A DNA stretch of 63,942 bases, counting the filler, from Dehalococcoidia bacterium (GTDB taxonomy: Bacteria > Chloroflexota > Dehalococcoidia > DSTF01 > JACRBR01): the NCBI GenBank assembly GCA_041494685.1. It is 3 parts of 3 records of this genome, joined end to end, with 100 filler letters (N's around TTAATTAATTAA, not from the genome) between each part and the next. Parts side by side here need not be neighbours in the genome. Positions count along the whole stretch, not along the records: positions 30,426 to 60,206 come from JBGQBE010000043.1; 2 more parts are not named here. One strand, written 5' to 3'. The notes under the pieces are model-generated. The model was not told where the DNA came from. It saw only the letters and a list, made by a program, of their open reading frames with translations, and searched no databases. Shown piece by piece: positions 1 through 63,942 of this stretch (the first letter of the stretch is position 1; each line of letters opens with the position of its first letter). Position numbers and translations under genes: made by a program.

Positions 1-507
1 GGACCGATGCTGGCGCGCGTGGAGGTTCCGATCGCCCCGGACGACACAACGGCCACGCTGACGGAGAAGATCGCCGTCGCCGGGGCGCGACTGCTGCTCG
101 AAATACTGCCGCGGTACGCGGCGGGCGCGCTCCGGCCGCAGGAGCAGGACGACGCGCTGGCGACCTACGCGCCGCAGATCGAGAAGGCGGACGCGCTGAT
201 CGACTGGTCGCGCGAGAGCTCCGCACGGATCGAGCGGATGGTGCGCGCTTACGACCCCTGGCCCGTCGCCTACAGCTACCTCGCCGGTGCGCCGCTGCGC
301 CTCCACCGCGTCAGTGTCTTGCCGCAGCGATCCGGCGTGGCTCCGGGCACGATCATCGCGTCCGGCAACGGCATCGCCGTGGCGGCGTTGGACGCCGACG
401 TGGCGCTGCTGCGCGTGCAGGGCCCGGGCGGCAAGCCAATGAGCGGCGCGGAGTACTGCCGCGGGCACCGGGAGATCCTGGGAAAGCGGCTGGTCGCGGA
501 GCGGTAG
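1..507 (+). CDS. fmt: Methionyl-tRNA formyltransferase, C-terminal part (5' truncated by window)
   Basis: QDDALATYAPQIEKADALIDW, VRAYDPWPVAY and VQGPGGKPM motifs of the Fmt C-terminal half; frame open to window edge. Confidence 0.9.
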   Translation, partial: GPMLARVEVPIAPDDTTATLTEKIAVAGARLLLEILPRYAAGALRPQEQDDALATYAPQIEKADALIDWSRESSARIERMVRAYDPWPVAYSYLAGAPLRLHRVSVLPQRSGVAPGTIIASGNGIAVAALDADVALLRVQGPGGKPMSGAEYCRGHREILGKRLVAER

Positions 508-510
508 CCG

Positions 511-2403
511 TCAGCCCGAGCGGGCGACGTCGGCTGGGACGAGGACGCGCAGCGGGATCGCGCCCTGATACTTGTCCTCGATCACGATGTCCTGCGGCGC
601 GACGTCCTTGCAGACGTGGCAGCGGAAGCACTTCGCGTCATCGATCTGCCATGCGCCTCCCGCCTGCGCGATCGCCTTCACCGGGCAGAGGGCGGCCGCC
701 TCGGCGACGGCGGACGTCTGGTTCGCGACGCGATAGCGGATCAGGCCGTCGCACACCTGCGCCGGGCAGCGGTGCTCCAGAGCGTGCGCGTCGTACTCAT
801 CGCGGAAGTACTTGATCGTGTTATTGACGATCGTAGGCGAGAGCGTGCCGTGGAAGCAGTTGGAGTACTGCATCGACGCGGCCAGCGACGCGATGCTCTC
901 GGGGTCGGATTCTTCAGCCAGGCCTGCCGACGTGCGGTGCAGGATCTCGAACAGACGCTGGTTGGCGCCGCGGCAGGTCGTGCAGCGCCCGCACGACTCG
1001 GCCTCGATGAACCACGTGAACATGACGTTGAGGTCGATCACGCACGTCCGGTCGCTGACGAACATCAGTCCGCCGCCGCCCATGCCGGCGCCCAGCGGGC
1101 GGAACGGCTCCGGTTCGAGCGGCAGGTCGCCGGCTATCGCGGCGGGCAGGAGGCCCGAGAGCGGGCCGCCCTGCTGCAGCGCCTTGAACGCGCGGCCTCC
1201 GGCCATGCCGCCAACCGCTGCCAGCACCTGGTTCACCGTGGTCCCGAAGGGTACCTCGATGCAGCCGGTGCGGGCGGCCTCGCCGCAGATAGTGAACATC
1301 TTTGTGCCGCGATTCATCTCCGTGCCGACGTCGCTGAAACGCTCCGGCGTGACGCGCAGGAGCGTCGCGGCGGCGGCGTAGGTCTCGACGTTGTTGACGT
1401 TCGTGGGCTTGTCCAGCACGCCCTTCTGCGCGGGGAACGGAGGCTTGATCTTCGGCATGCCGCGACCGTCGTTGATCGAGGCGATCAGTCCCGTCTCGTC
1501 GCCGCAGACGTATGCGCCGGCGCCGCGCACGACCTCCGCGTCGAAGTTGACGCCCGTGCCGAGGGCGTTCGCGCCGAGGATGCCGCGCTCGCGCGCCTGC
1601 GCCAGCGCCTGGTTCAGGCGCGCGTTGGCCAGCGGGTACTCGTCGCGCAGGTAGATCCAGCCCCAGGTAGCGCCCGAGGCCTTCGCGGCCAGCAGCATGC
1701 CCTCGATGACGAGGTGCGGGTCGCTTTCGAGGATCACACGGTTCACCCACGCGCCCGGGTCGCCCTCGTCGGCGTTGCACACCAGGTACTTCGGCTCGGC
1801 CGTGGCGGTGCGCAGGAAGTCCCACTTGGTGCCCGTCGAGAAGAACGAGCCGGAGTGGCCGCGCAGCGTCGATCCCTTGACGACGTTGATCAGCTCGACC
1901 GGGTCCATGGTGGAGGCAGCCAGGAAGTGGCTGTAGCCTCCGCGCGCGATGTAGTGGTCGATGTTCTCGGGGTCGATGACGCCGCAGTTGTGCATCATCC
2001 AGCGCGTCTGGATCTTCATCCAGTCGAGGTCGGAGAGCGCCGGCACGCCGTCGACCGCGCCGCCCGTGACGACGCCGAGCGCGTGATCGCGCGCGACGCC
2101 CTTCGCGGCGGTCGCGGCGAACGCCTCCGCCTTGTCGGCGGTAACGCGGCCGTAGAGGATCGACGTGCCGCCGGGCTGCGTGACCTGCACGACGGGCTCG
2201 GCGAAGGCGAAGCCGGTGTCGCCGGTCTGCATCACGTCGAAGCCGCCGCCCCCCGACAGCTTCGTCAGCGCGGCGAGCGTCTCCCGCGCGCCGGCGGCGA
2301 TCGACGACGTGTTGACGGAGACGATGAAGAGCGGCCGCGGCGGGTTCTCAACCGCCTTCCAGGCACCGTCGGCGGCGGCGCGCAACTCGTCGTAGGAGGG
2401 CAT
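511..2403 (-). CDS. NuoF/HydB-like NAD(P)H-binding flavo-iron-sulfur subunit
   Basis: CNADEGDPG, GAGAYVCGDET, KPPFP, NNVET, ESCGRCTTC motifs and C-terminal ferredoxin-like part; ATG at 2403 directly after the upstream stop. Confidence 0.88.
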   Translation of the reverse strand: MPSYDELRAAADGAWKAVENPPRPLFIVSVNTSSIAAGARETLAALTKLSGGGGFDVMQTGDTGFAFAEPVVQVTQPGGTSILYGRVTADKAEAFAATAAKGVARDHALGVVTGGAVDGVPALSDLDWMKIQTRWMMHNCGVIDPENIDHYIARGGYSHFLAASTMDPVELINVVKGSTLRGHSGSFFSTGTKWDFLRTATAEPKYLVCNADEGDPGAWVNRVILESDPHLVIEGMLLAAKASGATWGWIYLRDEYPLANARLNQALAQARERGILGANALGTGVNFDAEVVRGAGAYVCGDETGLIASINDGRGMPKIKPPFPAQKGVLDKPTNVNNVETYAAAATLLRVTPERFSDVGTEMNRGTKMFTICGEAARTGCIEVPFGTTVNQVLAAVGGMAGGRAFKALQQGGPLSGLLPAAIAGDLPLEPEPFRPLGAGMGGGGLMFVSDRTCVIDLNVMFTWFIEAESCGRCTTCRGANQRLFEILHRTSAGLAEESDPESIASLAASMQYSNCFHGTLSPTIVNNTIKYFRDEYDAHALEHRCPAQVCDGLIRYRVANQTSAVAEAAALCPVKAIAQAGGAWQIDDAKCFRCHVCKDVAPQDIVIEDKYQGAIPLRVLVPADVARSG

Positions 2404-2405
2404 CG

Positions 2406-2879
2406 CTACGGCTTCTCCTTCAGGTCGCGCACCAGCTTCACGGCGTCCGCGGCGGAGAGCGGGCCGACGACCTTCCCGTTCACCCAGACCTGCGCGGCGT
2501 GCTCGCAGGTGCCGTTGCACTGCGCCAGGTTGAGCCCCAGCCTGTTGTCAGGCGTGTTCTCGCCCATGCCGATGCTCAGCTCCGTCTCCAGCACCTTGCG
2601 GACGCGGTCGCCGCCGGCGATGCGGCAGGCGGGGCCGCTGCACCAGCCGATCAACGTCTCGGGCGGCGGAATGAGACGGAACTCACTGTAGAAGGTCGCG
2701 GCGCCGTAGACCTTCGCCTCGCTGAGGCGGAGCTGCCGCGCGACCACGCGCATCGCCATCTTCGGCACGTAGCCGAAGTGGTGCTGGACGCGGTGGAGCG
2801 CGGCGAGCAGGTCGCCGTCGCCGGGCTTGCAGTCGGCGATCAGGTGCTGGATCTCGAGGGTGGCTTCGTTTTCGAGCAT
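2406..2879 (-). CDS. NuoE/HydC-like [2Fe-2S] subunit
   Basis: LHRVQHHFGYVP, ATFYSEF, CSGPAC and CNGTC cysteine ligands; AGGAG 9 nt upstream of ATG 2879. Confidence 0.88.
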   Translation of the reverse strand: MLENEATLEIQHLIADCKPGDGDLLAALHRVQHHFGYVPKMAMRVVARQLRLSEAKVYGAATFYSEFRLIPPPETLIGWCSGPACRIAGGDRVRKVLETELSIGMGENTPDNRLGLNLAQCNGTCEHAAQVWVNGKVVGPLSAADAVKLVRDLKEKP

Positions 2880-2909
2880 GCGCATGCGCTCCTGATTGTG
2901 CGCGGCTTC

Positions 2910-2938
2910 ACTATAGGAGAGGGGCGAATAGCGGACAA
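2910..2938 (-). promoter_or_regulatory. sigma70-type promoter for the nuoE/F-like pair
   Basis: TTGTCC-17 nt-TATAGT on minus strand. Confidence 0.65.
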
Positions 2939-2966
2939 GACGGGGGCGGAGGCGGACCGGGGCAGC

Positions 2967-4307
2967 CTACGCGGCCGCGCCGGGGCGATTCGCGCGGCGG
3001 GCGTGGTCTTCGGCGACCATCTTCGCGACCTCCTCGCCCATCTTGATGCTGTAGTTCTGGCCGCGATCCTCGGGGTAGATCTGCGTCATCGTCTCCAGGT
3101 ACAGGCCATCGACCGGCGTCCGGTGGTCGGGCTTGTGGGCGCCGTAGTCCAGCCGGATGACGGGCTGCGCGTACGGGGCCTTGAACAGCCACTTCTGCGT
3201 CACCCAGTCGGACGAGAATTCCGGGTTGATGCGCTTCAACGCCGGCTCGAAGATCGCCCAGAGCTGCTCCTGGTCCATGCCGAAGTACTCGTGCCCCTGG
3301 TGCAGGTAGTTCGAGATGTAGAGGATGTGGTTGCCGCCGTAGTGCTCCGGGCCGATGAAGTTCGTGTGCTCGATCAGCGCCAGGAACGGCATGCTGCGGT
3401 CGCCGATGTTCATCCAGTACGTGCTGGAGAGCGAACGCTTCATCGTCACGACCATGCAGACCGCGCCCTGCCACTGCACGTGGGCGAGGCGCTGCGCGTA
3501 GTCATCGGTCAGCGGCGGCGCCATTTTCTTGAACAGCAACGACGGCAGCGCCGCCACCACCGCGTCGGCGGCGACCTGCGTGCCGTCGGCCAGCACGATG
3601 CCGGTCGCGCGGTTGTCCCGCGCCGTGATGCGCTCGACGCCGGTGCTCGTGTGGACCTGGACGCCGCCTTCGCGCAGGCGCCGCTCCAGTTCGTCGATGT
3701 AGACCCAGAAGCTGCCCATCAGGTAGCCCAGGTGCTCCTTCTGCATCGGGCCGCCCTCGCGCGACTGCATGCGCAGGTGGATCTTGCTCCACAGCCACGC
3801 CATCGCGACCTGGTCGTAGGCGTCGCCGTACTTGCCCTTCAGCAGCGGCCCCCACACCTTCTCGAAGACATTCTTCGAGACGTTCTTCTCGATCCAATCC
3901 TTGCAGGTGATCTGCTCGAACTCCGCCCACTCTTCGCGGCGGCGCAACCGCAGGCCCATCAGGCCCAGCTTCACGCGGTCCAACAGCGGCAGCGGCGCGA
4001 AGCGCAGGAGGTCGATCGGCGTGACGAACGGGTAGATCTTGCCGTCCTCGAACCAGCCGACCTTCGACTCGACCCACTTCAGGCGGTCGCCGACGCCGAG
4101 CTCGTTGATCAGGGCGATGCAGGTGGTGTCGGTGCTGAAGATGTGGTGATAGTACGCCTCGAGGCGGCTGCCGCCGACCTCGAACGTGCGCACCAGGCCG
4201 CCCAGCTCGGGGCTCGATTCGTACAGCGCGACCTCGTGCCCGCCCTGCATCAGCCGGTACGCCGTGGTCATGCCGGCCACGCCGCCTCCGACGATCGCGA
4301 CCTTCAC
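2967..4307 (-). CDS. FAD-dependent oxidoreductase (protoporphyrinogen oxidase/amine oxidase-like family)
   Basis: N-terminal VAIVGGGVAG dinucleotide fold, YYHHIF, QIYPEDRGQNY; 4-nt overlap with upstream gene. Confidence 0.8.
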   Translation of the reverse strand: MKVAIVGGGVAGMTTAYRLMQGGHEVALYESSPELGGLVRTFEVGGSRLEAYYHHIFSTDTTCIALINELGVGDRLKWVESKVGWFEDGKIYPFVTPIDLLRFAPLPLLDRVKLGLMGLRLRRREEWAEFEQITCKDWIEKNVSKNVFEKVWGPLLKGKYGDAYDQVAMAWLWSKIHLRMQSREGGPMQKEHLGYLMGSFWVYIDELERRLREGGVQVHTSTGVERITARDNRATGIVLADGTQVAADAVVAALPSLLFKKMAPPLTDDYAQRLAHVQWQGAVCMVVTMKRSLSSTYWMNIGDRSMPFLALIEHTNFIGPEHYGGNHILYISNYLHQGHEYFGMDQEQLWAIFEPALKRINPEFSSDWVTQKWLFKAPYAQPVIRLDYGAHKPDHRTPVDGLYLETMTQIYPEDRGQNYSIKMGEEVAKMVAEDHARRANRPGAAA

Positions 4308-5425
4308 TTGCGCACGTTCCCTTCCACCGCGGGCGTCGCCGCGCGCACGACCCGTCCGCCGGGCTCATCCGCTGCGTCGGGAGGCGGCGTACCGTCTTCG
4401 CCGCGGCTCTTGAGCATGTCGCCCAGCGTCAGGTTCATCGACCACATGAGGATGAGGCCGATGATGACGACCGGGATCAGCAGCGTGGCGTGCAGGCCGA
4501 TGGCGTACGCGTCCGCGAGCTTCTTCAGGCCGTCGCCGCTCGCGCCGGCCGCGCCGAACGCGACGATCGTCTTGGAGACGACGAGCTCGAACGGCCCGAT
4601 GCCACCCTGCGACGCGATGATCGCGATGGCCAGGTTGGCCGCCGCGGTGAGCAGCAGGAAGATGTGGAACCCTTCGTGGATGCCGAACGCGCGCGCGACG
4701 ATGTAATACATGGTCGCCTCGAGCGTCCACGAGACGCCGGACATCACCCAGGCCACGCCAAGGTCAACGGGGCTGCGGAGGGCGTGGAGGCCATCGAAGA
4801 ACGAGAGCAGGATGCCTTCGACCTTCGGCTTCACCTTCTCCGGCGCGAAACGGTGGACCAGGCGATGCAGCAGGTGCCGGCCGTTGTCGGACAGCGCGAG
4901 ATAGAACAGCACCGCAAGCGCCGCGCCGAACAGCACCGCCATCACGATGCCGAGGCCTGCGAAATTGAGGCTGTGGCCGAAACCGACGGGGAAGCTCGTG
5001 TCGCCGCCCGCGAACGCGGCGACGATCAGCATCATCGGCACCAGTGTGACGCCGTCGAAGAGCCGGTCGACGGCGATCGTGCCCAGCGACGTCGTCTTGC
5101 TGATCTTCTCCCGCTCACCGAGCACGTAGGCGCGGGCCAACTCGCCGGCACGCGCCGGGATCAGGTTGTTCGCCATCAGGCCGATGAGGACGACCGGGAA
5201 CAGCCGGAGCGCCGGCACCCTCTTCACCGGCCGTAAGAGGTACTGCCAGCGGATGGTGCGCACCCACAGCCCGAGAAAGTACACGGGCAGCGAGAGAGCC
5301 ACCAGCCAGTAATTGGCCTCTTCGAACGCCCGCTTCATCTCGCCGAAGTCCGTGCTGCGCACGAAGAGGCCGATGAGCACGACGCTGACGACGATGCCGA
5401 TCCAGAATCCCCGGCTCTTCAGCAA
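4304..5425 (-). CDS. Lysylphosphatidylglycerol-synthase TM / flippase-like membrane protein
   Basis: RTIRWQYLL, ANNLIPARAGELARAY, DRLFD, GGIGPFE family motifs; many TM helices; TTG start with AGGAG RBS. Confidence 0.85.
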   Translation of the reverse strand: MLKSRGFWIGIVVSVVLIGLFVRSTDFGEMKRAFEEANYWLVALSLPVYFLGLWVRTIRWQYLLRPVKRVPALRLFPVVLIGLMANNLIPARAGELARAYVLGEREKISKTTSLGTIAVDRLFDGVTLVPMMLIVAAFAGGDTSFPVGFGHSLNFAGLGIVMAVLFGAALAVLFYLALSDNGRHLLHRLVHRFAPEKVKPKVEGILLSFFDGLHALRSPVDLGVAWVMSGVSWTLEATMYYIVARAFGIHEGFHIFLLLTAAANLAIAIIASQGGIGPFELVVSKTIVAFGAAGASGDGLKKLADAYAIGLHATLLIPVVIIGLILMWSMNLTLGDMLKSRGEDGTPPPDAADEPGGRVVRAATPAVEGNVRK

Positions 5426-5511
5426 GCGGAACTCCTAAGGGAGCAGGCGGATCCTGCCGAACGCGTGTATCTGCGTGTATCCATTTTATGTTCGGCAGCG
5501 GAAACAGCGGA

Positions 5512-5541
5512 ATTATAGGTTCGACCCGGCTGCCATGCCAA
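5512..5541 (-). promoter_or_regulatory. sigma70-type promoter for flippase-like gene and oxidoreductase
   Basis: TTGGCA-18 nt-TATAAT on minus strand. Confidence 0.55.
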
Positions 5542-5554
5542 TCGCACAGGATGA

Positions 5555-5593
5555 GCCCGGAGGCCGCGCACCTGTCTCGCGCGGCCTCCGGGC
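5555..5593 (-). terminator. Strong GC hairpin after the TIGR03663-like gene
   Basis: 15-bp perfect inverted repeat GCCCGGAGGCCGCGC/GCGCGGCCTCCGGGC 10 nt past the stop; no clear U tract. Confidence 0.55.
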
Positions 5594-5603
5594 AACCGTT
5601 ATG

Positions 5604-8600
5604 TCACTTCACGATCTCGCTCAGCGCGATCTTGCGCACCACCGCGCCCGCCGAGTCGGAGACCAGCACCGACGTGCCGTCCGTCGCGATGCCGGTCGGC
5701 CGGACGATCGCGCTCCCGGATTCCTTCGGCACGTCGTAACTGCCCGCGGCGGAGCCATCGGCGTTGAAGATCAGAATCTTGCCGTTCTGCGGCGTCGGGC
5801 AGTCCGGCGCGGTCGTACACGGGTCAGGGTCGGTCGCCAGCAGGCGACCGTCCGGCAGCAGCGCGAGGTACGGGCGGTCGGTCACGGCGGTGCTGCCCCA
5901 CGTGGCGACGCTGATCTGTCCCTTGAGGTTCAGGTCCTTGTCCAGGTGGACGATGCGCTTGTTCCAGAAGTCGGCGATCCACATGTCGCCGGCCGTGTTG
6001 GTGACGATGCTGACCGGTTCCTGGAACTCCAACGCCCCGCCCGACGTGCCCTTCGTTCCGAACTGGCGCACTACGTCGCCGTCCTGCGTATACTCGATGA
6101 TCCGGTCGTTGCCGGTGTCGCTGACGAGCAGATTGCCGTCCGCGGTGAGGACGATCTCGCGCGGGCCGAAGAGCTTCTTCGGGTCGCCGCCGGCATCGAC
6201 CTGGCCGCCCTGGCCCCACTCCTTCACCTTCTTGAGGCTCGAGTCGAGCTTGATAATTTTGTGATCCCATGTATCCGCGACGAACACCGTGCCATCGGAG
6301 GTGACGGTGAGCGACCACGGTTCCTTCATCGTGACATCCGGCGAGGTGAAGCCACCCGCCAGCGCGACGAAGTTGCCCTGCGCGTCGTACTTCTGGATGC
6401 GGCTGTTGTTCGTGTCGGCGACGTAGATATTGCCCTGCGCGTCGAACGCGACGTCTGCCGGCTGCGCCAGCTGGCCTGGCGCCGAGCCGGGGCCGCCGAT
6501 CACCATCTGCGTTCCCTCGGTCTTCACCGTCGGCCCGACGGGCGCCTGCGGGATGTCGAAGCCCTTCGGGAAGAACGCGACGCCGTCGATCGTACCGATC
6601 TGGCTGGGCGGCGTGCGGCGCACCCAGAAGTCGAGCCAGCTCTTCAGCTCCTTCACCGAGAACAGGTCGCTGAAGAAGTTGTGCGTCGAGTACTTCCCGT
6701 CCGCGCCGCGGTAGTCCTCCGGGAACCAGCGGCGGTGGTGGTACGTGATGCCTTCGCCGTAGCCACTGCCGAGTTGCACGTTGCTGACGTTGGCCTTGCT
6801 GATGAGCAGGATCGAATTCGGCGAAGGAGGCGTGAAGCTCGACTTGACGCTGGCCCACGTGACCTTCGAATAGTCGCGCAGGTACCAGGCCCACGGCCAC
6901 GTGAGACCCTCGTCGCTGTCGACGACGATGGACACATTCTTGTCCTGCCCGGACTCCTTCGCGTACTGGGCGATCTTGTCGCGCAAGATCGGAATGTCGC
7001 CGGACGTCTGCGTGTAGACCAGCAACTCCACCGGCACGTCGCCGTGGTCCTTCCGGGCGATCGTGTCCATGATCGATGGCGAGAGGTTCGGATGCCCGAA
7101 CGAGGCGAGGATGCCGGCCCGCAGCGAGAAGACGCTCAAGGCCGCGCAGGCGCCGACGAGCGCCACCTGCATCGCCGTCTTACGGCTGTAGCCCGTGTAC
7201 GCCCAGTAGACGGCGATGACCGCCACCCCCGCCAGGAGCCAGCCGCCGACGGACGCCAGCGCGAAGGGCCCGACGATCGCGAACACGAGGATGCAGAGCG
7301 CGGCCGCAACCGCGGCGTACAGAAACGGCGCCAGGCGCTCGAGCTTCGGCAGATCATCGCGCACGTCGCTATGCTCCACCATGTCGCCGACGAAGCGCCC
7401 GGCGACGACGGCGAGCGGCAGCGCGATGTGCACGTTCAGCCACGGCATCTTCTCGCCGGCCACGGTCAGCGCGAAGCTGGTGATCACGGTCCAGAACAAC
7501 AGGAAGCGTGTCAGCGTGTCCATCCTGAAGGAGAAGATGCCAAGCAGGACGATGCTGAACGGCAGGACGATGTGGAACAGCGATACCTTCTGCACCGACG
7601 GGCCGGGCGGCAGGATGAGCAGCACGAGGATGAGCGCCAACGCACCGCCGACCATCAGCGCGTTCGTCAGTCTTCCGCGGATCGCGTAGTACGCCCCTGC
7701 CGCGAGCGCGAGCAGGAGCGGCAGGAATTCGTACACGGGGATCGTGATGAAGTAGTAGTAGTCCGGCTGGTTGCCGCGCCGCACGTCCTGCTGGCTCAGC
7801 CAGTAGTCCATCGAACCCCACATGCCCGAGAAGAAGCCCGGCGGGTTCGCAAAGAACGTCGTGTAGAGCAGGACGAACGGCACCCAGAAGCACGCGGCGG
7901 CGATCAGCCACGTGCGCGGCTTCCACATCAGCCCGAGCGCGGAGGACGCGCCGATCATGATGATGACGGTCGTGACCGCGACCGTATACTCCTGCGTGGC
8001 GATGTGCGAGTTGCCGTTCTCGCCGGCGCGGTTGCGCCACTCTTTCCCGAAGAATGGCAGCATCTGTACGGACGCGGAGTACTGGGGCGCCGCCAGCGTG
8101 CCCATGACGATCAGGAGCGTGGCCTCGGGCGGCATCTCCTCCAGCTCGTATTTGTCGCGCCATCCCTGCATGAACGGCCACGCCAACGCGATCGCCCACG
8201 CGACCGCCATCAGGCCGATGTAGAGCGCGACGAACTTCGGCTCGGACATCGGTGATTTCGCGCGGATCTTCTCGGCGATATGGCCCGCGAACATGTAATC
8301 CAGGAACACCAGGAATGCGCCCACGGTCATGAACGTGGTCTCCTTCGTGCAGAAGGAAAGCGCCATGAAGCCCACCGTGAGGAACAGGAACCGCTCCTGC
8401 TTCGTGGCGATGTAGCGCCACATGAAGATCACGAGACCGAACGTCCAGAAGGCGGTGTAGATATCCTCACGCGTAAAGCGGCTGTAGTAGAGGAGCGTCG
8501 GCGAGATCGCGATGAAGGCCGCCGCGGCCAGCGCGCCGATCGTGCCGAGCTGCTTGCGAAACAGGAACGGCAGCAGCACGAGTCCCGTGCCCATCATCGC

Positions 8601-8984
8601 GGCCAGGATGCGCGCCTGGTAGTCGCCCTCGCGAAAGATCGTCATCATCAGGCCGTTGCCGATGAACTGAAACGGCCCGTGCATGAACGGCACGTGCTTG
8701 TACGTGTCCGTCGGCCCGTCAAGGGTCACGAAATCGCGCAGTGACTTGGTGAAGCCCCAGCTGAAGAAGCTGTGCAGGCTCTCATCGTGGTGCATGGCGC
8801 GATCGCCTAGCCGCCAGAAGCGCAGCGCGGCGGCGATGATCCCGATCAGCGCGTAGGCGGACAGCTCCCAGTACCGCGCCGCCATCGTCGAGATGCGATC
8901 ACGGGCGTCATCGCTCAGCGCGAATGCCCGCAGGCGCTCTCCGGTCGTGCCGGTGTACGGGACCTTCGGTTCTTGTGCGCTCAT
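5604..8984 (-). CDS. TIGR03663/Agl23-like GT-C-type membrane protein fused to C-terminal NHL beta-propeller
   Basis: HHDESLH, PFMHGP, YYSRFTREDI, KE, EKMPWL motifs; repeated IYVADTNNSRIQKYD-type NHL units. Confidence 0.8.
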   Translation of the reverse strand: MSAQEPKVPYTGTTGERLRAFALSDDARDRISTMAARYWELSAYALIGIIAAALRFWRLGDRAMHHDESLHSFFSWGFTKSLRDFVTLDGPTDTYKHVPFMHGPFQFIGNGLMMTIFREGDYQARILAAMMGTGLVLLPFLFRKQLGTIGALAAAAFIAISPTLLYYSRFTREDIYTAFWTFGLVIFMWRYIATKQERFLFLTVGFMALSFCTKETTFMTVGAFLVFLDYMFAGHIAEKIRAKSPMSEPKFVALYIGLMAVAWAIALAWPFMQGWRDKYELEEMPPEATLLIVMGTLAAPQYSASVQMLPFFGKEWRNRAGENGNSHIATQEYTVAVTTVIIMIGASSALGLMWKPRTWLIAAACFWVPFVLLYTTFFANPPGFFSGMWGSMDYWLSQQDVRRGNQPDYYYFITIPVYEFLPLLLALAAGAYYAIRGRLTNALMVGGALALILVLLILPPGPSVQKVSLFHIVLPFSIVLLGIFSFRMDTLTRFLLFWTVITSFALTVAGEKMPWLNVHIALPLAVVAGRFVGDMVEHSDVRDDLPKLERLAPFLYAAVAAALCILVFAIVGPFALASVGGWLLAGVAVIAVYWAYTGYSRKTAMQVALVGACAALSVFSLRAGILASFGHPNLSPSIMDTIARKDHGDVPVELLVYTQTSGDIPILRDKIAQYAKESGQDKNVSIVVDSDEGLTWPWAWYLRDYSKVTWASVKSSFTPPSPNSILLISKANVSNVQLGSGYGEGITYHHRRWFPEDYRGADGKYSTHNFFSDLFSVKELKSWLDFWVRRTPPSQIGTIDGVAFFPKGFDIPQAPVGPTVKTEGTQMVIGGPGSAPGQLAQPADVAFDAQGNIYVADTNNSRIQKYDAQGNFVALAGGFTSPDVTMKEPWSLTVTSDGTVFVADTWDHKIIKLDSSLKKVKEWGQGGQVDAGGDPKKLFGPREIVLTADGNLLVSDTGNDRIIEYTQDGDVVRQFGTKGTSGGALEFQEPVSIVTNTAGDMWIADFWNKRIVHLDKDLNLKGQISVATWGSTAVTDRPYLALLPDGRLLATDPDPCTTAPDCPTPQNGKILIFNADGSAAGSYDVPKESGSAIVRPTGIATDGTSVLVSDSAGAVVRKIALSEIVK

Positions 8985-11449
8985 TGGGCAGCCTCAACCT
9001 CACCAGTAACACCCTTGGTTCGATATATCGTAACCGCTCCCGACGTGAAGGCTGGCTGGAGTGATTTGAACTTCTCCATCCCGGCACCGCCGTAGAGCCT
9101 GCGCTCGAGTTCGCCGACGTACACGAAGGTCACGTTGTATTTCTGCAACACCTGCCGCATCGTCGTCACGTCCGTGGTCTTGTACAGCGTCTGGACGTCC
9201 TGGAACCGGCCCGCGCACGGCTTGCACGTGCCGCTGCGCCACTGGTCCTCGTGCCCCTGCCAGCCGATGATCGTCGGGATGCCCGTGGCCATCGATACGC
9301 GTCCGGCTTCCTTGTAGTCGCCGTCCACCGCCTCGGCGATGACGATATCCTGGCCCTGCGCGCGGTCGTCCAGCCAGGCGAACGCGTTGCGGTCGTCCTG
9401 CGAGAACTGCCCGAGGCCGGCCAGTTCACCGTCGCCCGAGGCGCGGTGGCCCGCCGCGTCGTACGGCCGGACGCGGTTGAACGTGCCGCCCAGCGGGTAC
9501 AGCGCCGCACCGGCAAGCATCACCGCCACGGCGGCGCCCCACGCGTAGCGGTACGCCGCGGCGCTCGGGAACGTCAGTCGCCAGCGGCTGGCCAGGTAGT
9601 ACAGCGAGAAGCCGCCGGCGATCGCCAGCAGCAGCCAGGCCTCGTAGTACAGCTTGAAGACCGTGTTCATGCGGTTGTTGAACACGTCGCCGACGTAGAA
9701 GAACTCCGTCCCCAGGACCAGCAGCAGCGCCGTGGCCGCGATGCCGAGCGCGAAGACCGGGCTCTCCCGCTCGTCGCGGTCGCCGTCGGCGGTGACCTCC
9801 AGCCAGAGCGCCAGGATCGCCGCGGCCAGGGCAGCCACAAGGAACAGCGCCGTGATCCAGGCGGTGCCGCGGTCGGCGATCTGCGCACCAAGGCCGCCGG
9901 CGCCGGCACCGAGCTTGCTGCTGCCGCTCGCCTTCTGGAACAGGAACCAGCCCGCCCATGCAACCACCACCAGCGCGCCGGGCGCGGCCGCGATCGCACC
10001 GACGCGGAGCGTCACCCGCTGGCGCCGCGCCAGGATGCGTGCGCCGATGAACGGGATGACGAGCGTGAACAGCGGCCCCCAGAACAGGAACAGGTGGAAC
10101 GGCCGCGTCGCGGGCACCGTCACACCGTTGCTGGACACGACGGCGCCGATGCCGTCAGCCTGCGAGTTGCCGGTGATCGACAGCAGGAACGGCGAGAACA
10201 TCAGCAGCGCCAACAGCACGAGCGGTACCGCGAACGAGACGATCTGCACGAACAGGTCGAGCGTGATCGCGCGCACGCGCATGAAGTTGCTGACGAACGC
10301 GGTCAGGACGACGACGAACGTCAGTGCCGCGATGTCCCAGGTGTTGATGAACGCCAGTCCGCCGACCAGCATCGCCGATGCGACGAGCGCCAGCGGGCGC
10401 TCCAGCCAGAACGTGATGTCGAGCGGCTCCGGGCTGCGGTAGAGCGAGATCGCCGCGCCGACGACGAGCAGCACGAACGGCAGCGCCATCACGTGCGGGT
10501 GCAGGTCGCCCAGCAGGAAGCTGAACATCGGGAACTCCGTGATGACGCGGTAGTCCTGGTCGTTGATCGGATAGATGCGCGACGCGTTGAAGAAGCCGAA
10601 GAACTGCGACGGATACCAGGCGTGACGGACCATGTCCGGCGCCAGGCCCGAGACGTCGACGAAGTCGTACAGCGACTTGCCGCCGATTCCGTACGCCGAC
10701 GTGAACATGAACACCCACGCCAGGTTGCCCATCACCACCAGCATCAGCCCGGCGGCGATGCCGAAGACCGGCGGCCGCCAGTTGAAGCGACGCGCGGCCT
10801 GTTTCGGCTCGGCCGCGTCTTCGGCGTGCTCGCGCATCTGGACGAGGTTGTAGACGAGGCCCGCCGCGCCGACCAGCGCCATCGTCGCGATCATCGCCAG
10901 GCCGATGTTGTACGACACATCGGCGGCGACGCCCGCCAGGCGGCCGGTCATCATCACGATCAGGTAGCCGAAGTAGTAGTAGGCGACATCGTGGCCGGAG
11001 AGCCAGGGATCCCTGGGCGGGAAGTGGTCCGCCCGCAGCGTGGCGTTGATGAACATCAGGTCCATCGGCTGCTCGGTGCCGGCGATCTGCCCGACCATCG
11101 AGCGCAGCCAGACGGCGGTGAAGAAGACGACGAGAAACACCACCTCGACGCCGGCGATGTACTGCCAGTGTTCGCGCAGCCAGCCGGGCAGCGCCGCGCG
11201 CTCGCGGTAGGCGAACAGCGCCGAGACCAGCACGAGCAGGAAGATCGCGATGATGACGCCGGCGTTCGAGTTCGGCAGGATCTGCAGGCTGTTCAGCAGC
11301 CAGAAGACGTACCCCACCAGCAGGAGACCGAAGGGCTTGGAAAGGGCGTAGCCGCGGTCCGGCAGCCGCCGGAAGAGGGCGAGGCAGAGCGGCAGCAGCG
11401 GCAACGCCACCACCTGCAGGATCAGCCACCATCGGATCGCTTCGCTCAT
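8981..11449 (-). CDS. DUF2298 / Chlor_Arch_YYY membrane protein
   Basis: TEQPMD, DPWLSG..AYYYFGY, ITEFPMFSFLLGDLHPH, NTWD, RMNTVFKLY, GWQGHEDQWR motifs. Confidence 0.88.
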   Translation of the reverse strand: MSEAIRWWLILQVVALPLLPLCLALFRRLPDRGYALSKPFGLLLVGYVFWLLNSLQILPNSNAGVIIAIFLLVLVSALFAYRERAALPGWLREHWQYIAGVEVVFLVVFFTAVWLRSMVGQIAGTEQPMDLMFINATLRADHFPPRDPWLSGHDVAYYYFGYLIVMMTGRLAGVAADVSYNIGLAMIATMALVGAAGLVYNLVQMREHAEDAAEPKQAARRFNWRPPVFGIAAGLMLVVMGNLAWVFMFTSAYGIGGKSLYDFVDVSGLAPDMVRHAWYPSQFFGFFNASRIYPINDQDYRVITEFPMFSFLLGDLHPHVMALPFVLLVVGAAISLYRSPEPLDITFWLERPLALVASAMLVGGLAFINTWDIAALTFVVVLTAFVSNFMRVRAITLDLFVQIVSFAVPLVLLALLMFSPFLLSITGNSQADGIGAVVSSNGVTVPATRPFHLFLFWGPLFTLVIPFIGARILARRQRVTLRVGAIAAAPGALVVVAWAGWFLFQKASGSSKLGAGAGGLGAQIADRGTAWITALFLVAALAAAILALWLEVTADGDRDERESPVFALGIAATALLLVLGTEFFYVGDVFNNRMNTVFKLYYEAWLLLAIAGGFSLYYLASRWRLTFPSAAAYRYAWGAAVAVMLAGAALYPLGGTFNRVRPYDAAGHRASGDGELAGLGQFSQDDRNAFAWLDDRAQGQDIVIAEAVDGDYKEAGRVSMATGIPTIIGWQGHEDQWRSGTCKPCAGRFQDVQTLYKTTDVTTMRQVLQKYNVTFVYVGELERRLYGGAGMEKFKSLQPAFTSGAVTIYRTKGVTGEVEAAQ

Positions 11450-11584
11450 GCGGTCCCTTAGCCTAAACGCGCCGCACGGGTGCGTCTAACACCTGTACGG
11501 CGGCGGGCCGGGGCCGGGTGTTTCTTGACAACGCTCCGGGATGGCCTCCTGCTTCCCCGCCGGACATCCGTGTCGGGGCGGATC

Positions 11585-12538
11585 CTACTGGAACAGCGCG
11601 TCGACGAACTCCTCCGCGTCGAAAGGCGTCAGATCCTCCGGTTTCTCGCCGGTGCCAATGAATCGTACGGGAATCTGGAGCTGGTCCGAGACGGCGAACA
11701 CGATGCCGCCCTTCGACGTGCCGTCGAGCTTCGTCAGGCAGAGCGCCGTGATCGGCACGACCTCGGCGAACGCCTTCGCCTGCACCAGCGCGTTCTGGCC
11801 CGTCGTCGCATCCAGCACCAGCATCACCTCGTCCGGCCCCTCGGGCAGCTTCCGCTCGATGACACGGCGGATCTTGCCCAGCTCCTCCATGAGGTTGAAC
11901 TTCGTGTGAAGGCGGCCGGCAGTGTCGATGAGCAGGACGTCGGCCTTGCGGCTCTCCGCCGCGGTCATGGCGTCGAAGACGACGGCGCCTGGATCGGCGC
12001 CCTGCTGGTGCGCGATGACGTCCGCGCCAACGACGGCGCCCCACGATTTGAGCTGCTCGATCGCGGCGGCGCGGAACGTGTCCGCCGCTGCCACCACGAC
12101 CTTCTCCCCGTCCTCGCGGTACGCCTGCGCGAGCTTGGCGACGCTGGTCGTCTTACCCGTGCCGTTGACGCCGACGACGAGGACGACGGCAGGGCGGTCC
12201 GGCGGCGGCGACTCCTCCTCGCCCCAGATGCGACCCTTCGCGTGGCCGCCCCGGAGGGTCGCGACCAGTTCGTCCTTGAGGATCTGCTTGACCTGCTCCG
12301 CATCCTTGATGCGCTCCTGCTCGACGCGGAGCTGCACGGCGGTGAGGATCTTGTGCGTCGTCGAGACGCCGGTGTCGGCGCCGATCAGCAGCTCTTCGAG
12401 CTCTTCCCAGATCTGGTCATCGACCTTGCCGCGGTCGAAGAGGCCGGAGATGCTGCTGAACCAGCCCTTGCGGGTGCGTTCGAGCGCGTGTTCGGTCTTC
12501 TCGTCGGTCTCTTTCGTGCGCTTGAAGATGCGTAGCAG
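11585..12538 (-). CDS. ftsY: SRP receptor FtsY
   Basis: [34 protein letters not shown]; probable CTG start 6 nt after AGGAGG. Confidence 0.95.
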
Positions 12539-12654
12539 GGACGGCCTCCTTGGCTCGGCGCATTCTATCGGCTGGCAGAGGGGCGGTGAAGGGCGCACGG
12601 CGCCACGAGACGTGAACGTCCCTGTCGGGGGTGTCCGGAACGCGGCGGAGGAGA

Positions 12655-15600
12655 CTATTCGAGCAGATCCTTCTCCACGTCCGCCAGCCGCAGGCTGAGG
12701 ACGCGCGAGACGTTGTCCGCCCCCATCGAAACGCCGTAGATCGTGTCGGCGGTCTCGATGGTGCGCCGGTTGTGCGTGATGATGATGAACTGCGTGCGCT
12801 CGGACAGCGCCCGCAGCTCCTCGACGAAGCGGCCGACGTTCGCCTCGTCCAGCGCCGCGTCCACCTCGTCCAGCACGCAGATCGGTGACGGGTTCGCCTG
12901 CAGCAGCGCGAAGAGCAGCGCCACGGCCGTCAGCGAGCGCTCGCCGCCCGAGAGCAGCGCCATCGAGCCGAGCTTCTTGCCCGGCGGCTGCGCGATGATC
13001 TCGATGCCCGGCAGACCGTTCTCGTCGACCTCGCCCAACTCCAGGCGGGCGGTGCCGCCGCGGAAGAAGGCGCTGAAGTAGCGCTCGAACTCGGCGTTCA
13101 CCGTCTTGAACGTCGTACGGAAGCGCTCGCGGATCACGGTCTCCAGCTCCGCGATCGCCTCGTGAAGCTGCCCCTCCGCCTCCGAGAGGTCGTTGAGCTG
13201 ACCGGAGAGGAAGTCGTAGCGCTCGCGGCTCTCTTCGTACTCGGTCGCGGCTTCTTCGTTGACCGGCCCCAGCGACCGGATCGACGCGCGCAGCTCGGCG
13301 ATGCGGTCGCGCACTTCCGTCGGGTTGATCGTCGAGCCACCGCGGATCGGCGGCAGGCCGCCGCTGTCGTCGGAGCGCAGCCAGTTGGGCAGGTCACCGC
13401 TCGCCGCCGCGTACTCCTCCGCCGGCTCGAACTCCGGTTCGGGCTCGGGCTCGGGCGCGCGCTCGATCTCGCCGTCGGCCGTCGCAATGAAGCCCTCGTT
13501 CTGCAGGCTCTCCCGGAGCGACTCCAGCTCATCGCGCCGCATGCGGACGTCGTTCTCGCAGTCCACCAGGGCGCGTTCCGCCGAGCGCAGCTTCTCGTTC
13601 GATTCGGCGAGCTGCGCCGCCATCGAGCGCTCGCGCGACTCGAACTGCGACAGCTCCTGCCGCGCGGGCTCCAGCTCCTCCCGCAGCGCGTCCACCTCGA
13701 TCGTCTTCTCGCCGAGCTCGCGCTGCGTCGTCGCCAGGCGCGCAGCCACGGCCTGTGCCTCTTGCTGCGACTGCGTGCGCTGCTGGTCCTTGGTGGCGAT
13801 CTGCCGGGTCAGCCGATCGCGGGCGATCCGCTCTGCCTCGGTGAGCTGGCGATCGGAGCGCAGCGCGCCGTCCAGTTCGGCGACGGCGGTAGCGTGCAGC
13901 GACACCTGCTCGACCAGCGACGTGCGTTCCGCCTCGAGCGCCGCGAGGCCCTCGCGCGCCTGCTGCTCGCGCGCCGCGGCTTCGCGCGCTTCAGCGGCCC
14001 GCAGCTCGCGCTCCTGCTCCCCGCTGTCCCGGCGAGCGCGCATCTTCTCGATCTGCGTATCGCGCTGGGCCTGCGCGGCGGCGTGCGCTTGCAGCCGCGC
14101 GCGGAAGGCCGGCAACCGGCCCCGGGAGCCCGCCAGGTCCTTCTCGGCGTTGTTCTTCTGCTCGCGGAGCGTCTCGATGTCGGCGGAGAGTTCCGCGATC
14201 TTGCGCTGCGACTCTTCCTGCTGCCGCGCCGCTTCGCGCAAGGCCGACTCGCGCTGCTCGACGAGCGGCCGCAGCCGGTCGAGCTCCGCCGGCAGATCTT
14301 CCAACTCGCGCTCACGCACGAACGTCGCCTGCACGGTCGAGAGCGACCCGGCGGCGACGGAGCCGACGGGCCGCACGAGTATGCCGTTGAGCGTGGCGAC
14401 GGCGCCCGCGAGGCCGCGGCGCACGACGCGCTGCGCCAGCGACAGGTCCTCGACGATCACCGTGCGGCCGAGCAGCGTGTCGATGAGCTTGCGGTAGCGG
14501 CTGTCGCAGCGGACAAGCCCGGAAGCGACACCGACGATGCCCTTCTCCTTGATCAGGTTGAGCGGCCGTGACTCCTGGAAGTTGTCGAGCGCGTAGATGG
14601 TGGCCCGGCCGGTGTCACCGGCGAGCAACAGACCGACCGCTTCCTTCACGTCCGACTGCCGATCCATCACGACCGCGAAGAGGTTCTCCGCGAGCGCCGC
14701 TTCGATCGCCTTCTCCAGGCCCGCCGGCACGCGGATGACCTGGCCGACGAGGCCGCGCACGCCGCGCAGCTCAACGCCTTCCGGCACGCTCTCGCGCTTG
14801 ATGACGCCGCCCGCCTCCAGGATCGCCCGGACGCCGGCATCGGGCGCCTGCGCCGGCGCCTCCAGCGTCTCGATCATCTCCATCCGGACCTGGGCCGCGT
14901 CCATCTGGCTGCGCAGCGAACGCAGCTCCTCTTCCAGCGCGGACTGCTGCGCCCGCGCAGATTCGATCGTCTGCGTCTCCCGCGCGCGGCCGTCGATCGC
15001 CGATTCGAGGCGAGGCGCTACCAGCGAGAGCTGCCCGGCGGCGCGGGCGTAGTCCTTCGCCCAGGCCGCGAGGTCGGCGAGGATCTTGCGCCGCTCCTCG
15101 TCCGAGCCGTCGCGCTCGCGCCGCAGGCGCGCCGCCGTGTCAGCGGAGTCGATGATCCGCTTCGAGAGGTCCTCGACCGCGACGAGCGCGCGGGCGGCCG
15201 CCTGCTCTTCGGCGAAGGCGGTGCGTTGCAGCGCCGACAGCTCCTTTTCGACGACACCCAGCCGCTCCCGGTGGCTCGCCAGTTCCGCGCGCGACCCGGC
15301 CAGCTTCGTCTCCAGGTCGGTGAGGTCGGGCGCCGCGCCTGCGGCGTCCTGCGCGGCCTCGTCTGCGCGCAGCGACGCAAGCTCCGCCGTCAGCTCTTCG
15401 ATACGGGCCGCCAGCATGGTGCCGCGTTCGCTGTCCAGCGCCGCGCGGCGCTCCAGGTCGCGCACGTAGTCCTGCAGCTTGCGCAGCCGCTCCTCCCGAA
15501 TAGCGATCTCGCGACGGCGCTCGTCGATCGCGGCGCGAAGCTGCACGAGGCCGTCTTCGCACGCCTTCGCGTCGGCCTTCACGCGCTCGAAGTCCTCGCT

Positions 15601-16353
15601 GCGCTGGTCCTGCGCCGTCATGGACGAGAGCAGCGCCGAGTTCACTTCCTGCCACTGATGCGAGTACCAGACGTGCAGCGTAGCGGCCAACTCGCGCGCA
15701 AGCTCCTGGAACTTCACCGCGCGGCCTGCCTGCCGCTCGAGTTGCGTGATGCGCGGCTCGATCTCGCGGACAAGCAGGCGGACGCGGTCCATGTTCTCGC
15801 GCGTCGCTTTCAGCTTGTGCTGCGCGTCCTCCAGCTTGCCGCGGTAGAGGTGCACGTCCGCGGCCTCCTCGATGAGCGCGCGGCGGTCCTCCGGGCGCAG
15901 GCTCAGCACCTGCTCGACCATGCCCTGGCCCATGAACGCGTAGCTGTTCTGGCCAACCTGCGCGCGCTGGAAGAGTTCCACGACGTCGCGCAGGCGTACT
16001 TTCGTGTTGTTGATCAGGTACTCGTTCTCGCTGCTGCGGTAGGCGCGACGCGTAACGACCACCTCGTCGTACTCGATCGGCAGCCAGTGGGTGCTATTGT
16101 CGAGCGTGATGCTGACTTCGGCGACGCCCATCGCCGCGCGCTTGTCGCTGCCGGCGAAGATCACATCCTCGGTCTTGCGGGCGCGGATCGTGCGACTGGC
16201 GTGTTCGCCCAGCACCCAGCGCAGGGCGTCGGCGACGTTCGTCTTGCCGGTGCCGTTCGGACCGACGACGCAGGTCACGCCGGGCGTGAACTGCAGCGCC
16301 GTCTTGTTGGCGAAGCTCTTGAACCCCTGGACGTCCAGCCGTTTCAGGTACAT
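12655..16353 (-). CDS. smc: Chromosome segregation protein SMC
   Basis: [15 protein letters not shown] Walker A, hinge, long coiled coils, [14 protein letters not shown]. Confidence 0.96.
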
Positions 16354-17055
16354 CTATGCGATCTCCTGCGTCTCAAGCTCGTCCAGCGCGTGCTGTGCCG
16401 CTTCTTTCTCGGCCATCTGCTTGCTGCGGCCTTCGCCCACGCCCAGCGGCTTGCCGCTCACCATCACCTGCACCGTGAAGCGCCTCGCATGGTCGGGCCC
16501 CTCCGTCTTCAGCAGCTTGTAGGCCGGCGTGGTCTGCCAGCGCGACTGGATGACCTCTTGCAGGCGCGACTTCGGGTCGTGCGGCATCCCCTTCTTGCGC
16601 AGCGCCTGCAGCTCGTCCTTCAGGCTGCGGCGCACGAACGCACGCACGCTGGCGATGCCGCCGTCCAGGAAGATGGCGCCCACGACGGCCTCGTAGGCCC
16701 GCGCCATGTTCGTCGGGCGGCGGCGGCCGCCGGCAGCCTCTTCACCACGGCCCAACTGCAGGTACTCACCCAACTCGAACCGGGCGGCGGCCCGGGCGAG
16801 CGTATCGCGGCGTACCAGGTGCGCGCGCAGCTCCGTCAGCTTGCCCTCGTCGACGTCGGGATACTCGTTATAGAGTTGCTGCGCGACGACCACGCCCAGC
16901 GCCGCATCCCCCAGGAATTCAAGCCGCTCGTTCGAGCCCAGGTCGATCCCCGGGTTTTCATTCAGGTACGAAGTATGGATCAGCGCCTGCTTCAGCAGAC
17001 TGGGGTTCTTGAACTTGAGGTGCAGCCGGGCCTCGAGTTCCTTCCAGTCTGGCAA
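16354..17055 (-). CDS. rnc: Ribonuclease III
   Basis: NERLEFLGDA signature, dsRBD DPKSRLQE...GRSKQMAEKEAA; TTG start after GAGG/AGGA RBS. Confidence 0.96.
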   Translation of the reverse strand: MPDWKELEARLHLKFKNPSLLKQALIHTSYLNENPGIDLGSNERLEFLGDAALGVVVAQQLYNEYPDVDEGKLTELRAHLVRRDTLARAAARFELGEYLQLGRGEEAAGGRRRPTNMARAYEAVVGAIFLDGGIASVRAFVRRSLKDELQALRKKGMPHDPKSRLQEVIQSRWQTTPAYKLLKTEGPDHARRFTVQVMVSGKPLGVGEGRSKQMAEKEAAQHALDELETQEIA

Positions 17056-17099
17056 GTTCCTACCTCTCGCGCGGGGAGCGCTGGCCTGCGAAGGCCGGG

Positions 17100-17127
17100 A
17101 AACAAAATCGACCGCACCCGGCGGTCG
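17100..17127 (-). terminator. Intrinsic terminator about 45 nt upstream of rnc
   Basis: CGACCGC-CGGGT-GCGGTCG hairpin followed by ATTTTGTTT on minus strand. Confidence 0.65.
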
Positions 17128-17279
17128 TATGCAGCAATCCAACACGGAGATGGAGATCTGGCCCGGTGCCGGGTGCCCGAGCACCCGCGCTCCGACCGCG
17201 CTCCCGCTCCCGTCGGCTGCGGCCATCGGGGTTCCTTCCCCTACGCTCCGCCCGATCGAACCCTGTTGGCCGCCAGACC
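17100..17279 (-). ncRNA. Candidate structured small RNA or rnc leader (unassigned family)
   Basis: Own promoter and terminator; multi-stem fold (see findings). Confidence 0.5.
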
Positions 17280-17285
17280 GTGTTG

Positions 17286-17315
17286 ATCATAGGTACCGCC
17301 CGGTAGGACTGTCAA
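17286..17315 (-). promoter_or_regulatory. Near-consensus sigma70 promoter driving the candidate RNA / rnc operon
   Basis: TTGACA-18 nt-TATGAT. Confidence 0.75.
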
Positions 17316-17342
17316 GCCGAGAGGCTGCCTATACTGCCCGCG

Positions 17343-18635
17343 ATGACAACCGGCGCCCCATCCGCGGCTGATATGCGCACCCGTCTGCTGAGGTCACTGC
17401 CCGCAGGCGCGCGGGCCGCCGTGCGGGCGATCGTATCCGCGCAGGCGGCGGGCGCGGTCTACGCCGTGGGCGGCTCTGTGCGCGACCTGATCCTCGGACG
17501 GCAGATCGTCGACCTCGACCTGGCGGTCGAGTGCGACGCGGCGGCGCTCGTCCGCCGCGCCCTGCCCGGCGCGAAGATCACGGCGCACGCGCGGTTCGGC
17601 ACCGCCAGCGTGACTGTGGACGGCGTGCGCATCGACGTGGCCACGGCGCGGCGCGAGACGTACGACCGCCCGGGCGCGCTCCCGAAGGTCGCGCCGGCAA
17701 GCATCGTCGAGGACCTGCACCGCCGCGACTTCTCCATGAACGCGATCGCCCTGCGACTGGACGGCCGCGCGACGCTGCTCGATCCGTGCGGCGGCGTCGC
17801 CGATATCGCGGCGCACCGCGTGCGCGTGCTGCACGACGGATCGCTCCGCGACGATGCCACGCGGATCTTCCGGGCGTTCCGCTACGCCGCGCGGCTGGGC
17901 TTCTCCCTCGACGCGCACACGGCGGCGCTGCTGCGCGACGGCATCGCGCACGTCGCGGCGATCGGCGGCGAGCGGCTGCGCCGCGAACTGGAACTCCTGC
18001 TGGGCGAAACGACCGCCGGCGCCGCGCTGGAAGCGTGCGCCCGGGCGGGCGCGCTGCTCGCCGTGCATCCCGCGCTGCGCTGGGACAGCGAGCGCGGAGC
18101 CGCGCTGGCGTCGGACGCGACGGCGGACATCCCGCGCATCCCGTACGGCTTCGCGCTGCTGGTCGCGGGCGGCACGCCGGCCGAGGCCGCGGCCGTCACG
18201 CTGCGACTCAAGCTCAAGCGAGCGGAGGCTGCCGCCGTCGGCGGCGTGACGGCGATGGCCACGGTCGCCACGATGCTGAAGCGGCGGCACGCCAAGCCAT
18301 CTGGCGTCGTGATGCTGCTCGACCGGTACCCGCTGGCATCCGTCGCCGCGTTCGCCGCCACCGCCGACGGCGCGATTGCCCGGCAACTGGTGCTCCGCTA
18401 CCTTGCCGAGTGGCGTCAGGTGAAGCCGCTGTTGAGCGGGCGCGACCTGCAGGAGTTCGGCGTGCCAAACGGGCCGCAGGTGCAGCGCGGCCTCCAACTG
18501 ATCCGCGCCGCGCGGCTGGACGGCTGGGCAAACAGCCGCGACGACGAGCGCGCGCTCGCGCGGCGCTTCGTGAAGAGCATCCGCAACGCCGGGGCGATGA
18601 AGGCGCCGATCAAACCACATTTCCATGCCAATTGA
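17343..18635 (+). CDS. tRNA nucleotidyltransferase (CCA/A-adding) / poly(A) polymerase family
   Basis: VGGSVRD..DLDL, RRDFSMNA, DDATRIFRAFRYAARLGF; TATACT 7 nt before ATG. Confidence 0.88.
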   Translation: MTTGAPSAADMRTRLLRSLPAGARAAVRAIVSAQAAGAVYAVGGSVRDLILGRQIVDLDLAVECDAAALVRRALPGAKITAHARFGTASVTVDGVRIDVATARRETYDRPGALPKVAPASIVEDLHRRDFSMNAIALRLDGRATLLDPCGGVADIAAHRVRVLHDGSLRDDATRIFRAFRYAARLGFSLDAHTAALLRDGIAHVAAIGGERLRRELELLLGETTAGAALEACARAGALLAVHPALRWDSERGAALASDATADIPRIPYGFALLVAGGTPAEAAAVTLRLKLKRAEAAAVGGVTAMATVATMLKRRHAKPSGVVMLLDRYPLASVAAFAATADGAIARQLVLRYLAEWRQVKPLLSGRDLQEFGVPNGPQVQRGLQLIRAARLDGWANSRDDERALARRFVKSIRNAGAMKAPIKPHFHAN

Positions 18636-18924
18636 ACCGCGACTCTTCACGTGTACCGTCTGCGGCGAGCAGGTGGACGCGCGCATGTCCGCCGAGTGCA
18701 ACTGGTGCGACGGGCGCTTTCACCTCAACCAGCGGAACGACGTCGAGGCGCAGGACTGCGGCGCGGTCTGGATCGACGAGCAGTACATGGCCCTGCAGTT
18801 CGCCTGCAACACCTGCCTGGCGAGCGACGGCGCGCCGTCGCGGCCGTCGGCACCGCGGCAGCCCAGGGAGCGCATCGTCGTGCGGCCGGCGGAGCGGGCG
18901 CGCCGCTACAGGCGACGGGCGTGA
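18625..18924 (+). CDS. Small Cys/His-rich zinc-binding protein (C4HC3 pattern)
   Basis: C10-x2-C13-x11-C25-x2-C28-x4-H33-x11-C45-x15-C61-x2-C64; overlaps upstream stop by 11 nt. Confidence 0.7.
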   Translation: MPIEPRLFTCTVCGEQVDARMSAECNWCDGRFHLNQRNDVEAQDCGAVWIDEQYMALQFACNTCLASDGAPSRPSAPRQPRERIVVRPAERARRYRRRA

Positions 18925-18949
18925 TGGCGCGATCGAGCGAGCGAGACTG

Positions 18950-19318
18950 ATGGCGAAGAAGAAGCGAACGCGGCGGACGGCGCAGGACGCGCGGTCGAAG
19001 CCCGCCGGGTCGCGGCCGGGTGCGATCGATGTTGGGCGCGTGACGCCCGACTGGCGCTGGCGCACGTTCCCCGTGTTCTTCGCGTTCGTCTGCGGCATGC
19101 TGCTCGCGTTCTTCAGCAATGAGGGCACCGTCAACCCGCTGGCGTTCGGCTTGCTGCTCGCCGCGCTGCTGGGCTTCGGCTTCGGCCTCGCGCACCTGAT
19201 CGTCACCAATTTCTTCGTGGCACGGCGCGTGCGGGCGCGGCGCGAGGCGATCGCCCGCGGCGAGACGCCGGCGGAAGACTTCCAGGACGAACTGGTGTTT
19301 CCGGACGACGCCAGCTAG
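18950..19318 (+). CDS. Hypothetical membrane protein (2 TM)
   Basis: Basic N-terminus MAKKKRTRR, two hydrophobic helices, acidic tail; shares CTAG with the convergent gene's stop. Confidence 0.65.
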   Translation: MAKKKRTRRTAQDARSKPAGSRPGAIDVGRVTPDWRWRTFPVFFAFVCGMLLAFFSNEGTVNPLAFGLLLAALLGFGFGLAHLIVTNFFVARRVRARREAIARGETPAEDFQDELVFPDDAS

Positions 19319-19785
19319 ATCTCACGCAGCAGCCACGCGACGCCTGCGCGCTCGCACGGCCATTCGGCGCGCTGCAGCGGCCGGTAGCCCAGCCTGATCC
19401 AGAAGTAGACATCGATGCCGTGTACGGCCGGCGCCGGCGCGTACACCACGCGCACGCCCGCCTCCCGCAGCTCCGACTCGCCAGCGGTGGCCGCGGCCAT
19501 GCCCGCGCCGCGGCGCGAATGCTCCGGCGGCGTCGCCACAAGCTCGATGATCGCCGCGCTCCGTCTCGGTGCGTGCTCGCGCCAGACGATCACGCCGACG
19601 TCGCCCTCAGCCGCCGCGATGATGCGAGCGCGCAGCGTCCGCTCTGCGCCCAGCCGCGCCAGCAGCGACGCGCCCGGCTGATCCACGTCCACGGCGTCGT
19701 ACGCCACCGACGCGGCGACGGGCGCCAGCCAGGAGTCCAGCCATACGGCGTCGGCGTCGCTGACGGGCCGCAGCGTGACGTTCAC
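19315..19785 (-). CDS. GNAT-family acetyltransferase-like protein
   Basis: ATPPEHSRRGAG acetyl-CoA motif, YFWIRLGY; GTG overlaps dinG stop. Confidence 0.7.
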   Translation of the reverse strand: MNVTLRPVSDADAVWLDSWLAPVAASVAYDAVDVDQPGASLLARLGAERTLRARIIAAAEGDVGVIVWREHAPRRSAAIIELVATPPEHSRRGAGMAAATAGESELREAGVRVVYAPAPAVHGIDVYFWIRLGYRPLQRAEWPCERAGVAWLLREI

Positions 19786-22613
19786 GGCGCGACGGGCGCA
19801 TCGGGGCGCGCGGCAAGCCACGACGCCACGTCGCCGGCCAGCTCGCGCAGCGGCATCTCGCGCAGCTCGCACGACGGCAGCGAGCGCAGGAAGGACTCGC
19901 CGTAGCGCTTGCTGCGGAGGCGGCGGTCCAGCACGACCATCACGCCGCGGTCGGTCTTGCGGCGGATCAGCCGGCCGAAGCCCTGCTTGAAGCGGAGGAT
20001 CGCCTGCGGCAGCGCGTACTGCTCGAACGGCGAGTCGAAGAGCTCCGAGCGCGCCTGGAACACCGGGTCGGATGGCACCGAGAAGGGGATGCGGGCGATG
20101 ACGAGCAGCGACAGCGCTTCGCCCGTCACGTCGACACCCTCCCAGAAGCTCGAAGCACCGAGCACAACCGTGCGGTGGTTCTCACGCAGCGTCGCCAGCA
20201 GTTGGCGCGGCGCGCCGTCGATGCCCTGCCCCAGCACGAGGATCTGCTGTTCCTCGAGCTGCCGCTTGATACCCTGGTACGCCGCCCGCAGCGCGCTGTG
20301 CGACGTGAACAGCACCAGCGCCCGCCCCTCGCTCGCGCGCACCATCTCGATCAGCGCCCCCTGCACCGCGGCGAGGTAGCCGTGCTGGTCGGGCTCCGGC
20401 ATGTCGGTCGGCGCGAGGATCAGCGTCGAGCGGCGGTAGTTGAACGGCGAGCCGAGGAGCAGTTCGCGCGCGTCCTCGTAGCCGAGACGGCCCTTGATGT
20501 ACTCGAAGTGGCCGTCCGTGCTGAGCGTGGCGCTGGTCAGCACGACGCTGTCGCGCGGCGCGAAGAGCGCGGTGCGCAACGTCTCCGCGACGGAGAGCGG
20601 CGCGCTGGCGAGCGACGGCGATGCGTCGCGGCGCGACATCGTCAGCCAGCAGATGGTGTCGCGGTCGTCGCGGCCGATGATCTGCGAGATGCCTCTCCGC
20701 AGCGCGTCGCCCTCCTCCCACAGCTCGCCGCACTCGGCCTCCACGGCGTCGTGATCGAGGATGTCGCCCGCGTCGATCTGCGCCAGCGCGGCGTGGAGCT
20801 GCTCCAGCACGCCGGTCGCCGCGGCGAGCTGCTCGTCCGCATCGAACCACGCCGCTTCAACGTCTGACCAGTCGGGCTGCACGCGCAGGCCGCGGCTGAG
20901 CATGATCCGCTCGTCGTAGTCGTTGCGGCCGCTGCCGTGCTGCTGCCCGAACTGCTGCAACAGGCGGAAGAACGCCGGCACACTCTCGCGCGCCTTCGTC
21001 GCCGCCGGCGCCAGCGTGCGGGCGAGCGCCTTCAGCTGCGGTGCGGGGCCGACGGCCTGCAGCGCGACGCGCGTCGCCGTGTCGATCGTGGCGACGAAGC
21101 CGCCCTCGCGGTCGCGGCCGCTGCGCGTGTAGAGACGGTCGACCCACGCCATCAGGTCGGCCTCGGACGCCGCGAAGCCGAACTGGCTCGTCGCTTCGTC
21201 CTCCAGGTGGTGCGCCTCATCGACGACGAGATGCTGGTAGTCGGGCAGCACGTTGCCGGCCGCGCGCACGTCCGAGAGCAGCAGCGCGTGGTTCACGACG
21301 AGCACGTGCGCCGATTCCGCGCGCTTCTTTGCGCGGTAGAAGAAGCACGAGCCGTCGCGCACGTACTCGCACTGCATGGCGATGCAGCCGCCATCCTGCG
21401 CGCTTACCCGGTGCCAGGCGGCATCTTCCTCGCGACGGAGACCCAGTTCGGCGCGGTCGCCTGTGTCGGTGTGGCCGAGCCAGAACAGCAGGCGCACGAG
21501 CACGCGCGCCTCGTCGGTGTCGATGCTGGTGCTGTGGCCCGCGGAGGACCAGCGCAGCAGGCAGAGGTAGTTGCTGCGGCCCTTCATCTGCGCCACCCGC
21601 AGATCGTCGTGCTGAATGCCGGCCGCCGCCAGGATGCGCCGCGCGATCGGGATGTCCTGCCCCATCAGCTGTTCCTGCAGGTTGATTGTGTTCGTCGAGA
21701 TCACGACGCGCGTGTTGTTGCGCACAGCGTGCAGCGCCGCCGGCACCAGGTACGCCAGCGACTTGCCGACGCCGGTGCCGGCCTCGACGATCAACCGGTC
21801 GCCTTCGTCGATCGCCTCGGCGACGGCTCGCGCCATGCCGGCCTGCTCCGGCCGCTCTTCGAAGTCGACGATGGCGGTGTGGGCCGCGGCGCTGGAGACC
21901 AGCGCCGCCACCTCGTTCGGGTCGATGGGTACGGCGCGCGTCGAGGGCGGCGAGCCCTCCACGATCGGCCCTGGCGCCTTCACGAATCTGTGTACGACGC
22001 CCTCGCGCTCGCTGTCGCCCGGGCGGCGCGGGCGCTCCGCGGCGACCTCGCGGAAGAGGTGCCGCAGCGACCAGTCGCTGGCCGACGCGATGCGCTCTGC
22101 CTCCGCCAGCAGGTCCGGCGGCGCGTCGACCAGGCGCTGGCGCAGCGCCGCGAAGACGCTGCGCGCGGCGTCGGCGTCAGCCATCGCGCGGTGGCGGTTC
22201 GTGAACTCGATGCCGAGGTGGTCGGCGATCGCGCCCAGCGATCGCTGCTGCAATCCCGGTAGCAGCAGGTTCGCCAGCTCGAACGTGTCGTAGGTGGGGC
22301 CGAAGACCTGCACGCCCTTGCGCGCGAGGAAGCCGGTATCGAACGTGGGGTTCTGCCCGACGATCGGGTCGAGCCCGATGAAGCGCTCGACCTCCCCTGC
22401 GATCGCGCCAAAGTGCGGCGCAGATTCCAACTCCTCGGCCGCGATGCCGGTGAGCAGGGCGATGCGGTACTCCAGCTTGCGCCCGGGGTTCACGAACGAC
22501 TGGTACGTGTCGAGGACGCCGGTGGCATCGAAGCGCACAGCCGCTACTTCGATGATCTCGTCAGTCTCCGGGTCGAGGCCGGTCGTTTCGAGGTCGAGTG
22601 CGACGTACGCCAT
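19782..22613 (-). CDS. dinG: DnaQ-exonuclease / DinG-family helicase fusion
   Basis: DLETTG, HRAMAD exonuclease motifs; EAGTGVGKS, DEAH, SATL, FWEGVD, QGFGRLIR helicase motifs. Confidence 0.92.
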   Translation of the reverse strand: MAYVALDLETTGLDPETDEIIEVAAVRFDATGVLDTYQSFVNPGRKLEYRIALLTGIAAEELESAPHFGAIAGEVERFIGLDPIVGQNPTFDTGFLARKGVQVFGPTYDTFELANLLLPGLQQRSLGAIADHLGIEFTNRHRAMADADAARSVFAALRQRLVDAPPDLLAEAERIASASDWSLRHLFREVAAERPRRPGDSEREGVVHRFVKAPGPIVEGSPPSTRAVPIDPNEVAALVSSAAAHTAIVDFEERPEQAGMARAVAEAIDEGDRLIVEAGTGVGKSLAYLVPAALHAVRNNTRVVISTNTINLQEQLMGQDIPIARRILAAAGIQHDDLRVAQMKGRSNYLCLLRWSSAGHSTSIDTDEARVLVRLLFWLGHTDTGDRAELGLRREEDAAWHRVSAQDGGCIAMQCEYVRDGSCFFYRAKKRAESAHVLVVNHALLLSDVRAAGNVLPDYQHLVVDEAHHLEDEATSQFGFAASEADLMAWVDRLYTRSGRDREGGFVATIDTATRVALQAVGPAPQLKALARTLAPAATKARESVPAFFRLLQQFGQQHGSGRNDYDERIMLSRGLRVQPDWSDVEAAWFDADEQLAAATGVLEQLHAALAQIDAGDILDHDAVEAECGELWEEGDALRRGISQIIGRDDRDTICWLTMSRRDASPSLASAPLSVAETLRTALFAPRDSVVLTSATLSTDGHFEYIKGRLGYEDARELLLGSPFNYRRSTLILAPTDMPEPDQHGYLAAVQGALIEMVRASEGRALVLFTSHSALRAAYQGIKRQLEEQQILVLGQGIDGAPRQLLATLRENHRTVVLGASSFWEGVDVTGEALSLLVIARIPFSVPSDPVFQARSELFDSPFEQYALPQAILRFKQGFGRLIRRKTDRGVMVVLDRRLRSKRYGESFLRSLPSCELREMPLRELAGDVASWLAARPDAPVAP

Positions 22614-22690
22614 ACGGGGCCGGATCTAGTACTGCGAAGAGGAGCGATCGTGCGCAGTGTACACCGCCGCGCGGCGCCGCGGCGCCCGCG

Positions 22691-23416
22691 TCAGGTGGCG
22701 AGGCCGGGCGCGGCCTCCTCGAGGCTGTCTTCCGTGAAGTACGTGAGGTTCCCTTGCAGCAGGCCGTGGTGCGCGTGGAAGCGGCGCGCGTGCAGCTCGC
22801 GCAGCATGTCCTCGGGCGTCTTCAGCTCGTTCTCGAAGACGGTGCAGTAGAAGCCGATGCCCGAGCGCGAGTGCGCGTCGCTGCCGCCCGTCACCGGCTT
22901 GCCAAGCGCCTTCGCGACGCGGAGCGCGAAGAGGTTCTCGCGCGGCGTGTTGGCGCCGTTCAGCGCCTCGATGGCGTCGACGAGCTGGAACACAGGCATC
23001 TTTTCCGCCGCCTGCTCGGGAGTCATCGTGAACGGCTCCTTCCCCTGCTTGCGGAAGTAGACCGGGTCGAACCAGTGGCGGAACGGGTGCGCGACGACCA
23101 TGAAGCCGCCCAGCTCGTCCAGCACGCGGCGAAGCTCCTCCGCGCGCCGGATGCCGGCGACGTACTGCTTCAGCCCCACGACGATCATGTGGCCGAGGTC
23201 GGTCGAGACCTCCATGCCGTTGTTCACGAAGAGCTCGCTGTGTCGCTGCCGGTATTCGTTGAGCTTGTACGTGTCCCAGAGCCGGTCGTGCTCCGTTATG
23301 TTCAGTCCGGTCAGCCCGCGCGCCTTCGCCTCTTCGGCGAGGTCTTCGGGGCTCAGGCCGCTGTCGGAAGCGCCCGCTGTCGTGTGGATGTGCATGTCAA
23401 GGATGGTGCCCGGCAT
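22691..23416 (-). CDS. PHP-domain phosphoesterase
   Basis: DMHIHT, ITEHD, AHPFR, GGSDAH. Confidence 0.88.
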   Translation of the reverse strand: MPGTILDMHIHTTAGASDSGLSPEDLAEEAKARGLTGLNITEHDRLWDTYKLNEYRQRHSELFVNNGMEVSTDLGHMIVVGLKQYVAGIRRAEELRRVLDELGGFMVVAHPFRHWFDPVYFRKQGKEPFTMTPEQAAEKMPVFQLVDAIEALNGANTPRENLFALRVAKALGKPVTGGSDAHSRSGIGFYCTVFENELKTPEDMLRELHARRFHAHHGLLQGNLTYFTEDSLEEAAPGLAT

Positions 23417-23458
23417 ATCGCGGGAACTATAGCAGCGGGGCGCGGCTGGCAGGGCCCG

Positions 23459-23878
23459 CTACTTCCCCGCCTCCGCGAGCCACGGCATCGCCCAGCCGAA
23501 CGCCAGCACGAACACCAGTCCGCCCGCGAGCGCGTAGCGCCGCACCGCCGGAAGCAGCAGCGCCGGTATGACCGCAACCGCCGTCAGCGCCACCACCAGC
23601 AGCGTGTACGCCGCGTTCGGGCTGCCGAACCCGCCGGCCGGACGCCGCGCGTCGATGCCGTCGAGCGCCAGGCCCAGCACCATGCCGATCGCCGTGAACG
23701 TGATGAACGCGCCGAAGTGCAGCACCACCGACAGTGCGACGACGCTCGTGCCGGGCGGTGCGACACGCTGCGCCATACCGGTGCGCTGGTTCGAACGCAC
23801 GAGGACGATCGCGGCAAACGGCGTAGAGACGATCGCCAGGGCGAAGCCAGTGACGAACCCGGCGAAGACCTGCGGCAT
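23459..23878 (-). CDS. Hypothetical 4-TM membrane protein
   Basis: Hydrophobic helices; abuts ispE stop. Confidence 0.65.
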   Translation of the reverse strand: MPQVFAGFVTGFALAIVSTPFAAIVLVRSNQRTGMAQRVAPPGTSVVALSVVLHFGAFITFTAIGMVLGLALDGIDARRPAGGFGSPNAAYTLLVVALTAVAVIPALLLPAVRRYALAGGLVFVLAFGWAMPWLAEAGK

Positions 23879-24784
23879 CTACACGTCCTCGATGCGCAGG
23901 GCGAGTTCGCGGCGGAGTGCGTGCGCTGGACGCGGCTCGAACCCCAGTTCGCGAATGCGGCCCGAGAGTTCATGCGCGAGATCCGCGCCGCCCGGGTAGA
24001 GCAGGAAGAACGACGGGCCGGCGCCGGCCAGATGCGGCATGTAGCCCAGCGCGCGCAACGCCTCCATCGCCTTCTCGGTCTCGGGCAGCATCGTCGTCAC
24101 GACGTGCTCGAAGGTGTTGTTCAGGTCTTCGTCCACGATCATACGGCCGGCCTGGACCGTCTCGCGCACGCCCAGCGTGGCGTCGCCCTCCGCGTAGTGG
24201 TCCGGCGTAAGGGCACGGAACATCGCCGCCGTCTTCTCGCCGCGATACTGCTGCGGTGGCGTGGCGAGCAGGATGCCCGGCGCCAGCGCGTCGGCCAGCG
24301 GCTCGACGGCCTCCCCGCGGCCGCTGGCGATCGCGGTGCCGCCGACGACGAAGAACGGCGGGTCGGAGCCGATCTCCGCGGCGATCTCGACCAGGTTCGC
24401 CTGCGGCTGTCCGGCGTCCCAGAGGATGTTCAGTCCGCGCAGCACGGCCGCGGCGTCGCTGCTGCCGCCGCCGAGTCCCGCCGCCACCGGCACGTGCTTC
24501 TCCAGCGCGATGTGCGCGCCGGGGGAGTGGCGCAGGCGGCGCGCCAGCGCTGCCGCCGCGCGATACGCAAGGTTCTGCTCCACCGGGTGATCGGCCAACA
24601 TGCCGGCGGCGGGGCCGCTAACCTCCAGGCTGATCGCGTCGGCGGGTGCCAGCGTCACGAGGTCGTGCAGGTCGATCGTCTGGAGCGCGCTGCGCAGCTC
24701 GTGGTAGCCGTCCGGGCGGACGCGCAGCACCTCCAGCGTCCAGTTGATCTTCGCGGGCGCGACGACGCGCAGACGGCGGCTCAC
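23879..24784 (-). CDS. ispE: 4-diphosphocytidyl-2-C-methyl-D-erythritol kinase
   Basis: APAKINWTLEV..RPDGYHEL, PVAAGLGGGSSDAA. Confidence 0.93.
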   Translation of the reverse strand: MSRRLRVVAPAKINWTLEVLRVRPDGYHELRSALQTIDLHDLVTLAPADAISLEVSGPAAGMLADHPVEQNLAYRAAAALARRLRHSPGAHIALEKHVPVAAGLGGGSSDAAAVLRGLNILWDAGQPQANLVEIAAEIGSDPPFFVVGGTAIASGRGEAVEPLADALAPGILLATPPQQYRGEKTAAMFRALTPDHYAEGDATLGVRETVQAGRMIVDEDLNNTFEHVVTTMLPETEKAMEALRALGYMPHLAGAGPSFFLLYPGGADLAHELSGRIRELGFEPRPAHALRRELALRIEDV

Positions 24785-25608
24785 GGCTGCGGCCTCGCCA
24801 GCCAGGCGCGCGCGATCGCCGCCCAGTCGTCCAGCGACAGGGCCTGCGGCCGCAGCGTCACGTCGATGTGTGCGGTGGCCATCACCGTGTCGATCACCTC
24901 CTGCTTCACGTGCAGCCCGAACGAGAGGCTGTTGCGCAACTGCTTGCGCGGATTGCCGAAGCCCGCACGCACGATACGGAAGAACGCGTCGACCGGCACG
25001 TCCACGCGCCGCTGCGGCAGCACATCCAGCCGCACGACGGCCGACTGCACCTTCGGCGGCGGATAGAACGCGCCCGGCGCTACGCGCATCACGATGCGTG
25101 CGTCGGCGTAGAGCTGCGTCGCCGCGCCCAGCAGCGTCATGTGCGGCGGCCGCGAACAGATCGACTCCGCGACCTCCAGTTGCACCATCACGACCAGGCA
25201 GCGCGGCGGCGTCTCCGATTCCAGGAAGTGGCGCAGCGTCGGCGCCGCGATGTTGTACGGCAGGTTCGCTACGACGGCGTACGGCGGTGCGGCGCCGCCT
25301 GCCGCCAGCAGGTCGCCGGGTGTGCGCTCCAGCACATCCGACTCCACGATCGCGACGGACGGCGTTTCGGCGAAGCGCTGCCGCAGCGCGGCGATCAGGT
25401 CCCGATCCACCTCGACGGCGACGACATGTTCCGTGCGCTCGGCGAGGACGACGGTGAGCGCGCCGAGTCCCGGCCCGACCTCGATCACCGGCTCACCGGG
25501 CGCGATCTCGGCGGCATCGGCGATGCGGTTCAGGATGTTCGTGTCGGAGAGGAAGTGCTGGCCGAAACGCTTCTTCGGACGCGGAGCGGCCGGTGCGCGC
25601 CTACTCAA
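24781..25608 (-). CDS. rsmA: 16S rRNA m6,2A dimethyltransferase
   Basis: KKRFGQHFL, EVGPGLG, ANLPYNI, MVQLEVA, FYPPPKVQS; probable TTG start. Confidence 0.94.
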   Translation of the reverse strand: MSRRAPAAPRPKKRFGQHFLSDTNILNRIADAAEIAPGEPVIEVGPGLGALTVVLAERTEHVVAVEVDRDLIAALRQRFAETPSVAIVESDVLERTPGDLLAAGGAAPPYAVVANLPYNIAAPTLRHFLESETPPRCLVVMVQLEVAESICSRPPHMTLLGAATQLYADARIVMRVAPGAFYPPPKVQSAVVRLDVLPQRRVDVPVDAFFRIVRAGFGNPRKQLRNSLSFGLHVKQEVIDTVMATAHIDVTLRPQALSLDDWAAIARAWLARPQP

Positions 25609-27064
25609 GGACGTAGATGTCGAGCCACTTCGACTGCCAGTCAACGCTCACTCCGTCCGGAAATCCCAGGTCGATGATATACCCCTTCACCGCGCCGCCG
25701 GTGTCCGCCGCCACGGCGTACCCGTAGCCCGGGATAAACAGCTTCGTCCCCAGCGGGATGACATTCGAATCGACGGCGACGATACCGTATGTCACCTGGA
25801 CGCCAGTGGCCGTGCGGCCGTAAGCAGGGTCGCTCGACGAGCGGCCGGCGCTGGCGGGCGTGTAATACGTCGCGTACACGCGCAGTGTCTTCGCGACGCC
25901 GCCCGCGGCACTGGGCGCGCTGTCGTTTTCGCCGGTGCGCTCAGGGTAGTAGATGATCGTGTCTTCCGGCTCCGGGCTCCACGACTCGTCGAGCAGCGTG
26001 CGGCCGACCTCGTCCCCGTTCACGTAGGCCACGTCGTAGTGGCGGATCCGCACGCCGTCGTGGCCCTTCGCCGTCCTGGTTTCGCCCGGCGGCAGCGACG
26101 GGTCGGACCGGTACACGGTCTTGCTCTCGACGTACTCGCGCTCCGTGTCGCTGCCGGCGGAGAGCTGCACGACGCGTACTGCCAGGCCGGCGCTCACGGG
26201 CGTATCGGCGGACGGGTCGATGAACGCACCCTCCGGGATCGTGATGCCGGCGGCGCTCAATGCCTCGCCGACGGTGCTCGCCAGCGTGTAGATCACCTGG
26301 TGGTCGTGCGGCAGTGTGACGGTGACATCCTTCGCGTGACGCACCTCCACGCGCGCATCGGCATCGAGGGGCGCTTGCTCCGCCGGCGTCACAGCGTCGC
26401 CGGGGCCGATGGTCAGCCCCGCCTCGCGCAGCGCCTGCGCTACGGTCGGGCGGCTGGAGGTGGACAGCAGTTCGCGGCCGTCCTCGATGATCGTGAACGG
26501 GACGGCCCGCCGCACGTCGATAGATATCGCGCCGTCCGAGACCTCGTCGCTGAATACCGCGCTGGTCGCAAACAGGCGCGGTGGTTCCACCGGCGCGTTG
26601 ACCGACACCAGCACGCCGCCTTGCAGCACACTGTCGCGGCCGGCGACGGCCACGTTCGCCTCGGCAAGCAACTGGTCGATCGTGAGGGCGTGCGTGTGCA
26701 GTCGATACAGTACGCCGTCCGCCTGCAGCGCCACTTCGCGCGCTCGGTCCACACGCAGCACGTCCATACCGGCGCCGGCCAATTCGGTGACGCGATCGCC
26801 CGGCCGCAGATCGACACCCGCGCCCTGGAGCAGCGCAGCGTCGCTGGAGTTGCGGGTGTGCAGCACGAACTCGCGGCCATCGGCCTGCACCTGGACCGTC
26901 CGCGGGCGAAGCAGCACGTAGCCGAACACGCTCACGACGAGCAACGTAACCAGGACGGCGAGATGGCCGCGGCGACGGCGATCGAGGAGAAGGCTGTGCT
27001 TCCCTGCGTCCTGCAGCAGACGGGCGACACCGCCGAAGCGGCCGCGCCCGGGCGTGAGCGGCAC
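25601..27064 (-). CDS. YabE/RpfB-like cell-wall protein: TM + DUF348 repeats + G5 + 3D domain
   Basis: Repeated TVAQAL..AG units; TATG..YGIVAVDSNVIPLGTKLFIPGYG.AVAADTGGAVKG.IIDL 3D motif; upstream of rsmA. Confidence 0.85.
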   Translation of the reverse strand: MPLTPGRGRFGGVARLLQDAGKHSLLLDRRRRGHLAVLVTLLVVSVFGYVLLRPRTVQVQADGREFVLHTRNSSDAALLQGAGVDLRPGDRVTELAGAGMDVLRVDRAREVALQADGVLYRLHTHALTIDQLLAEANVAVAGRDSVLQGGVLVSVNAPVEPPRLFATSAVFSDEVSDGAISIDVRRAVPFTIIEDGRELLSTSSRPTVAQALREAGLTIGPGDAVTPAEQAPLDADARVEVRHAKDVTVTLPHDHQVIYTLASTVGEALSAAGITIPEGAFIDPSADTPVSAGLAVRVVQLSAGSDTEREYVESKTVYRSDPSLPPGETRTAKGHDGVRIRHYDVAYVNGDEVGRTLLDESWSPEPEDTIIYYPERTGENDSAPSAAGGVAKTLRVYATYYTPASAGRSSSDPAYGRTATGVQVTYGIVAVDSNVIPLGTKLFIPGYGYAVAADTGGAVKGYIIDLGFPDGVSVDWQSKWLDIYVLE

Positions 27065-27148
27065 GTGCTCTCCTGTGCTACTCCGGGCCGTCCTCGAACG
27101 TAAGCCGCCGTGGCGCCCCTACCGGCGCGGCGAGAAGTTGAGAATTAT

Positions 27149-27415
27149 GGTCGTGCACCCGCTGTCGATCAGGCCCTTCGGCTTAACGGCGCTAGCCAGC
27201 TCCGGCCCGGTAACCCTACGGCACCCGGAGTTAACTACTTACCGCTGCTTCCTTCCGGACCTGACGGGGTTCGTAGCGCTCCGCCGCGTAGGACCAGGCC
27301 CTCAACGCCGCTCGGCGCAGCCAGTTCCCAGGTACACCAACCTCGAGCGGGAATTCAGCCCCGCTATAGCGGCTTGCGGGTACAGGGCACCGCTGGCTCC
27401 CCGCCTAGCACGACC
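27149..27415 (-). ncRNA. ffs: Signal recognition particle RNA, large (Alu-domain) type
   Basis: Helix-8 CCGTCAGGTCCGGAAGGAAGCAGCGG; Alu-like GGGGAG..GCGGTGCCCTGTACCCGCAA.CCGC; terminal GGTCGTGC/GCACGACC pairing; 267 nt. Confidence 0.96.
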
Positions 27416-27422
27416 ACGCTGC

Positions 27423-27450
27423 ATCGTAGCACGGCGCACTCGCACGTCAA
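27423..27450 (-). promoter_or_regulatory. ffs promoter
   Basis: TTGACG-16 nt-TACGAT with extended TG, 7 nt upstream of RNA 5' end. Confidence 0.7.
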
Positions 27451-27557
27451 GCCGCAACGCGCTCGTGAAGATTTGTTATGTCGTCTGTGATTGACCGCGC
27501 ACTGCCGGCTGGGCTACGATCGAGCTTCACGCATCCCGTCTCGTCAGGACACGATCC

Positions 27558-29594
27558 TTGCGCGCATCACCACCGGCCATCACGCTCGCACTCATCGCGG
27601 CGCTCTCGATCGCTGCGATCTCGCTCCGCGCGGGCGGTACGGAGCGGGTCCGCGCGGGAGCGCAGGGCCAGCCCGCGGCGGCGTCCGGGCGGCTCACCCA
27701 CAGGGCGCGAGTCGACGTACGGGCGCTGCCGCCGGCGGGCAGCGCAAGCGCCGGGGAACCGCCGCCTCCGCACACCGCGCCGCAACCCGGAACCGCGCCG
27801 CCCGATGCGCCCCCCGGCAACGCGCAGGCCACCCAGGTGCTCGACACCTCCATGGGCTTCACGGTGCTCGCCGCGCCGCCGTCGCACGGCACGGCCTTCG
27901 CGGGCCTGGGTTCGACGGACAACCCGGTGCGCATGACGCCGCCCGACCCCCAGATCGCCGTCGGTCCGAGCCACGTGCTCGAGATGGTGAACCAGGAAGG
28001 TCGCGTGACGGCGCGGGACGGCACGAACGCCACGACATTCGACCTGCCGGCCTTCTTCAGCGTCCAGACAGGATGGTCTGCGTCCGACCCGAAGGTAATC
28101 TACGACCCGGCAAGCGCCCGCTTCTTCGCGACGTACTGGTCCGCGATCGACAACGCGTCCGGCACGGACCACAGCGAGCTCTACGTCGCGGTCTCGACGA
28201 CCTCGAACCCGCTGAACACCTGGGACGAGTACGTGATCCCGTTCGACAACGACGAGCCCGACTATCCCGGGCTGGGGATCACCGACGACAAGGTGACGAT
28301 CTCGTTCAACCGCTTCAACATCAACACGAGCGCCTTCGTCGGCGTACAGACCTACGTCCTGCAGAAGAGCGACCTCGTGAGCGGGGCGCTCAGCGTGCAA
28401 GAACAGCACACGGCGCCGGACAACACGCACTTCACCTTCCGCCCCGCGCACGCTCTGAGCAGCACGACTACGGAGTACATGGTCGCGGACGACCCCGGCG
28501 CGTCGACGCAGTTGCACATCTGGACGATCACAGGCACGCCGGCCGCCGCTAACGTCGTGTTCACGGACGTGGCAGATCCGGTCGTCGGCGCCATCAACGC
28601 CGCGCCCGACGCGGCGCAGTCCGGCAGCACGAGGCTGATCTCGACGGGCGGCAATCGCGTACTGGAGACCATCTGGCGCGCGAACAAACTCTGGATCGCC
28701 GCCACAGGCGCGTGCAGCTGGAACACCCAGGGCGACTCGGTCAAGCGCTCGTGCCTGCGGTTGATCGAGTACGATACGTCGGCTGCGGGCGTCACCCAGG
28801 ACATCACGTTCGGCGCGCCGCTGACCTTCTACTACTTCCCGGCGATCCGCACCGATTCGAGCGGCAACCTGACGGTCGTCTTCACCCGCTCGTCGGGCAC
28901 GCTGTTCGCGGAAGCGGCCGTCGCCGGACGACTGGCCACGGATGCGCCGAACTCCATGGCCGGATCGACGCTGCTCAAGGCGGGCGAGCGGACGTACAGC
29001 CCGGCGCTGCTTGGCAACGAACCGCCCTACCGCTGGGGCGACTATCTGGGCGCCGCGGTGGACCCGGCCGACCCGACGGTGATCTGGGTGGTCGGCGAGT
29101 ACGCCAAGACGGACGCGTCCGAGCAGTGGGGCACATACATCGGATCGTTCCAGTACGCACCGCCCGCAACGGCCACGCCGACGCCCACTGCGACAGCGAC
29201 GTCCACGCCCACACCACCGCCTCCTACGGCGACGAATACGCCGCTGCCCACAAGCACGCCGACACCAGTGCCGCCGACGGCGACCGACACCCCGACGTCC
29301 ACGGCTACGAACACGCCGCTGCCGACCGACACGCCGACGCCGGTGCCGACGGACACACCGGTACCGCCCACCGCCACGAACACGCCGACCGCGGCGCAGT
29401 GTTCGGCGATTGCCAGGGCCGACGTGACGGGCGACGGTGTGGTGGCCATCGATGACCTGGGCAAAGTCGCGCTCTGGTTCGGCCAGACCGTGCCGCCGGC
29501 CCCCGCCTCGTACGACCAGACCGGCGATAACAAGATCACGATCGGCGACCTCGGCAAGCAGGCACTGGTGTTCGGCATGCATCGCTGCCCGTAG
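27558..29594 (+). CDS. Secreted protein: beta-rich N-terminal domain, Pro/Thr linker, C-terminal dockerin-like domain
   Basis: Signal-like N-terminus; PPDPQIAVGP..RWGDY domain; PT repeats; DVTGDGVVAIDD and DQTGDNKITIGD Ca-loop pair. Confidence 0.75.
   Translation: MRASPPAITLALIAALSIAAISLRAGGTERVRAGAQGQPAAASGRLTHRARVDVRALPPAGSASAGEPPPPHTAPQPGTAPPDAPPGNAQATQVLDTSMGFTVLAAPPSHGTAFAGLGSTDNPVRMTPPDPQIAVGPSHVLEMVNQEGRVTARDGTNATTFDLPAFFSVQTGWSASDPKVIYDPASARFFATYWSAIDNASGTDHSELYVAVSTTSNPLNTWDEYVIPFDNDEPDYPGLGITDDKVTISFNRFNINTSAFVGVQTYVLQKSDLVSGALSVQEQHTAPDNTHFTFRPAHALSSTTTEYMVADDPGASTQLHIWTITGTPAAANVVFTDVADPVVGAINAAPDAAQSGSTRLISTGGNRVLETIWRANKLWIAATGACSWNTQGDSVKRSCLRLIEYDTSAAGVTQDITFGAPLTFYYFPAIRTDSSGNLTVVFTRSSGTLFAEAAVAGRLATDAPNSMAGSTLLKAGERTYSPALLGNEPPYRWGDYLGAAVDPADPTVIWVVGEYAKTDASEQWGTYIGSFQYAPPATATPTPTATATSTPTPPPPTATNTPLPTSTPTPVPPTATDTPTSTATNTPLPTDTPTPVPTDTPVPPTATNTPTAAQCSAIARADVTGDGVVAIDDLGKVALWFGQTVPPAPASYDQTGDNKITIGDLGKQALVFGMHRCP
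29160..29392 (+). repeat. Pro/Thr low-complexity repeats (PTATNTP/PTDTP) in linker
   Basis: Imperfect tandem coding repeats. Confidence 0.8.
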
Positions 29595-29798
29595 CGCCGG
29601 TCACCCATCCCTGACTTCGACATGAACAGCGACTGCGACATCAACGCCGCCGGATCTCCGGTCCGTCGCCGTTGATGTTCCACGGGCGTCAGCGCGGCCT
29701 GCCCCACCCAACGCGCGACCGGTGAGCTGCCTCCCACAGGTGGTATAGTGCGCTACCCGCACGCGACGGCAAGATCCGGCCGAACGGAGGAGCGCGCG

Positions 29799-30325
29799 AT
29801 GCCCGACTCTCTGCCCAAGTTCACCGCAGCCGCCGTGCAGGCCGCACCCATCTTTCTCGACCGTGAGGCGACGATCGAGAAGGCGTGCGAGTTGATCGCG
29901 CGCGCCGGCAAGGCCGGTGCGGATCTGATCGTCTTCCCGGAGACGTGGGTGCCCGGCTATCCGTTCTGGACCTCGTCCGAGAACGCCTTCTCGGGCCGCA
30001 CGTTCACGGAGCTGTGGAAGCACTCCGTCGAGATCCCGTCGCCCTCGGCAACCCGCATGGCCGAGGCAGCGAAAGAGGCCGGCGCGTACGTGGTGATCGG
30101 CATCAACGAACGCGACACGGTGACGCGCGGCACGCTCTACAACACGCTGCTCTACTTCTCGCCCGCCGGCGAGATCATCTATCGTCACCGCAAGCTGGTG
30201 CCGACGTTCATGGAGCGCACGATCTGGGGCTTCGGTGACGGCAGCGACCTCCAGGTGCTGGAGACGCCGCTCGGACGGCTCGGCGGGCTGATCTGCTGGG
30301 AACACCAGATGACGCTGGCAAAGTA
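29799..30325 (+). CDS. Nitrilase / carbon-nitrogen hydrolase (3' truncated at contig end)
   Basis: E-K-C triad: FPET, HRKLVPT, ICWEH; GGAGGAG RBS. Confidence 0.9.
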
Positions 30326-30425
30326 NNNNNNNNNNNNNNNNNNNNNNNNNNNNNNNNNNNNNNNNNNNNTTAATTAATTAANNNNNNNNNNNNNNNNNNN
30401 NNNNNNNNNNNNNNNNNNNNNNNNN
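30326..30425. other. Artificial contig linker
   Basis: N44-TTAATTAATTAA-N44, stops in all six frames. Confidence 0.99.
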
Positions 30426-30698
30426 CGGCCCGTGAACATGGACTTCCGGTACGGCACCTCCTTCAGCTCGGACGCGCCCGAAGCGTACGAGCGCCTGCTC
30501 CTCGACGCCATGCTGGGCGACAGCACGCTGTTCACGCGCTGGGACAGCGTCGAGGCGGCGTGGACGTTGTTGACGCCGGTGCTCGACGCGTGGGGATCCG
30601 GCGACTCGCCGCTGCAGTTCTACGAGGCCGGGAGCTGGGGGCCGGGCGGCGCCGACCACCTGATTCAACGGGACGGGCGCGAATGGCATCGGATGTAA
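30426..30698 (+). CDS. zwf: Glucose-6-phosphate dehydrogenase, C-terminal fragment
   Basis: [29 protein letters not shown]. Confidence 0.93.
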
Positions 30699-31810
30699 CC
30701 CCCATCGAGCGGATCACGGATGCGCCGATCGCGGTTGAACCGGGTGGCATCGAGGATGCCTTCGCGCGCATCTGGCATGAGACCGCCAGCGCCGGCGCCG
30801 ACGAATCGACGATCCACCTGCGCGTCCTGAACTTCGTCGCGGTCGCCGTCGACGACGACGGCGCCCGGCGGTTCGCGGCGGTCATGGACACGCTGCCGGG
30901 CCGCCAGCCGTGCCGCGGCATCCTTGCGGTGACGAACGCCGCGGCCGGCGCCGTGCAGGCGTCGATCTCGGCGCATTGCTGGCGCTCGGCGTCGGGCGTG
31001 CGGCACATCTGTTCCGAGGAGATTACGCTGCGTGGAGCGCAAGAGCGGCCCCTGGCGTCCGCGGTGTTGGCGCTGCTTGTGCCGGAGCTGCCGGTCGCGC
31101 TCTGGCTGATCGGCGATGCGACGGTCGGACAGGGACTCGTGAGCGAGTTGTTGGGCGCCGCGGATCGCCTGTTCATCGATACGTCCGCGTCCAGCGATGT
31201 GAGGCGCGCCCTCCGCGCCGCGCGGCGCGCCTGCGGAGCAGACGGAGTGACGGTCGTGGATCTGGGATGGGCGCGGATGGGCGTCTGGCGCGGGCTTATC
31301 GCGCAGTTCTTCGACAGCGACGACGCCCTGCGCACGCTCTCCCGGTTGCAGACGATCGAGATCATCTCCGGCGGCGCCGCGCCATCGAGTGAGGCGCTCC
31401 TGTTGGCGGGCTGGCTCGTCTCCCGCCTGGAACTGACCGTCGCCGATCTCGCGCAGCGTGCGGACGGCATCGACGCCACGCTCTACAGCGCCACGCGCGG
31501 CGTGCGGCTGAGCGTCATCGCGCGCGGCGCGCCGGGCGCGCTGCACGAAATACGTATTGGTACGGAGGCCGCGACGTTCGCGGTACAGCAGCACGACGAG
31601 AGCGGGCACATGCACGTGCGCGCGGAATGGCCGGAGGCACCAGTGCATCGCACGGTAGCGCAGCGGCCGGAAGACGACGCGTCGCTGATCGCCCAGGCGC
31701 TCGACGATGCGGATGACTGCGCCGTCTTTGAGGATGCCGCGCGGGCGGCTCTGGCGCTGCTCGGCGAGACCGACGCCGCCGCTAGAGGAAGTCCCGCAGC
31801 ACCTGCATGA
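30683..31810 (+). CDS. opcA: G6PDH assembly protein OpcA
   Basis: Overlaps zwf end; [39 protein letters not shown]. Confidence 0.85.
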
Positions 31811-32657
31811 ACACCTCGAGCTGGTCGTGGTGCACCCAGTGGCCGGCGTCTTTCACCATCACCGCCTTGCAGTTGTGAAACGCGGAGGCCTTCCCGTCCG
31901 CCTCGGGATCGCCCGCCCAGCTCTCGGAGCCCCGGATCAGCAGCACCGGGCAGCGAATCTGGTTCCAGATCTCGCGCGCCTCTGCGATGTTGAACTCATA
32001 CGGAGAATGCAGGCGCACGTAGTTGTCGAACTTCCAGCTCCGCGTGCCATCATCGTTCTGCCGCATGCCGTGGCGCGTCAAATGCTGCGCCATCTCAGAT
32101 GTGAGATGCGGATTCTCCTCGCGCATACGCTTCACGGCATCTTCCTCCGTCGCGTAGCGGCGCGGCTGACGGCGGTCGAACTCCTCCAATTCGCCGATCC
32201 AGTGACGCATGCGGACCGACGCGGGCGTCGGCTCGCCGACGCGCGGGCCGAGGCCTTCGATCGCCACGATCTTGCTGACGTTCTGTGGAAAGATGCCGGC
32301 GTAGTTCAGCGTCACCGCGCCGCCGAGCGAGTGGCCGACGATCGTCAGCGGATAGCGGTTGAGCTCCTGGCCCAGCATGGCGACGTCCAGCACGAACTCC
32401 GGCATGCTGTACTGGCTGCCGACGGACCACTGGCTGTCGCCGTGGCCGCGCAGGTCGACCGCGTAGATGCAGTAGTCGCCGCAGAGCCGCTTGGCGACGG
32501 CGTCCCATGTGCGTGCGTGGTCGCGGTTTCCGTGGATGAGGAGGAGGGGTGGATTCGCTTCATCTCCCCAGACAGTGTAGTGGAGCTTGAGTCGTTGGGA
32601 GACGTAGTAACGTGAAATGGGCTCGTCGGCCAATGGTGCGCTCCTTCTCTGAGTCAC
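31782..32657 (-). CDS. Alpha/beta hydrolase
   Basis: HG, DLRGHGDS, GHSLGG nucleophile, AGHWVHHD. Confidence 0.9.
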   Translation of the reverse strand: MTQRRSAPLADEPISRYYVSQRLKLHYTVWGDEANPPLLLIHGNRDHARTWDAVAKRLCGDYCIYAVDLRGHGDSQWSVGSQYSMPEFVLDVAMLGQELNRYPLTIVGHSLGGAVTLNYAGIFPQNVSKIVAIEGLGPRVGEPTPASVRMRHWIGELEEFDRRQPRRYATEEDAVKRMREENPHLTSEMAQHLTRHGMRQNDDGTRSWKFDNYVRLHSPYEFNIAEAREIWNQIRCPVLLIRGSESWAGDPEADGKASAFHNCKAVMVKDAGHWVHHDQLEVFMQVLRDFL

Positions 32658-32739
32658 TGGGGGGAACGCTACGTGACGGGCCGCGCTTGATCAAGGCTGA
32701 CAGCGGTATCGGGAAATGCGCTTCATGCGGATGCGGCGT

Positions 32740-32783
32740 ATCACGATTGAAGGCCCGCGCATCGGCGGGCCTTCAATCGTGAT
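32740..32783. terminator. 19-bp perfect inverted repeat after the peptide-type ABC operon
   Basis: ATCACGATTGAAGGCCCGC-GCATCG-GCGGGCCTTCAATCGTGAT. Confidence 0.65.
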
Positions 32784-32797
32784 CTCGTGCTGCGCGG

Positions 32798-33718
32798 TTA
32801 GCGAGAGCCGCGGAGGCGCGGGTCGGCGATATCTCGGATGGAGTCGCCGAGCAGGTTGAAGCCAAGGACGGTGAGCGTGATGGCGGCGCCGGGGAAGAAG
32901 GCGGCCGGGACCTTCAACGGGAAGTTGTCGCGGGCCGTGCTGACATCGCGCCCCCAGGATGCGGCGGGCTCGGGAATGCCCAGGCCCAGGAAGGAGAGCC
33001 CTGCCTCCGCGAGGATGGCCGCGCCCAGCAGCGTGCTCATGATGACGATGGCCAGGGCCATGACATTCGGCAGGACGTGCCGGAACAGGATCCGCGGCGT
33101 CGACGCGCCGATCGAGCGCGCAGCCTCGATGTACTGGTTGTTCTTCTCCGACAATGCCGCGCCTCTGATGACTCTGGTGACACCTGGGATGATGCCGAGC
33201 ATGATGGCGATGACCACGGTGCGGAACGAGGGCCCCAGCGTCTGCACGATGATGAGCAGAAGCAGCAGTTGCGGGAAGGCGATCGCGGTGTCGACGACGC
33301 GCTGGGTGAGCGAATCGATGGGCCCACCGCTGTAGCCGGAGATGATGCCGAACATCGTCCCGAGAGCAGAACCACCGAGCACCGAGATGAACGCCACAGA
33401 GAGAGAGATGCGCGCCCCGTAGATGTCGCGGCTCAGGGTATCGCGGCCGAGGCGGTCAGTACCGAACCAGTGGTGCACGCTCATGCCCTCGCTGGGCTGC
33501 CCCGCGAGGTAGTTCTTGAAGTCATACGGCGCGAGCAGCGGCGCGAAGACTGCGATAAAGAGAAACGCCACAATGATCAGGAGGCCGAAGGTCCCGAGCG
33601 GGTTGCGGACCATGAGCTTGAGTGCGCCGCGAACCGTCTCGCCCACATGCCGGCTCTCGGTGCCGGCGAACAGATCCGCAGGGAGCGCCGGTGTTCCGGC
33701 GGCGACATTGTTGGACAT
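32798..33718 (-). CDS. ABC permease, DppC/OppC family
   Basis: HWFGTDRLGRD, YIEAARSIGAS, EAGLSFLGLG. Confidence 0.92.
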   Translation of the reverse strand: MSNNVAAGTPALPADLFAGTESRHVGETVRGALKLMVRNPLGTFGLLIIVAFLFIAVFAPLLAPYDFKNYLAGQPSEGMSVHHWFGTDRLGRDTLSRDIYGARISLSVAFISVLGGSALGTMFGIISGYSGGPIDSLTQRVVDTAIAFPQLLLLLIIVQTLGPSFRTVVIAIMLGIIPGVTRVIRGAALSEKNNQYIEAARSIGASTPRILFRHVLPNVMALAIVIMSTLLGAAILAEAGLSFLGLGIPEPAASWGRDVSTARDNFPLKVPAAFFPGAAITLTVLGFNLLGDSIRDIADPRLRGSR

Positions 33719-33729
33719 GCGTCAACTCC

Positions 33730-34725
33730 CTATGAGTACCGAATACGCGGATCGAACCACGCGTAGCTCACGTCGACCAGCAGGTTCAGCAGGATGACCA
33801 CGACACCCACATACAGCGCCATGCTCTGCACGACGGGGAAGTCCTTGTTGAACAGTTCGAGGAACGTGTACTGCCCGAGGCCCGGCAGGGTGAAGATCTG
33901 TTCGATGATGATCGTGCCGGCGAGCAGGCCCGCCATCTGCAGGCCCAGTACCGTCACCACGGGAATGAGCGAGTTTTTCAACCCGTGACGCAGGACGATC
34001 GCCTGCTCACGAAGGCCCTTCGCGCGTGCGGTCCGCATGTAGTCCTGCCGCATCACCTCCAAGAGCGACGAGCGGGCGAGACGCATGATGCCAGCGGCCG
34101 AGCCGAGCGCGAGGACGGCGGCAGCGGGCGCGAACTGCTGAAGATTGCCGATAGGGTCGTCGGTGAACCAGACCACCCGACCAAGCGGCGGCGAATAGCC
34201 CCAGAGCGACACGGGGATGATCAGCACTAGGGTCGCGACCCAGAAGCTGGGGACCGAGAGGCCCAGGATGGACGTCAGCCGGACGACGTAGTCCAGCGGA
34301 GAATTGCGGAACAACGCCGATACGACCCCGAACGGAATCCCGATGACGATGGTGAAGATCATCGTCAGCACCATCAACTCGAACGTGACCGGCAGCCGAT
34401 GGCGGATCGCGGTCGTCACGGGCTGGTGGAAGTACGTCGACTCGCCCAGATCGCCGGTGAGCACGTTCTTCAGCCAGTCACCGTACTGGCTGTGCGCGTG
34501 AACCTCCAGGAAGGGCGGCTCGGCCGCTACGTTGATAGGGAAGCGCGACTTGTCCAGCCCGAGTTCGTGTTGGATCGCCTTGATCTGCTCTTCCTTGCAA
34601 CCGAGTCCACAGCGCTGCTTGGCCGGATCCCCTGGCACGATGCTGAGCAGCGTGAACACGATGAGCGACAGGAAGAACAAGATCACGACGCCGATGATCA
34701 GCCGGCGAACAATAAACGTCTGCAT
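33730..34725 (-). CDS. ABC permease, DppB/OppB family
   Basis: PGDPA, GDLGES, DYMRTARAKGL, DPRIRY. Confidence 0.92.
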   Translation of the reverse strand: MQTFIVRRLIIGVVILFFLSLIVFTLLSIVPGDPAKQRCGLGCKEEQIKAIQHELGLDKSRFPINVAAEPPFLEVHAHSQYGDWLKNVLTGDLGESTYFHQPVTTAIRHRLPVTFELMVLTMIFTIVIGIPFGVVSALFRNSPLDYVVRLTSILGLSVPSFWVATLVLIIPVSLWGYSPPLGRVVWFTDDPIGNLQQFAPAAAVLALGSAAGIMRLARSSLLEVMRQDYMRTARAKGLREQAIVLRHGLKNSLIPVVTVLGLQMAGLLAGTIIIEQIFTLPGLGQYTFLELFNKDFPVVQSMALYVGVVVILLNLLVDVSYAWFDPRIRYS

Positions 34726-34750
34726 AGGCCGCGGGCCCCAACCCCTTCTC

Positions 34751-36496
34751 CTACTTGTCCAGGTAGGCGGTGCTTAGGAACAGGCCCGATGCCGTGCCGA
34801 GGTTCACCGGGATGTTCTTCACATACTGCTGGTACAGGGTGTAGGCGTACGGCGTGACCAGCGGGAGGAACATGGGGCCCTTCGCGTAGATCATCCGCTG
34901 CACGTCCTGGACCTTCTTTGCCTGCGCGGCCGGGTCCGTGACCGCCTTTGATTCGTCGATGGCGGCGTCGATCTCCGGGTACAGCGCGCCGAGTCCGATG
35001 GTGTAGATGTGGTTGCGCGCCGGTCCCTCGGAGTGCTCGAAGTCCAACTCGAACTCGGAGTACTCGTAGACCTGGTTCAGGGCGAGGCTCGCGTCGTACT
35101 TCAGGTTGGTGTAGTTGTCCAGCCACGTCCCGAAAGCCTGCGGATCCTTGTTGACGTTGAACCCTGCGTCCGACATCTGCTGGAGCCAGATCGGCAGATG
35201 CAGGTTGTGCTCCTCGATGATCGAGTCGGCCGGCCACATGACGGTGATGTCGACCGTGTCCTTGCCCGTCGCGGCTTTGATGAGATCCTTCGCCTTCTTC
35301 GGGTCGTACGGCTGGAGCGTCTTCAACTCGTCCGTCGGAATGGCGTAGTCGCCCAGCGACCAGTGCACGAGACCGTTGGGCTTGGCCTCTCCCTTGTACA
35401 CGCGGTCGATGTAGTCCTGGCGGTTGATCGCGTACATCGCCGCCTGCCGGATGCGGTCGTCCTTCCACGGGTCCTTGGTCGGGTTCATGGTGAAAGCGAT
35501 GAAGGTGTCGGTGGAGTCCTTGTTCACGACGTACTGGTTGCCGGAGTTCAGGCCGTTGGCGTCGTCGATGTTCTGCGCCGCGTAGGTGTCGATCTGCTGC
35601 GACTGGAAGGCCGTTCGTTGCGCGGAGCGGTCGGCGATGATCTTCGTACTGAGGTTGTCGATGTACGGCAGTTGGGCGTTGTTGTTGGTCTCGTCCTTGC
35701 GGTAGTACGCCGTGTTCCGCTCCAGCAGCGATCCCTGCCCCTCGGTGTACTTCCCGGGGTTGAGAACGTACGGGCCAGCGCCGGCCGATGCGGTCTTCAT
35801 CTTGTCCGGCGTGTCAATCAGTTCCTTGGGGACGATCATGTTGATCGGGCTGCCGATGCGGAAGAAGAAGTACCCGTAGGGCTTCTTCGTCTTGATCGTC
35901 AGCGTCTTGCCGTCCGCCGATGACACCGCGGAATCCACGACCTGGCCGACGAAGGCGTAGGCGTTGGACTGGGGCAGGTTCTTGATGCGGGTGAACGTGG
36001 CTTCCACGTCGTGGGCGTCCATCGCCCGCTGGGGTACGCCCAATTGGTTCGGACCAATCATCACGTTGTCCCGCATGGTGAAGACGTAGGTAAGGGGGTC
36101 CGGCTGCTCCAGCTTTGACGCGAGATCGTCGAACCTGAACGCGCTGGATCGAGGCGAGCGGTTGATCACCGCGTTGTAGACCTTCGGGAAGTATCCGACG
36201 CCTCCGGCGATGGAGATGTGCGGGTCGAACGTGTCGAAGTCGACCGACGTGCCGACGTTGTAGGTGCCGCCGGGCTTCGGCGTCGTGCCAGGGTTGAGAA
36301 TGTGCGCGTCGCCGGTCGGCGTGGCGCCGGCGCTCGGCGTCTTGCCGGCAGATGGCGTCGTGCTGGATGAGCTGCCGCCGCCGCACCCTACGACGATGAC
36401 GGCGCCGGCAGCGACACCCGCTACGCCCGCGCCCTGCAGCACGCGACGTCGCGATACCCGCTGCCCTGTGACTTTGTCCCAGTAACTACCGGCCAT
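34751..36496 (-). CDS. ABC substrate-binding lipoprotein, family 5, Tat signal
   Basis: SRRRVL twin-Arg plus VVGC lipobox; DPH, GAGPY, RIRQAAMYAINR. Confidence 0.9.
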   Translation of the reverse strand: MAGSYWDKVTGQRVSRRRVLQGAGVAGVAAGAVIVVGCGGGSSSSTTPSAGKTPSAGATPTGDAHILNPGTTPKPGGTYNVGTSVDFDTFDPHISIAGGVGYFPKVYNAVINRSPRSSAFRFDDLASKLEQPDPLTYVFTMRDNVMIGPNQLGVPQRAMDAHDVEATFTRIKNLPQSNAYAFVGQVVDSAVSSADGKTLTIKTKKPYGYFFFRIGSPINMIVPKELIDTPDKMKTASAGAGPYVLNPGKYTEGQGSLLERNTAYYRKDETNNNAQLPYIDNLSTKIIADRSAQRTAFQSQQIDTYAAQNIDDANGLNSGNQYVVNKDSTDTFIAFTMNPTKDPWKDDRIRQAAMYAINRQDYIDRVYKGEAKPNGLVHWSLGDYAIPTDELKTLQPYDPKKAKDLIKAATGKDTVDITVMWPADSIIEEHNLHLPIWLQQMSDAGFNVNKDPQAFGTWLDNYTNLKYDASLALNQVYEYSEFELDFEHSEGPARNHIYTIGLGALYPEIDAAIDESKAVTDPAAQAKKVQDVQRMIYAKGPMFLPLVTPYAYTLYQQYVKNIPVNLGTASGLFLSTAYLDK

Positions 36497-36702
36497 TTCT
36501 CGTGTCTCCCTTCAAGAGAAGCGTCCCCTCCAACTCGCAAGTGGCAAGTGGCACTAAAATCCACGAATACGGGCCCTGTGTCAAGCGATACATGAAGTCA
36601 TCCTCAGGATTCCCGCTTCGGGTGTATCTCGCGATTGTACCCTACCGCGGCCGTTCTGTGTCACCTAAACTTCACTTTTGTCACGATTGTCAAAGGCGTC
36701 CC

Positions 36703-38466
36703 GTGATCTTCGCCTCCCGCCTGTGGCCCTACGTCCTCCGGTATCGCTTTCGCATGTCGATCGGACTGCTCGCACTCGCAGCGGCGTCGGCGGCAAGTAT
36801 CATGTCGCCTTATGTCCTGGGGAAGGCGATCGACAGCTTCCGGACCGACCGCTCGACGCAGAAGCTGTTGCTCTTCGCGGGATTGACGATCGGCATCCAG
36901 GTCGTCGATAGCGGTCTGCGGTTCGTCACGCGCATCTTCGTCAGCGGTTCGTCCCGCAAGATCGAGTACGACCTGCGGAACGAGGTCTACGCACACATCC
37001 AATCGCTAGACCAGAAGTTCTTCCAGGACAACCAGACCGGCGACCTGATGGCGCGCGTCTCCAACGACGTCACAACCGTGCGGGAGTTCCTCGGGCCGGG
37101 CCTGATGGATCTCTGCCGCTCCATCCTGCTGTTCGTTGCCGGCCTTGTCATCATGCTCACCATCGACGTGAAGCTCGCGCTGCTGGCGATCCTGCCGTTG
37201 CCCTTCATTACGTTGCTGTTCGTCTGGGTGGGTCGCGTCATCGAGCGGCGCTTCCTGGCCGTGCAGACGCAGTTCGGTGTGCTGACCACGTTCGTGCAGG
37301 AGAACTTCTCCGGCGCGCGCGTGGTCAAGGCGTACGTGCAGGAAAACAACGAGGCCGACGCCTTCGAGCGGCAGACCGTGGCGTTCGAGAAGGCCAACCT
37401 GGCGTGGGCGCGCCTCTCGATGGCGTTGTGGCCGCTGCTGACGGTGCTCATCGGCGTCAGTACCGTCATCGTGATCTGGGTGGGCGCGCTGGAGGTAAAG
37501 CACGGCGCGATCACCTTGGGCCAGTTCGTGCAGTTCAACAGCTACATCGTGCTGCTCTCCATGCCCATGGTGAACATGGGCTGGACGCTGAATCTCTACC
37601 AGCAGGCGGCCGCGTCGATGCGACGCGTGGAAGAGGTGCTGGCGCGCACGCCCGCCGTAGTCGATGCGCCAGGCGTGCGCCCGGTGCCGGATCTGCGCGG
37701 CGGCATCGGCTTCGATCAGGTGAGCTTCGGCTACTTCAACCGGCCTGTGCTCCACGACGTCACGCTGGACGTACCGGCGGGGACGACGCTGGCGATCGTC
37801 GGGCCGACGGGCGCTGGCAAGACGACGCTGGCGAATCTCATCGCCCGAGTCTACGACGTGAAGTCCGGGCACATCACGATCGATGGACACGACGTCCGCG
37901 AGATCCCCCTCGAGCAACTGCACCGCTCAATCGCGTTCGTCCCCCAGGAGTCATTCCTGTTCTCCACGACGCTGGAGGAGAACGTGTTGTGGGGCGGCGG
38001 CGTGGACACGCAGCACATGGAACGCGCCGTTGAGCTGGCACAACTGAGCAACGACCTGCCGCAACTGCCACTGGGCTTGCAGACCATGGTCGGCGAACGC
38101 GGCGTGTCACTGTCGGGCGGTCAGAAGCAACGCGCTGCGATCGCCCGCGCGCTCGCACGCGAGGCGCCCGTGCTCATTCTCGATGATGCGCTCTCCCACG
38201 TCGACGCCTACACCGAAGAGCGGATCCTCAGCGGAGTACGCCAGTACATCGCCGGGCGTACGGCGGTGATCATCGCGCACCGGGTGTCCGGGGTGCAGTG
38301 GGCTGACCAGATCGTCGTGGTCGAAGACGGCCGTATCGTCGAACGGGGCACGCACGACGAGCTGGTTGCACGTGACGGACCGTACGCCCAGCTCGATCGG
38401 CGGCAACGGCTGGAGCAGCAACTGGAAGCGGACGACGGCGCCGGCGCCGCGGAGGCGGGCTCGTAG
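36703..38466 (+). CDS. Heterodimeric ABC exporter subunit A (TM + NBD)
   Basis: TGDLMARVSND, GPTGAGKT, LSGGQKQR, degenerate Walker B LDDAL. Confidence 0.92.
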   Translation: MIFASRLWPYVLRYRFRMSIGLLALAAASAASIMSPYVLGKAIDSFRTDRSTQKLLLFAGLTIGIQVVDSGLRFVTRIFVSGSSRKIEYDLRNEVYAHIQSLDQKFFQDNQTGDLMARVSNDVTTVREFLGPGLMDLCRSILLFVAGLVIMLTIDVKLALLAILPLPFITLLFVWVGRVIERRFLAVQTQFGVLTTFVQENFSGARVVKAYVQENNEADAFERQTVAFEKANLAWARLSMALWPLLTVLIGVSTVIVIWVGALEVKHGAITLGQFVQFNSYIVLLSMPMVNMGWTLNLYQQAAASMRRVEEVLARTPAVVDAPGVRPVPDLRGGIGFDQVSFGYFNRPVLHDVTLDVPAGTTLAIVGPTGAGKTTLANLIARVYDVKSGHITIDGHDVREIPLEQLHRSIAFVPQESFLFSTTLEENVLWGGGVDTQHMERAVELAQLSNDLPQLPLGLQTMVGERGVSLSGGQKQRAAIARALAREAPVLILDDALSHVDAYTEERILSGVRQYIAGRTAVIIAHRVSGVQWADQIVVVEDGRIVERGTHDELVARDGPYAQLDRRQRLEQQLEADDGAGAAEAGS

Positions 38467-40298
38467 TGGCGATCGCGGGGTATCACGAAGAAGACGACGT
38501 GATCGGCAAGGCGTACGACTCGCGCCTGGTCGGACGCCTCATGCAGTACATGCGGCCGTACCTGGTGCGCACGATCGTTGCGGTTCTGCTGCTGCTCGTC
38601 ACGACCGGACTCATGCTGGCGCAGCCGCTGCTGGTGCAACAGGCGATTGACCGTGATGTCTCGCACGGCACGACGGGCGATCTCTGGTGGATCGTCAGCC
38701 TGTATCTCGGCGTCCTCGCGCTGATCTTCAGCCTCCGCTACGTCCAGTCGCTGCTGATGGTCATCGTCTCGCAACGGGTCATGAACGACCTGCGCATGCA
38801 GCTGTTCCGGCACCTGCAGCGCATGTCGATCGCCTTCTACGACGCGAATCCCGTGGGGCGCCTTGTGACGCGTCTGACGAACGACATCGCGTCGCTCAAC
38901 GAATTGCTGACGGCGGGCGCGATCACCATCATTGCCGACCTGTTCATGATCGCGGGCGTGGCCGGCGTCCTGCTGTACATCAACTGGAAGCTCGCCCTCA
39001 TCACGTTCGTGATCATGCCGTTCCTGGCCGTCATCATGCGCTGGTTTGCGGTCGTGATGCGCAATTCGTTCCGCAAGCAGCGCCGGCACGTCGCCCGGCT
39101 CAACGCGTTCACGGCCGAGCATATTGGCGGCATGCTGCTCGTCCAACTCTTCGGCCGTCAGCGCAAGGACAACGAGGAGTTTCGCGACTACAGCCATCAA
39201 CTGCTCGACGCGAACATGGAGGTCGTCCACTCGTTCGCGCTCTTCGAGCCGGTAGTGGCGATTGTCAGCGCCGTGACCACGGGCATCGTCATCGTCGTCG
39301 GCGGACGCATGGTCCTGCACGGGACGCTGTCTGACGGCAGCTTCGTAGCGTTTCTGCTGCTCGTAACGATGTACTACAACCCCGTGCGTGAGATCGCCGA
39401 CCGCTTCAACATCCTGCAGCAGGCGATGGCGTCGCTGGAGCGCATCTTCACGCTGCTGGACGAGCCTGAAGGCGTGCAGGACGATGCTGACGCGCTCGAA
39501 CTTCCAGCGAAGATCGCAGGCGCCGTGGAGTTCGAGCACGTCTCGTTCGCGTACACGCCGGGCACCTGGGTGCTGCGCGACGTGAGCTTCCGCATCGAGC
39601 CGGGGCAGCGCGTTGCGTTTGTAGGCGCGACGGGCGCCGGGAAGACCAGCCTGATCAATCTCCTGTTGCGCTTCTACGATATCCAGCAAGGACGCATCCT
39701 CCTGGACGGCATCGACATCGCCCGGGCGAAGCAGCAGCATGTGCGGCGGCACATCGGCCTGGTGCTCCAGGATCCGTTCATCTTCACGGGCACCATCGAG
39801 GAGAATATCCGCCTGCGCGACGAGAGCATCGGCCCGCAGGAGGTGCGCAACGCCGCGCGCCTTGTCGGCGCGGATCGCTTCATCGACGAACTGCCCGACG
39901 GCTACCAGCACCGCCTGGTGGAGCGCGGCGCCAACCTCAGCACGGGCCAGAAGCAGCTACTCGCGTTCGCCCGCTCCGTCGCGTTCGACCCGGAGGTGAT
40001 GCTGGTGCTGGATGAGGCGACCGCGAATATCGACTCCGAGACGGAGGCGCTGATCCAGGAGAGCCTGGAGCGGCTGACCGCGCGCCGCACGAGCATCATC
40101 ATCGCGCACCGGCTGGCGACCGTGCGCGGCGCCGACCGCATCATCGTGTTGCACCACGGCCAGATCGTGGAGCAAGGCACGCACGACGAATTGCTGGCGT
40201 TGCGCGGGCGGTACTTCCGGCTGTGGCTGCTCCAGCAGCGCGACGTGCCGGCGGAGGCGGTCGCGCCGCCCACCGACACGGCACGCGGTACCGCCTGA
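38466..40298 (+). CDS. Heterodimeric ABC exporter subunit B (TM + NBD)
   Basis: PVGRLVTRLTND, GATGAGKT, LSTGQKQL, LDEAT. Confidence 0.92.
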   Translation: MAIAGYHEEDDVIGKAYDSRLVGRLMQYMRPYLVRTIVAVLLLLVTTGLMLAQPLLVQQAIDRDVSHGTTGDLWWIVSLYLGVLALIFSLRYVQSLLMVIVSQRVMNDLRMQLFRHLQRMSIAFYDANPVGRLVTRLTNDIASLNELLTAGAITIIADLFMIAGVAGVLLYINWKLALITFVIMPFLAVIMRWFAVVMRNSFRKQRRHVARLNAFTAEHIGGMLLVQLFGRQRKDNEEFRDYSHQLLDANMEVVHSFALFEPVVAIVSAVTTGIVIVVGGRMVLHGTLSDGSFVAFLLLVTMYYNPVREIADRFNILQQAMASLERIFTLLDEPEGVQDDADALELPAKIAGAVEFEHVSFAYTPGTWVLRDVSFRIEPGQRVAFVGATGAGKTSLINLLLRFYDIQQGRILLDGIDIARAKQQHVRRHIGLVLQDPFIFTGTIEENIRLRDESIGPQEVRNAARLVGADRFIDELPDGYQHRLVERGANLSTGQKQLLAFARSVAFDPEVMLVLDEATANIDSETEALIQESLERLTARRTSIIIAHRLATVRGADRIIVLHHGQIVEQGTHDELLALRGRYFRLWLLQQRDVPAEAVAPPTDTARGTA

Positions 40299-40321
40299 AG
40301 CGCCGCCGACGGTGATCGAGG

Positions 40322-42754
40322 CTAGAACTTCAGCTCGTCGGGCACGCTGAACAGCGGCTTGTCGTCGTCCTTCGCGCCGCCGGTTGCGCTGGGCGCGGCG
40401 CCGAACACTTCGCGCGAACCACCACCCTCGGCAGGGCCGATGATACCAGCGTCCTCGAGTTGGTCCATGATCCGCGCCGCCCGGGGGTAGCCGATCCGCA
40501 GCCGTCGTTGCAGCAGCGACGTGCTGACGCGGTTGTGCTCAAGGGCCAGCTCCTTCGCCCTCTCGAACATGTCGTCGCTGGCGCCTTCCTGTTCGAGTTC
40601 GGTCTTCGCCTGCTCGAAGAGGTGGTCGAACACGGGGCGCTCAATGTCGGAGAATCGCTCCTGCGTCCAGAACCCGACGAGCGCCTCGATCTCCTCGTCG
40701 GAAACGAAGACGCCCTGGAGGCGCTTGGGCTTCGCGGCGTCCGGCGCCATGTAGAGCATGTCGCCGCGCCCGAGCAGCTTCTCGGCCCCCGCCATGTCCA
40801 GGATGGTGCGCGAGTCCACTTGGGAGCTGACCGCGAAGGCGATACGCGTGGGGAAGTTGGCCTTGATGAGGCCCGTGATGACGTCGACGGACGGCCGCTG
40901 CGTGGCGACGACTAGGTGGATGCCCGTCGCCCGCGCAAGCTGCGCGAGACGGCAGATCTGGCGTTCCACCTCGAATGGCGCGGCCATCATCAGGTCCGCC
41001 AGCTCGTCGATGATGACGATCCAGTACGGCAGCTTCTCGGTGGCGCGCGGGTTGCGGTTGTACCCGTCGATATTGCGCACGGCAAGCGAGGCGAACTTGC
41101 GGTATCGCGACTCCATCTCGTGGATCACCGCTTGCAGCGTGCCGACGACCTTGTCCATGTCGACGACGATGTTCGAGAACGCGAGGTGCGGGATCGACGC
41201 GAATGCGGAGAGTTCTACGCGCTTCGGGTCGATCATCACCATGCGGACTTCGGCGGGCGACGCGTGCATGAGGATGCAGGAGATGATCGCGTTCATGCAG
41301 ACCGACTTGCCCGACCCGGTAGATCCGGCGATGAGTAGGTGCGGCATCTTCGTCAGGTCGGCCACGACCGGCTCGCCGGCGACGCTCTGGCCAAGCGCCA
41401 GTGCGAGCTTCGACTTCGCCGCCTGCCGCTGGAACGTCGGGCTCTCGACGACGCTGCGCAGCGTGACGAGCGACTTCGAGGCGTTCGGCACTTCGATCCC
41501 CAGCACCGGCTTGCCCGGCACCGGCGCTTCGACGCGGATGGACGGTGCGGCGAGCGCGAGCGCGATGTCGTTCATCAGCGACGTGATCTGCTGTACGCGG
41601 ACGCGGGTGCGCGAGACCTCTTCGATGCGAGTCCGGGGCACGCCGTCCTTGTCGAGGATCGGCTTGTTCTCCCTGTCACGCTCCGTCACCGTACGCGTCT
41701 TGACCTCCCAGCCCGGCTCGATGCCGAACTGCGTCACAGTCGGCCCCTCGTTGATCTGGACGACCTTCGCGTCCACGCCAAAGCTCGCCAGCGTCTCCTC
41801 GATGAGCATCGCGCGCTGTGCGTTGTCGGCAGCGCCGCTCTCGGCCGGCGGCGCTTTATCGAGAAGTACGTCCATGGACGGAAGCTGCCAGCCGTCCCGC
41901 GACCGGCGGTTACCGCGGGCGTCGACGGTCACGGACGGCGAGTCGTCGGCTTCTTGCTCCTCCAGCTCGGGAAAGAGCGGCGCCTGTACCGGCGCGGGCG
42001 GCGGCGGCGGCGGCTGTTCCGCCTCGTCAGCGTCGATCGTTGCGCCCGATGTGCGCGCCCACATCTCGGTGTCGACAGGCACCTTCACGGAGCCCTGCGG
42101 TGCCGGGCGCGTCGGGAAGATGAACTCGAACGCGCTGCGCGAAGCGTGCATCACGCGATAGGGGATGCGCCAGCCCCACACCGTGCGCGCGGCTGACGGC
42201 GTGTTCTGGACGGCGGAAGCCGCACCCTGCGGCCACACCAGCGCGAACGCGGCGATACCCAGGGCGAGCCAGATCAGGATGCCAAGCGGGTTGCCGGCCA
42301 GGGTGTGCCCGATGTCACCGCCGCCGGTGTGGTCCGCGAGCGAGACCGCCCCGAGATCCCACGCCGGGCGAAAGAAGCCGAAGAATCCGGCCATGAACAG
42401 GGTGCCCGCGATCCCGATCGCCCACGGCTTCCAGTGCCGCCACAACAACTCCTGCTCGTCGCGGATCACCAGCCAGCCCGCGTACGCGAAGAGCCCGATC
42501 CACGCGAAGATCAGGAGTCCGAACCGCTCGATGAATGTGTCGCGTGGACTTGCGAGCTGGTCGACCAGCGGATTCAGCCAGGGGACCGCGAAGATCGCGA
42601 GCGCCCAGAGCAATACGCCGAGGCTTTCGCGCCGTACGAACAGGTCGTGCACCGTCGTCCAGGACGACTGGCCTGTGCGCTTCCTGCCCACGGCCTTTAC
42701 GGGGGACTTTCCCGCGCGGGTTCGTGCCGGCTTCGCTCGCGTCCTTGCGGCCAC
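40322..42754 (-). CDS. ftsK: DNA translocase FtsK
   Basis: N-terminal TMs; MPHLLIAGSTGSGKS, IIDELADLMM, ATQRPSVDV, gamma domain LQRRLRIGYPRAAR. Confidence 0.96.
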   Translation of the reverse strand: MAARTRAKPARTRAGKSPVKAVGRKRTGQSSWTTVHDLFVRRESLGVLLWALAIFAVPWLNPLVDQLASPRDTFIERFGLLIFAWIGLFAYAGWLVIRDEQELLWRHWKPWAIGIAGTLFMAGFFGFFRPAWDLGAVSLADHTGGGDIGHTLAGNPLGILIWLALGIAAFALVWPQGAASAVQNTPSAARTVWGWRIPYRVMHASRSAFEFIFPTRPAPQGSVKVPVDTEMWARTSGATIDADEAEQPPPPPPAPVQAPLFPELEEQEADDSPSVTVDARGNRRSRDGWQLPSMDVLLDKAPPAESGAADNAQRAMLIEETLASFGVDAKVVQINEGPTVTQFGIEPGWEVKTRTVTERDRENKPILDKDGVPRTRIEEVSRTRVRVQQITSLMNDIALALAAPSIRVEAPVPGKPVLGIEVPNASKSLVTLRSVVESPTFQRQAAKSKLALALGQSVAGEPVVADLTKMPHLLIAGSTGSGKSVCMNAIISCILMHASPAEVRMVMIDPKRVELSAFASIPHLAFSNIVVDMDKVVGTLQAVIHEMESRYRKFASLAVRNIDGYNRNPRATEKLPYWIVIIDELADLMMAAPFEVERQICRLAQLARATGIHLVVATQRPSVDVITGLIKANFPTRIAFAVSSQVDSRTILDMAGAEKLLGRGDMLYMAPDAAKPKRLQGVFVSDEEIEALVGFWTQERFSDIERPVFDHLFEQAKTELEQEGASDDMFERAKELALEHNRVSTSLLQRRLRIGYPRAARIMDQLEDAGIIGPAEGGGSREVFGAAPSATGGAKDDDKPLFSVPDELKF

Positions 42755-42756
42755 AG

Positions 42757-44409
42757 CTAGACCTCCACGGCCACCGGCAGCACCATGGGGCGCCGCCGCG
42801 TCTCATCGTACAGGAACTTCGCGATCGAGTCCTTCACCTGCGTATGCACGGCGCTCCACTCCACGATATGGTCGGCGCCCTCTAGGCACTTCACGACCTG
42901 GTCGCGCGTCCGTTCGATCAGGTCTTCGCTCTCGTCCATGTCGACGAAGCCGCGCGACACTACTTCGGGGCGAGCGGCGACGCGACCGGTCTGCTTGTCC
43001 ATCGCGAGGATCACCACCACCATGCCGTCCGATGCCAGGTGCTTGCGATCGCGGAGCACGACGTGGTCGATGTCGCCGACGCCGAGGCCGTCCACGTAGA
43101 CGTAATCCGCGGAGATGTGCTCGCCGAAGTGCGCCTCGGTATCCGTGATCTCCAGCACGTCGCCATCAGTCATGATGAACGTATCCGTGCCCTGGTTCAC
43201 GGACTCAGCGACCTGCGCGTGCAAGACCATGTGCCGGTACTCCCCGTGGACGGGCACGAAGTAACGGGGCTTCACCAGCGCGTGGACGATCTTCAACTCT
43301 TCCTGCGCCGCGTGCCCGCGGACGTGCACGTCCGCGATGCGGTTGTACAGCACGTTGGCGCCGAGCTTGAACAGGTTGTCCACGGTACGGTGCACCAGCG
43401 CCTCGTTCCCCGGCACGGCCGACGCCGACAGGATCACCGTGTCGCCCTCGACGATCTTCACGTGCTGGTGGTCCTGGTTCGCCATGCGCGTGAGTGCGGA
43501 GGTCGGCTCTCCCTGGCTGCCGGTCGTGATGATGGTCAGTTTCTCGTGCGGGATGTTCGGCAGTTCACGCACGCTGACGAGCATGCCGTCCGGCACCCGC
43601 AGGTAGCCGCGCTCGATCGCCATGTTCACGTTGTCGATCATGCTCCGGCCGGTGATGAATACGCGGCGGCCCGTGTGCTCTGCCGCGTCGAACACCTGCT
43701 GCACGCGGGCGATCAGCGATGCGAAGGTTGTGACGACGACCCGCCCCTTGGCCTTCCCCATCAGATTTAACAGCGATTCGCCGACGATCTGCTCCGAGGG
43801 CGTATAGCCCGGCACCTCGGCGTAGGTGGAGTCGGCGCACAGGAGCAGCACCCCCTCGTCGCCGAGCTGCGCGAGCTTCGAGAGATCCGTCGACTGGCCC
43901 ATGACGGGCGTGTGGTCGAGCTTGAAGTCGCCCGTGTGGATGCAGGTGCCGACCGGCGTACGGATCGCGTAACCGACAGAGTCGGGGATGCTGTGCGCGA
44001 CCTGGAACGGCTCGACCGTGAACGGCCCGACGGTCTCGGAGTCTCCGGCGCGGATCTCGCGCAGGTCGGTGGAGCCGAGCAGCCGCGCCTCCTTCAACTT
44101 GACGCTGATCAAGCCGTGCGCGAGGGGAGTGCAGTACACCGGGACGTTGATCTGCCGCAGGATGTACGGCAGTGCCCCGGTGTGGTCCTCGTGCCCGTGC
44201 GTGATGAAGATCGCCAGCAGCTTCTTGTGGTTCTCGATGATGTAGCTGACGTCGGGGATCACGAGATCGACGCCGAGCATGTCTTCGGACGGGAACATCA
44301 GCCCGCAGTCCACGGCGATGCAGTCGTCCCCGTATTCGAACAGCATCATGTTCTTGCCGATCTCGCCGAGACCGCCCAGGGGGATGACGCGGAGGGGTGT
44401 GTTCGCCAT
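42757..44409 (-). CDS. rnj: Ribonuclease J
   Basis: GGLGEIGKNM, THGHEDH, GSQGEP, HVRGH, PVHGE, RRPMVLP. Confidence 0.95.
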   Translation of the reverse strand: MANTPLRVIPLGGLGEIGKNMMLFEYGDDCIAVDCGLMFPSEDMLGVDLVIPDVSYIIENHKKLLAIFITHGHEDHTGALPYILRQINVPVYCTPLAHGLISVKLKEARLLGSTDLREIRAGDSETVGPFTVEPFQVAHSIPDSVGYAIRTPVGTCIHTGDFKLDHTPVMGQSTDLSKLAQLGDEGVLLLCADSTYAEVPGYTPSEQIVGESLLNLMGKAKGRVVVTTFASLIARVQQVFDAAEHTGRRVFITGRSMIDNVNMAIERGYLRVPDGMLVSVRELPNIPHEKLTIITTGSQGEPTSALTRMANQDHQHVKIVEGDTVILSASAVPGNEALVHRTVDNLFKLGANVLYNRIADVHVRGHAAQEELKIVHALVKPRYFVPVHGEYRHMVLHAQVAESVNQGTDTFIMTDGDVLEITDTEAHFGEHISADYVYVDGLGVGDIDHVVLRDRKHLASDGMVVVILAMDKQTGRVAARPEVVSRGFVDMDESEDLIERTRDQVVKCLEGADHIVEWSAVHTQVKDSIAKFLYDETRRRPMVLPVAVEV

Positions 44410-44417
44410 GTTGTCCT

Positions 44418-45140
44418 TTACAGGAGCCGCATCTGTTGCGGATCCGCTGTTGCGGCTTGCGGGGCCGCCGGGGCGGCCGATTCTTGCGCTTCGGATGCAG
44501 TGGTGCGCAAGTGCGCCGGCACGCGCTCGACTGCCAGGGTCGCGGGCGTGGCCGTCGCGCCGCCGCCGATCGTCTTCAGGAACTCCGGAAGCCGGGCAAA
44601 GTCGGCCTCGATCACCTTGCGCAGGCTCGCCTGGTGGAGCGCCGCCGCCGGGTGGTACATCGGCACGATGATCAGGCCGTCCTTCCGGCGCGGCTGGCCG
44701 TGGATCCGGCCGATAGACTCACCGGGGAAGTAACGCTGCATAGAAAAACGGCCAAGCGTCACCACGACTTTCGGCGAAATCGCTTCAAGTTGCGCATCCA
44801 GGTACTTGCGGCAGGCCTCGATCTCGTCAGGCTGCGGATCGCGGTTGCTCGGCGGCCGGCACTTCACGACGTTCGCGATAAAGACGCTCTTGCGGTCCAG
44901 GTGGATCGACCGGAGCAGGTCGTCGAGGAACTTCCCGGAAGCGCCTACGAACGGGCGCCCCTGCTGATCTTCGTAGAAGCCGGGCCCCTCGCCGATGAAG
45001 ACGATCTCGGCGTCCGGGCTGCCCTCGCCGGGAACCGAGTGTGTCCTGCCGCTGCAGAGACCGCAATCCCGGCAGCCTGAGACCGTCTTGGCGATCAGCG
45101 CCAGCATCCGCCGCTTCTCGTTCGCATCCATGCTGCTCAT
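44418..45140 (-). CDS. Uracil-DNA glycosylase family 4
   Basis: CxxC Fe-S ligands, GEGPG, GRPFVG, KCRPP.NR, YHPAA. Confidence 0.92.
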   Translation of the reverse strand: MSSMDANEKRRMLALIAKTVSGCRDCGLCSGRTHSVPGEGSPDAEIVFIGEGPGFYEDQQGRPFVGASGKFLDDLLRSIHLDRKSVFIANVVKCRPPSNRDPQPDEIEACRKYLDAQLEAISPKVVVTLGRFSMQRYFPGESIGRIHGQPRRKDGLIIVPMYHPAAALHQASLRKVIEADFARLPEFLKTIGGGATATPATLAVERVPAHLRTTASEAQESAAPAAPQAATADPQQMRLL

Positions 45141-45509
45141 ACCTCTAGCCCTGGGGGCGGCGTCGAGAGCCGCGCGGTACGTCTACGGACATAGATAATG
45201 GCGAGGGACGTGCCATGAACGCGGTGCCGGCGCGGACCGCGCTGATCCGTCCCGCAACGGCATCCGAGGATGCCGCACCACCCGCGATCGTGGGGCTGCG
45301 CTGTCCGTCGGCCGACTCCGGCCGGGCGCGGCTGTCGCAACCCCGCAGCGTACGTACCACTCGCCACCGTTGCCGCGATGATAGCACAGGAAGCCGGGCC
45401 GCAGATAGTACCGGCACAGGTGATCGATCACGTGATCGATATACCGATCATCGACATAACGTTGGCGCGCGCCTCGATTTGAAGGACGGCGCGTGCCGCA
45501 GCCGGGGGC

Positions 45510-46286
45510 CTAACGCCTCGAGCCGATGATGCTGCGGCCTTCGACCAGCTTCGCGAGCACCACGCCGAGGATGTACAGCACCATGATCGGTGCGGCCACG
45601 ATGGTCTGGGTGATGGGGTCGATTGAGGGTGTGACGATCGCGGCCACAACAAAGGCCATCAGGATCGCATAGCGCCACCAGCCGATAAGCCGCTTCGACG
45701 TCACGACGCCGATCTTGGCGAGCCCCATGATCAGGAACGGCATCTCGAATACGAGTCCCGTCATGAGCAGCAACCGCGTGACTGTGTCGATGTACGTCTG
45801 TACGCCGATCGTGGGCTCGATGTCCTTGCTGTCAGTGTTCAGCAGGAACTTGAGCGCCGGAGGCAGTTCCGCGTAGTAGCCGAACGCCATGCCGGCGACG
45901 AACATGAACGCGGCGCCCAACACGATGGGGAAGAGCCAGCGGCGCTCCTCCTTCGTCAGGCCGGGCGCGACGAACGCCAGAATCTGGTAGACGATGACCG
46001 GCATGGAGATCGCGATCCCCAGCAGCAGCGCGACGCGGAAATACGTGCTCCAGTACTCCAGCAGCTGAAACTGGTGCAGCTTGAAGCCCGCGTGCTCGTT
46101 CTGGGCCGGCTTCACGAGGAAGTGGATCGCGTAGCCCGTCAGCGGCCACAGCGAGACGCCAATACCCACAACTAGCGCGCCCGCGCACCAGATGACGCGG
46201 GTACGCAACTCCTGCAGGTGCTCGATGATCGTTAGCACCTTTTCGTCGCCGTGGCGAGCATCGGCCGGCGGGGCCGTCGCGGTCAT
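45510..46286 (-). CDS. tatC: Twin-arginine translocase TatC
   Basis: EHLQELRTR, FVAPGL..E, FEMP, AIVTPS.DP. Confidence 0.93.
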   Translation of the reverse strand: MTATAPPADARHGDEKVLTIIEHLQELRTRVIWCAGALVVGIGVSLWPLTGYAIHFLVKPAQNEHAGFKLHQFQLLEYWSTYFRVALLLGIAISMPVIVYQILAFVAPGLTKEERRWLFPIVLGAAFMFVAGMAFGYYAELPPALKFLLNTDSKDIEPTIGVQTYIDTVTRLLLMTGLVFEMPFLIMGLAKIGVVTSKRLIGWWRYAILMAFVVAAIVTPSIDPITQTIVAAPIMVLYILGVVLAKLVEGRSIIGSRR

Positions 46287-46720
46287 CGCGGCTCCTCGAC
46301 CGCCTGCGCCGGGTCGTTCGCAGGCGGAGGCGGTACGCCCGGCTCGGGGATCTCGCGCCACGCGGCTTCAGCGGGCGGCGGCGGGGCAGCCGGGACTGAC
46401 GGGGGCGTCGATGCCCTCGCAGTGCCCGCCGCATCGAGGTCGGAGCGGGCGGCTCTCAGCGAGTCCGTCAGCGATTTCGTGGCGCCGCTGAGCCCTTCGG
46501 TGATCTCTTTCCACTCACTGCGGTCGCCGGCGGTCTCCTTGTCGAGGTCCTTGATCACTTCGTTGAACTCGGCCGCGACCTCTCCCGTGTACTTGCGGAT
46601 CTCCCGGATCGTTCGGGCGATGTCGGCGGCGAGGCGCGGCAGCCGCTCCGGGCCCACGAAGACCAGGGCCACGATGAGGATGACGAGCGCTTCCGCCGGA
46701 CCGACGCCGAACACGTTCAT
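46283..46720 (-). CDS. tatB: Twin-arginine translocase TatA/TatB family
   Basis: FGVGPAEALVILIVALVFVGPERLP. Confidence 0.85.
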   Translation of the reverse strand: MNVFGVGPAEALVILIVALVFVGPERLPRLAADIARTIREIRKYTGEVAAEFNEVIKDLDKETAGDRSEWKEITEGLSGATKSLTDSLRAARSDLDAAGTARASTPPSVPAAPPPPAEAAWREIPEPGVPPPPANDPAQAVEEPR

Positions 46721-46769
46721 AGGCGAATTGTACGCTGACGCGGATTGGAGCCCAATGATCTGCCCGATC

Positions 46770-46810
46770 CGGCCCCCTTTCCCCTCGCAGGAGAGGGGGG
46801 GGTGAGGGGT
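46770..46810. repeat. Imperfect palindromic REP-like element (CCCCTCTCC...GGGGAAAGGGGG type)
   Basis: Minus strand ACCCCTCACCCCCCCCTCTCCTGCGAGGGGAAAGGGGG; single copy in window. Confidence 0.4.
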
Positions 46811-46831
46811 GTCGGGCCGGTCACGGACAGA

Positions 46832-46857
46832 CGAAAACCGCCTTCACAGGAAGGCGG
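46832..46857 (-). terminator. Intrinsic terminator after acpP
   Basis: CCGCCTTC-CTGT-GAAGGCGG followed by TTTT. Confidence 0.8.
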
Positions 46858-46884
46858 CCGCGGTCGGATCGGAGTCTGCGTCCG

Positions 46885-47145
46885 CTACTCGTCCTCGACG
46901 CCCAGGTCCTTCAAGTAGTCAATCGCGTCCTGGACGGTCGCGATCTTTTCGGCATCTTCGTCGGAGATCTCGAGGGCCTTGCCGTCCTTGCTGAACTCTT
47001 CCTCCATCGACATGATCAGTTCGACCAGGTCGAGCGAGTCGGCGTTCAGGTCGTCGACGAACGACGCGCTGGGCACCACCTGATCCTCCTCGACGCCGAG
47101 CTGGTCGACGATGATCTTACGTACCCGTTCGAATACAGTAGCCAC
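46885..47145 (-). CDS. acpP: Acyl carrier protein
   Basis: [24 protein letters not shown]. Confidence 0.96.
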
Positions 47146-47186
47146 AGTGTTCTCCCTCTGTACGGCCGAGCCGCTGAGTTGGTCGC

Positions 47187-47600
47187 TTACCGCGCGAGTG
47201 ACAGGCTGACCGAGCCCAGAACTCCGTTGATGAACTTCGCGGAGTTATCGCTTCCGAAGCTCTTGGCGAGTTCGACGGCCTCGTTGATGGCCGCCCGAAT
47301 AGGCGCCCCATTATTCATAAGGATCTCCCGTATCGCAAGCCGCAGGATATTGCGATCGATGGCGCTCAACTGCTCCAGCGGCCACTGACGCGCCGATCGG
47401 CGGATCAGCGCGTCTATCTCGTCGCGCTGTTCCAGCACGCCCTCGACGAGCTCGCGCGCAAACGCGCTTTGTGTTTCCGTTAGGCTCTCCTCTTCGCAGA
47501 GGCGCGCGACGGACACGAGTGGGTCGTGGTGCGAGACGTCGGCCTCATAGAGCGCTTGGAGCGCCGCGATGCGGGCCTTACGACGAGTACTAGCTGCCAT
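47187..47600 (-). CDS. nusB: Transcription antitermination factor NusB
   Basis: [37 protein letters not shown]. Confidence 0.95.
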
Positions 47601-48355
47601 CAGTACATCACCAGTCCGCCATCAACAGTCAGTATGTGTCCGGTGACGTACGCAGACTCATCAGACGCCAGGAACACCGCCGCGGGAGCGATGTCTTCCG
47701 GCTTGCCCGTGCGGCCCGCCGCCACCATGCGCATGATCTCCTCGCGCTGAGCGTCGGTGAGCCCGGAGGTCATCTCGGTGTCGATGAAGCCTGGCGCGAT
47801 GATGTTCGCCGTGATGTTCCGCGATGCGACTTCCTTGGCGATCGACTTCGTGAAGCCGATCATGCCCGCCTTCGCCGCCGCGTAGTTCGCCTGGCCCGCA
47901 TTGCCGACGATGCCCGCGACGCTGCTGATGCTGATGATCCGGCCGAACCGCTGCCGCACCATAGGCCGCACAGCGGCCTTTGTCACGTGGAATGTGCCCT
48001 TCAGGTTCGTGTCGATGACGCGGTCCCATTCGTCGTCGGACATGCGCAGGATCAGGTCGTCGGCGGTGACGCCGGCATTGTTCACGAGGATGTCGATCCG
48101 TCCGAACGCCGCGATCGTGCCCTCGACTAGCGCGCGCGCCGTGGCGGCCTCGCCGATGTCGCCGCTGATCGCGACAGCCGCGTCCGGACCGCCGCAGGCG
48201 CTGACTGCTTCCTCTGCCGCGGCGGCGTTCGTGGCGTAGTTGATCGCAACCTTCGCTCCGTGCGCGGCCAGCGCCATGCTGATGGCGCGACCGATGCCGC
48301 GGGAGCCGCCCGTGACAAGGGCCACTTTGCCGGTGAGGTCGAATAGTCTGTTCAT
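47600..48355 (-). CDS. fabG: 3-oxoacyl-ACP reductase
   Basis: TGGSRGIG, NNAG, GNAGQANYAAAK, PGFIDT. Confidence 0.93.
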   Translation of the reverse strand: MNRLFDLTGKVALVTGGSRGIGRAISMALAAHGAKVAINYATNAAAAEEAVSACGGPDAAVAISGDIGEAATARALVEGTIAAFGRIDILVNNAGVTADDLILRMSDDEWDRVIDTNLKGTFHVTKAAVRPMVRQRFGRIISISSVAGIVGNAGQANYAAAKAGMIGFTKSIAKEVASRNITANIIAPGFIDTEMTSGLTDAQREEIMRMVAAGRTGKPEDIAPAAVFLASDESAYVTGHILTVDGGLVMY

Positions 48356-49266
48356 ACCGTCAGCGATGCCACTCCGTTGATATTGCGTAGCGCCGCACCG
48401 ACTGCGATGCGCTTCGTAAGGCCAGTCAGGACCTTCCCGGGCCCGATCTCGATGAACTCGTCGACCCCCTGCGTGGCCATGTACTCGACACACTGTACCC
48501 AGCGCACCGGGTGGGTGAGTTGATACGCGAGCTCACGGCGGATTCCGTCGGGGTCCGTCATGGGGCGGGCGGAGTCGTTCGCGACGACCGGTACCCGCGG
48601 AGCAACGATCGCGGTCCCGGCGAGCGCCTCCGTCATCGGCGCGACCGCGGGCTGCATCAACGAGGTGTGGAACGCGCCGCTGACATCGAGAGGGATGGCG
48701 CGGCGCGCGCCGCGCTCCACCGCCAGCGCACAGGCGCGCTCGATGGCGTCGCGCGCGCCGCCGATCACGAGCTGCCCCGGCGAGTTGATATTGCACAGCT
48801 CGGTGCCGGCGTCGGCGCAGACGGCAGCCGCGGCCGCTTCATCCAGGCCGAGGATCGCCGCCATCGCGCCGGGCGTCGCGTCGGCGGCGGCCTGCGTCAG
48901 GCGCCCGCGCGTCTCGACGAGCCGCAGGCCATCCTCGAACGTCATCGATCCCGCCGCCGAGAGCGCCGTGTACTCGCCCAGGCTGTGGCCGGACATGAAG
49001 GCCGGGTCGCCGACGAGCGCGCCGGTGGCGCGGGCGACCGCGAGGCAGGCGAGGCTGGTGACGTAGATCGCGGGTTGGGCATTGAACGTCTTGCCGAGTT
49101 CCTCAGCGGGGCCTTCGAAGCAGAGGCGGCTGATCGGGCGGCCGAGCACCGCATCGGCGCGGTCGTAGAGGTCGCGCGCGGCGGCGTGGTCCGCGTAGAG
49201 GTCGCGGCCCATACCGGCTTCCTGCGAGCCCTGGCCCGGGAAGATCCATGCGGCGCGGTCAGACAT
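48352..49266 (-). CDS. fabD: Malonyl-CoA:ACP transacylase
   Basis: FPGQGSQ, GHSLGEY, SGAFH, EIGPGKVL. Confidence 0.95.
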   Translation of the reverse strand: MSDRAAWIFPGQGSQEAGMGRDLYADHAAARDLYDRADAVLGRPISRLCFEGPAEELGKTFNAQPAIYVTSLACLAVARATGALVGDPAFMSGHSLGEYTALSAAGSMTFEDGLRLVETRGRLTQAAADATPGAMAAILGLDEAAAAAVCADAGTELCNINSPGQLVIGGARDAIERACALAVERGARRAIPLDVSGAFHTSLMQPAVAPMTEALAGTAIVAPRVPVVANDSARPMTDPDGIRRELAYQLTHPVRWVQCVEYMATQGVDEFIEIGPGKVLTGLTKRIAVGAALRNINGVASLTV

Positions 49267-49311
49267 AACGGTGCACAGTGGCGCCGAGCGGCGAGGCGGA
49301 GTCGGCGGTCA

Positions 49312-49509
49312 CTATTCCTCGGCCTTGGGGCCCTTTACGGCGACGGCGCCGACGCGCTTGTAAAAGCCGCACGTCGGGCATGCGGTGTGGGGCAGGCGCG
49401 GGCCGCGGCACTGGGTGCAGCGCGACAGGCCGGCCGGCTTCAGGGCCAGATGGCTGCGCCGCTTCCCCTGGCGCGACTTGGGGTATTTACGCTTTGGCAG
49501 TGGTGGCAA
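49312..49509 (-). CDS. rpmF: 50S ribosomal protein L32
   Basis: PKRKYPKSRQGKRRSH, CxxC..PH.ACPTCG.Y. Confidence 0.93.
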   Translation of the reverse strand: MPPLPKRKYPKSRQGKRRSHLALKPAGLSRCTQCRGPRLPHTACPTCGFYKRVGAVAVKGPKAEE

Positions 49510-49583
49510 CGGATCTGGCTCCTGTTCTTCGCGAAACTCAGCCGCCAGTCTACCAGACGGTTCGGCATGGCACTACGGCAGGG

Positions 49584-50099
49584 CTACTGCTTCCGGCGCA
49601 GATCGGAGAGCTTCGCCCAGCGGGCGTCGCCCTGCTCGGCGGGGCAGGTGTGGGGGCCTGCGGCCAGGTCGGCGCCGCAATCGGGGCACAGGCCGGCGCA
49701 GTCCTCCGAGCAGACGGGCGCCAGAGGCAGGGCGAGCGCCCAGTACTGGGCCGTCGCCTCCGTCAGGTCCAGCACGTGGCGTGCGCTGATGCGGTAGGCG
49801 TCCTCGGTCGTCTCATCCGTCTCGACGTGGGCGCCCGTGTTCACGTCGATCGTCGGCACGTACTCCTCGTCGAGGGCGATCTCTACGGGGTAGTCGATCG
49901 GACGAAGGCAGCGGCTGCACTCGCCGCTCATCGTCCCGGAGATCGATGCGCGTACAAGGACCCCGCGCGGCGTGCGGTCGAGCCGTGCGTGGCCGGTGAC
50001 GCGGTGCTTCTCGCCCCCGACCCGCAGGTCGTCGTCGATGTCGTACTCGCGTGTCGCGCCGGTCGGTTCCTTGAGGAGCGCTGCGACGTTGAACTGCAT
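49584..50099 (-). CDS. DUF177 / YceD family
   Basis: ECSRCL, CSEDCAGLCPDCG, DARWAKL; upstream of rpmF. Confidence 0.9.
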   Translation of the reverse strand: MQFNVAALLKEPTGATREYDIDDDLRVGGEKHRVTGHARLDRTPRGVLVRASISGTMSGECSRCLRPIDYPVEIALDEEYVPTIDVNTGAHVETDETTEDAYRISARHVLDLTEATAQYWALALPLAPVCSEDCAGLCPDCGADLAAGPHTCPAEQGDARWAKLSDLRRKQ

Positions 50100-50307
50100 G
50101 GGCTCTCCCCCCTGGGTGGCGTAGACAGCCTATCGGGCGGGCGCGCGGCGGGTCAATTGAGTCAGGGGTTGCCGCCAAGCCGGGACGATCGCCTATAATC
50201 GCGTGAAAGCCCTGGACCGCACGCATGCCGCATCTTCCTCGAAACCGCCGCCCGCGTTTGATGCGGCAGCGCCGCTGTGGAAGTCCTGAATGGTAACAAC
50301 GCACTCA

Positions 50308-51009
50308 ATGACGCGGCTCTCCGACCTCTGGCAACTGCAGGAAACCGACTCCGCGCTCGATACGCGGCGTGCGTCGCTGGCCGACGCGGAGGCGCGACTG
50401 TGCGAGAGCGAAGAGCTGATCGCGGCGCGCGCGCGGGCCGAAGAGTTGCGCGCCGCACTCCGTGCCGCGGAGAGCACGCAGAGGGACGTCGACCTGGAGG
50501 CGGGCGAACTGCGCTCGAAGATCGCGCCGCAGGAGGCGAAGCTCTACAGCGGCACGATCAAGAACCCGAAAGAGCTGGCAGGGCTGCAGGCCGACATCGA
50601 CCAGCTCAAGCGCCACCTCGCCGCCGTGGAGGACCGCGATCTCGAAGCGATCGCAGCGGTTGAGGCGGCGGACGCCGAGTACCGTGCCGCGATCGCGGAA
50701 CTCGCCGTGATCGAAGCGGCCTGGCGCGAGGAGCAGGCGGAGCTGGCCGAGCGCGTGCAGCGGCTGGCCGGCGAGATTCTCGAATACGACGAACAGCGGC
50801 GCGACCGGACCGAGTACGTCGACGATCCCGAGCTGATCAAGATGTATGACCGGCTGCGGGTGGCTCACCAGGGGCGGGCGATGGCGAAGCTGGACCGCAA
50901 CCTCTGCCTGGGCTGCCGCATCTCGCTTCCGCTGAATCTTGTGAACAGGGCGAGGGCAGGGAGCGCGCTCGTGCAGTGCCCGAACTGCGAGCGCATCTTG
51001 CTGGCATAA
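50308..51009 (+). CDS. Coiled-coil C4 zinc-ribbon protein (DUF164/CT398-like)
   Basis: LWQLQETD, NPKEL..LQ, CLGCRISLP...CPNCERIL; TATAAT at 50194-50199. Confidence 0.88.
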   Translation: MTRLSDLWQLQETDSALDTRRASLADAEARLCESEELIAARARAEELRAALRAAESTQRDVDLEAGELRSKIAPQEAKLYSGTIKNPKELAGLQADIDQLKRHLAAVEDRDLEAIAAVEAADAEYRAAIAELAVIEAAWREEQAELAERVQRLAGEILEYDEQRRDRTEYVDDPELIKMYDRLRVAHQGRAMAKLDRNLCLGCRISLPLNLVNRARAGSALVQCPNCERILLA

Positions 51010-51011
51010 CC

Positions 51012-52421
51012 ATGAGGGCAATCGGGTACTTTCGCGAGTCGCTGGCGCGCGATCTTTCGATCGCGCAGCAGAACAAGGCGTTCTTCGAGTTCTGCGAGCG
51101 CGAGGGATACGAACCGGACATGACGTTCGTGGACAGCGCGGGCAGCAACGGCCACGCGCCGGGCTTCCGCCAGCTTCTGACGTACCTCCGCGAACACGAC
51201 AAGGGTTTCGTCGTCGTCGTCGTGCCGAGCATCGCCGGTCTCGGTGGTGACATGCGCGACGCGGCGCGCCGGTACTTCCAGCTCGAAGGCCTCGGCGCCC
51301 AGGTCGCTGCCATGAGCGGCAGCGGCGACGCGACGGCGGAGATCGTAAGCGCATGGAGCGCGCAGGACGACGGGAACAAACTCAGCGACCGCGTGCGCGC
51401 CGCCATGCGCCGCAAAGCGGTCAAGGGCGAAGTGCTGGGCCGGCCGCCCTACGGGTACAGGGTCGGCGCGCGCCACCGGCTCGAACTGATCCCGGAAGAA
51501 GCGGTGGTCGTGCGCTACATCAATCGCCTCTACTTGCAGGAGAACCTGGGCATCCGGCTCATCGCGCGCCGTCTGAACCAGGAGGGGCTCAAGACCAGGC
51601 GGGGCGGCAACTGGAGCATGGTCAGCATCCGCGACATCCTGCGCAACCGCGTCTACCTTGGCACGTACTCGCGCTTCGGGGTGAAGGTCCCCGGCAGCCA
51701 CACGCCACTGGTCTCCGCCGACGACTTCCGGCTCGTGCAGGATAGACTGAGCGCCCGCCGCACGAGCCACGCTCCGCGCATCGCGTCACCGTTCCTGCTC
51801 TCCGGCATCGCCTACTGCGCATCGTGCGGCAACAAGCTGATCGGCGTCAGCCGCAAGCAGTCCTGGAAGCGCCGGAGCGGTGAACAGGTGTCCAACTCGT
51901 ACCGGTACTACCAGTGCGAATCGCGCACGAACCAGAGCGTCTGCGGGTACCACACGCGGCGCGCCGACGACCTGGAGTCGCAGGTGCGCGTCCTGCTCGC
52001 CGGGCTGTTCGCGGACGGCCCCGGCTTTCCGCAGGGCGGCGACGGCGCCGCGGTGCTCTTCGAGCAAGCACGCGAACTCGAGCGCTCGCGAGCGCGGCTC
52101 CGTGCGATCGACCGGAAACTGGAGAGCTACGTGCAGGCGGCCGCGAAGGGCCGGCTGAGCAAGGAGCGCATGCACGTGCTCAGCGTGGTCGCCGCCGCCG
52201 ATCGGCTCTCGGTTGAAGAGACCATCGAGGCCGCCGACCGGCGCATCGGCGAGCACATGGGCGCGGCCGAGCGCACACGCATGCGCGAACGCGACGTGAC
52301 GAAGCTGCTGGACGGCTGGGACGGGCTGCCGTTTGCCGACCGGCATGCAGGCCTGCGCGCCGCGATCGCCCGTGTGACCGTGGGCGACGACGACGACGTC
52401 ACGATCACGTTGCGACCCTAA
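51012..52421 (+). CDS. Large serine recombinase-family protein with degenerate catalytic domain
   Basis: YFRES; recombinase domain PPYGY..IARRLN..W...IRDILRN.VYLG; zinc ribbon LLSGIAYCASCG..YYQC..C; coiled coil. Confidence 0.85.
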   Translation: MRAIGYFRESLARDLSIAQQNKAFFEFCEREGYEPDMTFVDSAGSNGHAPGFRQLLTYLREHDKGFVVVVVPSIAGLGGDMRDAARRYFQLEGLGAQVAAMSGSGDATAEIVSAWSAQDDGNKLSDRVRAAMRRKAVKGEVLGRPPYGYRVGARHRLELIPEEAVVVRYINRLYLQENLGIRLIARRLNQEGLKTRRGGNWSMVSIRDILRNRVYLGTYSRFGVKVPGSHTPLVSADDFRLVQDRLSARRTSHAPRIASPFLLSGIAYCASCGNKLIGVSRKQSWKRRSGEQVSNSYRYYQCESRTNQSVCGYHTRRADDLESQVRVLLAGLFADGPGFPQGGDGAAVLFEQARELERSRARLRAIDRKLESYVQAAAKGRLSKERMHVLSVVAAADRLSVEETIEAADRRIGEHMGAAERTRMRERDVTKLLDGWDGLPFADRHAGLRAAIARVTVGDDDDVTITLRP

Positions 52422-52424
52422 CGG

Positions 52425-53369
52425 ATGGCCGCGAAGAGCATCACGGCCGGTGCGGACGCGGCGCGCGCGCTCGACCTGATCGATGCATGGGCGCGCGAGC
52501 GCGGCGGCAGCGCCGAACGCGGGCCGCTGCAGAACGGCACGCGCGTGCGCCTGCAGGGCGCCGGCCGGCTTGCGGGCCTGAACGTGTACCCGTCGAAGGG
52601 CGGCGGCTGCAAAGTCGTCTTCGACCAGGCTGACGTGCCCGAGGCGGACGAGATCGCGGCGGCCCTGTCGAGCCGCCCGTCCGAGGTGAAGGCGGCGAAG
52701 AGCGCCGGCACCGAGATCGCGCCGGTGGTCGACGCGCCCTGCTGGATCGGCAGCGACGAAAGCGGCAAGGGCGACTACTTCGGGCCGCTCGTCGTTGCCG
52801 CGGTGGCGCTGACGCGCGAGAACTGGCGTGCGCTGCAGGTGCTGGGCGTCATGGACAGCAAGTCGCTGACGGACGCGCGCGCGACGTCGCTGGCAGCGGA
52901 GATCCGCGGCGCGTTTCCGAACGAAGTGATCGTCATCACCCCGAAGCGCTACAACGAACTGTGGTCCAAAATGCGCAACGTGAACCGCCTGCTGGCGTGG
53001 GCGCACGCGCGCGCGATCGAGAACGTCGCCGAGCGTGCGCCCGAGGCGACCGCGGCGGTGGCGGACCAGTTCGGCGACGAGTCGTTGATCCGCAAGGCGC
53101 TGCTGGAGCGCGGACGCGAGTTGCAACTCGTCCAGATGCCGCGGGCGGAGCGCGACCCGGCGGTAGCGGCCGCGTCGATCCTGGCGCGGGCGGAGTTCCT
53201 CCGTCGCCTCGATGCGCTGGGCCGCGAGGCGGGGATGCGGCTGCCGAAAGGCGCCTCGGCGCAGGTCGAGGCGGCCGCGCGGACGCTCGTGGCGGCGCGG
53301 GGCCGCGACGCGCTGGCCGACTTCGCGAAGCTCCACTTCCGGACGACGACGCGCGTGGCGCCGGGCTGA
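52425..53369 (+). CDS. rnhC: Ribonuclease HIII
   Basis: IGSDESGKGDYFGPLVV, DSKSL, DQF, AVAAASILAR, LPKGAS, AKLHFRT; extra N-terminal domain. Confidence 0.9.
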   Translation: MAAKSITAGADAARALDLIDAWARERGGSAERGPLQNGTRVRLQGAGRLAGLNVYPSKGGGCKVVFDQADVPEADEIAAALSSRPSEVKAAKSAGTEIAPVVDAPCWIGSDESGKGDYFGPLVVAAVALTRENWRALQVLGVMDSKSLTDARATSLAAEIRGAFPNEVIVITPKRYNELWSKMRNVNRLLAWAHARAIENVAERAPEATAAVADQFGDESLIRKALLERGRELQLVQMPRAERDPAVAAASILARAEFLRRLDALGREAGMRLPKGASAQVEAAARTLVAARGRDALADFAKLHFRTTTRVAPG

Positions 53370-53405
53370 TCTCGCCGCGTCCGGCGCCCGACACGCTATA
53401 ATCAA

Positions 53406-53766
53406 GTGCCAGCGGGCCGGGTGGCCGCTTCCGGAAACGGGAGAGGAAAGTCCGAACTCCACAGGGCAGGGTGCCGGCTAACGGCCGGGCGTTGCGAGGC
53501 GACGGAAAGTGCCACAGAGACATACCGCCCGCAAGGGTAAGGGTGAAATGGTGCGGTAAGAGCGCACCGGCGTCGTGGAAACACGGCGGCCGGGCAAACC
53601 CCACCCGGAGCAAGGCTACATAGGGGACCGTGTCCGTTTCGGCGGACTAAGGGCTGCCCGTCCGAGAGTCCCGGGTAAGCCGCTTGAGCCGCGCGGCAAC
53701 GTGCGGCCCAGATAGATGGTCACCGCGCGCAAGCGTACAGAATTCGGCTTACAGGCCCGCTGGCAC
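53406..53766 (+). ncRNA. rnpB: RNase P RNA (class A)
   Basis: GAGGAAAGTCC, GGAAAGTGCCACAGA, GGTAAGAGCGCAC, GGCAAACCCC, ACAGAATTCGGCTTA; P1 GTGCCAGCGGGCC/GGCCCGCTGGCAC; TATAAT at 53397-53402. Confidence 0.97.
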
Positions 53767-53907
53767 ACCTGAGGCCCCTTCCGCTGACAGAGCCGCGCGA
53801 CGCCGTCCTTCGGGCGGCCGTTGGTTGATCTATTGTTTTTCGGGCATTTCGCACGTTTCTGATTGATGGCGAAGCTACCGGCGGGCGCGTGGCTGATTGA
53901 TCCCGGG

Positions 53908-53935
53908 AGAACCAAGAACCAAGAACCTGGAACCA
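53908..53935. repeat. 7-bp tandem repeat (AGAACCA)x4, imperfect
   Basis: AGAACCA AGAACCA AGAACCT GGAACCA. Confidence 0.8.
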
Positions 53936-54242
53936 AGGTGGCGCGCGGTGCGGCGCGCACGCGAAGTTTGCTCGGCACTTTTCAGTGTTCTGGCGGCCCG
54001 CCCGGCCGGGGCGGGCGATTTCGTGTTGCATGTGCGGCTCCTTGCGGGCGGCGGCGTGGGCGATGGGCGCGCCCGTCCGCGGGGCGATGGTAGGGGATCG
54101 CGGCGCGGATGTCCTATCCGGGGGTGTCACATGCGAGGGGAGCGGGTGTCTGGCCGCAGGATGGGCGGGCGCCAATGCGCCGCCCGCCACGTTTGCGTTG
54201 CGGCCGTCGAGCGAACACAATGGCCCGACTGAAGGAGGTCTC

Positions 54243-54800
54243 ATGAGAATCCTGATCGGACTGACGATTGCCTGCGCTGCGCTGTTCGCCGCGTGCGGCG
54301 GCGGCAGCAGCAACTCTTCGAAGACGCCCGCGAGCGCGGCTTCGCCATCCACGGGCGGCGTGAAGCCGTCCCAATCCGCCGCCGCGAAGCCGACGACGGC
54401 GGCCGCCGCGTCTCCGGCGGCGCTCAGCGACGGCAACGCGCCGGGCATCCCGGAGTTGAAGGGCGACATCCAGACGACGGCGTCGGGCCTCCGCTACGTC
54501 GACCAGGTGATCGGCAGCGGGGCATCGCCGAAGACCACCGACAACGTCACCGTCCACTACACGGGCTGGCTCACCAACGGGACGAAGTTCGACAGTTCGG
54601 TGGACCGCGGTCAGCCGGCGACGTTCCCGCTCAGCGGCGTGATCCCCGGCTGGACCGAAGGCCTTAGTACGATGAAGGTCGGCGGCAAGCGCCGCCTGAT
54701 CATCCCGGGCCCGCTCGCTTACGGGCCAAGCGGTCGGCCGCCGACCATCCCGGCAAACGCGACGCTGATCTTCGACGTCGAGCTGATCAAGATCAACTAG
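54243..54800 (+). CDS. FKBP-type PPIase, lipoprotein
   Basis: LFAAC lipobox; [40 protein letters not shown]. Confidence 0.92.
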
Positions 54801-54850
54801 CGCCGATGCCATTCGGATTCGGGCGCAAGAACAAGCAGAGGAGCATGAAC

Positions 54851-55198
54851 ATGGCCGATGCCATCACCACATCCAGCGGGCTGAAGTACATCGATGAGGT
54901 CGTCGGCAAAGGCGACAGCCCCACCAAGGGCAAGAAGGTCCGGGTGCACTACACCGGCCGCCTCACCGACGGCAAGAAGTTCGACAGCTCGGTCGACCGG
55001 GGCCAGCCGTTCGAGTTCATCATCGGCGTCGGCCAGGTGATCCAGGGCTGGGACGAGGGCGTGGCGACGATGAATGTCGGCGGCAAGCGCCAGCTGATCA
55101 TCCCCGCCGAACTCGGCTACGGGTCGCGCGGCGCGGGCGGCGCCATCCCGCCGAACGCGGAACTGCTCTTCGACGTCGAGCTGCTGGCGGTCGGATAG
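54851..55198 (+). CDS. FKBP-type PPIase, cytoplasmic
   Basis: VHYTGRL..GKKFDSS, VIQGW, LGYG, IPPNA.LLFDVEL; GAGGAG RBS. Confidence 0.92.
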   Translation: MADAITTSSGLKYIDEVVGKGDSPTKGKKVRVHYTGRLTDGKKFDSSVDRGQPFEFIIGVGQVIQGWDEGVATMNVGGKRQLIIPAELGYGSRGAGGAIPPNAELLFDVELLAVG

Positions 55199-55201
55199 CC
55201 G

Positions 55202-55984
55202 CTACAGCGTCGAATCCAGGAACCCCATCACGGCGCGGTTGAACGCATCGGGCTGCTCGAAGTAGGCCGAGTGGCCGCTGTCGGCGATCTTCGCGAAGCG
55301 TGATCCCGGCACCGCCCGGTGGCAGCGCTCGATGATCTCCGGCGGCGTGATCGCGTCATGATCGCCCACCAGGAAAAGGATCGGGAATCCGGCCTGCGCC
55401 AGTCGCTCGGCGGAGCTACCGCGATAGCCGAGTATCGGCGCGAGGAAGTCCTTCGGGCGCGGCGGGTTGAGCTTCGCGATCGACCGGTACAAGAAATCGA
55501 GGTCGGCGGCGCGTTCCCGCAACTGCGGCGAGACGGCGCGGTGCAGCAGCGGCAGTTGCCCGATCTCCGTCTCGCGGTAGGCGTCCTGCAGCTCGCGCAC
55601 TCCGTCGTCGACGGCGCCGCCGGTCGTGCCGGCCAGCACCATCGCCTTGCAGCGGCCGGGGTTGCGCAGCGCGAACCCCACGGCGGTGCGGCCGCCCATC
55701 GACTGCGCGACGACGCGCGCCTCGCCGATCTCCAGGTGGTCCAGCAGGTCGCGCAGGTCGTCGTGGAAGCCGCGGCGTCCGATCCGCCCGTCTCCCTCGC
55801 CGTCGATCGAACGGCCGAACGCGCGGTGGTCGAACGTGATGACGCGGAAGCGGCGCGAGAACGCCGGCACCTGCTGCCACCACGAAAGATGGTTGCCGCC
55901 CGCGCCGTGGGCGAAGACGACCGCCGGCCCTTCGCCGTGGGACTCGTAGTAGAGGCGGATGCCATTGACGGGCGCGAAGGGCAT
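55202..55984 (-). CDS. Alpha/beta hydrolase
   Basis: HGAGG, DHRAFGRS, AQSMGG, SGHSAYFE. Confidence 0.9.
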   Translation of the reverse strand: MPFAPVNGIRLYYESHGEGPAVVFAHGAGGNHLSWWQQVPAFSRRFRVITFDHRAFGRSIDGEGDGRIGRRGFHDDLRDLLDHLEIGEARVVAQSMGGRTAVGFALRNPGRCKAMVLAGTTGGAVDDGVRELQDAYRETEIGQLPLLHRAVSPQLRERAADLDFLYRSIAKLNPPRPKDFLAPILGYRGSSAERLAQAGFPILFLVGDHDAITPPEIIERCHRAVPGSRFAKIADSGHSAYFEQPDAFNRAVMGFLDSTL

Positions 55985-56013
55985 ACCGGATTGTACGGGG
56001 CGGCGATCGCGGG

Positions 56014-56047
56014 AGAAACAGAATCGCGAGGGCGGGGCCCTCGCGAT
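56014..56047 (-). terminator. Intrinsic terminator with no upstream CDS on its strand
   Basis: ATCGCGAGGGC-CCC-GCCCTCGCGAT followed by TCTGTTTCT. Confidence 0.7.
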
Positions 56048-56190
56048 GGTTCACTGGATTGGTGCTTTGTTCTGGGTGGGAAGGCGGGGTCAGGGCGCTG
56101 TGTCTGCGGCTTTAGGAGTATGAGCGCCCTGACCCTCTTCCCCAAGTCCCTACGCGCAGGAGGTCAAATTGCACGTTGGTGAGTCCCTAC
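56014..56190 (-). ncRNA. Candidate trans-acting sRNA with anti-SD loops
   Basis: TAAGAT -10 box, two hairpins with CCUCC/CUCCU loops, terminator. Confidence 0.55.
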
Positions 56191-56196
56191 AGCCGC

Positions 56197-56228
56197 ATCT
56201 TAGGACACGGGTGTTAAACGCCTGTTAA
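56197..56228 (-). promoter_or_regulatory. Promoter with tandem TTAACA-N5-TTAACA (OmpR/PhoP-type box) in place of -35
   Basis: 11-bp-period direct repeat 9 nt upstream of TAAGAT. Confidence 0.55.
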
Positions 56229-56388
56229 GCCGCCCATAACATTGCGTTTCAGAAGTCGCCCCGGCTGCGTCACAGCCCGGAGCGCGCCCCAAATAGCCCG
56301 GCCGATGCCACGCCTTCGGACTCCATCGATCGAACGGGCGCGCCACGGTACGCTGCGACGGCGATGGAGCAGCAAGCGGAGGCAGCGC

Positions 56389-57504
56389 ATGAAAATCACC
56401 GAGGTACGGACGCGCCGGTTCGTCTTTAGCCACGAGGACCACCCGTTTCACCCCACGTGGCGGCCGTTCCCGGAGCGTCACCAGGACGTTACCATCGTCG
56501 AGGTCCACACCGACGAGGGCATCACCGGCATCGGGGCCGGCGGCGTGCTGACGCGCCTGAACACGGTCGCGGCGCTCTTCATCGGGAAGGATCCGTTGGC
56601 GATCGAGGAGCACTGGCACCTGCTGCGCAGCATCGCGCACTTCTCGGGGCGGCCGTGGCCGATCGAGGTCGCGCTCTGGGATATCGCCGCCAAGAAGGCG
56701 GGGGTGCCGCTGGCGAAGCTGCTCGGCGGCAAGAACGACAAGCTGCTGGCGTACTGCTCGACTGGCGAGATCCACGGGATGGAGCAGCGCGTCGAAGACG
56801 TGCTGAAGATCCGCGAGCAGGGCTTCAAGGCGGTCAAGCTCCGCTTCCACAACCCGGACTGGCGCGTCGACCTGAAGACCCTCGACGCCGTTCGCACGGC
56901 CGTCGGCGACACGATGACGATCATGGTCGACGGCAACTGGGGCTGGTATCTGCCCGGAGACCGTCGCTCGGGCGCGTGGGACCGCAAGACGGCGCGCGCC
57001 GTCGTCCGCGAGCTGGAGCAGTACGACGTCTTCTGGATCGAAGAGCCGCTCTACGCCTACGACTACGACGGCCTCGCGGAGGTGCGCGCCAACACGACCG
57101 TGCGCGTGGCCGGCGGCGAGCTGAACGCCGGACTGCACGAGTTCCAGGTCTACCTCGACAAGGGCAGCCTCGACGTCTATCAGCCGGACTGCACCTTCGC
57201 GGGCGGCATCACGGTCGCGAAGAAGGTCGCGGGCATGGCGGAGGCCGCGGGACTGCTCTTCGCTCCGCACACGTGGACGAACGGCCTCGGGCTGGCGGCG
57301 AATCTGCAGGTCGCGGCGAGCGTCTCCAACTGCCCGTTCATCGAGTTTCCGTACGACCCGCCGAACTGGGTTCCGGAATACCGCGACTTCATGCTGACCG
57401 AGCCGATGCGCATCGACAAGGACGGCTACCTGCACGTGCCGGACAAGCCGGGCCTGGGCGTGGAGCTCGATGAAGATCGGCTCAAGGCGATCGAGCGTGC
57501 GTAG
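56389..57504 (+). CDS. Mandelate racemase/muconate lactonizing enzyme (enolase superfamily)
   Basis: IEVALWDIAAK, GFKAVKLR, MVDGN, WIEEP, GGE, QPD, APH. Confidence 0.9.
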   Translation: MKITEVRTRRFVFSHEDHPFHPTWRPFPERHQDVTIVEVHTDEGITGIGAGGVLTRLNTVAALFIGKDPLAIEEHWHLLRSIAHFSGRPWPIEVALWDIAAKKAGVPLAKLLGGKNDKLLAYCSTGEIHGMEQRVEDVLKIREQGFKAVKLRFHNPDWRVDLKTLDAVRTAVGDTMTIMVDGNWGWYLPGDRRSGAWDRKTARAVVRELEQYDVFWIEEPLYAYDYDGLAEVRANTTVRVAGGELNAGLHEFQVYLDKGSLDVYQPDCTFAGGITVAKKVAGMAEAAGLLFAPHTWTNGLGLAANLQVAASVSNCPFIEFPYDPPNWVPEYRDFMLTEPMRIDKDGYLHVPDKPGLGVELDEDRLKAIERA

Positions 57505-57880
57505 ATTCGGCGGCGGCGGCGTTGCCCTGATGGCCGGCATGATCCTCTTCACGATCGCCACGCTGGCCGTGGTGGCGTGGGCGTTCCTGGGCGGCGTGGC
57601 GGGCAAGGACCGCGGGCTGATCTTCAAGAACTTCGGCACGACGACGCTCGTGCTCCACGTGAACGACCGGGACTTCACGCTGGAGCCGCAGGAGCAGGTC
57701 ACCGTGCCCGTCGGCGCCCGGCAGTTCCCCCAGACGCTCCGCGTCACGGACACGGCGGGCAACCTCAAGTACCAGCGGGAGTTTGCCTTCAGCGAGTTCC
57801 AGCACTACCAGTTCTACGTCGTGATGGACGACGACCAGTTCAGGACGTATACGGACCCCGCCCTCAAGCCGGGCCCATGA
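57497..57880 (+). CDS. Hypothetical single-pass membrane protein
   Basis: TM helix plus beta-rich domain; coupled between two genes; start uncertain (57497 or 57529). Confidence 0.6.
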   Translation: MRRFGGGGVALMAGMILFTIATLAVVAWAFLGGVAGKDRGLIFKNFGTTTLVLHVNDRDFTLEPQEQVTVPVGARQFPQTLRVTDTAGNLKYQREFAFSEFQHYQFYVVMDDDQFRTYTDPALKPGP

Positions 57881-57890
57881 CGGAGGCCGC

Positions 57891-59111
57891 ATGACCGCAC
57901 CACTGCTGCTGAACGACGTGACGCTGATCGATGGCACCGGCGCGGACCCTCGCCCCCACGTGAGCGTGCTCGTCGAATCGGGACGCATCGCGCGCATCGG
58001 CGCCGCGGGATCGATCGCGCCGCCGGACGGCGCGCGTTCGATCGACTGCGCGGGCCGCACGCTGATGCCGGGGCTCACGGACGCGCACGTGCACTTCGGG
58101 CTGACGGCGCACAGCGATCACGACGCCCTGGAGAGCCATGTCAGCTACGTCTTCAAGGTCGCGGAGAACATCCGCATCGCGTTGGACGAAGGGTTCACCA
58201 CCGTGCGCGACGCTGGAGGCCTGGATCCGGCGTACGCCCAGGCGGTGGCTGACGAGCAGATCCCGGGCCCGCGCATCCTTCCCGCAGGCTCGTTTCTCTC
58301 GCAGACCGGCGGGCACGGCGACCAGCGCAGCCGCTGGGACGAGACACCCGCGCGGTCGATCCCCGGTCTCGTCGCGCACACCGAGATCTGCGACGGCGCG
58401 GACGAAGTACGCCGCGCCGCGCGCCGCCAGATCCGCCGCGGCGCTACCCAGGTAAAGCTGATGGCATCGGGCGGCGTCATGTCGCCCAGCGATCCGCTGG
58501 AGAGCCTGCAGTTCACCGTCGAGGAGATGGCCGCCGCTGTGCACGAGGCAACGGCGTTCGGCACCTACGTCATGGCGCACTGCCACACGCCGGGGGCGAT
58601 GCAGAACGCGCTGGCGGCCGGCGTGCGGTCCATCGAGCACGGGAGCATCATGACCGAGGAGATCGCGCGGCGCATGGCGCAGCAGCAGGCGTACCTCGTG
58701 CCGACGCTCGTGATCCTGGAGATCCTGGCCCGTGGCGAGATCCCCGAGTTCAGCCGCAAGAAGATGGATCGCGTCAGGGGCGAGATGCGCGGCAGCGTGC
58801 AGGTTGCCGCCGCGGCCGGCGTGTCGATCGGCTCCGGCTCGGACCTGCTGGGGCCACGGCAGTCGCGGCGAGCCAGCGAACTCGTCGAGAAGGCGCGGCA
58901 CTTCGGCCCGATGGGGGCGATCGTCAGCGCGACGAGGACGAACGCGGCGCTGTTCCAGATGGAGGACCGCATCGGGACGGTACAGGAGGGCAAAGAGGCC
59001 GACCTGATCCTGGTGCAGGGCGACCCGCTCGGCGACATCGACCTGCTGGTTCAGGCGGAGAACATCCCGCTGGTGGTCAAGTCCGGAGCCGTCGTGAAGG
59101 ACTGCCTCTAG
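57891..59111 (+). CDS. Amidohydrolase family (Xaa-Pro dipeptidase-like)
   Basis: MPGLTDAHVH, GFTTVRDAGG, KLMASGG, MAHCH, SIEHG, GSD, ADLILV.GDP. Confidence 0.9.
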   Translation: MTAPLLLNDVTLIDGTGADPRPHVSVLVESGRIARIGAAGSIAPPDGARSIDCAGRTLMPGLTDAHVHFGLTAHSDHDALESHVSYVFKVAENIRIALDEGFTTVRDAGGLDPAYAQAVADEQIPGPRILPAGSFLSQTGGHGDQRSRWDETPARSIPGLVAHTEICDGADEVRRAARRQIRRGATQVKLMASGGVMSPSDPLESLQFTVEEMAAAVHEATAFGTYVMAHCHTPGAMQNALAAGVRSIEHGSIMTEEIARRMAQQQAYLVPTLVILEILARGEIPEFSRKKMDRVRGEMRGSVQVAAAAGVSIGSGSDLLGPRQSRRASELVEKARHFGPMGAIVSATRTNAALFQMEDRIGTVQEGKEADLILVQGDPLGDIDLLVQAENIPLVVKSGAVVKDCL

Positions 59112-59115
59112 CGCA

Positions 59116-59736
59116 TTACTGCAGGCCGGCCTGCGTCAGCCGCTCGCGGATCTTGTCCGCGGTCAACTGGCCGAACTGCAGCGCGGCGATCGTGCCGTCG
59201 CGCGTGACGAAGAAGCTGTCGGGCAGCCCTTGCAGCCGGTACTGCGCGTAGACGCCGCCTTCGCTATCCAGCACCATCGGCAGCGTGATGTTGTGCTCTT
59301 TGAAGAACGCGGCCGCATCTCCCGCGCTTTCCTGGTAGTCGACCTCCAGCACCTCCAGCCCGCGTGCGTGGAACTCGTCGTAGGCGTGCTGGATATCGGG
59401 CAACTCTTGCTTGCAGGGCCTGCACCAGGTCTCCCAGAAGTTCACTAGGACCACACTGCCGCGGAGGTCGCTCAGCTTGACCACAGCGCCGTCTGGCGTT
59501 CGCAAGGCGAAATCGGGCGCCGGCTGCCCGACCGTGGGCGGCGTGCCGGTCAGTGGGCCGAGCTGAGCACCGTCGGCGGGCATCGGGCAGCAGTTCGAGG
59601 CCGTTGTGCTCGAACTGCCGCGCGCCGCTCGCACCGCGGCGAACGCGCCGACGAGGGCCGCCAGAAGCGCCGCGGCGATCAGCGCGCGCACGAGCGGACG
59701 ATCGAGGGACGAGGCTTTCGGGGCGGGACTTTCCAT
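59116..59736 (-). CDS. TlpA/ResA-family membrane-anchored thiol-disulfide oxidoreductase
   Basis: TM anchor, APDFAL, NFWETWCRPCKQELP, GLP. Confidence 0.88.
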   Translation of the reverse strand: MESPAPKASSLDRPLVRALIAAALLAALVGAFAAVRAARGSSSTTASNCCPMPADGAQLGPLTGTPPTVGQPAPDFALRTPDGAVVKLSDLRGSVVLVNFWETWCRPCKQELPDIQHAYDEFHARGLEVLEVDYQESAGDAAAFFKEHNITLPMVLDSEGGVYAQYRLQGLPDSFFVTRDGTIAALQFGQLTADKIRERLTQAGLQ

Positions 59737-59840
59737 CGATCCCACTATACCGGGCGACTCGCGCCTGCACCGGGCGACTGGCGCCCGCGGCGGTCCCGCG
59801 TCGCTTGACCCAGCGCGGAGGCCGGTGTACCAACAGCCCG

Positions 59841-60206
59841 ATGCATGAGCGCGGCCAACGGGCGCGGCGATGGAAGTGGGGCGCGCTCGCCTGCGCACTG
59901 GCGCTTGCCTCAGCCGGCTGCGGCCTGACGAAGGCGCCACAACCGCTGCCAGCGGCGACGCCCGCCGGGCCCAACCTCTTCGCCAATCCCGGCTTCGAAC
60001 TGGGTGTGGCGTCCTGGGACCCGTTTCAGGTCCCGCTCACGAGCGGATTCACTGTCAGCGACGCAGCCTCACACAACCCGGCGGGGCACTCGGCGCGCGT
60101 GCAGATCGGCCCGGAGGCCGGCGACGACGGCACGCATGCCGCGGGATTCGCTCAGAAGCTCCAGACCGATTCGTTTCCGGAGTTCGTCTCCGGCTCCTAT
60201 CGCGTC
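59841..60206 (+). CDS. Putative lipoprotein with CBM-like start (3' truncated)
   Basis: ASAGC lipobox; NLFANPGFE motif. Confidence 0.6.
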
Positions 60207-60306
60207 NNNNNNNNNNNNNNNNNNNNNNNNNNNNNNNNNNNNNNNNNNNNTTAATTAATTAANNNNNNNNNNNNNNNNNNNNNNNNNNNNNNNNNNNNNN
60301 NNNNNN
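60207..60306. other. Artificial contig linker
   Basis: N44-TTAATTAATTAA-N44. Confidence 0.99.
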
Positions 60307-60998
60307 AGGTAGGCGTGGCCGCGGCCGCTGCGCTTCTTGCGTCCGCTGAGGATGAAGTACTGCAGCTCCCACGCCTGCGCCGCGATCTGCGAGCCGAAGA
60401 GCGACGTCTCCACTTTCTGGCCCGCGCCCGTCGTCTCGCGCGCGTACAGCGCCGCCAGAATGGCGATCGCCAGGTTCATCGCGCCGCCGTAGTCGGCGAT
60501 CGCGACGCCTGCCGGCAGCGGACCGCCGTCCGCTTCGCCGGTCATCGACATCAGCCCCCCGCGGGCCTGCGCGGCGATGTCGAACGCGGGGTGGTTGGCC
60601 TTCGGGCCGCGCGCGCCCCAGCCGGACGCGTGGGCGTAGATCAGGCGCTCGTTGAGCGGGCGCACGTCGTCGTAGCCCAGGCTCAGCTTCTCCATCGCGC
60701 CGGGGCGGAAGTTGTGGACCATGACGTCGGCGCCGGGCACCATGCGCCGCACGACCTCGCGCCCCTCTTCCGTCTTGAGGTTGATCGTGACGCTGCGCTT
60801 GCCGCGGCTGTGGGCGAGGTGGTACGCGCTCAGGCGGTCCGGGCCGTGCATCGCCAGCACGCGCCCCAGGTCGCCGAACATCAGCGGCTCGATCTTGATG
60901 ACGTCCGCGCCCATGTCGGCCATCACCAGCGTGGCCTGCGGGCCCTGCTGGAAGATCGTGAAGTCGAGTACGCGGACGCCTTCGAGCGGTCGGGGCAT
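60307..60998 (-). CDS. CaiB/BaiF family III CoA-transferase (3' truncated)
   Basis: PLEGVRVLDF, GP, MGADVIKIE, RGKRS, NFRPG, IAD. Confidence 0.92.
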
Positions 60999-61002
60999 CC
61001 CG

Positions 61003-62250
61003 CTACTGCAGGTACATGCCGGAGATCGCGCGCGCTATCACCAGTTGCTGCACCTCGGACGTGCCCTCGAAGATCGTGTAGATCTTGGCGTCGCGCGCCC
61101 AGCGCTCGACCGGCGCCTCACGCGTATACCCCACGCCACCAAGGATCTGGACAGCGCGCTCCGTCACCCAGACGGCGGTCTCGGAGGCCTTGTATTTGGA
61201 CATCGAGCCTTCCCCGTTCAGGAACGGCTTGCGTGTGCGCGCCATCCACGCGGCACGCCACACCAGCAGCCGCGACGCGTCGATCTCCGTCTTCATGTTC
61301 GCCAGCATGAAGGAGATCGCCTGGTTCTCAATGATCGGCCGGCCAAACTGCTTGCGCTCCTTCGCGTACTCCAGCGCGTACTCGTACGCCGCCCGCGCCG
61401 TGCCCAGCGCCATCGCGCCCACGGCCGGCCGCGTCGCCTCAAAGGTGCTGAGCGCCGCTTGCCCACCGGTGCGCGCGCCCTCGCGGGCCTTGGCCATCTT
61501 CGCCTCGAGCTTCTCCTTGCCGCCCAGCAAGCAGCGTCCCGGCACACGGACGTCGTCGAGGAACACTTCAGCGGTGTGCGAGGCCTTGATGCCGTGCTTC
61601 TTGAACTTCGCGCCCTGCCGCAGGCCCGGCGTGCCGGGCGGCACCACGAACGACGCCTGCCCGCGTGTACCCAGCGTCGGATCGACCGAGGCGACGACGA
61701 CGTGGATGTTGGCGATGCCGCCGTTGCTGATCCACGTCTTCTGGCCGTTCAGCACCCACTCGTCCTTCGCCTGGTCGTACACCGCGCGCGTCTTGATCGC
61801 CGCCACGTCGGAGCCGGCGTCCGGCTCCGAGACGCAGAACGCGCCGAGCTTCACGTCGTCGGCCGTGCCGTAGCACTGCGGCGCCCACTCTATGAGCTGC
61901 TCTGTCGTGCCGTTGCCCTGGATCGCCGCGACGGCGAGCGAAGAGCCGAAGAGCGCCATGCCGATGCCGGCGTCGCCCCAGAACATCTCTTCGATGGCGA
62001 TGGGCAGCATCAAGCCCGTCGGGTCGCTCTGCGTGTGCGCGAGGAGCTGCGCGCCGTAGAGCCCGGCCTTCGCCGCCTCCTGGAGGATCGGCCAGGGGGT
62101 CTCTTCGCGCTCATCCCATTCGTGGGCGGCCGGGCGCACGACCTTCTCCGCGAACTCGTGCACCCAGTTCTTGAGCTGGGTCTGCTCCTCGTTGAGCTCC
62201 ATCGAAAAGCTCTGCGTCTCGGTTGGCGTCGCTACCACCATCTCGGTCAC
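61003..62250 (-). CDS. Acyl-CoA dehydrogenase
   Basis: SEPDAGSD, LNGQKTWISNG, RKQFGRPI, ILGGVGY, IFEGTSEVQ. Confidence 0.94.
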   Translation of the reverse strand: MTEMVVATPTETQSFSMELNEEQTQLKNWVHEFAEKVVRPAAHEWDEREETPWPILQEAAKAGLYGAQLLAHTQSDPTGLMLPIAIEEMFWGDAGIGMALFGSSLAVAAIQGNGTTEQLIEWAPQCYGTADDVKLGAFCVSEPDAGSDVAAIKTRAVYDQAKDEWVLNGQKTWISNGGIANIHVVVASVDPTLGTRGQASFVVPPGTPGLRQGAKFKKHGIKASHTAEVFLDDVRVPGRCLLGGKEKLEAKMAKAREGARTGGQAALSTFEATRPAVGAMALGTARAAYEYALEYAKERKQFGRPIIENQAISFMLANMKTEIDASRLLVWRAAWMARTRKPFLNGEGSMSKYKASETAVWVTERAVQILGGVGYTREAPVERWARDAKIYTIFEGTSEVQQLVIARAISGMYLQ

Positions 62251-62490
62251 TCCTGCACCCGTGTCGCGTCAGCGCCGTCCCGTAACGGCGCGTGCATCGC
62301 GCGTAGAACATGATACCGATCTGACGCCACACCCTGAAGGCCGCGGAGGCGGCGGGCGGCGGCAATGTCGCGTCAAGTCCACCCATCGATACATGCCGAC
62401 GGTGCCGAACGGCGCATGGCGGCAGCGTTATTCCGGAAATCGATTGCGTGCGAGTCCCGCTACAAGGTGCCGCTTGCTAGCATGACGGCC

Positions 62491-63618
62491 ATGGACGCCC
62501 GGAAGACCGTCGACACGATCACCCGTAACCTCGAAGAGGTGCTCACGCGCGACGACCTGGAGTCGCTCGTCGCAAGCGGCACGCCGCTGCGCCACTACAT
62601 CGGCTTCGAGATCTCCGGCAAAGTGCACCTGGGACAGGGCCTCGTCTGCATGTCGAAGGTCAAGGACTTCGTCGACGCCGGCGTGCACTGCACGATCTTC
62701 CTCGCCGACTGGCACACCTGGATCAACGACAAGCTCGGCGGCGACCGCGACACGATCCGCCGCATGGCTACCGCCTACTTCATGGAGGCGATGAAGGCCT
62801 CGTTCCGCTGCATCGGCGGCGACCCGGCGAAGCTGCACTTCGTCCTGGCCACCGACCTCTACCACCACAACGACGACCACTGGGCCACGCTCATCGACGT
62901 CGCGAAGAACACGTCGCTCGCGCGGATGCAGCGCAGCATCACGATCCTGGGCCGCAAGGAGGGCGAGTCGGTGGACTTCGCCAAGCTGCTGTACCCGCCC
63001 CTGCAGGTGGCCGACATCTTCACGATGGGCATCAACATCGCCCACGCCGGGATGGACCAGCGCAAGGCGCACGTCGTCGCGCGCGACGTCGCGACGAAGC
63101 TCAAGGTGCGGCCGCTGCGCGACGCGACGGGCGCGCAGATCAAGCCCGTGTGCGTGCATCACCCGCTGCTGCTCGGCCTCAAGAAGCCGGCCATGTGGCC
63201 GCCGCCGGAGTCGGACCTGACGGACTTCTGGGCGTCGATGAAGATGAGCAAGTCCGACAAGTCGTCGGCGCTCTTCGTCCACGACGCCGAGGACGACGTG
63301 CGCGCGAAGGTGCGCAAGGCGTTCTGCCCGCCCGACTCCGCGCCGTTCAACCCGATGCTCGACTGGGCGCGCAAGCTGATCTTCCCGCGCGACGGCGAGT
63401 TCCGCATCGCGCGCAGCGAGGCGCACGGCGGCGACCTGCGCTTCACCTCGTCGGAGGAGACGGACGAGGCGTTCCTCTCGGGCGCGCTGCACTCGGCCGA
63501 CCTCAAGAACAGCGTCGCCGACTGGCTCGTCGACACGCTGCGCCCCGCGCGCGAAGCGTTCTCCTCGCCCGACGCCGTCGCGCTGCTGGCGGAACTGGAC
63601 GCGCTGATCACGCGGTAG
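62491..63618 (+). CDS. tyrS: Tyrosine-tRNA ligase, archaeal/eukaryotic type
   Basis: YIGFEISGKVHLG, FLADWHTWINDK, LYPPLQVADI, GMDQRKAH, KMSKS, KAFCP, LHSADLK; no S4 domain; start 62491 or 62482. Confidence 0.9.
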   Translation: MDARKTVDTITRNLEEVLTRDDLESLVASGTPLRHYIGFEISGKVHLGQGLVCMSKVKDFVDAGVHCTIFLADWHTWINDKLGGDRDTIRRMATAYFMEAMKASFRCIGGDPAKLHFVLATDLYHHNDDHWATLIDVAKNTSLARMQRSITILGRKEGESVDFAKLLYPPLQVADIFTMGINIAHAGMDQRKAHVVARDVATKLKVRPLRDATGAQIKPVCVHHPLLLGLKKPAMWPPPESDLTDFWASMKMSKSDKSSALFVHDAEDDVRAKVRKAFCPPDSAPFNPMLDWARKLIFPRDGEFRIARSEAHGGDLRFTSSEETDEAFLSGALHSADLKNSVADWLVDTLRPAREAFSSPDAVALLAELDALITR

Positions 63619-63701
63619 GGCCGATCAACTGGTCGGCGAGTCAGGCCGGTCAGCGCCAGATCACAGCCACCTACCGCCCACTAACGGCTACCAGCTCACC
63701 A

Positions 63702-63942
63702 TCACAACAGCCGCGGCGATTCAGCGGCGAGGTCGCTGTTGTTGGCGGGCGACAGGCACGCTTCGTCGTCGTTCGCGACGGAGTTGACGCGGCGCGAGAC
63801 CTCCGTCGCGACGAGCACGCCATCCGCCGCCGGACGCAATAGCGACAGCAACTTCTCCGCGCGCGAAACCTTGTTCTCCGGCGGCACGTACCGCCACTCG
63901 TCGACATGCTCCGGCGGCAGGATCACCGGCATGCGGTCGTGC
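63702..63942 (-). CDS. SRAP / YedK (SOS response-associated peptidase), C-terminal part
   Basis: HDRMPVIL and VSRRVNSVAND motifs; open to window edge. Confidence 0.88.
   Translation of the reverse strand, partial: HDRMPVILPPEHVDEWRYVPPENKVSRAEKLLSLLRPAADGVLVATEVSRRVNSVANDDEACLSPANNSDLAAESPRLL

Follow-up and report, generated by a model that had tools for sequence, protein, structure and literature searches.

The window, i.e. the whole analysed stretch of 63,942 nt from a Dehalococcoidia bacterium, contains a gene cluster that consists of a CT398/DUF164-like gene, a gene for a protein resembling large serine recombinases (hereafter the recombinase-like gene), rnhC, and rnpB (Table 1). The recombinase-like gene is separated from the CT398-like gene by 2 nt (51010-51011) and from rnhC by 3 nt (52422-52424). 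Its mechanically called open reading frame begins further upstream, at GTG 50976, and the length of 469 aa is counted from the ATG at 51012. The GC content is 0.67-0.72 over this gene, compared with 0.61-0.75 in the surroundings. A search for att-like direct repeats flanking the gene retrieved none, but only GC-rich matches (60-94% identity) and repeats of FKBP paralogs, and no tRNA was found in 40000-63942. The first-pass annotation had described the same spacing and gene order, a host-like composition, and a lack of flanking att-like repeats, all of which agree with these results.

Table 1. Coordinates of the genes, protein domains, and promoter elements of the cluster
Feature	Position	Strand	Evidence and remarks
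Putative operon promoter	50169..50199	+	-35-like TTGCCG 50169-50174, perfect -10 TATAAT 50194-50199, 19-nt spacer
CT398/DUF164-like gene	50290..51009	+	239 aa; coiled-coil hairpin PF24481 1.8e-12, C4 zinc ribbon PF02591 2.8e-08
Recombinase-like gene	51012..52421	+	469 aa, ATG at 51012
N-terminal resolvase-fold domain + helix E, aa 1-137	51012..51422	+	Resolvase PF00239 6.2e-12; catalytic residues degenerate
Ser10 codon (nucleophile position)	51039..51041	+	Ser in the window protein
S73-I-A-G-L-G-G-D80 replacing the catalytic motif (K)LDRLGRD	51228..51251	+	Profile alignment to 1GDT
Linker + recombinase domain, aa 138-255	51423..51776	+	Recombinase PF07508 5.7e-19; nearly invariant
Zinc-ribbon domain, aa 256-334	51777..52013	+	Zn_ribbon_recom PF13408 2.3e-10; four invariant cysteines
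Coiled-coil hairpin + C-terminal beta unit, aa 335-469, plus stop codon	52014..52421	+	AF2 helices, integrase alignment
rnhC, RNase HIII	52425..53369	+	314 aa; TIGR00716 196.4 bits (cut-off 161.2); PF01351 1.6e-31
-10 box TATAAT of rnpB's own promoter	53397..53402	+	Box precedes the RNA start by a few nt
rnpB, RNase P RNA class A	53409..53767	+	RF00010 287.5 bits, E 6.9e-94

At the position of the putative operon promoter, a TATA[AC]T box after CTTGC or CTTGTC is kept in 58 of 67 intergenic regions, and the promoter could be aligned across 20 close relatives. The consensus promoter scan takes only spacers of 16-18 nt and did not call this promoter with its 19-nt spacer. A TATACT/TATAAT-like box at the -10 position of rnpB was recognized by eye, i.e. 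without a tally, in most of 58 aligned upstream regions. The intergenic regions were also searched for a binding site, and none was found; the conserved blocks correspond to divergent sigma-70-type promoters and to rnpB's own promoter. Inverted repeats in 49500-54500 are short or weak, without a long dyad, and RNAalifold predicted 0 pairs for a structured 5′-leader in an alignment of 18 leaders. Neither an invertible segment nor flanking repeats were detected around the recombinase-like gene.

The recombinase-like protein matches three Pfam models that are typical of its domains (Table 1). The AF2 model has a mean pLDDT of 84.9, a beta-alpha-beta fold in the N-terminal domain, and C-terminal helices at 345-378 and 384-413. 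Foldseek retrieved the catalytic domain of TP901-1 for the N-terminal domain (3bvp_B, target TM 0.70) as well as the full-length integrases of SPbeta (9y66_A, 1.4e-21), Bxb1 (9iu2_A, 7.7e-18), A118 (4kis, 1.7e-15), and PhiC31 (9tep_A, 6.7e-14), with identities to the solved integrases of merely 13-22%. The recombinase domain aligns to the A118 integrase-DNA complex 4KIS, the zinc-ribbon cysteines C269, C272, C302, and C311 are invariant, and residues 335-469 align to the coiled-coil and C-terminal portions of the A118 and SPbeta integrases. The structural model indicates that the whole integrase fold has been kept.

D67, R68, and R71 form the catalytic Asp/Arg cluster of serine recombinases. 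In the family profile alignment, I74-A75-G76-L77-G78-G79-D80 of the window protein pairs with L66-D67-R68-L69-G70-R71-D72 of gamma-delta resolvase (1GDT), i.e. the equivalents of D67, R68, and R71 are A, G, and G. The position of the "RP" motif is taken by A49-P50, and RPGF of TnpX faces APGF. The N-terminus reads MRAIGYFRES, and Y6, R8, and S10 are all kept. Both the 469-aa reading frame with its recombinase, C4 zinc-ribbon, and coiled-coil domains and the erosion of the catalytic domain (YFRES with Ser10, SIAGLGG instead of LDRLxR, AP instead of RP), as initially described, are borne out by Pfam and AF2 and by the alignments to 1GDT and TnpX, respectively.

The fate of the catalytic residues in the family was tallied for 77 full-length orthologs. 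The nucleophile position is occupied by Ser in 22, Ala in 14, Pro in 14, Thr in 9, and other residues, Gly and Val included, in 18 of them. Aspartate is present at the D67 equivalent in 12 of the 77 proteins, and arginine at the R68 and R71 equivalents in 2 and 11, respectively; the combination of Ser10, R68, and R71 does not occur in any of the 77 orthologs. The loss of the R68/R71 equivalents is shared by the relatives, as had been presumed. Conservation of the arginines at shifted positions would have spoken against it, and no arginine in aa 60-100 is conserved above 55/77. The retention of Ser10 holds true for the window protein and its closest subclade, which keep Y6, R8, and S10, but it is not a feature of the family. 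Among the best 150 representatives at 50% identity, the N-terminal domain could be aligned in 110, and the catalytic set is missing in 107 of these. The set is found in the remaining three (YxRVST and DRFGR), which have the lowest scores of all, at about 134-136 bits. According to these alignments, the catalytic set has been lost throughout the family.

Each of 48 near-complete genomes of the order carries the recombinase-like gene, as do 215 of 400 genomes of the class; the number of matches per genome is nearly always one. The carriers span many Chloroflexota and include cultured Tepidiforma species, and the family comprises more than 100 clusters at 50% identity. In a complete chromosome of 3.6 Mb it is the sole PF00239 match; genome G003 of the class has four other PF00239 matches. 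The gene is thus a single-copy, syntenic core gene of its order. For comparison, the pairwise identities of the recombinase-like protein were correlated with those of FabD (rho 0.77) and CT398 (rho 0.85); the median identity is 0.58, vs. 0.57 for FabD. Together with the prevalence, these values suggest that the inheritance is vertical, a point that the first-pass annotation had proposed to test. In class members without the gene, CT398 is followed by RNase HI or by rnpB. Empty sites of this kind in relatives, which had been considered as potential evidence against a fixed gene, do therefore exist, but the relatives in question are deep ones; the sites mark the place of insertion and are no pointer to recent mobility.

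The overall dN/dS of the recombinase-like gene, calculated as the median over 129 pairs, is 0.15, i.e. the value is below 1, as predicted beforehand. The values for the individual parts are 0.17 for the resolvase fold, 0.18 for helix E, 0.06 for the recombinase domain, 0.08 for the zinc ribbon, and 0.22 for the coiled coil. In the recombinase domain, 46 of 110 positions are invariant, and in the zinc ribbon 28 of 70. Among the full-length matches listed, the reading frame is intact in all copies save one (43% identical), which has an internal TAG. These data indicate very strong purifying selection on the recombinase domain, the zinc ribbon, and helix E/linker. A 41-nt block (51603-51643) that occurs in 71 of 73 loci was considered as a nucleotide-level element within the gene and was rejected, as its codons show ordinary third-position variation; the frozen AGC serine codons in it are attributed to protein constraint.

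The gene order is fixed in 80 loci, and the housekeeping flanks are conserved. A CT398-like gene lies directly upstream in 79 of the 80 (the remaining locus has no upstream sequence) and also in 12 of 12 distant loci. Of 78 loci, 67 have between -1 and +4 nt from its stop codon to the recombinase-like start. The slot downstream contains an RNase HI-type gene in 46 loci, RNase HIII in 19, and no RNase H in 13, i.e. an RNase H gene follows in 65 of the 78 assessable loci. RNase HIII occupies the slot only in the 19 closest loci, and the best match of the RNase HI type is the model of the bifunctional RNase H/acid phosphatase, PRK07238. This distribution indicates that RNase HI and RNase HIII have been swapped in place within one slot. 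In 57 of 80 loci, rnpB follows on the same strand at a distance of at most 2.5 kb; in 20 loci it was not detected. The Tepidiforma locus has neither RNase H nor rnpB; together with the 13 of 80 loci without RNase H, this shows that RNase H is a common neighbour, not a compulsory one. The partner that does not vary is the CT398-like gene rather than RNase H. The synteny with DUF164, rnh, and rnpB that had been expected is therefore realized for the CT398-like gene, but not for RNase HIII as such, which is replaced by RNase HI in most loci. The short junctions indicate translational coupling of the recombinase-like gene with the CT398-like gene and, in most cases, also with the RNase H gene.

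Open frames of 660-716 aa were inspected as candidate CT398-recombinase fusions at 8 loci and were dismissed, because in the 7 with CT398 this gene has a separate stop codon and lies in another frame. No relatives of at least 822 aa were found, which is weak evidence against fusions, and no representative is longer than 541 aa.

The domain order of the protein, i.e. resolvase fold and helix E followed by the recombinase domain, is that of the A118/LI, SPbeta SprA, Bxb1, PhiC31, and TP901-1 integrases, and the second half, a zinc ribbon with an inserted coiled coil and a C-terminal unit, is also shared with large serine integrases. In contrast to these enzymes, the family lacks the D67/R68/R71 equivalents and mostly the serine nucleophile, and its genes are single-copy, vertically inherited as far as can be judged, and located outside of mobile elements, without att repeats. 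Integrase-type genes retained for a host purpose are also known in XisF, SpoIVCA, and SprA, which are host-kept, active large serine recombinases. These three have intact catalytic residues and remain able to excise a DNA element, whereas the recombinase-like family has lost these residues and has nothing to excise. The XisF model is among the best NCBIfam matches, but its 51.8 bits are far under the cut-off of 375. In one review, recruited serine recombinases are listed solely as active invertases and excisionases (PMC8987985). A search of main texts in the openly available literature retrieved no description of a catalytically dead serine-integrase family or of the recombinase-like gene.

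In its coiled-coil hairpin and zinc ribbon, the upstream gene agrees with the family of CT398, HP0958 (FlgZ), and MSMEG_4306/Rv2229c. The family has been predicted to bind RNA polymerase in a 2026 preprint based on structure prediction (bioRxiv 10.64898/2026.07.15.738315), and the Mycobacterium tuberculosis homologue is reported to be essential (PMC5947703). DUF164 genes have also been described as neighbours of RNase P RNA and rnhA in other phyla (PMC3372290). The window has the same neighbourhood of zinc-ribbon gene, RNase H, and RNase P RNA, but with an integrase-like gene wedged between the first two, an arrangement that is not known from any published neighbourhood. Within the same bacterial group, Dehalococcoides has serine recombinase islands that target ssrA (PMC3146451). 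There, too, a serine recombinase gene adjoins a conserved small-RNA gene; however, those islands are mobile, carry cargo, and integrate at ssrA, while the gene described here is fixed, cargo-free, and catalytically degenerate.

Catalytic loss, selection, prevalence, and synteny agree with the earlier proposal of a domesticated, non-mobile integrase, and together these comparative data strongly support the domestication of a dead integrase. In an ancestor of much of the class, a large serine integrase would have entered the locus long ago, with the CT398/DUF164-like gene on one side and RNase H/rnpB on the other, and it would have lost its mobile element as well as its chemistry and been kept by the host. 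As the gene has been retained while the cutting residues have been lost, its product now probably binds DNA without recombination. It may bind a specific DNA site as an integrase binds an att half-site, without cutting, with the recombinase and zinc-ribbon domains making the DNA contacts and the resolvase-fold domain and helix E forming the dimer. The protein might then serve the CT398-like protein as a subunit for DNA recognition or anchoring, and the coiled-coil hairpin, which holds protein partners in active integrases, would be the likely contact surface. As RNA polymerase is the predicted binding partner of CT398 proteins, we propose that the module targets, at defined sites, either transcription itself or the RNA:DNA hybrids linked to it, and that these hybrids are removed by RNase H. 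The presumed role is thus to bind DNA site-specifically, in concert with the CT398-like factor and RNase H. A DNA-binding or scaffold protein within a genome-maintenance module, as suggested in the first-pass annotation, is likewise a presumption. We consider the chances of this explanation as a whole to be about even. The more specific claim, i.e. that a large serine integrase has here, as the first of its kind, become a subunit of the transcription machinery that binds DNA sequence-specifically without catalysis and anchors the RNA-polymerase-bound CT398 factor at defined chromosomal sites, while RNase H of either type clears the hybrids formed there, is tentative, and we would sooner expect it to fail than to hold.

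If true, it would also provide a concrete functional context for the widespread, enigmatic CT398/DUF164 family. Serine integrases are known from phages and mobile islands, and the host-kept examples found in print still cut DNA. In contrast, the dead subfamily is conserved as tightly as a gene of fatty-acid synthesis; as its chemistry is lost in spite of this conservation, it would represent a natural "DNA-binding-only" integrase. It is an example in which the conversion of mobile-element proteins into host factors can be studied, and it offers a way into the association of CT398/DUF164 with RNase H and RNase P RNA, which is found in several phyla and lacks an explanation. It is possibly also a source of programmable, non-cutting modules that bind att sites.

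The constant closeness to RNase H and rnpB might alternatively mean that the protein binds nucleic-acid structures or RNA instead of a specific duplex, e.g. R-loops for RNase H, or RNase P RNA during folding or processing. HP0958 has been reported to bind mRNA, and the position of DUF164 relatives close to rnhA and RNase P RNA outside of this phylum would fit as well. Nevertheless, this reading appears unlikely: the most conserved parts are the domains with which integrases bind duplex DNA, and rnpB has its own promoter, is absent from the Tepidiforma locus, and was not detected in a quarter of the loci (20/80). Kept DNA-binding domains and lost chemistry are also compatible with a guard function, in which the dead integrase sits on its former chromosomal attachment site or on related ones and blocks integration by active mobile relatives. 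Active serine recombinases do exist in the class, as exemplified by the additional PF00239 matches in G003 and the Dehalococcoides islands, and the gene adjoins a conserved RNA gene, a usual kind of integration target. However, gene junctions of 0-4 nt leave no intergenic att remnant, conservation as slow as that of FabD across the whole class is unusual for a defence function, and the universal coupling to the CT398-like gene and the RNase H slot would remain unexplained; we regard a guard function as quite improbable.

Residual activity, i.e. a recombinase or invertase that uses unconventional catalytic residues, could be suspected from Y6, R8, and S10 in the window protein and its closest subclade, and from a resolvase fold that is intact and under selection (dN/dS 0.17). 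It is highly improbable in view of Ala, Pro, Gly, Val, and others at the nucleophile position of most orthologs, the absence of R68 and R71 without a conserved replacement arginine, the lack of flanking repeats or an invertible segment, the fixed order in 80 loci, and the unbroken DNA contig. The eroded catalytic motif alone would also be compatible with a functionless, decaying remnant of an old prophage or island. This view is scarcely credible and is already contradicted by the selection and prevalence data: the frame is intact bar the one internal TAG among the full-length matches listed, dN/dS is 0.15, all 48 genomes of the order have the gene, and the recombinase and zinc-ribbon domains contain long invariant stretches.

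Contigs of the single RNA run (X15) cover rnpB, and none covers the recombinase-like gene or rnhC; this run is uninformative for the expression of protein genes. It also yielded one small, low-depth piece with indels at 50596-50719, within the CT398-like gene. An unbroken DNA contig runs across the locus. DNA run X2 also showed "skips", but their sides measure 21-32 nt, and other organisms are their probable source.

The CT398-like gene, the recombinase-like gene, rnhC, and rnpB lie head to tail on the plus strand of the window, and the three protein-coding genes are separated by spacers of 2 and 3 nt. The genes yceD (DUF177), rpmF, and fabD are located upstream of the CT398-like gene in divergent orientation. 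The GC content is even throughout the region, and neither att-like direct repeats flanking the recombinase-like gene nor tRNA genes around the locus were found in the window. The first-pass annotation, made from the sequence alone, had thus described the gene order, the tight spacing, the composition, and the lack of att-like repeats accurately. Judged from the ORF translations, the upstream genes (acpP-like, nusB-like, fabG-like, fabD, rpmF, yceD; the names other than FabD, L32, and YceD were assigned by eye) form a cluster for fatty-acid synthesis and translation, which confirms the housekeeping context of the locus.

Positions of the features at and around the recombinase-like locus in the window
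Feature	Position	Strand	Basis or remark
Fatty-acid synthesis and translation cluster	46885-49266	-	ORF translations
Putative operon -10 box (TATAAT)	50194-50199	+	sequence pattern
Operon leader	50205-50289		
CT398-like gene, 239 aa	50290-51009	+	CT398-like coiled-coil hairpin PF24481 and C4 zinc ribbon PF02591
Recombinase-like gene, 469 aa	51012-52421	+	Resolvase, Recombinase, and Zn_ribbon_recom domains
rnhC	52425-53369	+	TIGR00716, 196.4 bits (cut-off 161.2)
rnpB own -10 box	53397-53402	+	few bases 5′ of the RNA start
rnpB	53409-53767	+	RF00010, 287.5 bits
First FKBP-type paralog	54350-54800		
Second FKBP-type paralog	54806-55198		

A profile of 21 orthologs was aligned with gamma-delta resolvase (1GDT); the alignment covers residues 1-144 and has a weak E-value of 0.0015. 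Y6, R8, and S10 of the window protein fall on Y6, R8, and S10 of 1GDT, and I74-A-G-L-G-G-D80 lies opposite L66-D67-R68-L69-G70-R71-D72, so that the equivalents of D67, R68, and R71 are A, G, and G. These three residues are needed for catalysis in Tn3/gamma-delta resolvase. The residues were tallied for 77 full-length orthologs, i.e. the window protein and 76 loci, with two truncated copies left out and near-duplicates included. Arg occupies the R8 position in 65 of them, and Ser the S10 position in 22 (Ala 14, Pro 14, Thr 9, others 18). Asp is found at the D67 position in 12, and Arg at the R68 and R71 positions in two and 11, respectively; no ortholog combines S10, R68, and R71. The loss of the catalytic arginines had been claimed before, with the proviso that they might be kept at shifted positions. 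Between residues 60 and 100, even the best-conserved arginine is shared by no more than 55 of the 77 orthologs, so that a shifted catalytic arginine is unsupported and the claim stands.

The other integrase domains had been regarded as intact, in agreement with an AlphaFold2 model (79-sequence alignment, mean pLDDT 84.9, pTM 0.55) that divides into four. Residues 1-137 form a beta-alpha-beta domain with helix E, residues 149-248 the helical recombinase domain, and residues 267-334 the zinc ribbon, which is rich in beta structure; a helical hairpin (345-413) follows, together with a small unit at the C-terminus. Foldseek retrieved the full-length integrases of SPbeta, Bxb1, A118, and PhiC31 with E-values from 1.4e-21 to 6.7e-14, as well as the catalytic domain of TP901-1 (target TM 0.70, rmsd 3.6 over 134 columns). 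The dN/dS values, calculated as medians of 129 pairs with 75-97% identity, are below 1 as anticipated, i.e. 0.15 for the whole protein. The constraint is strongest in the recombinase domain (46 of 110 positions invariant, dN/dS 0.06) and the zinc ribbon (28 of 70, 0.08), which are the DNA-contacting parts in integrases. The values for the helix E/linker (13 of 35, 0.18) and the coiled-coil part (3 of 144, 0.22) are higher. The resolvase-fold core has a value of 0.17 (10 of 110 positions invariant), showing that the catalytically dead domain is still under selection; plausibly, it has been retained as a dimerisation module.

The word-indexed protein search yielded 1568 matches, the best 120 of which have identities of 59-100%. 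Nearly all of these have lengths of 452-486 aa; two entries, of 412 and 416 aa, are truncated. Relatives are encoded at 260 places in species-representative genomes, and 80 loci were retained for comparison. On the complete 3.6-Mb chromosome that carries locus L001, the gene is the sole Resolvase-domain match. It is present in all 48 genomes of the respective order (completeness of at least 90%) and in 215 of 400 sampled genomes of the class (including one unpublished genome, G246), almost always as one match and with identities down to 38%. When the 50%-identity representatives were searched exhaustively, 163 clusters reached E≤1e-30. Among the best 150 of these, the catalytic set is absent in 107 of the 110 representatives with an aligned N-terminal domain, and the remaining three, with canonical YxRVST and DRFGR motifs, rank last. 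Distant, AT-rich members occur in marine Chloroflexi, some of them labelled just “hypothetical protein”, and the cultured species Tepidiforma flava (NCBI class Tepidiformia) also has the gene. In one metagenome-assembled genome (G403), the entire locus is found in near-identical form on three contigs (L003, L004, L018), which could be due to assembly redundancy or a strain mixture and not to a true triplication.

The CT398-like gene directly precedes the recombinase-like gene in 79 of the 80 loci; the remaining locus starts within the recombinase-like gene and hence has no upstream sequence. The same holds for 12 of 12 further loci with proteins of just 37-46% identity. In 67 of 78 loci, the recombinase-like start lies at -1 to +4 nt from the CT398-like stop, and the divergent yceD-rpmF-fabD genes are found upstream in 66 of 80. 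In 46 loci, the slot 3′ of the recombinase-like gene is occupied by a gene of the RNase HI type, in 19 by RNase HIII, and in 13 by neither; two loci are too short to tell. Pfam confirmed RVT_3/RNase_H in 33 of 47 RNase HI-type ORFs tested; among the NCBIfam models, that of the bifunctional RNase H/acid phosphatase matches best, and a 4-nt overlap with the preceding stop is common. In 57 of 80 loci, rnpB is found downstream on the same strand at a distance of up to 2.5 kb. The synteny proposed earlier holds for the DUF164-type partner and largely for rnpB, but not for RNase HIII as such. The slot was thus refilled by an enzyme of a non-homologous type with its position unchanged (e.g. L024:7413-7838 and L001:7412-8350), which argues that RNase H activity is wanted there and no particular gene.

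Two loci (L019, L070) are rearranged, with rnpB upstream on the opposite strand and the CT398-like and recombinase-like genes still adjoined; in L019, yceD-rpmF-fabD lie downstream instead. In Tepidiforma flava (L078), a 290-aa ORF without Pfam match follows (7462-8334), neither RNase H nor rnpB was found within 6 kb of the locus, and the N-terminal domain has no Resolvase model match at E≤0.001.

Five genomes of the class without the recombinase-like gene all contain a CT398-like gene, immediately followed by RNase HI in one and by rnpB in two; in the other two, neither was found within the 1.5 kb examined. CT398-like followed by RNase HI or rnpB is the layout that would be expected before insertion, and it matches the legend to Figure 3B and section 8 of PMC3372290, in which DUF164 genes of other phyla are drawn beside rnhA and RNase P RNA. 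For 50 loci, the pairwise identities of the recombinase-like protein correlate with those of FabD (Spearman 0.77), as expected for the vertical descent proposed earlier, and with those of the CT398-like protein (0.85). The median identities are 0.58, 0.57, and 0.44 for the recombinase-like protein, FabD, and the CT398-like protein, respectively.

The recombinase-like protein is thus a folded, catalytically stripped, and strongly selected integrase homolog that is co-encoded with the CT398-like protein and usually with an RNase H. It belongs to the integrase family by fold, but not by its catalytic residues or a mobile-element setting. It would bind DNA site-specifically without cutting it and act together with the products of the neighbouring genes. 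CT398-family proteins are predicted to dock on the beta′ shelf/jaw of RNA polymerase via the zinc ribbon, with the coiled coil reaching the sigma site (2026 preprint, 10.64898/2026.07.15.738315). If this prediction is right, the simplest model would be a DNA-anchored, polymerase-associated module, and the RNase H would handle hybrids that the module produces or meets. We hold this model of a module with hybrid clearance with moderate confidence.

No long dyad of the integrase-site type was seen 5′ of the CT398-like gene or of rnpB. The protein might bind a nucleic-acid structure or RNA; with the constraint centred on DNA-contacting domains, we consider this unlikely. A role as guard of an att site would fit a non-cutting DNA binder; it seems quite improbable. 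Residual enzymatic activity is very improbable in a family with so eroded an active site, S10 notwithstanding, and the view that the gene is junk is barely credible at the dN/dS values observed. The literature searched, which covers the smaller part of the subscription journals, contains no description of the gene, be it among inactive, domesticated, or exapted serine recombinases or in connection with the serine recombinases and rnpB of this bacterial group. In a review on genes recruited from mobile elements (PMC8987985), serine recombinases are mentioned solely as invertases and excision enzymes that are still active.

In 58 of 67 intergenic regions, the CT398-like gene is preceded by a perfect TATAAT that has CTTGC/CTTGTC on its 5′ side. 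The operon leader in the window and its relatives comprises ~90 nt; close relatives share a short CGTCCTG-like box just 3′ of the -10 box. Each leader contains a GC-rich hairpin, and their comparison gave no consensus structure. Downstream of rnpB, the window encodes tandem paralogs of FKBP-type peptidyl-prolyl isomerases with DNA repeats D1-D3 of 76-85% identity. The first has a long N-terminal extension rich in Ala/Ser/Pro, and the second is kept downstream of rnpB in many relatives.
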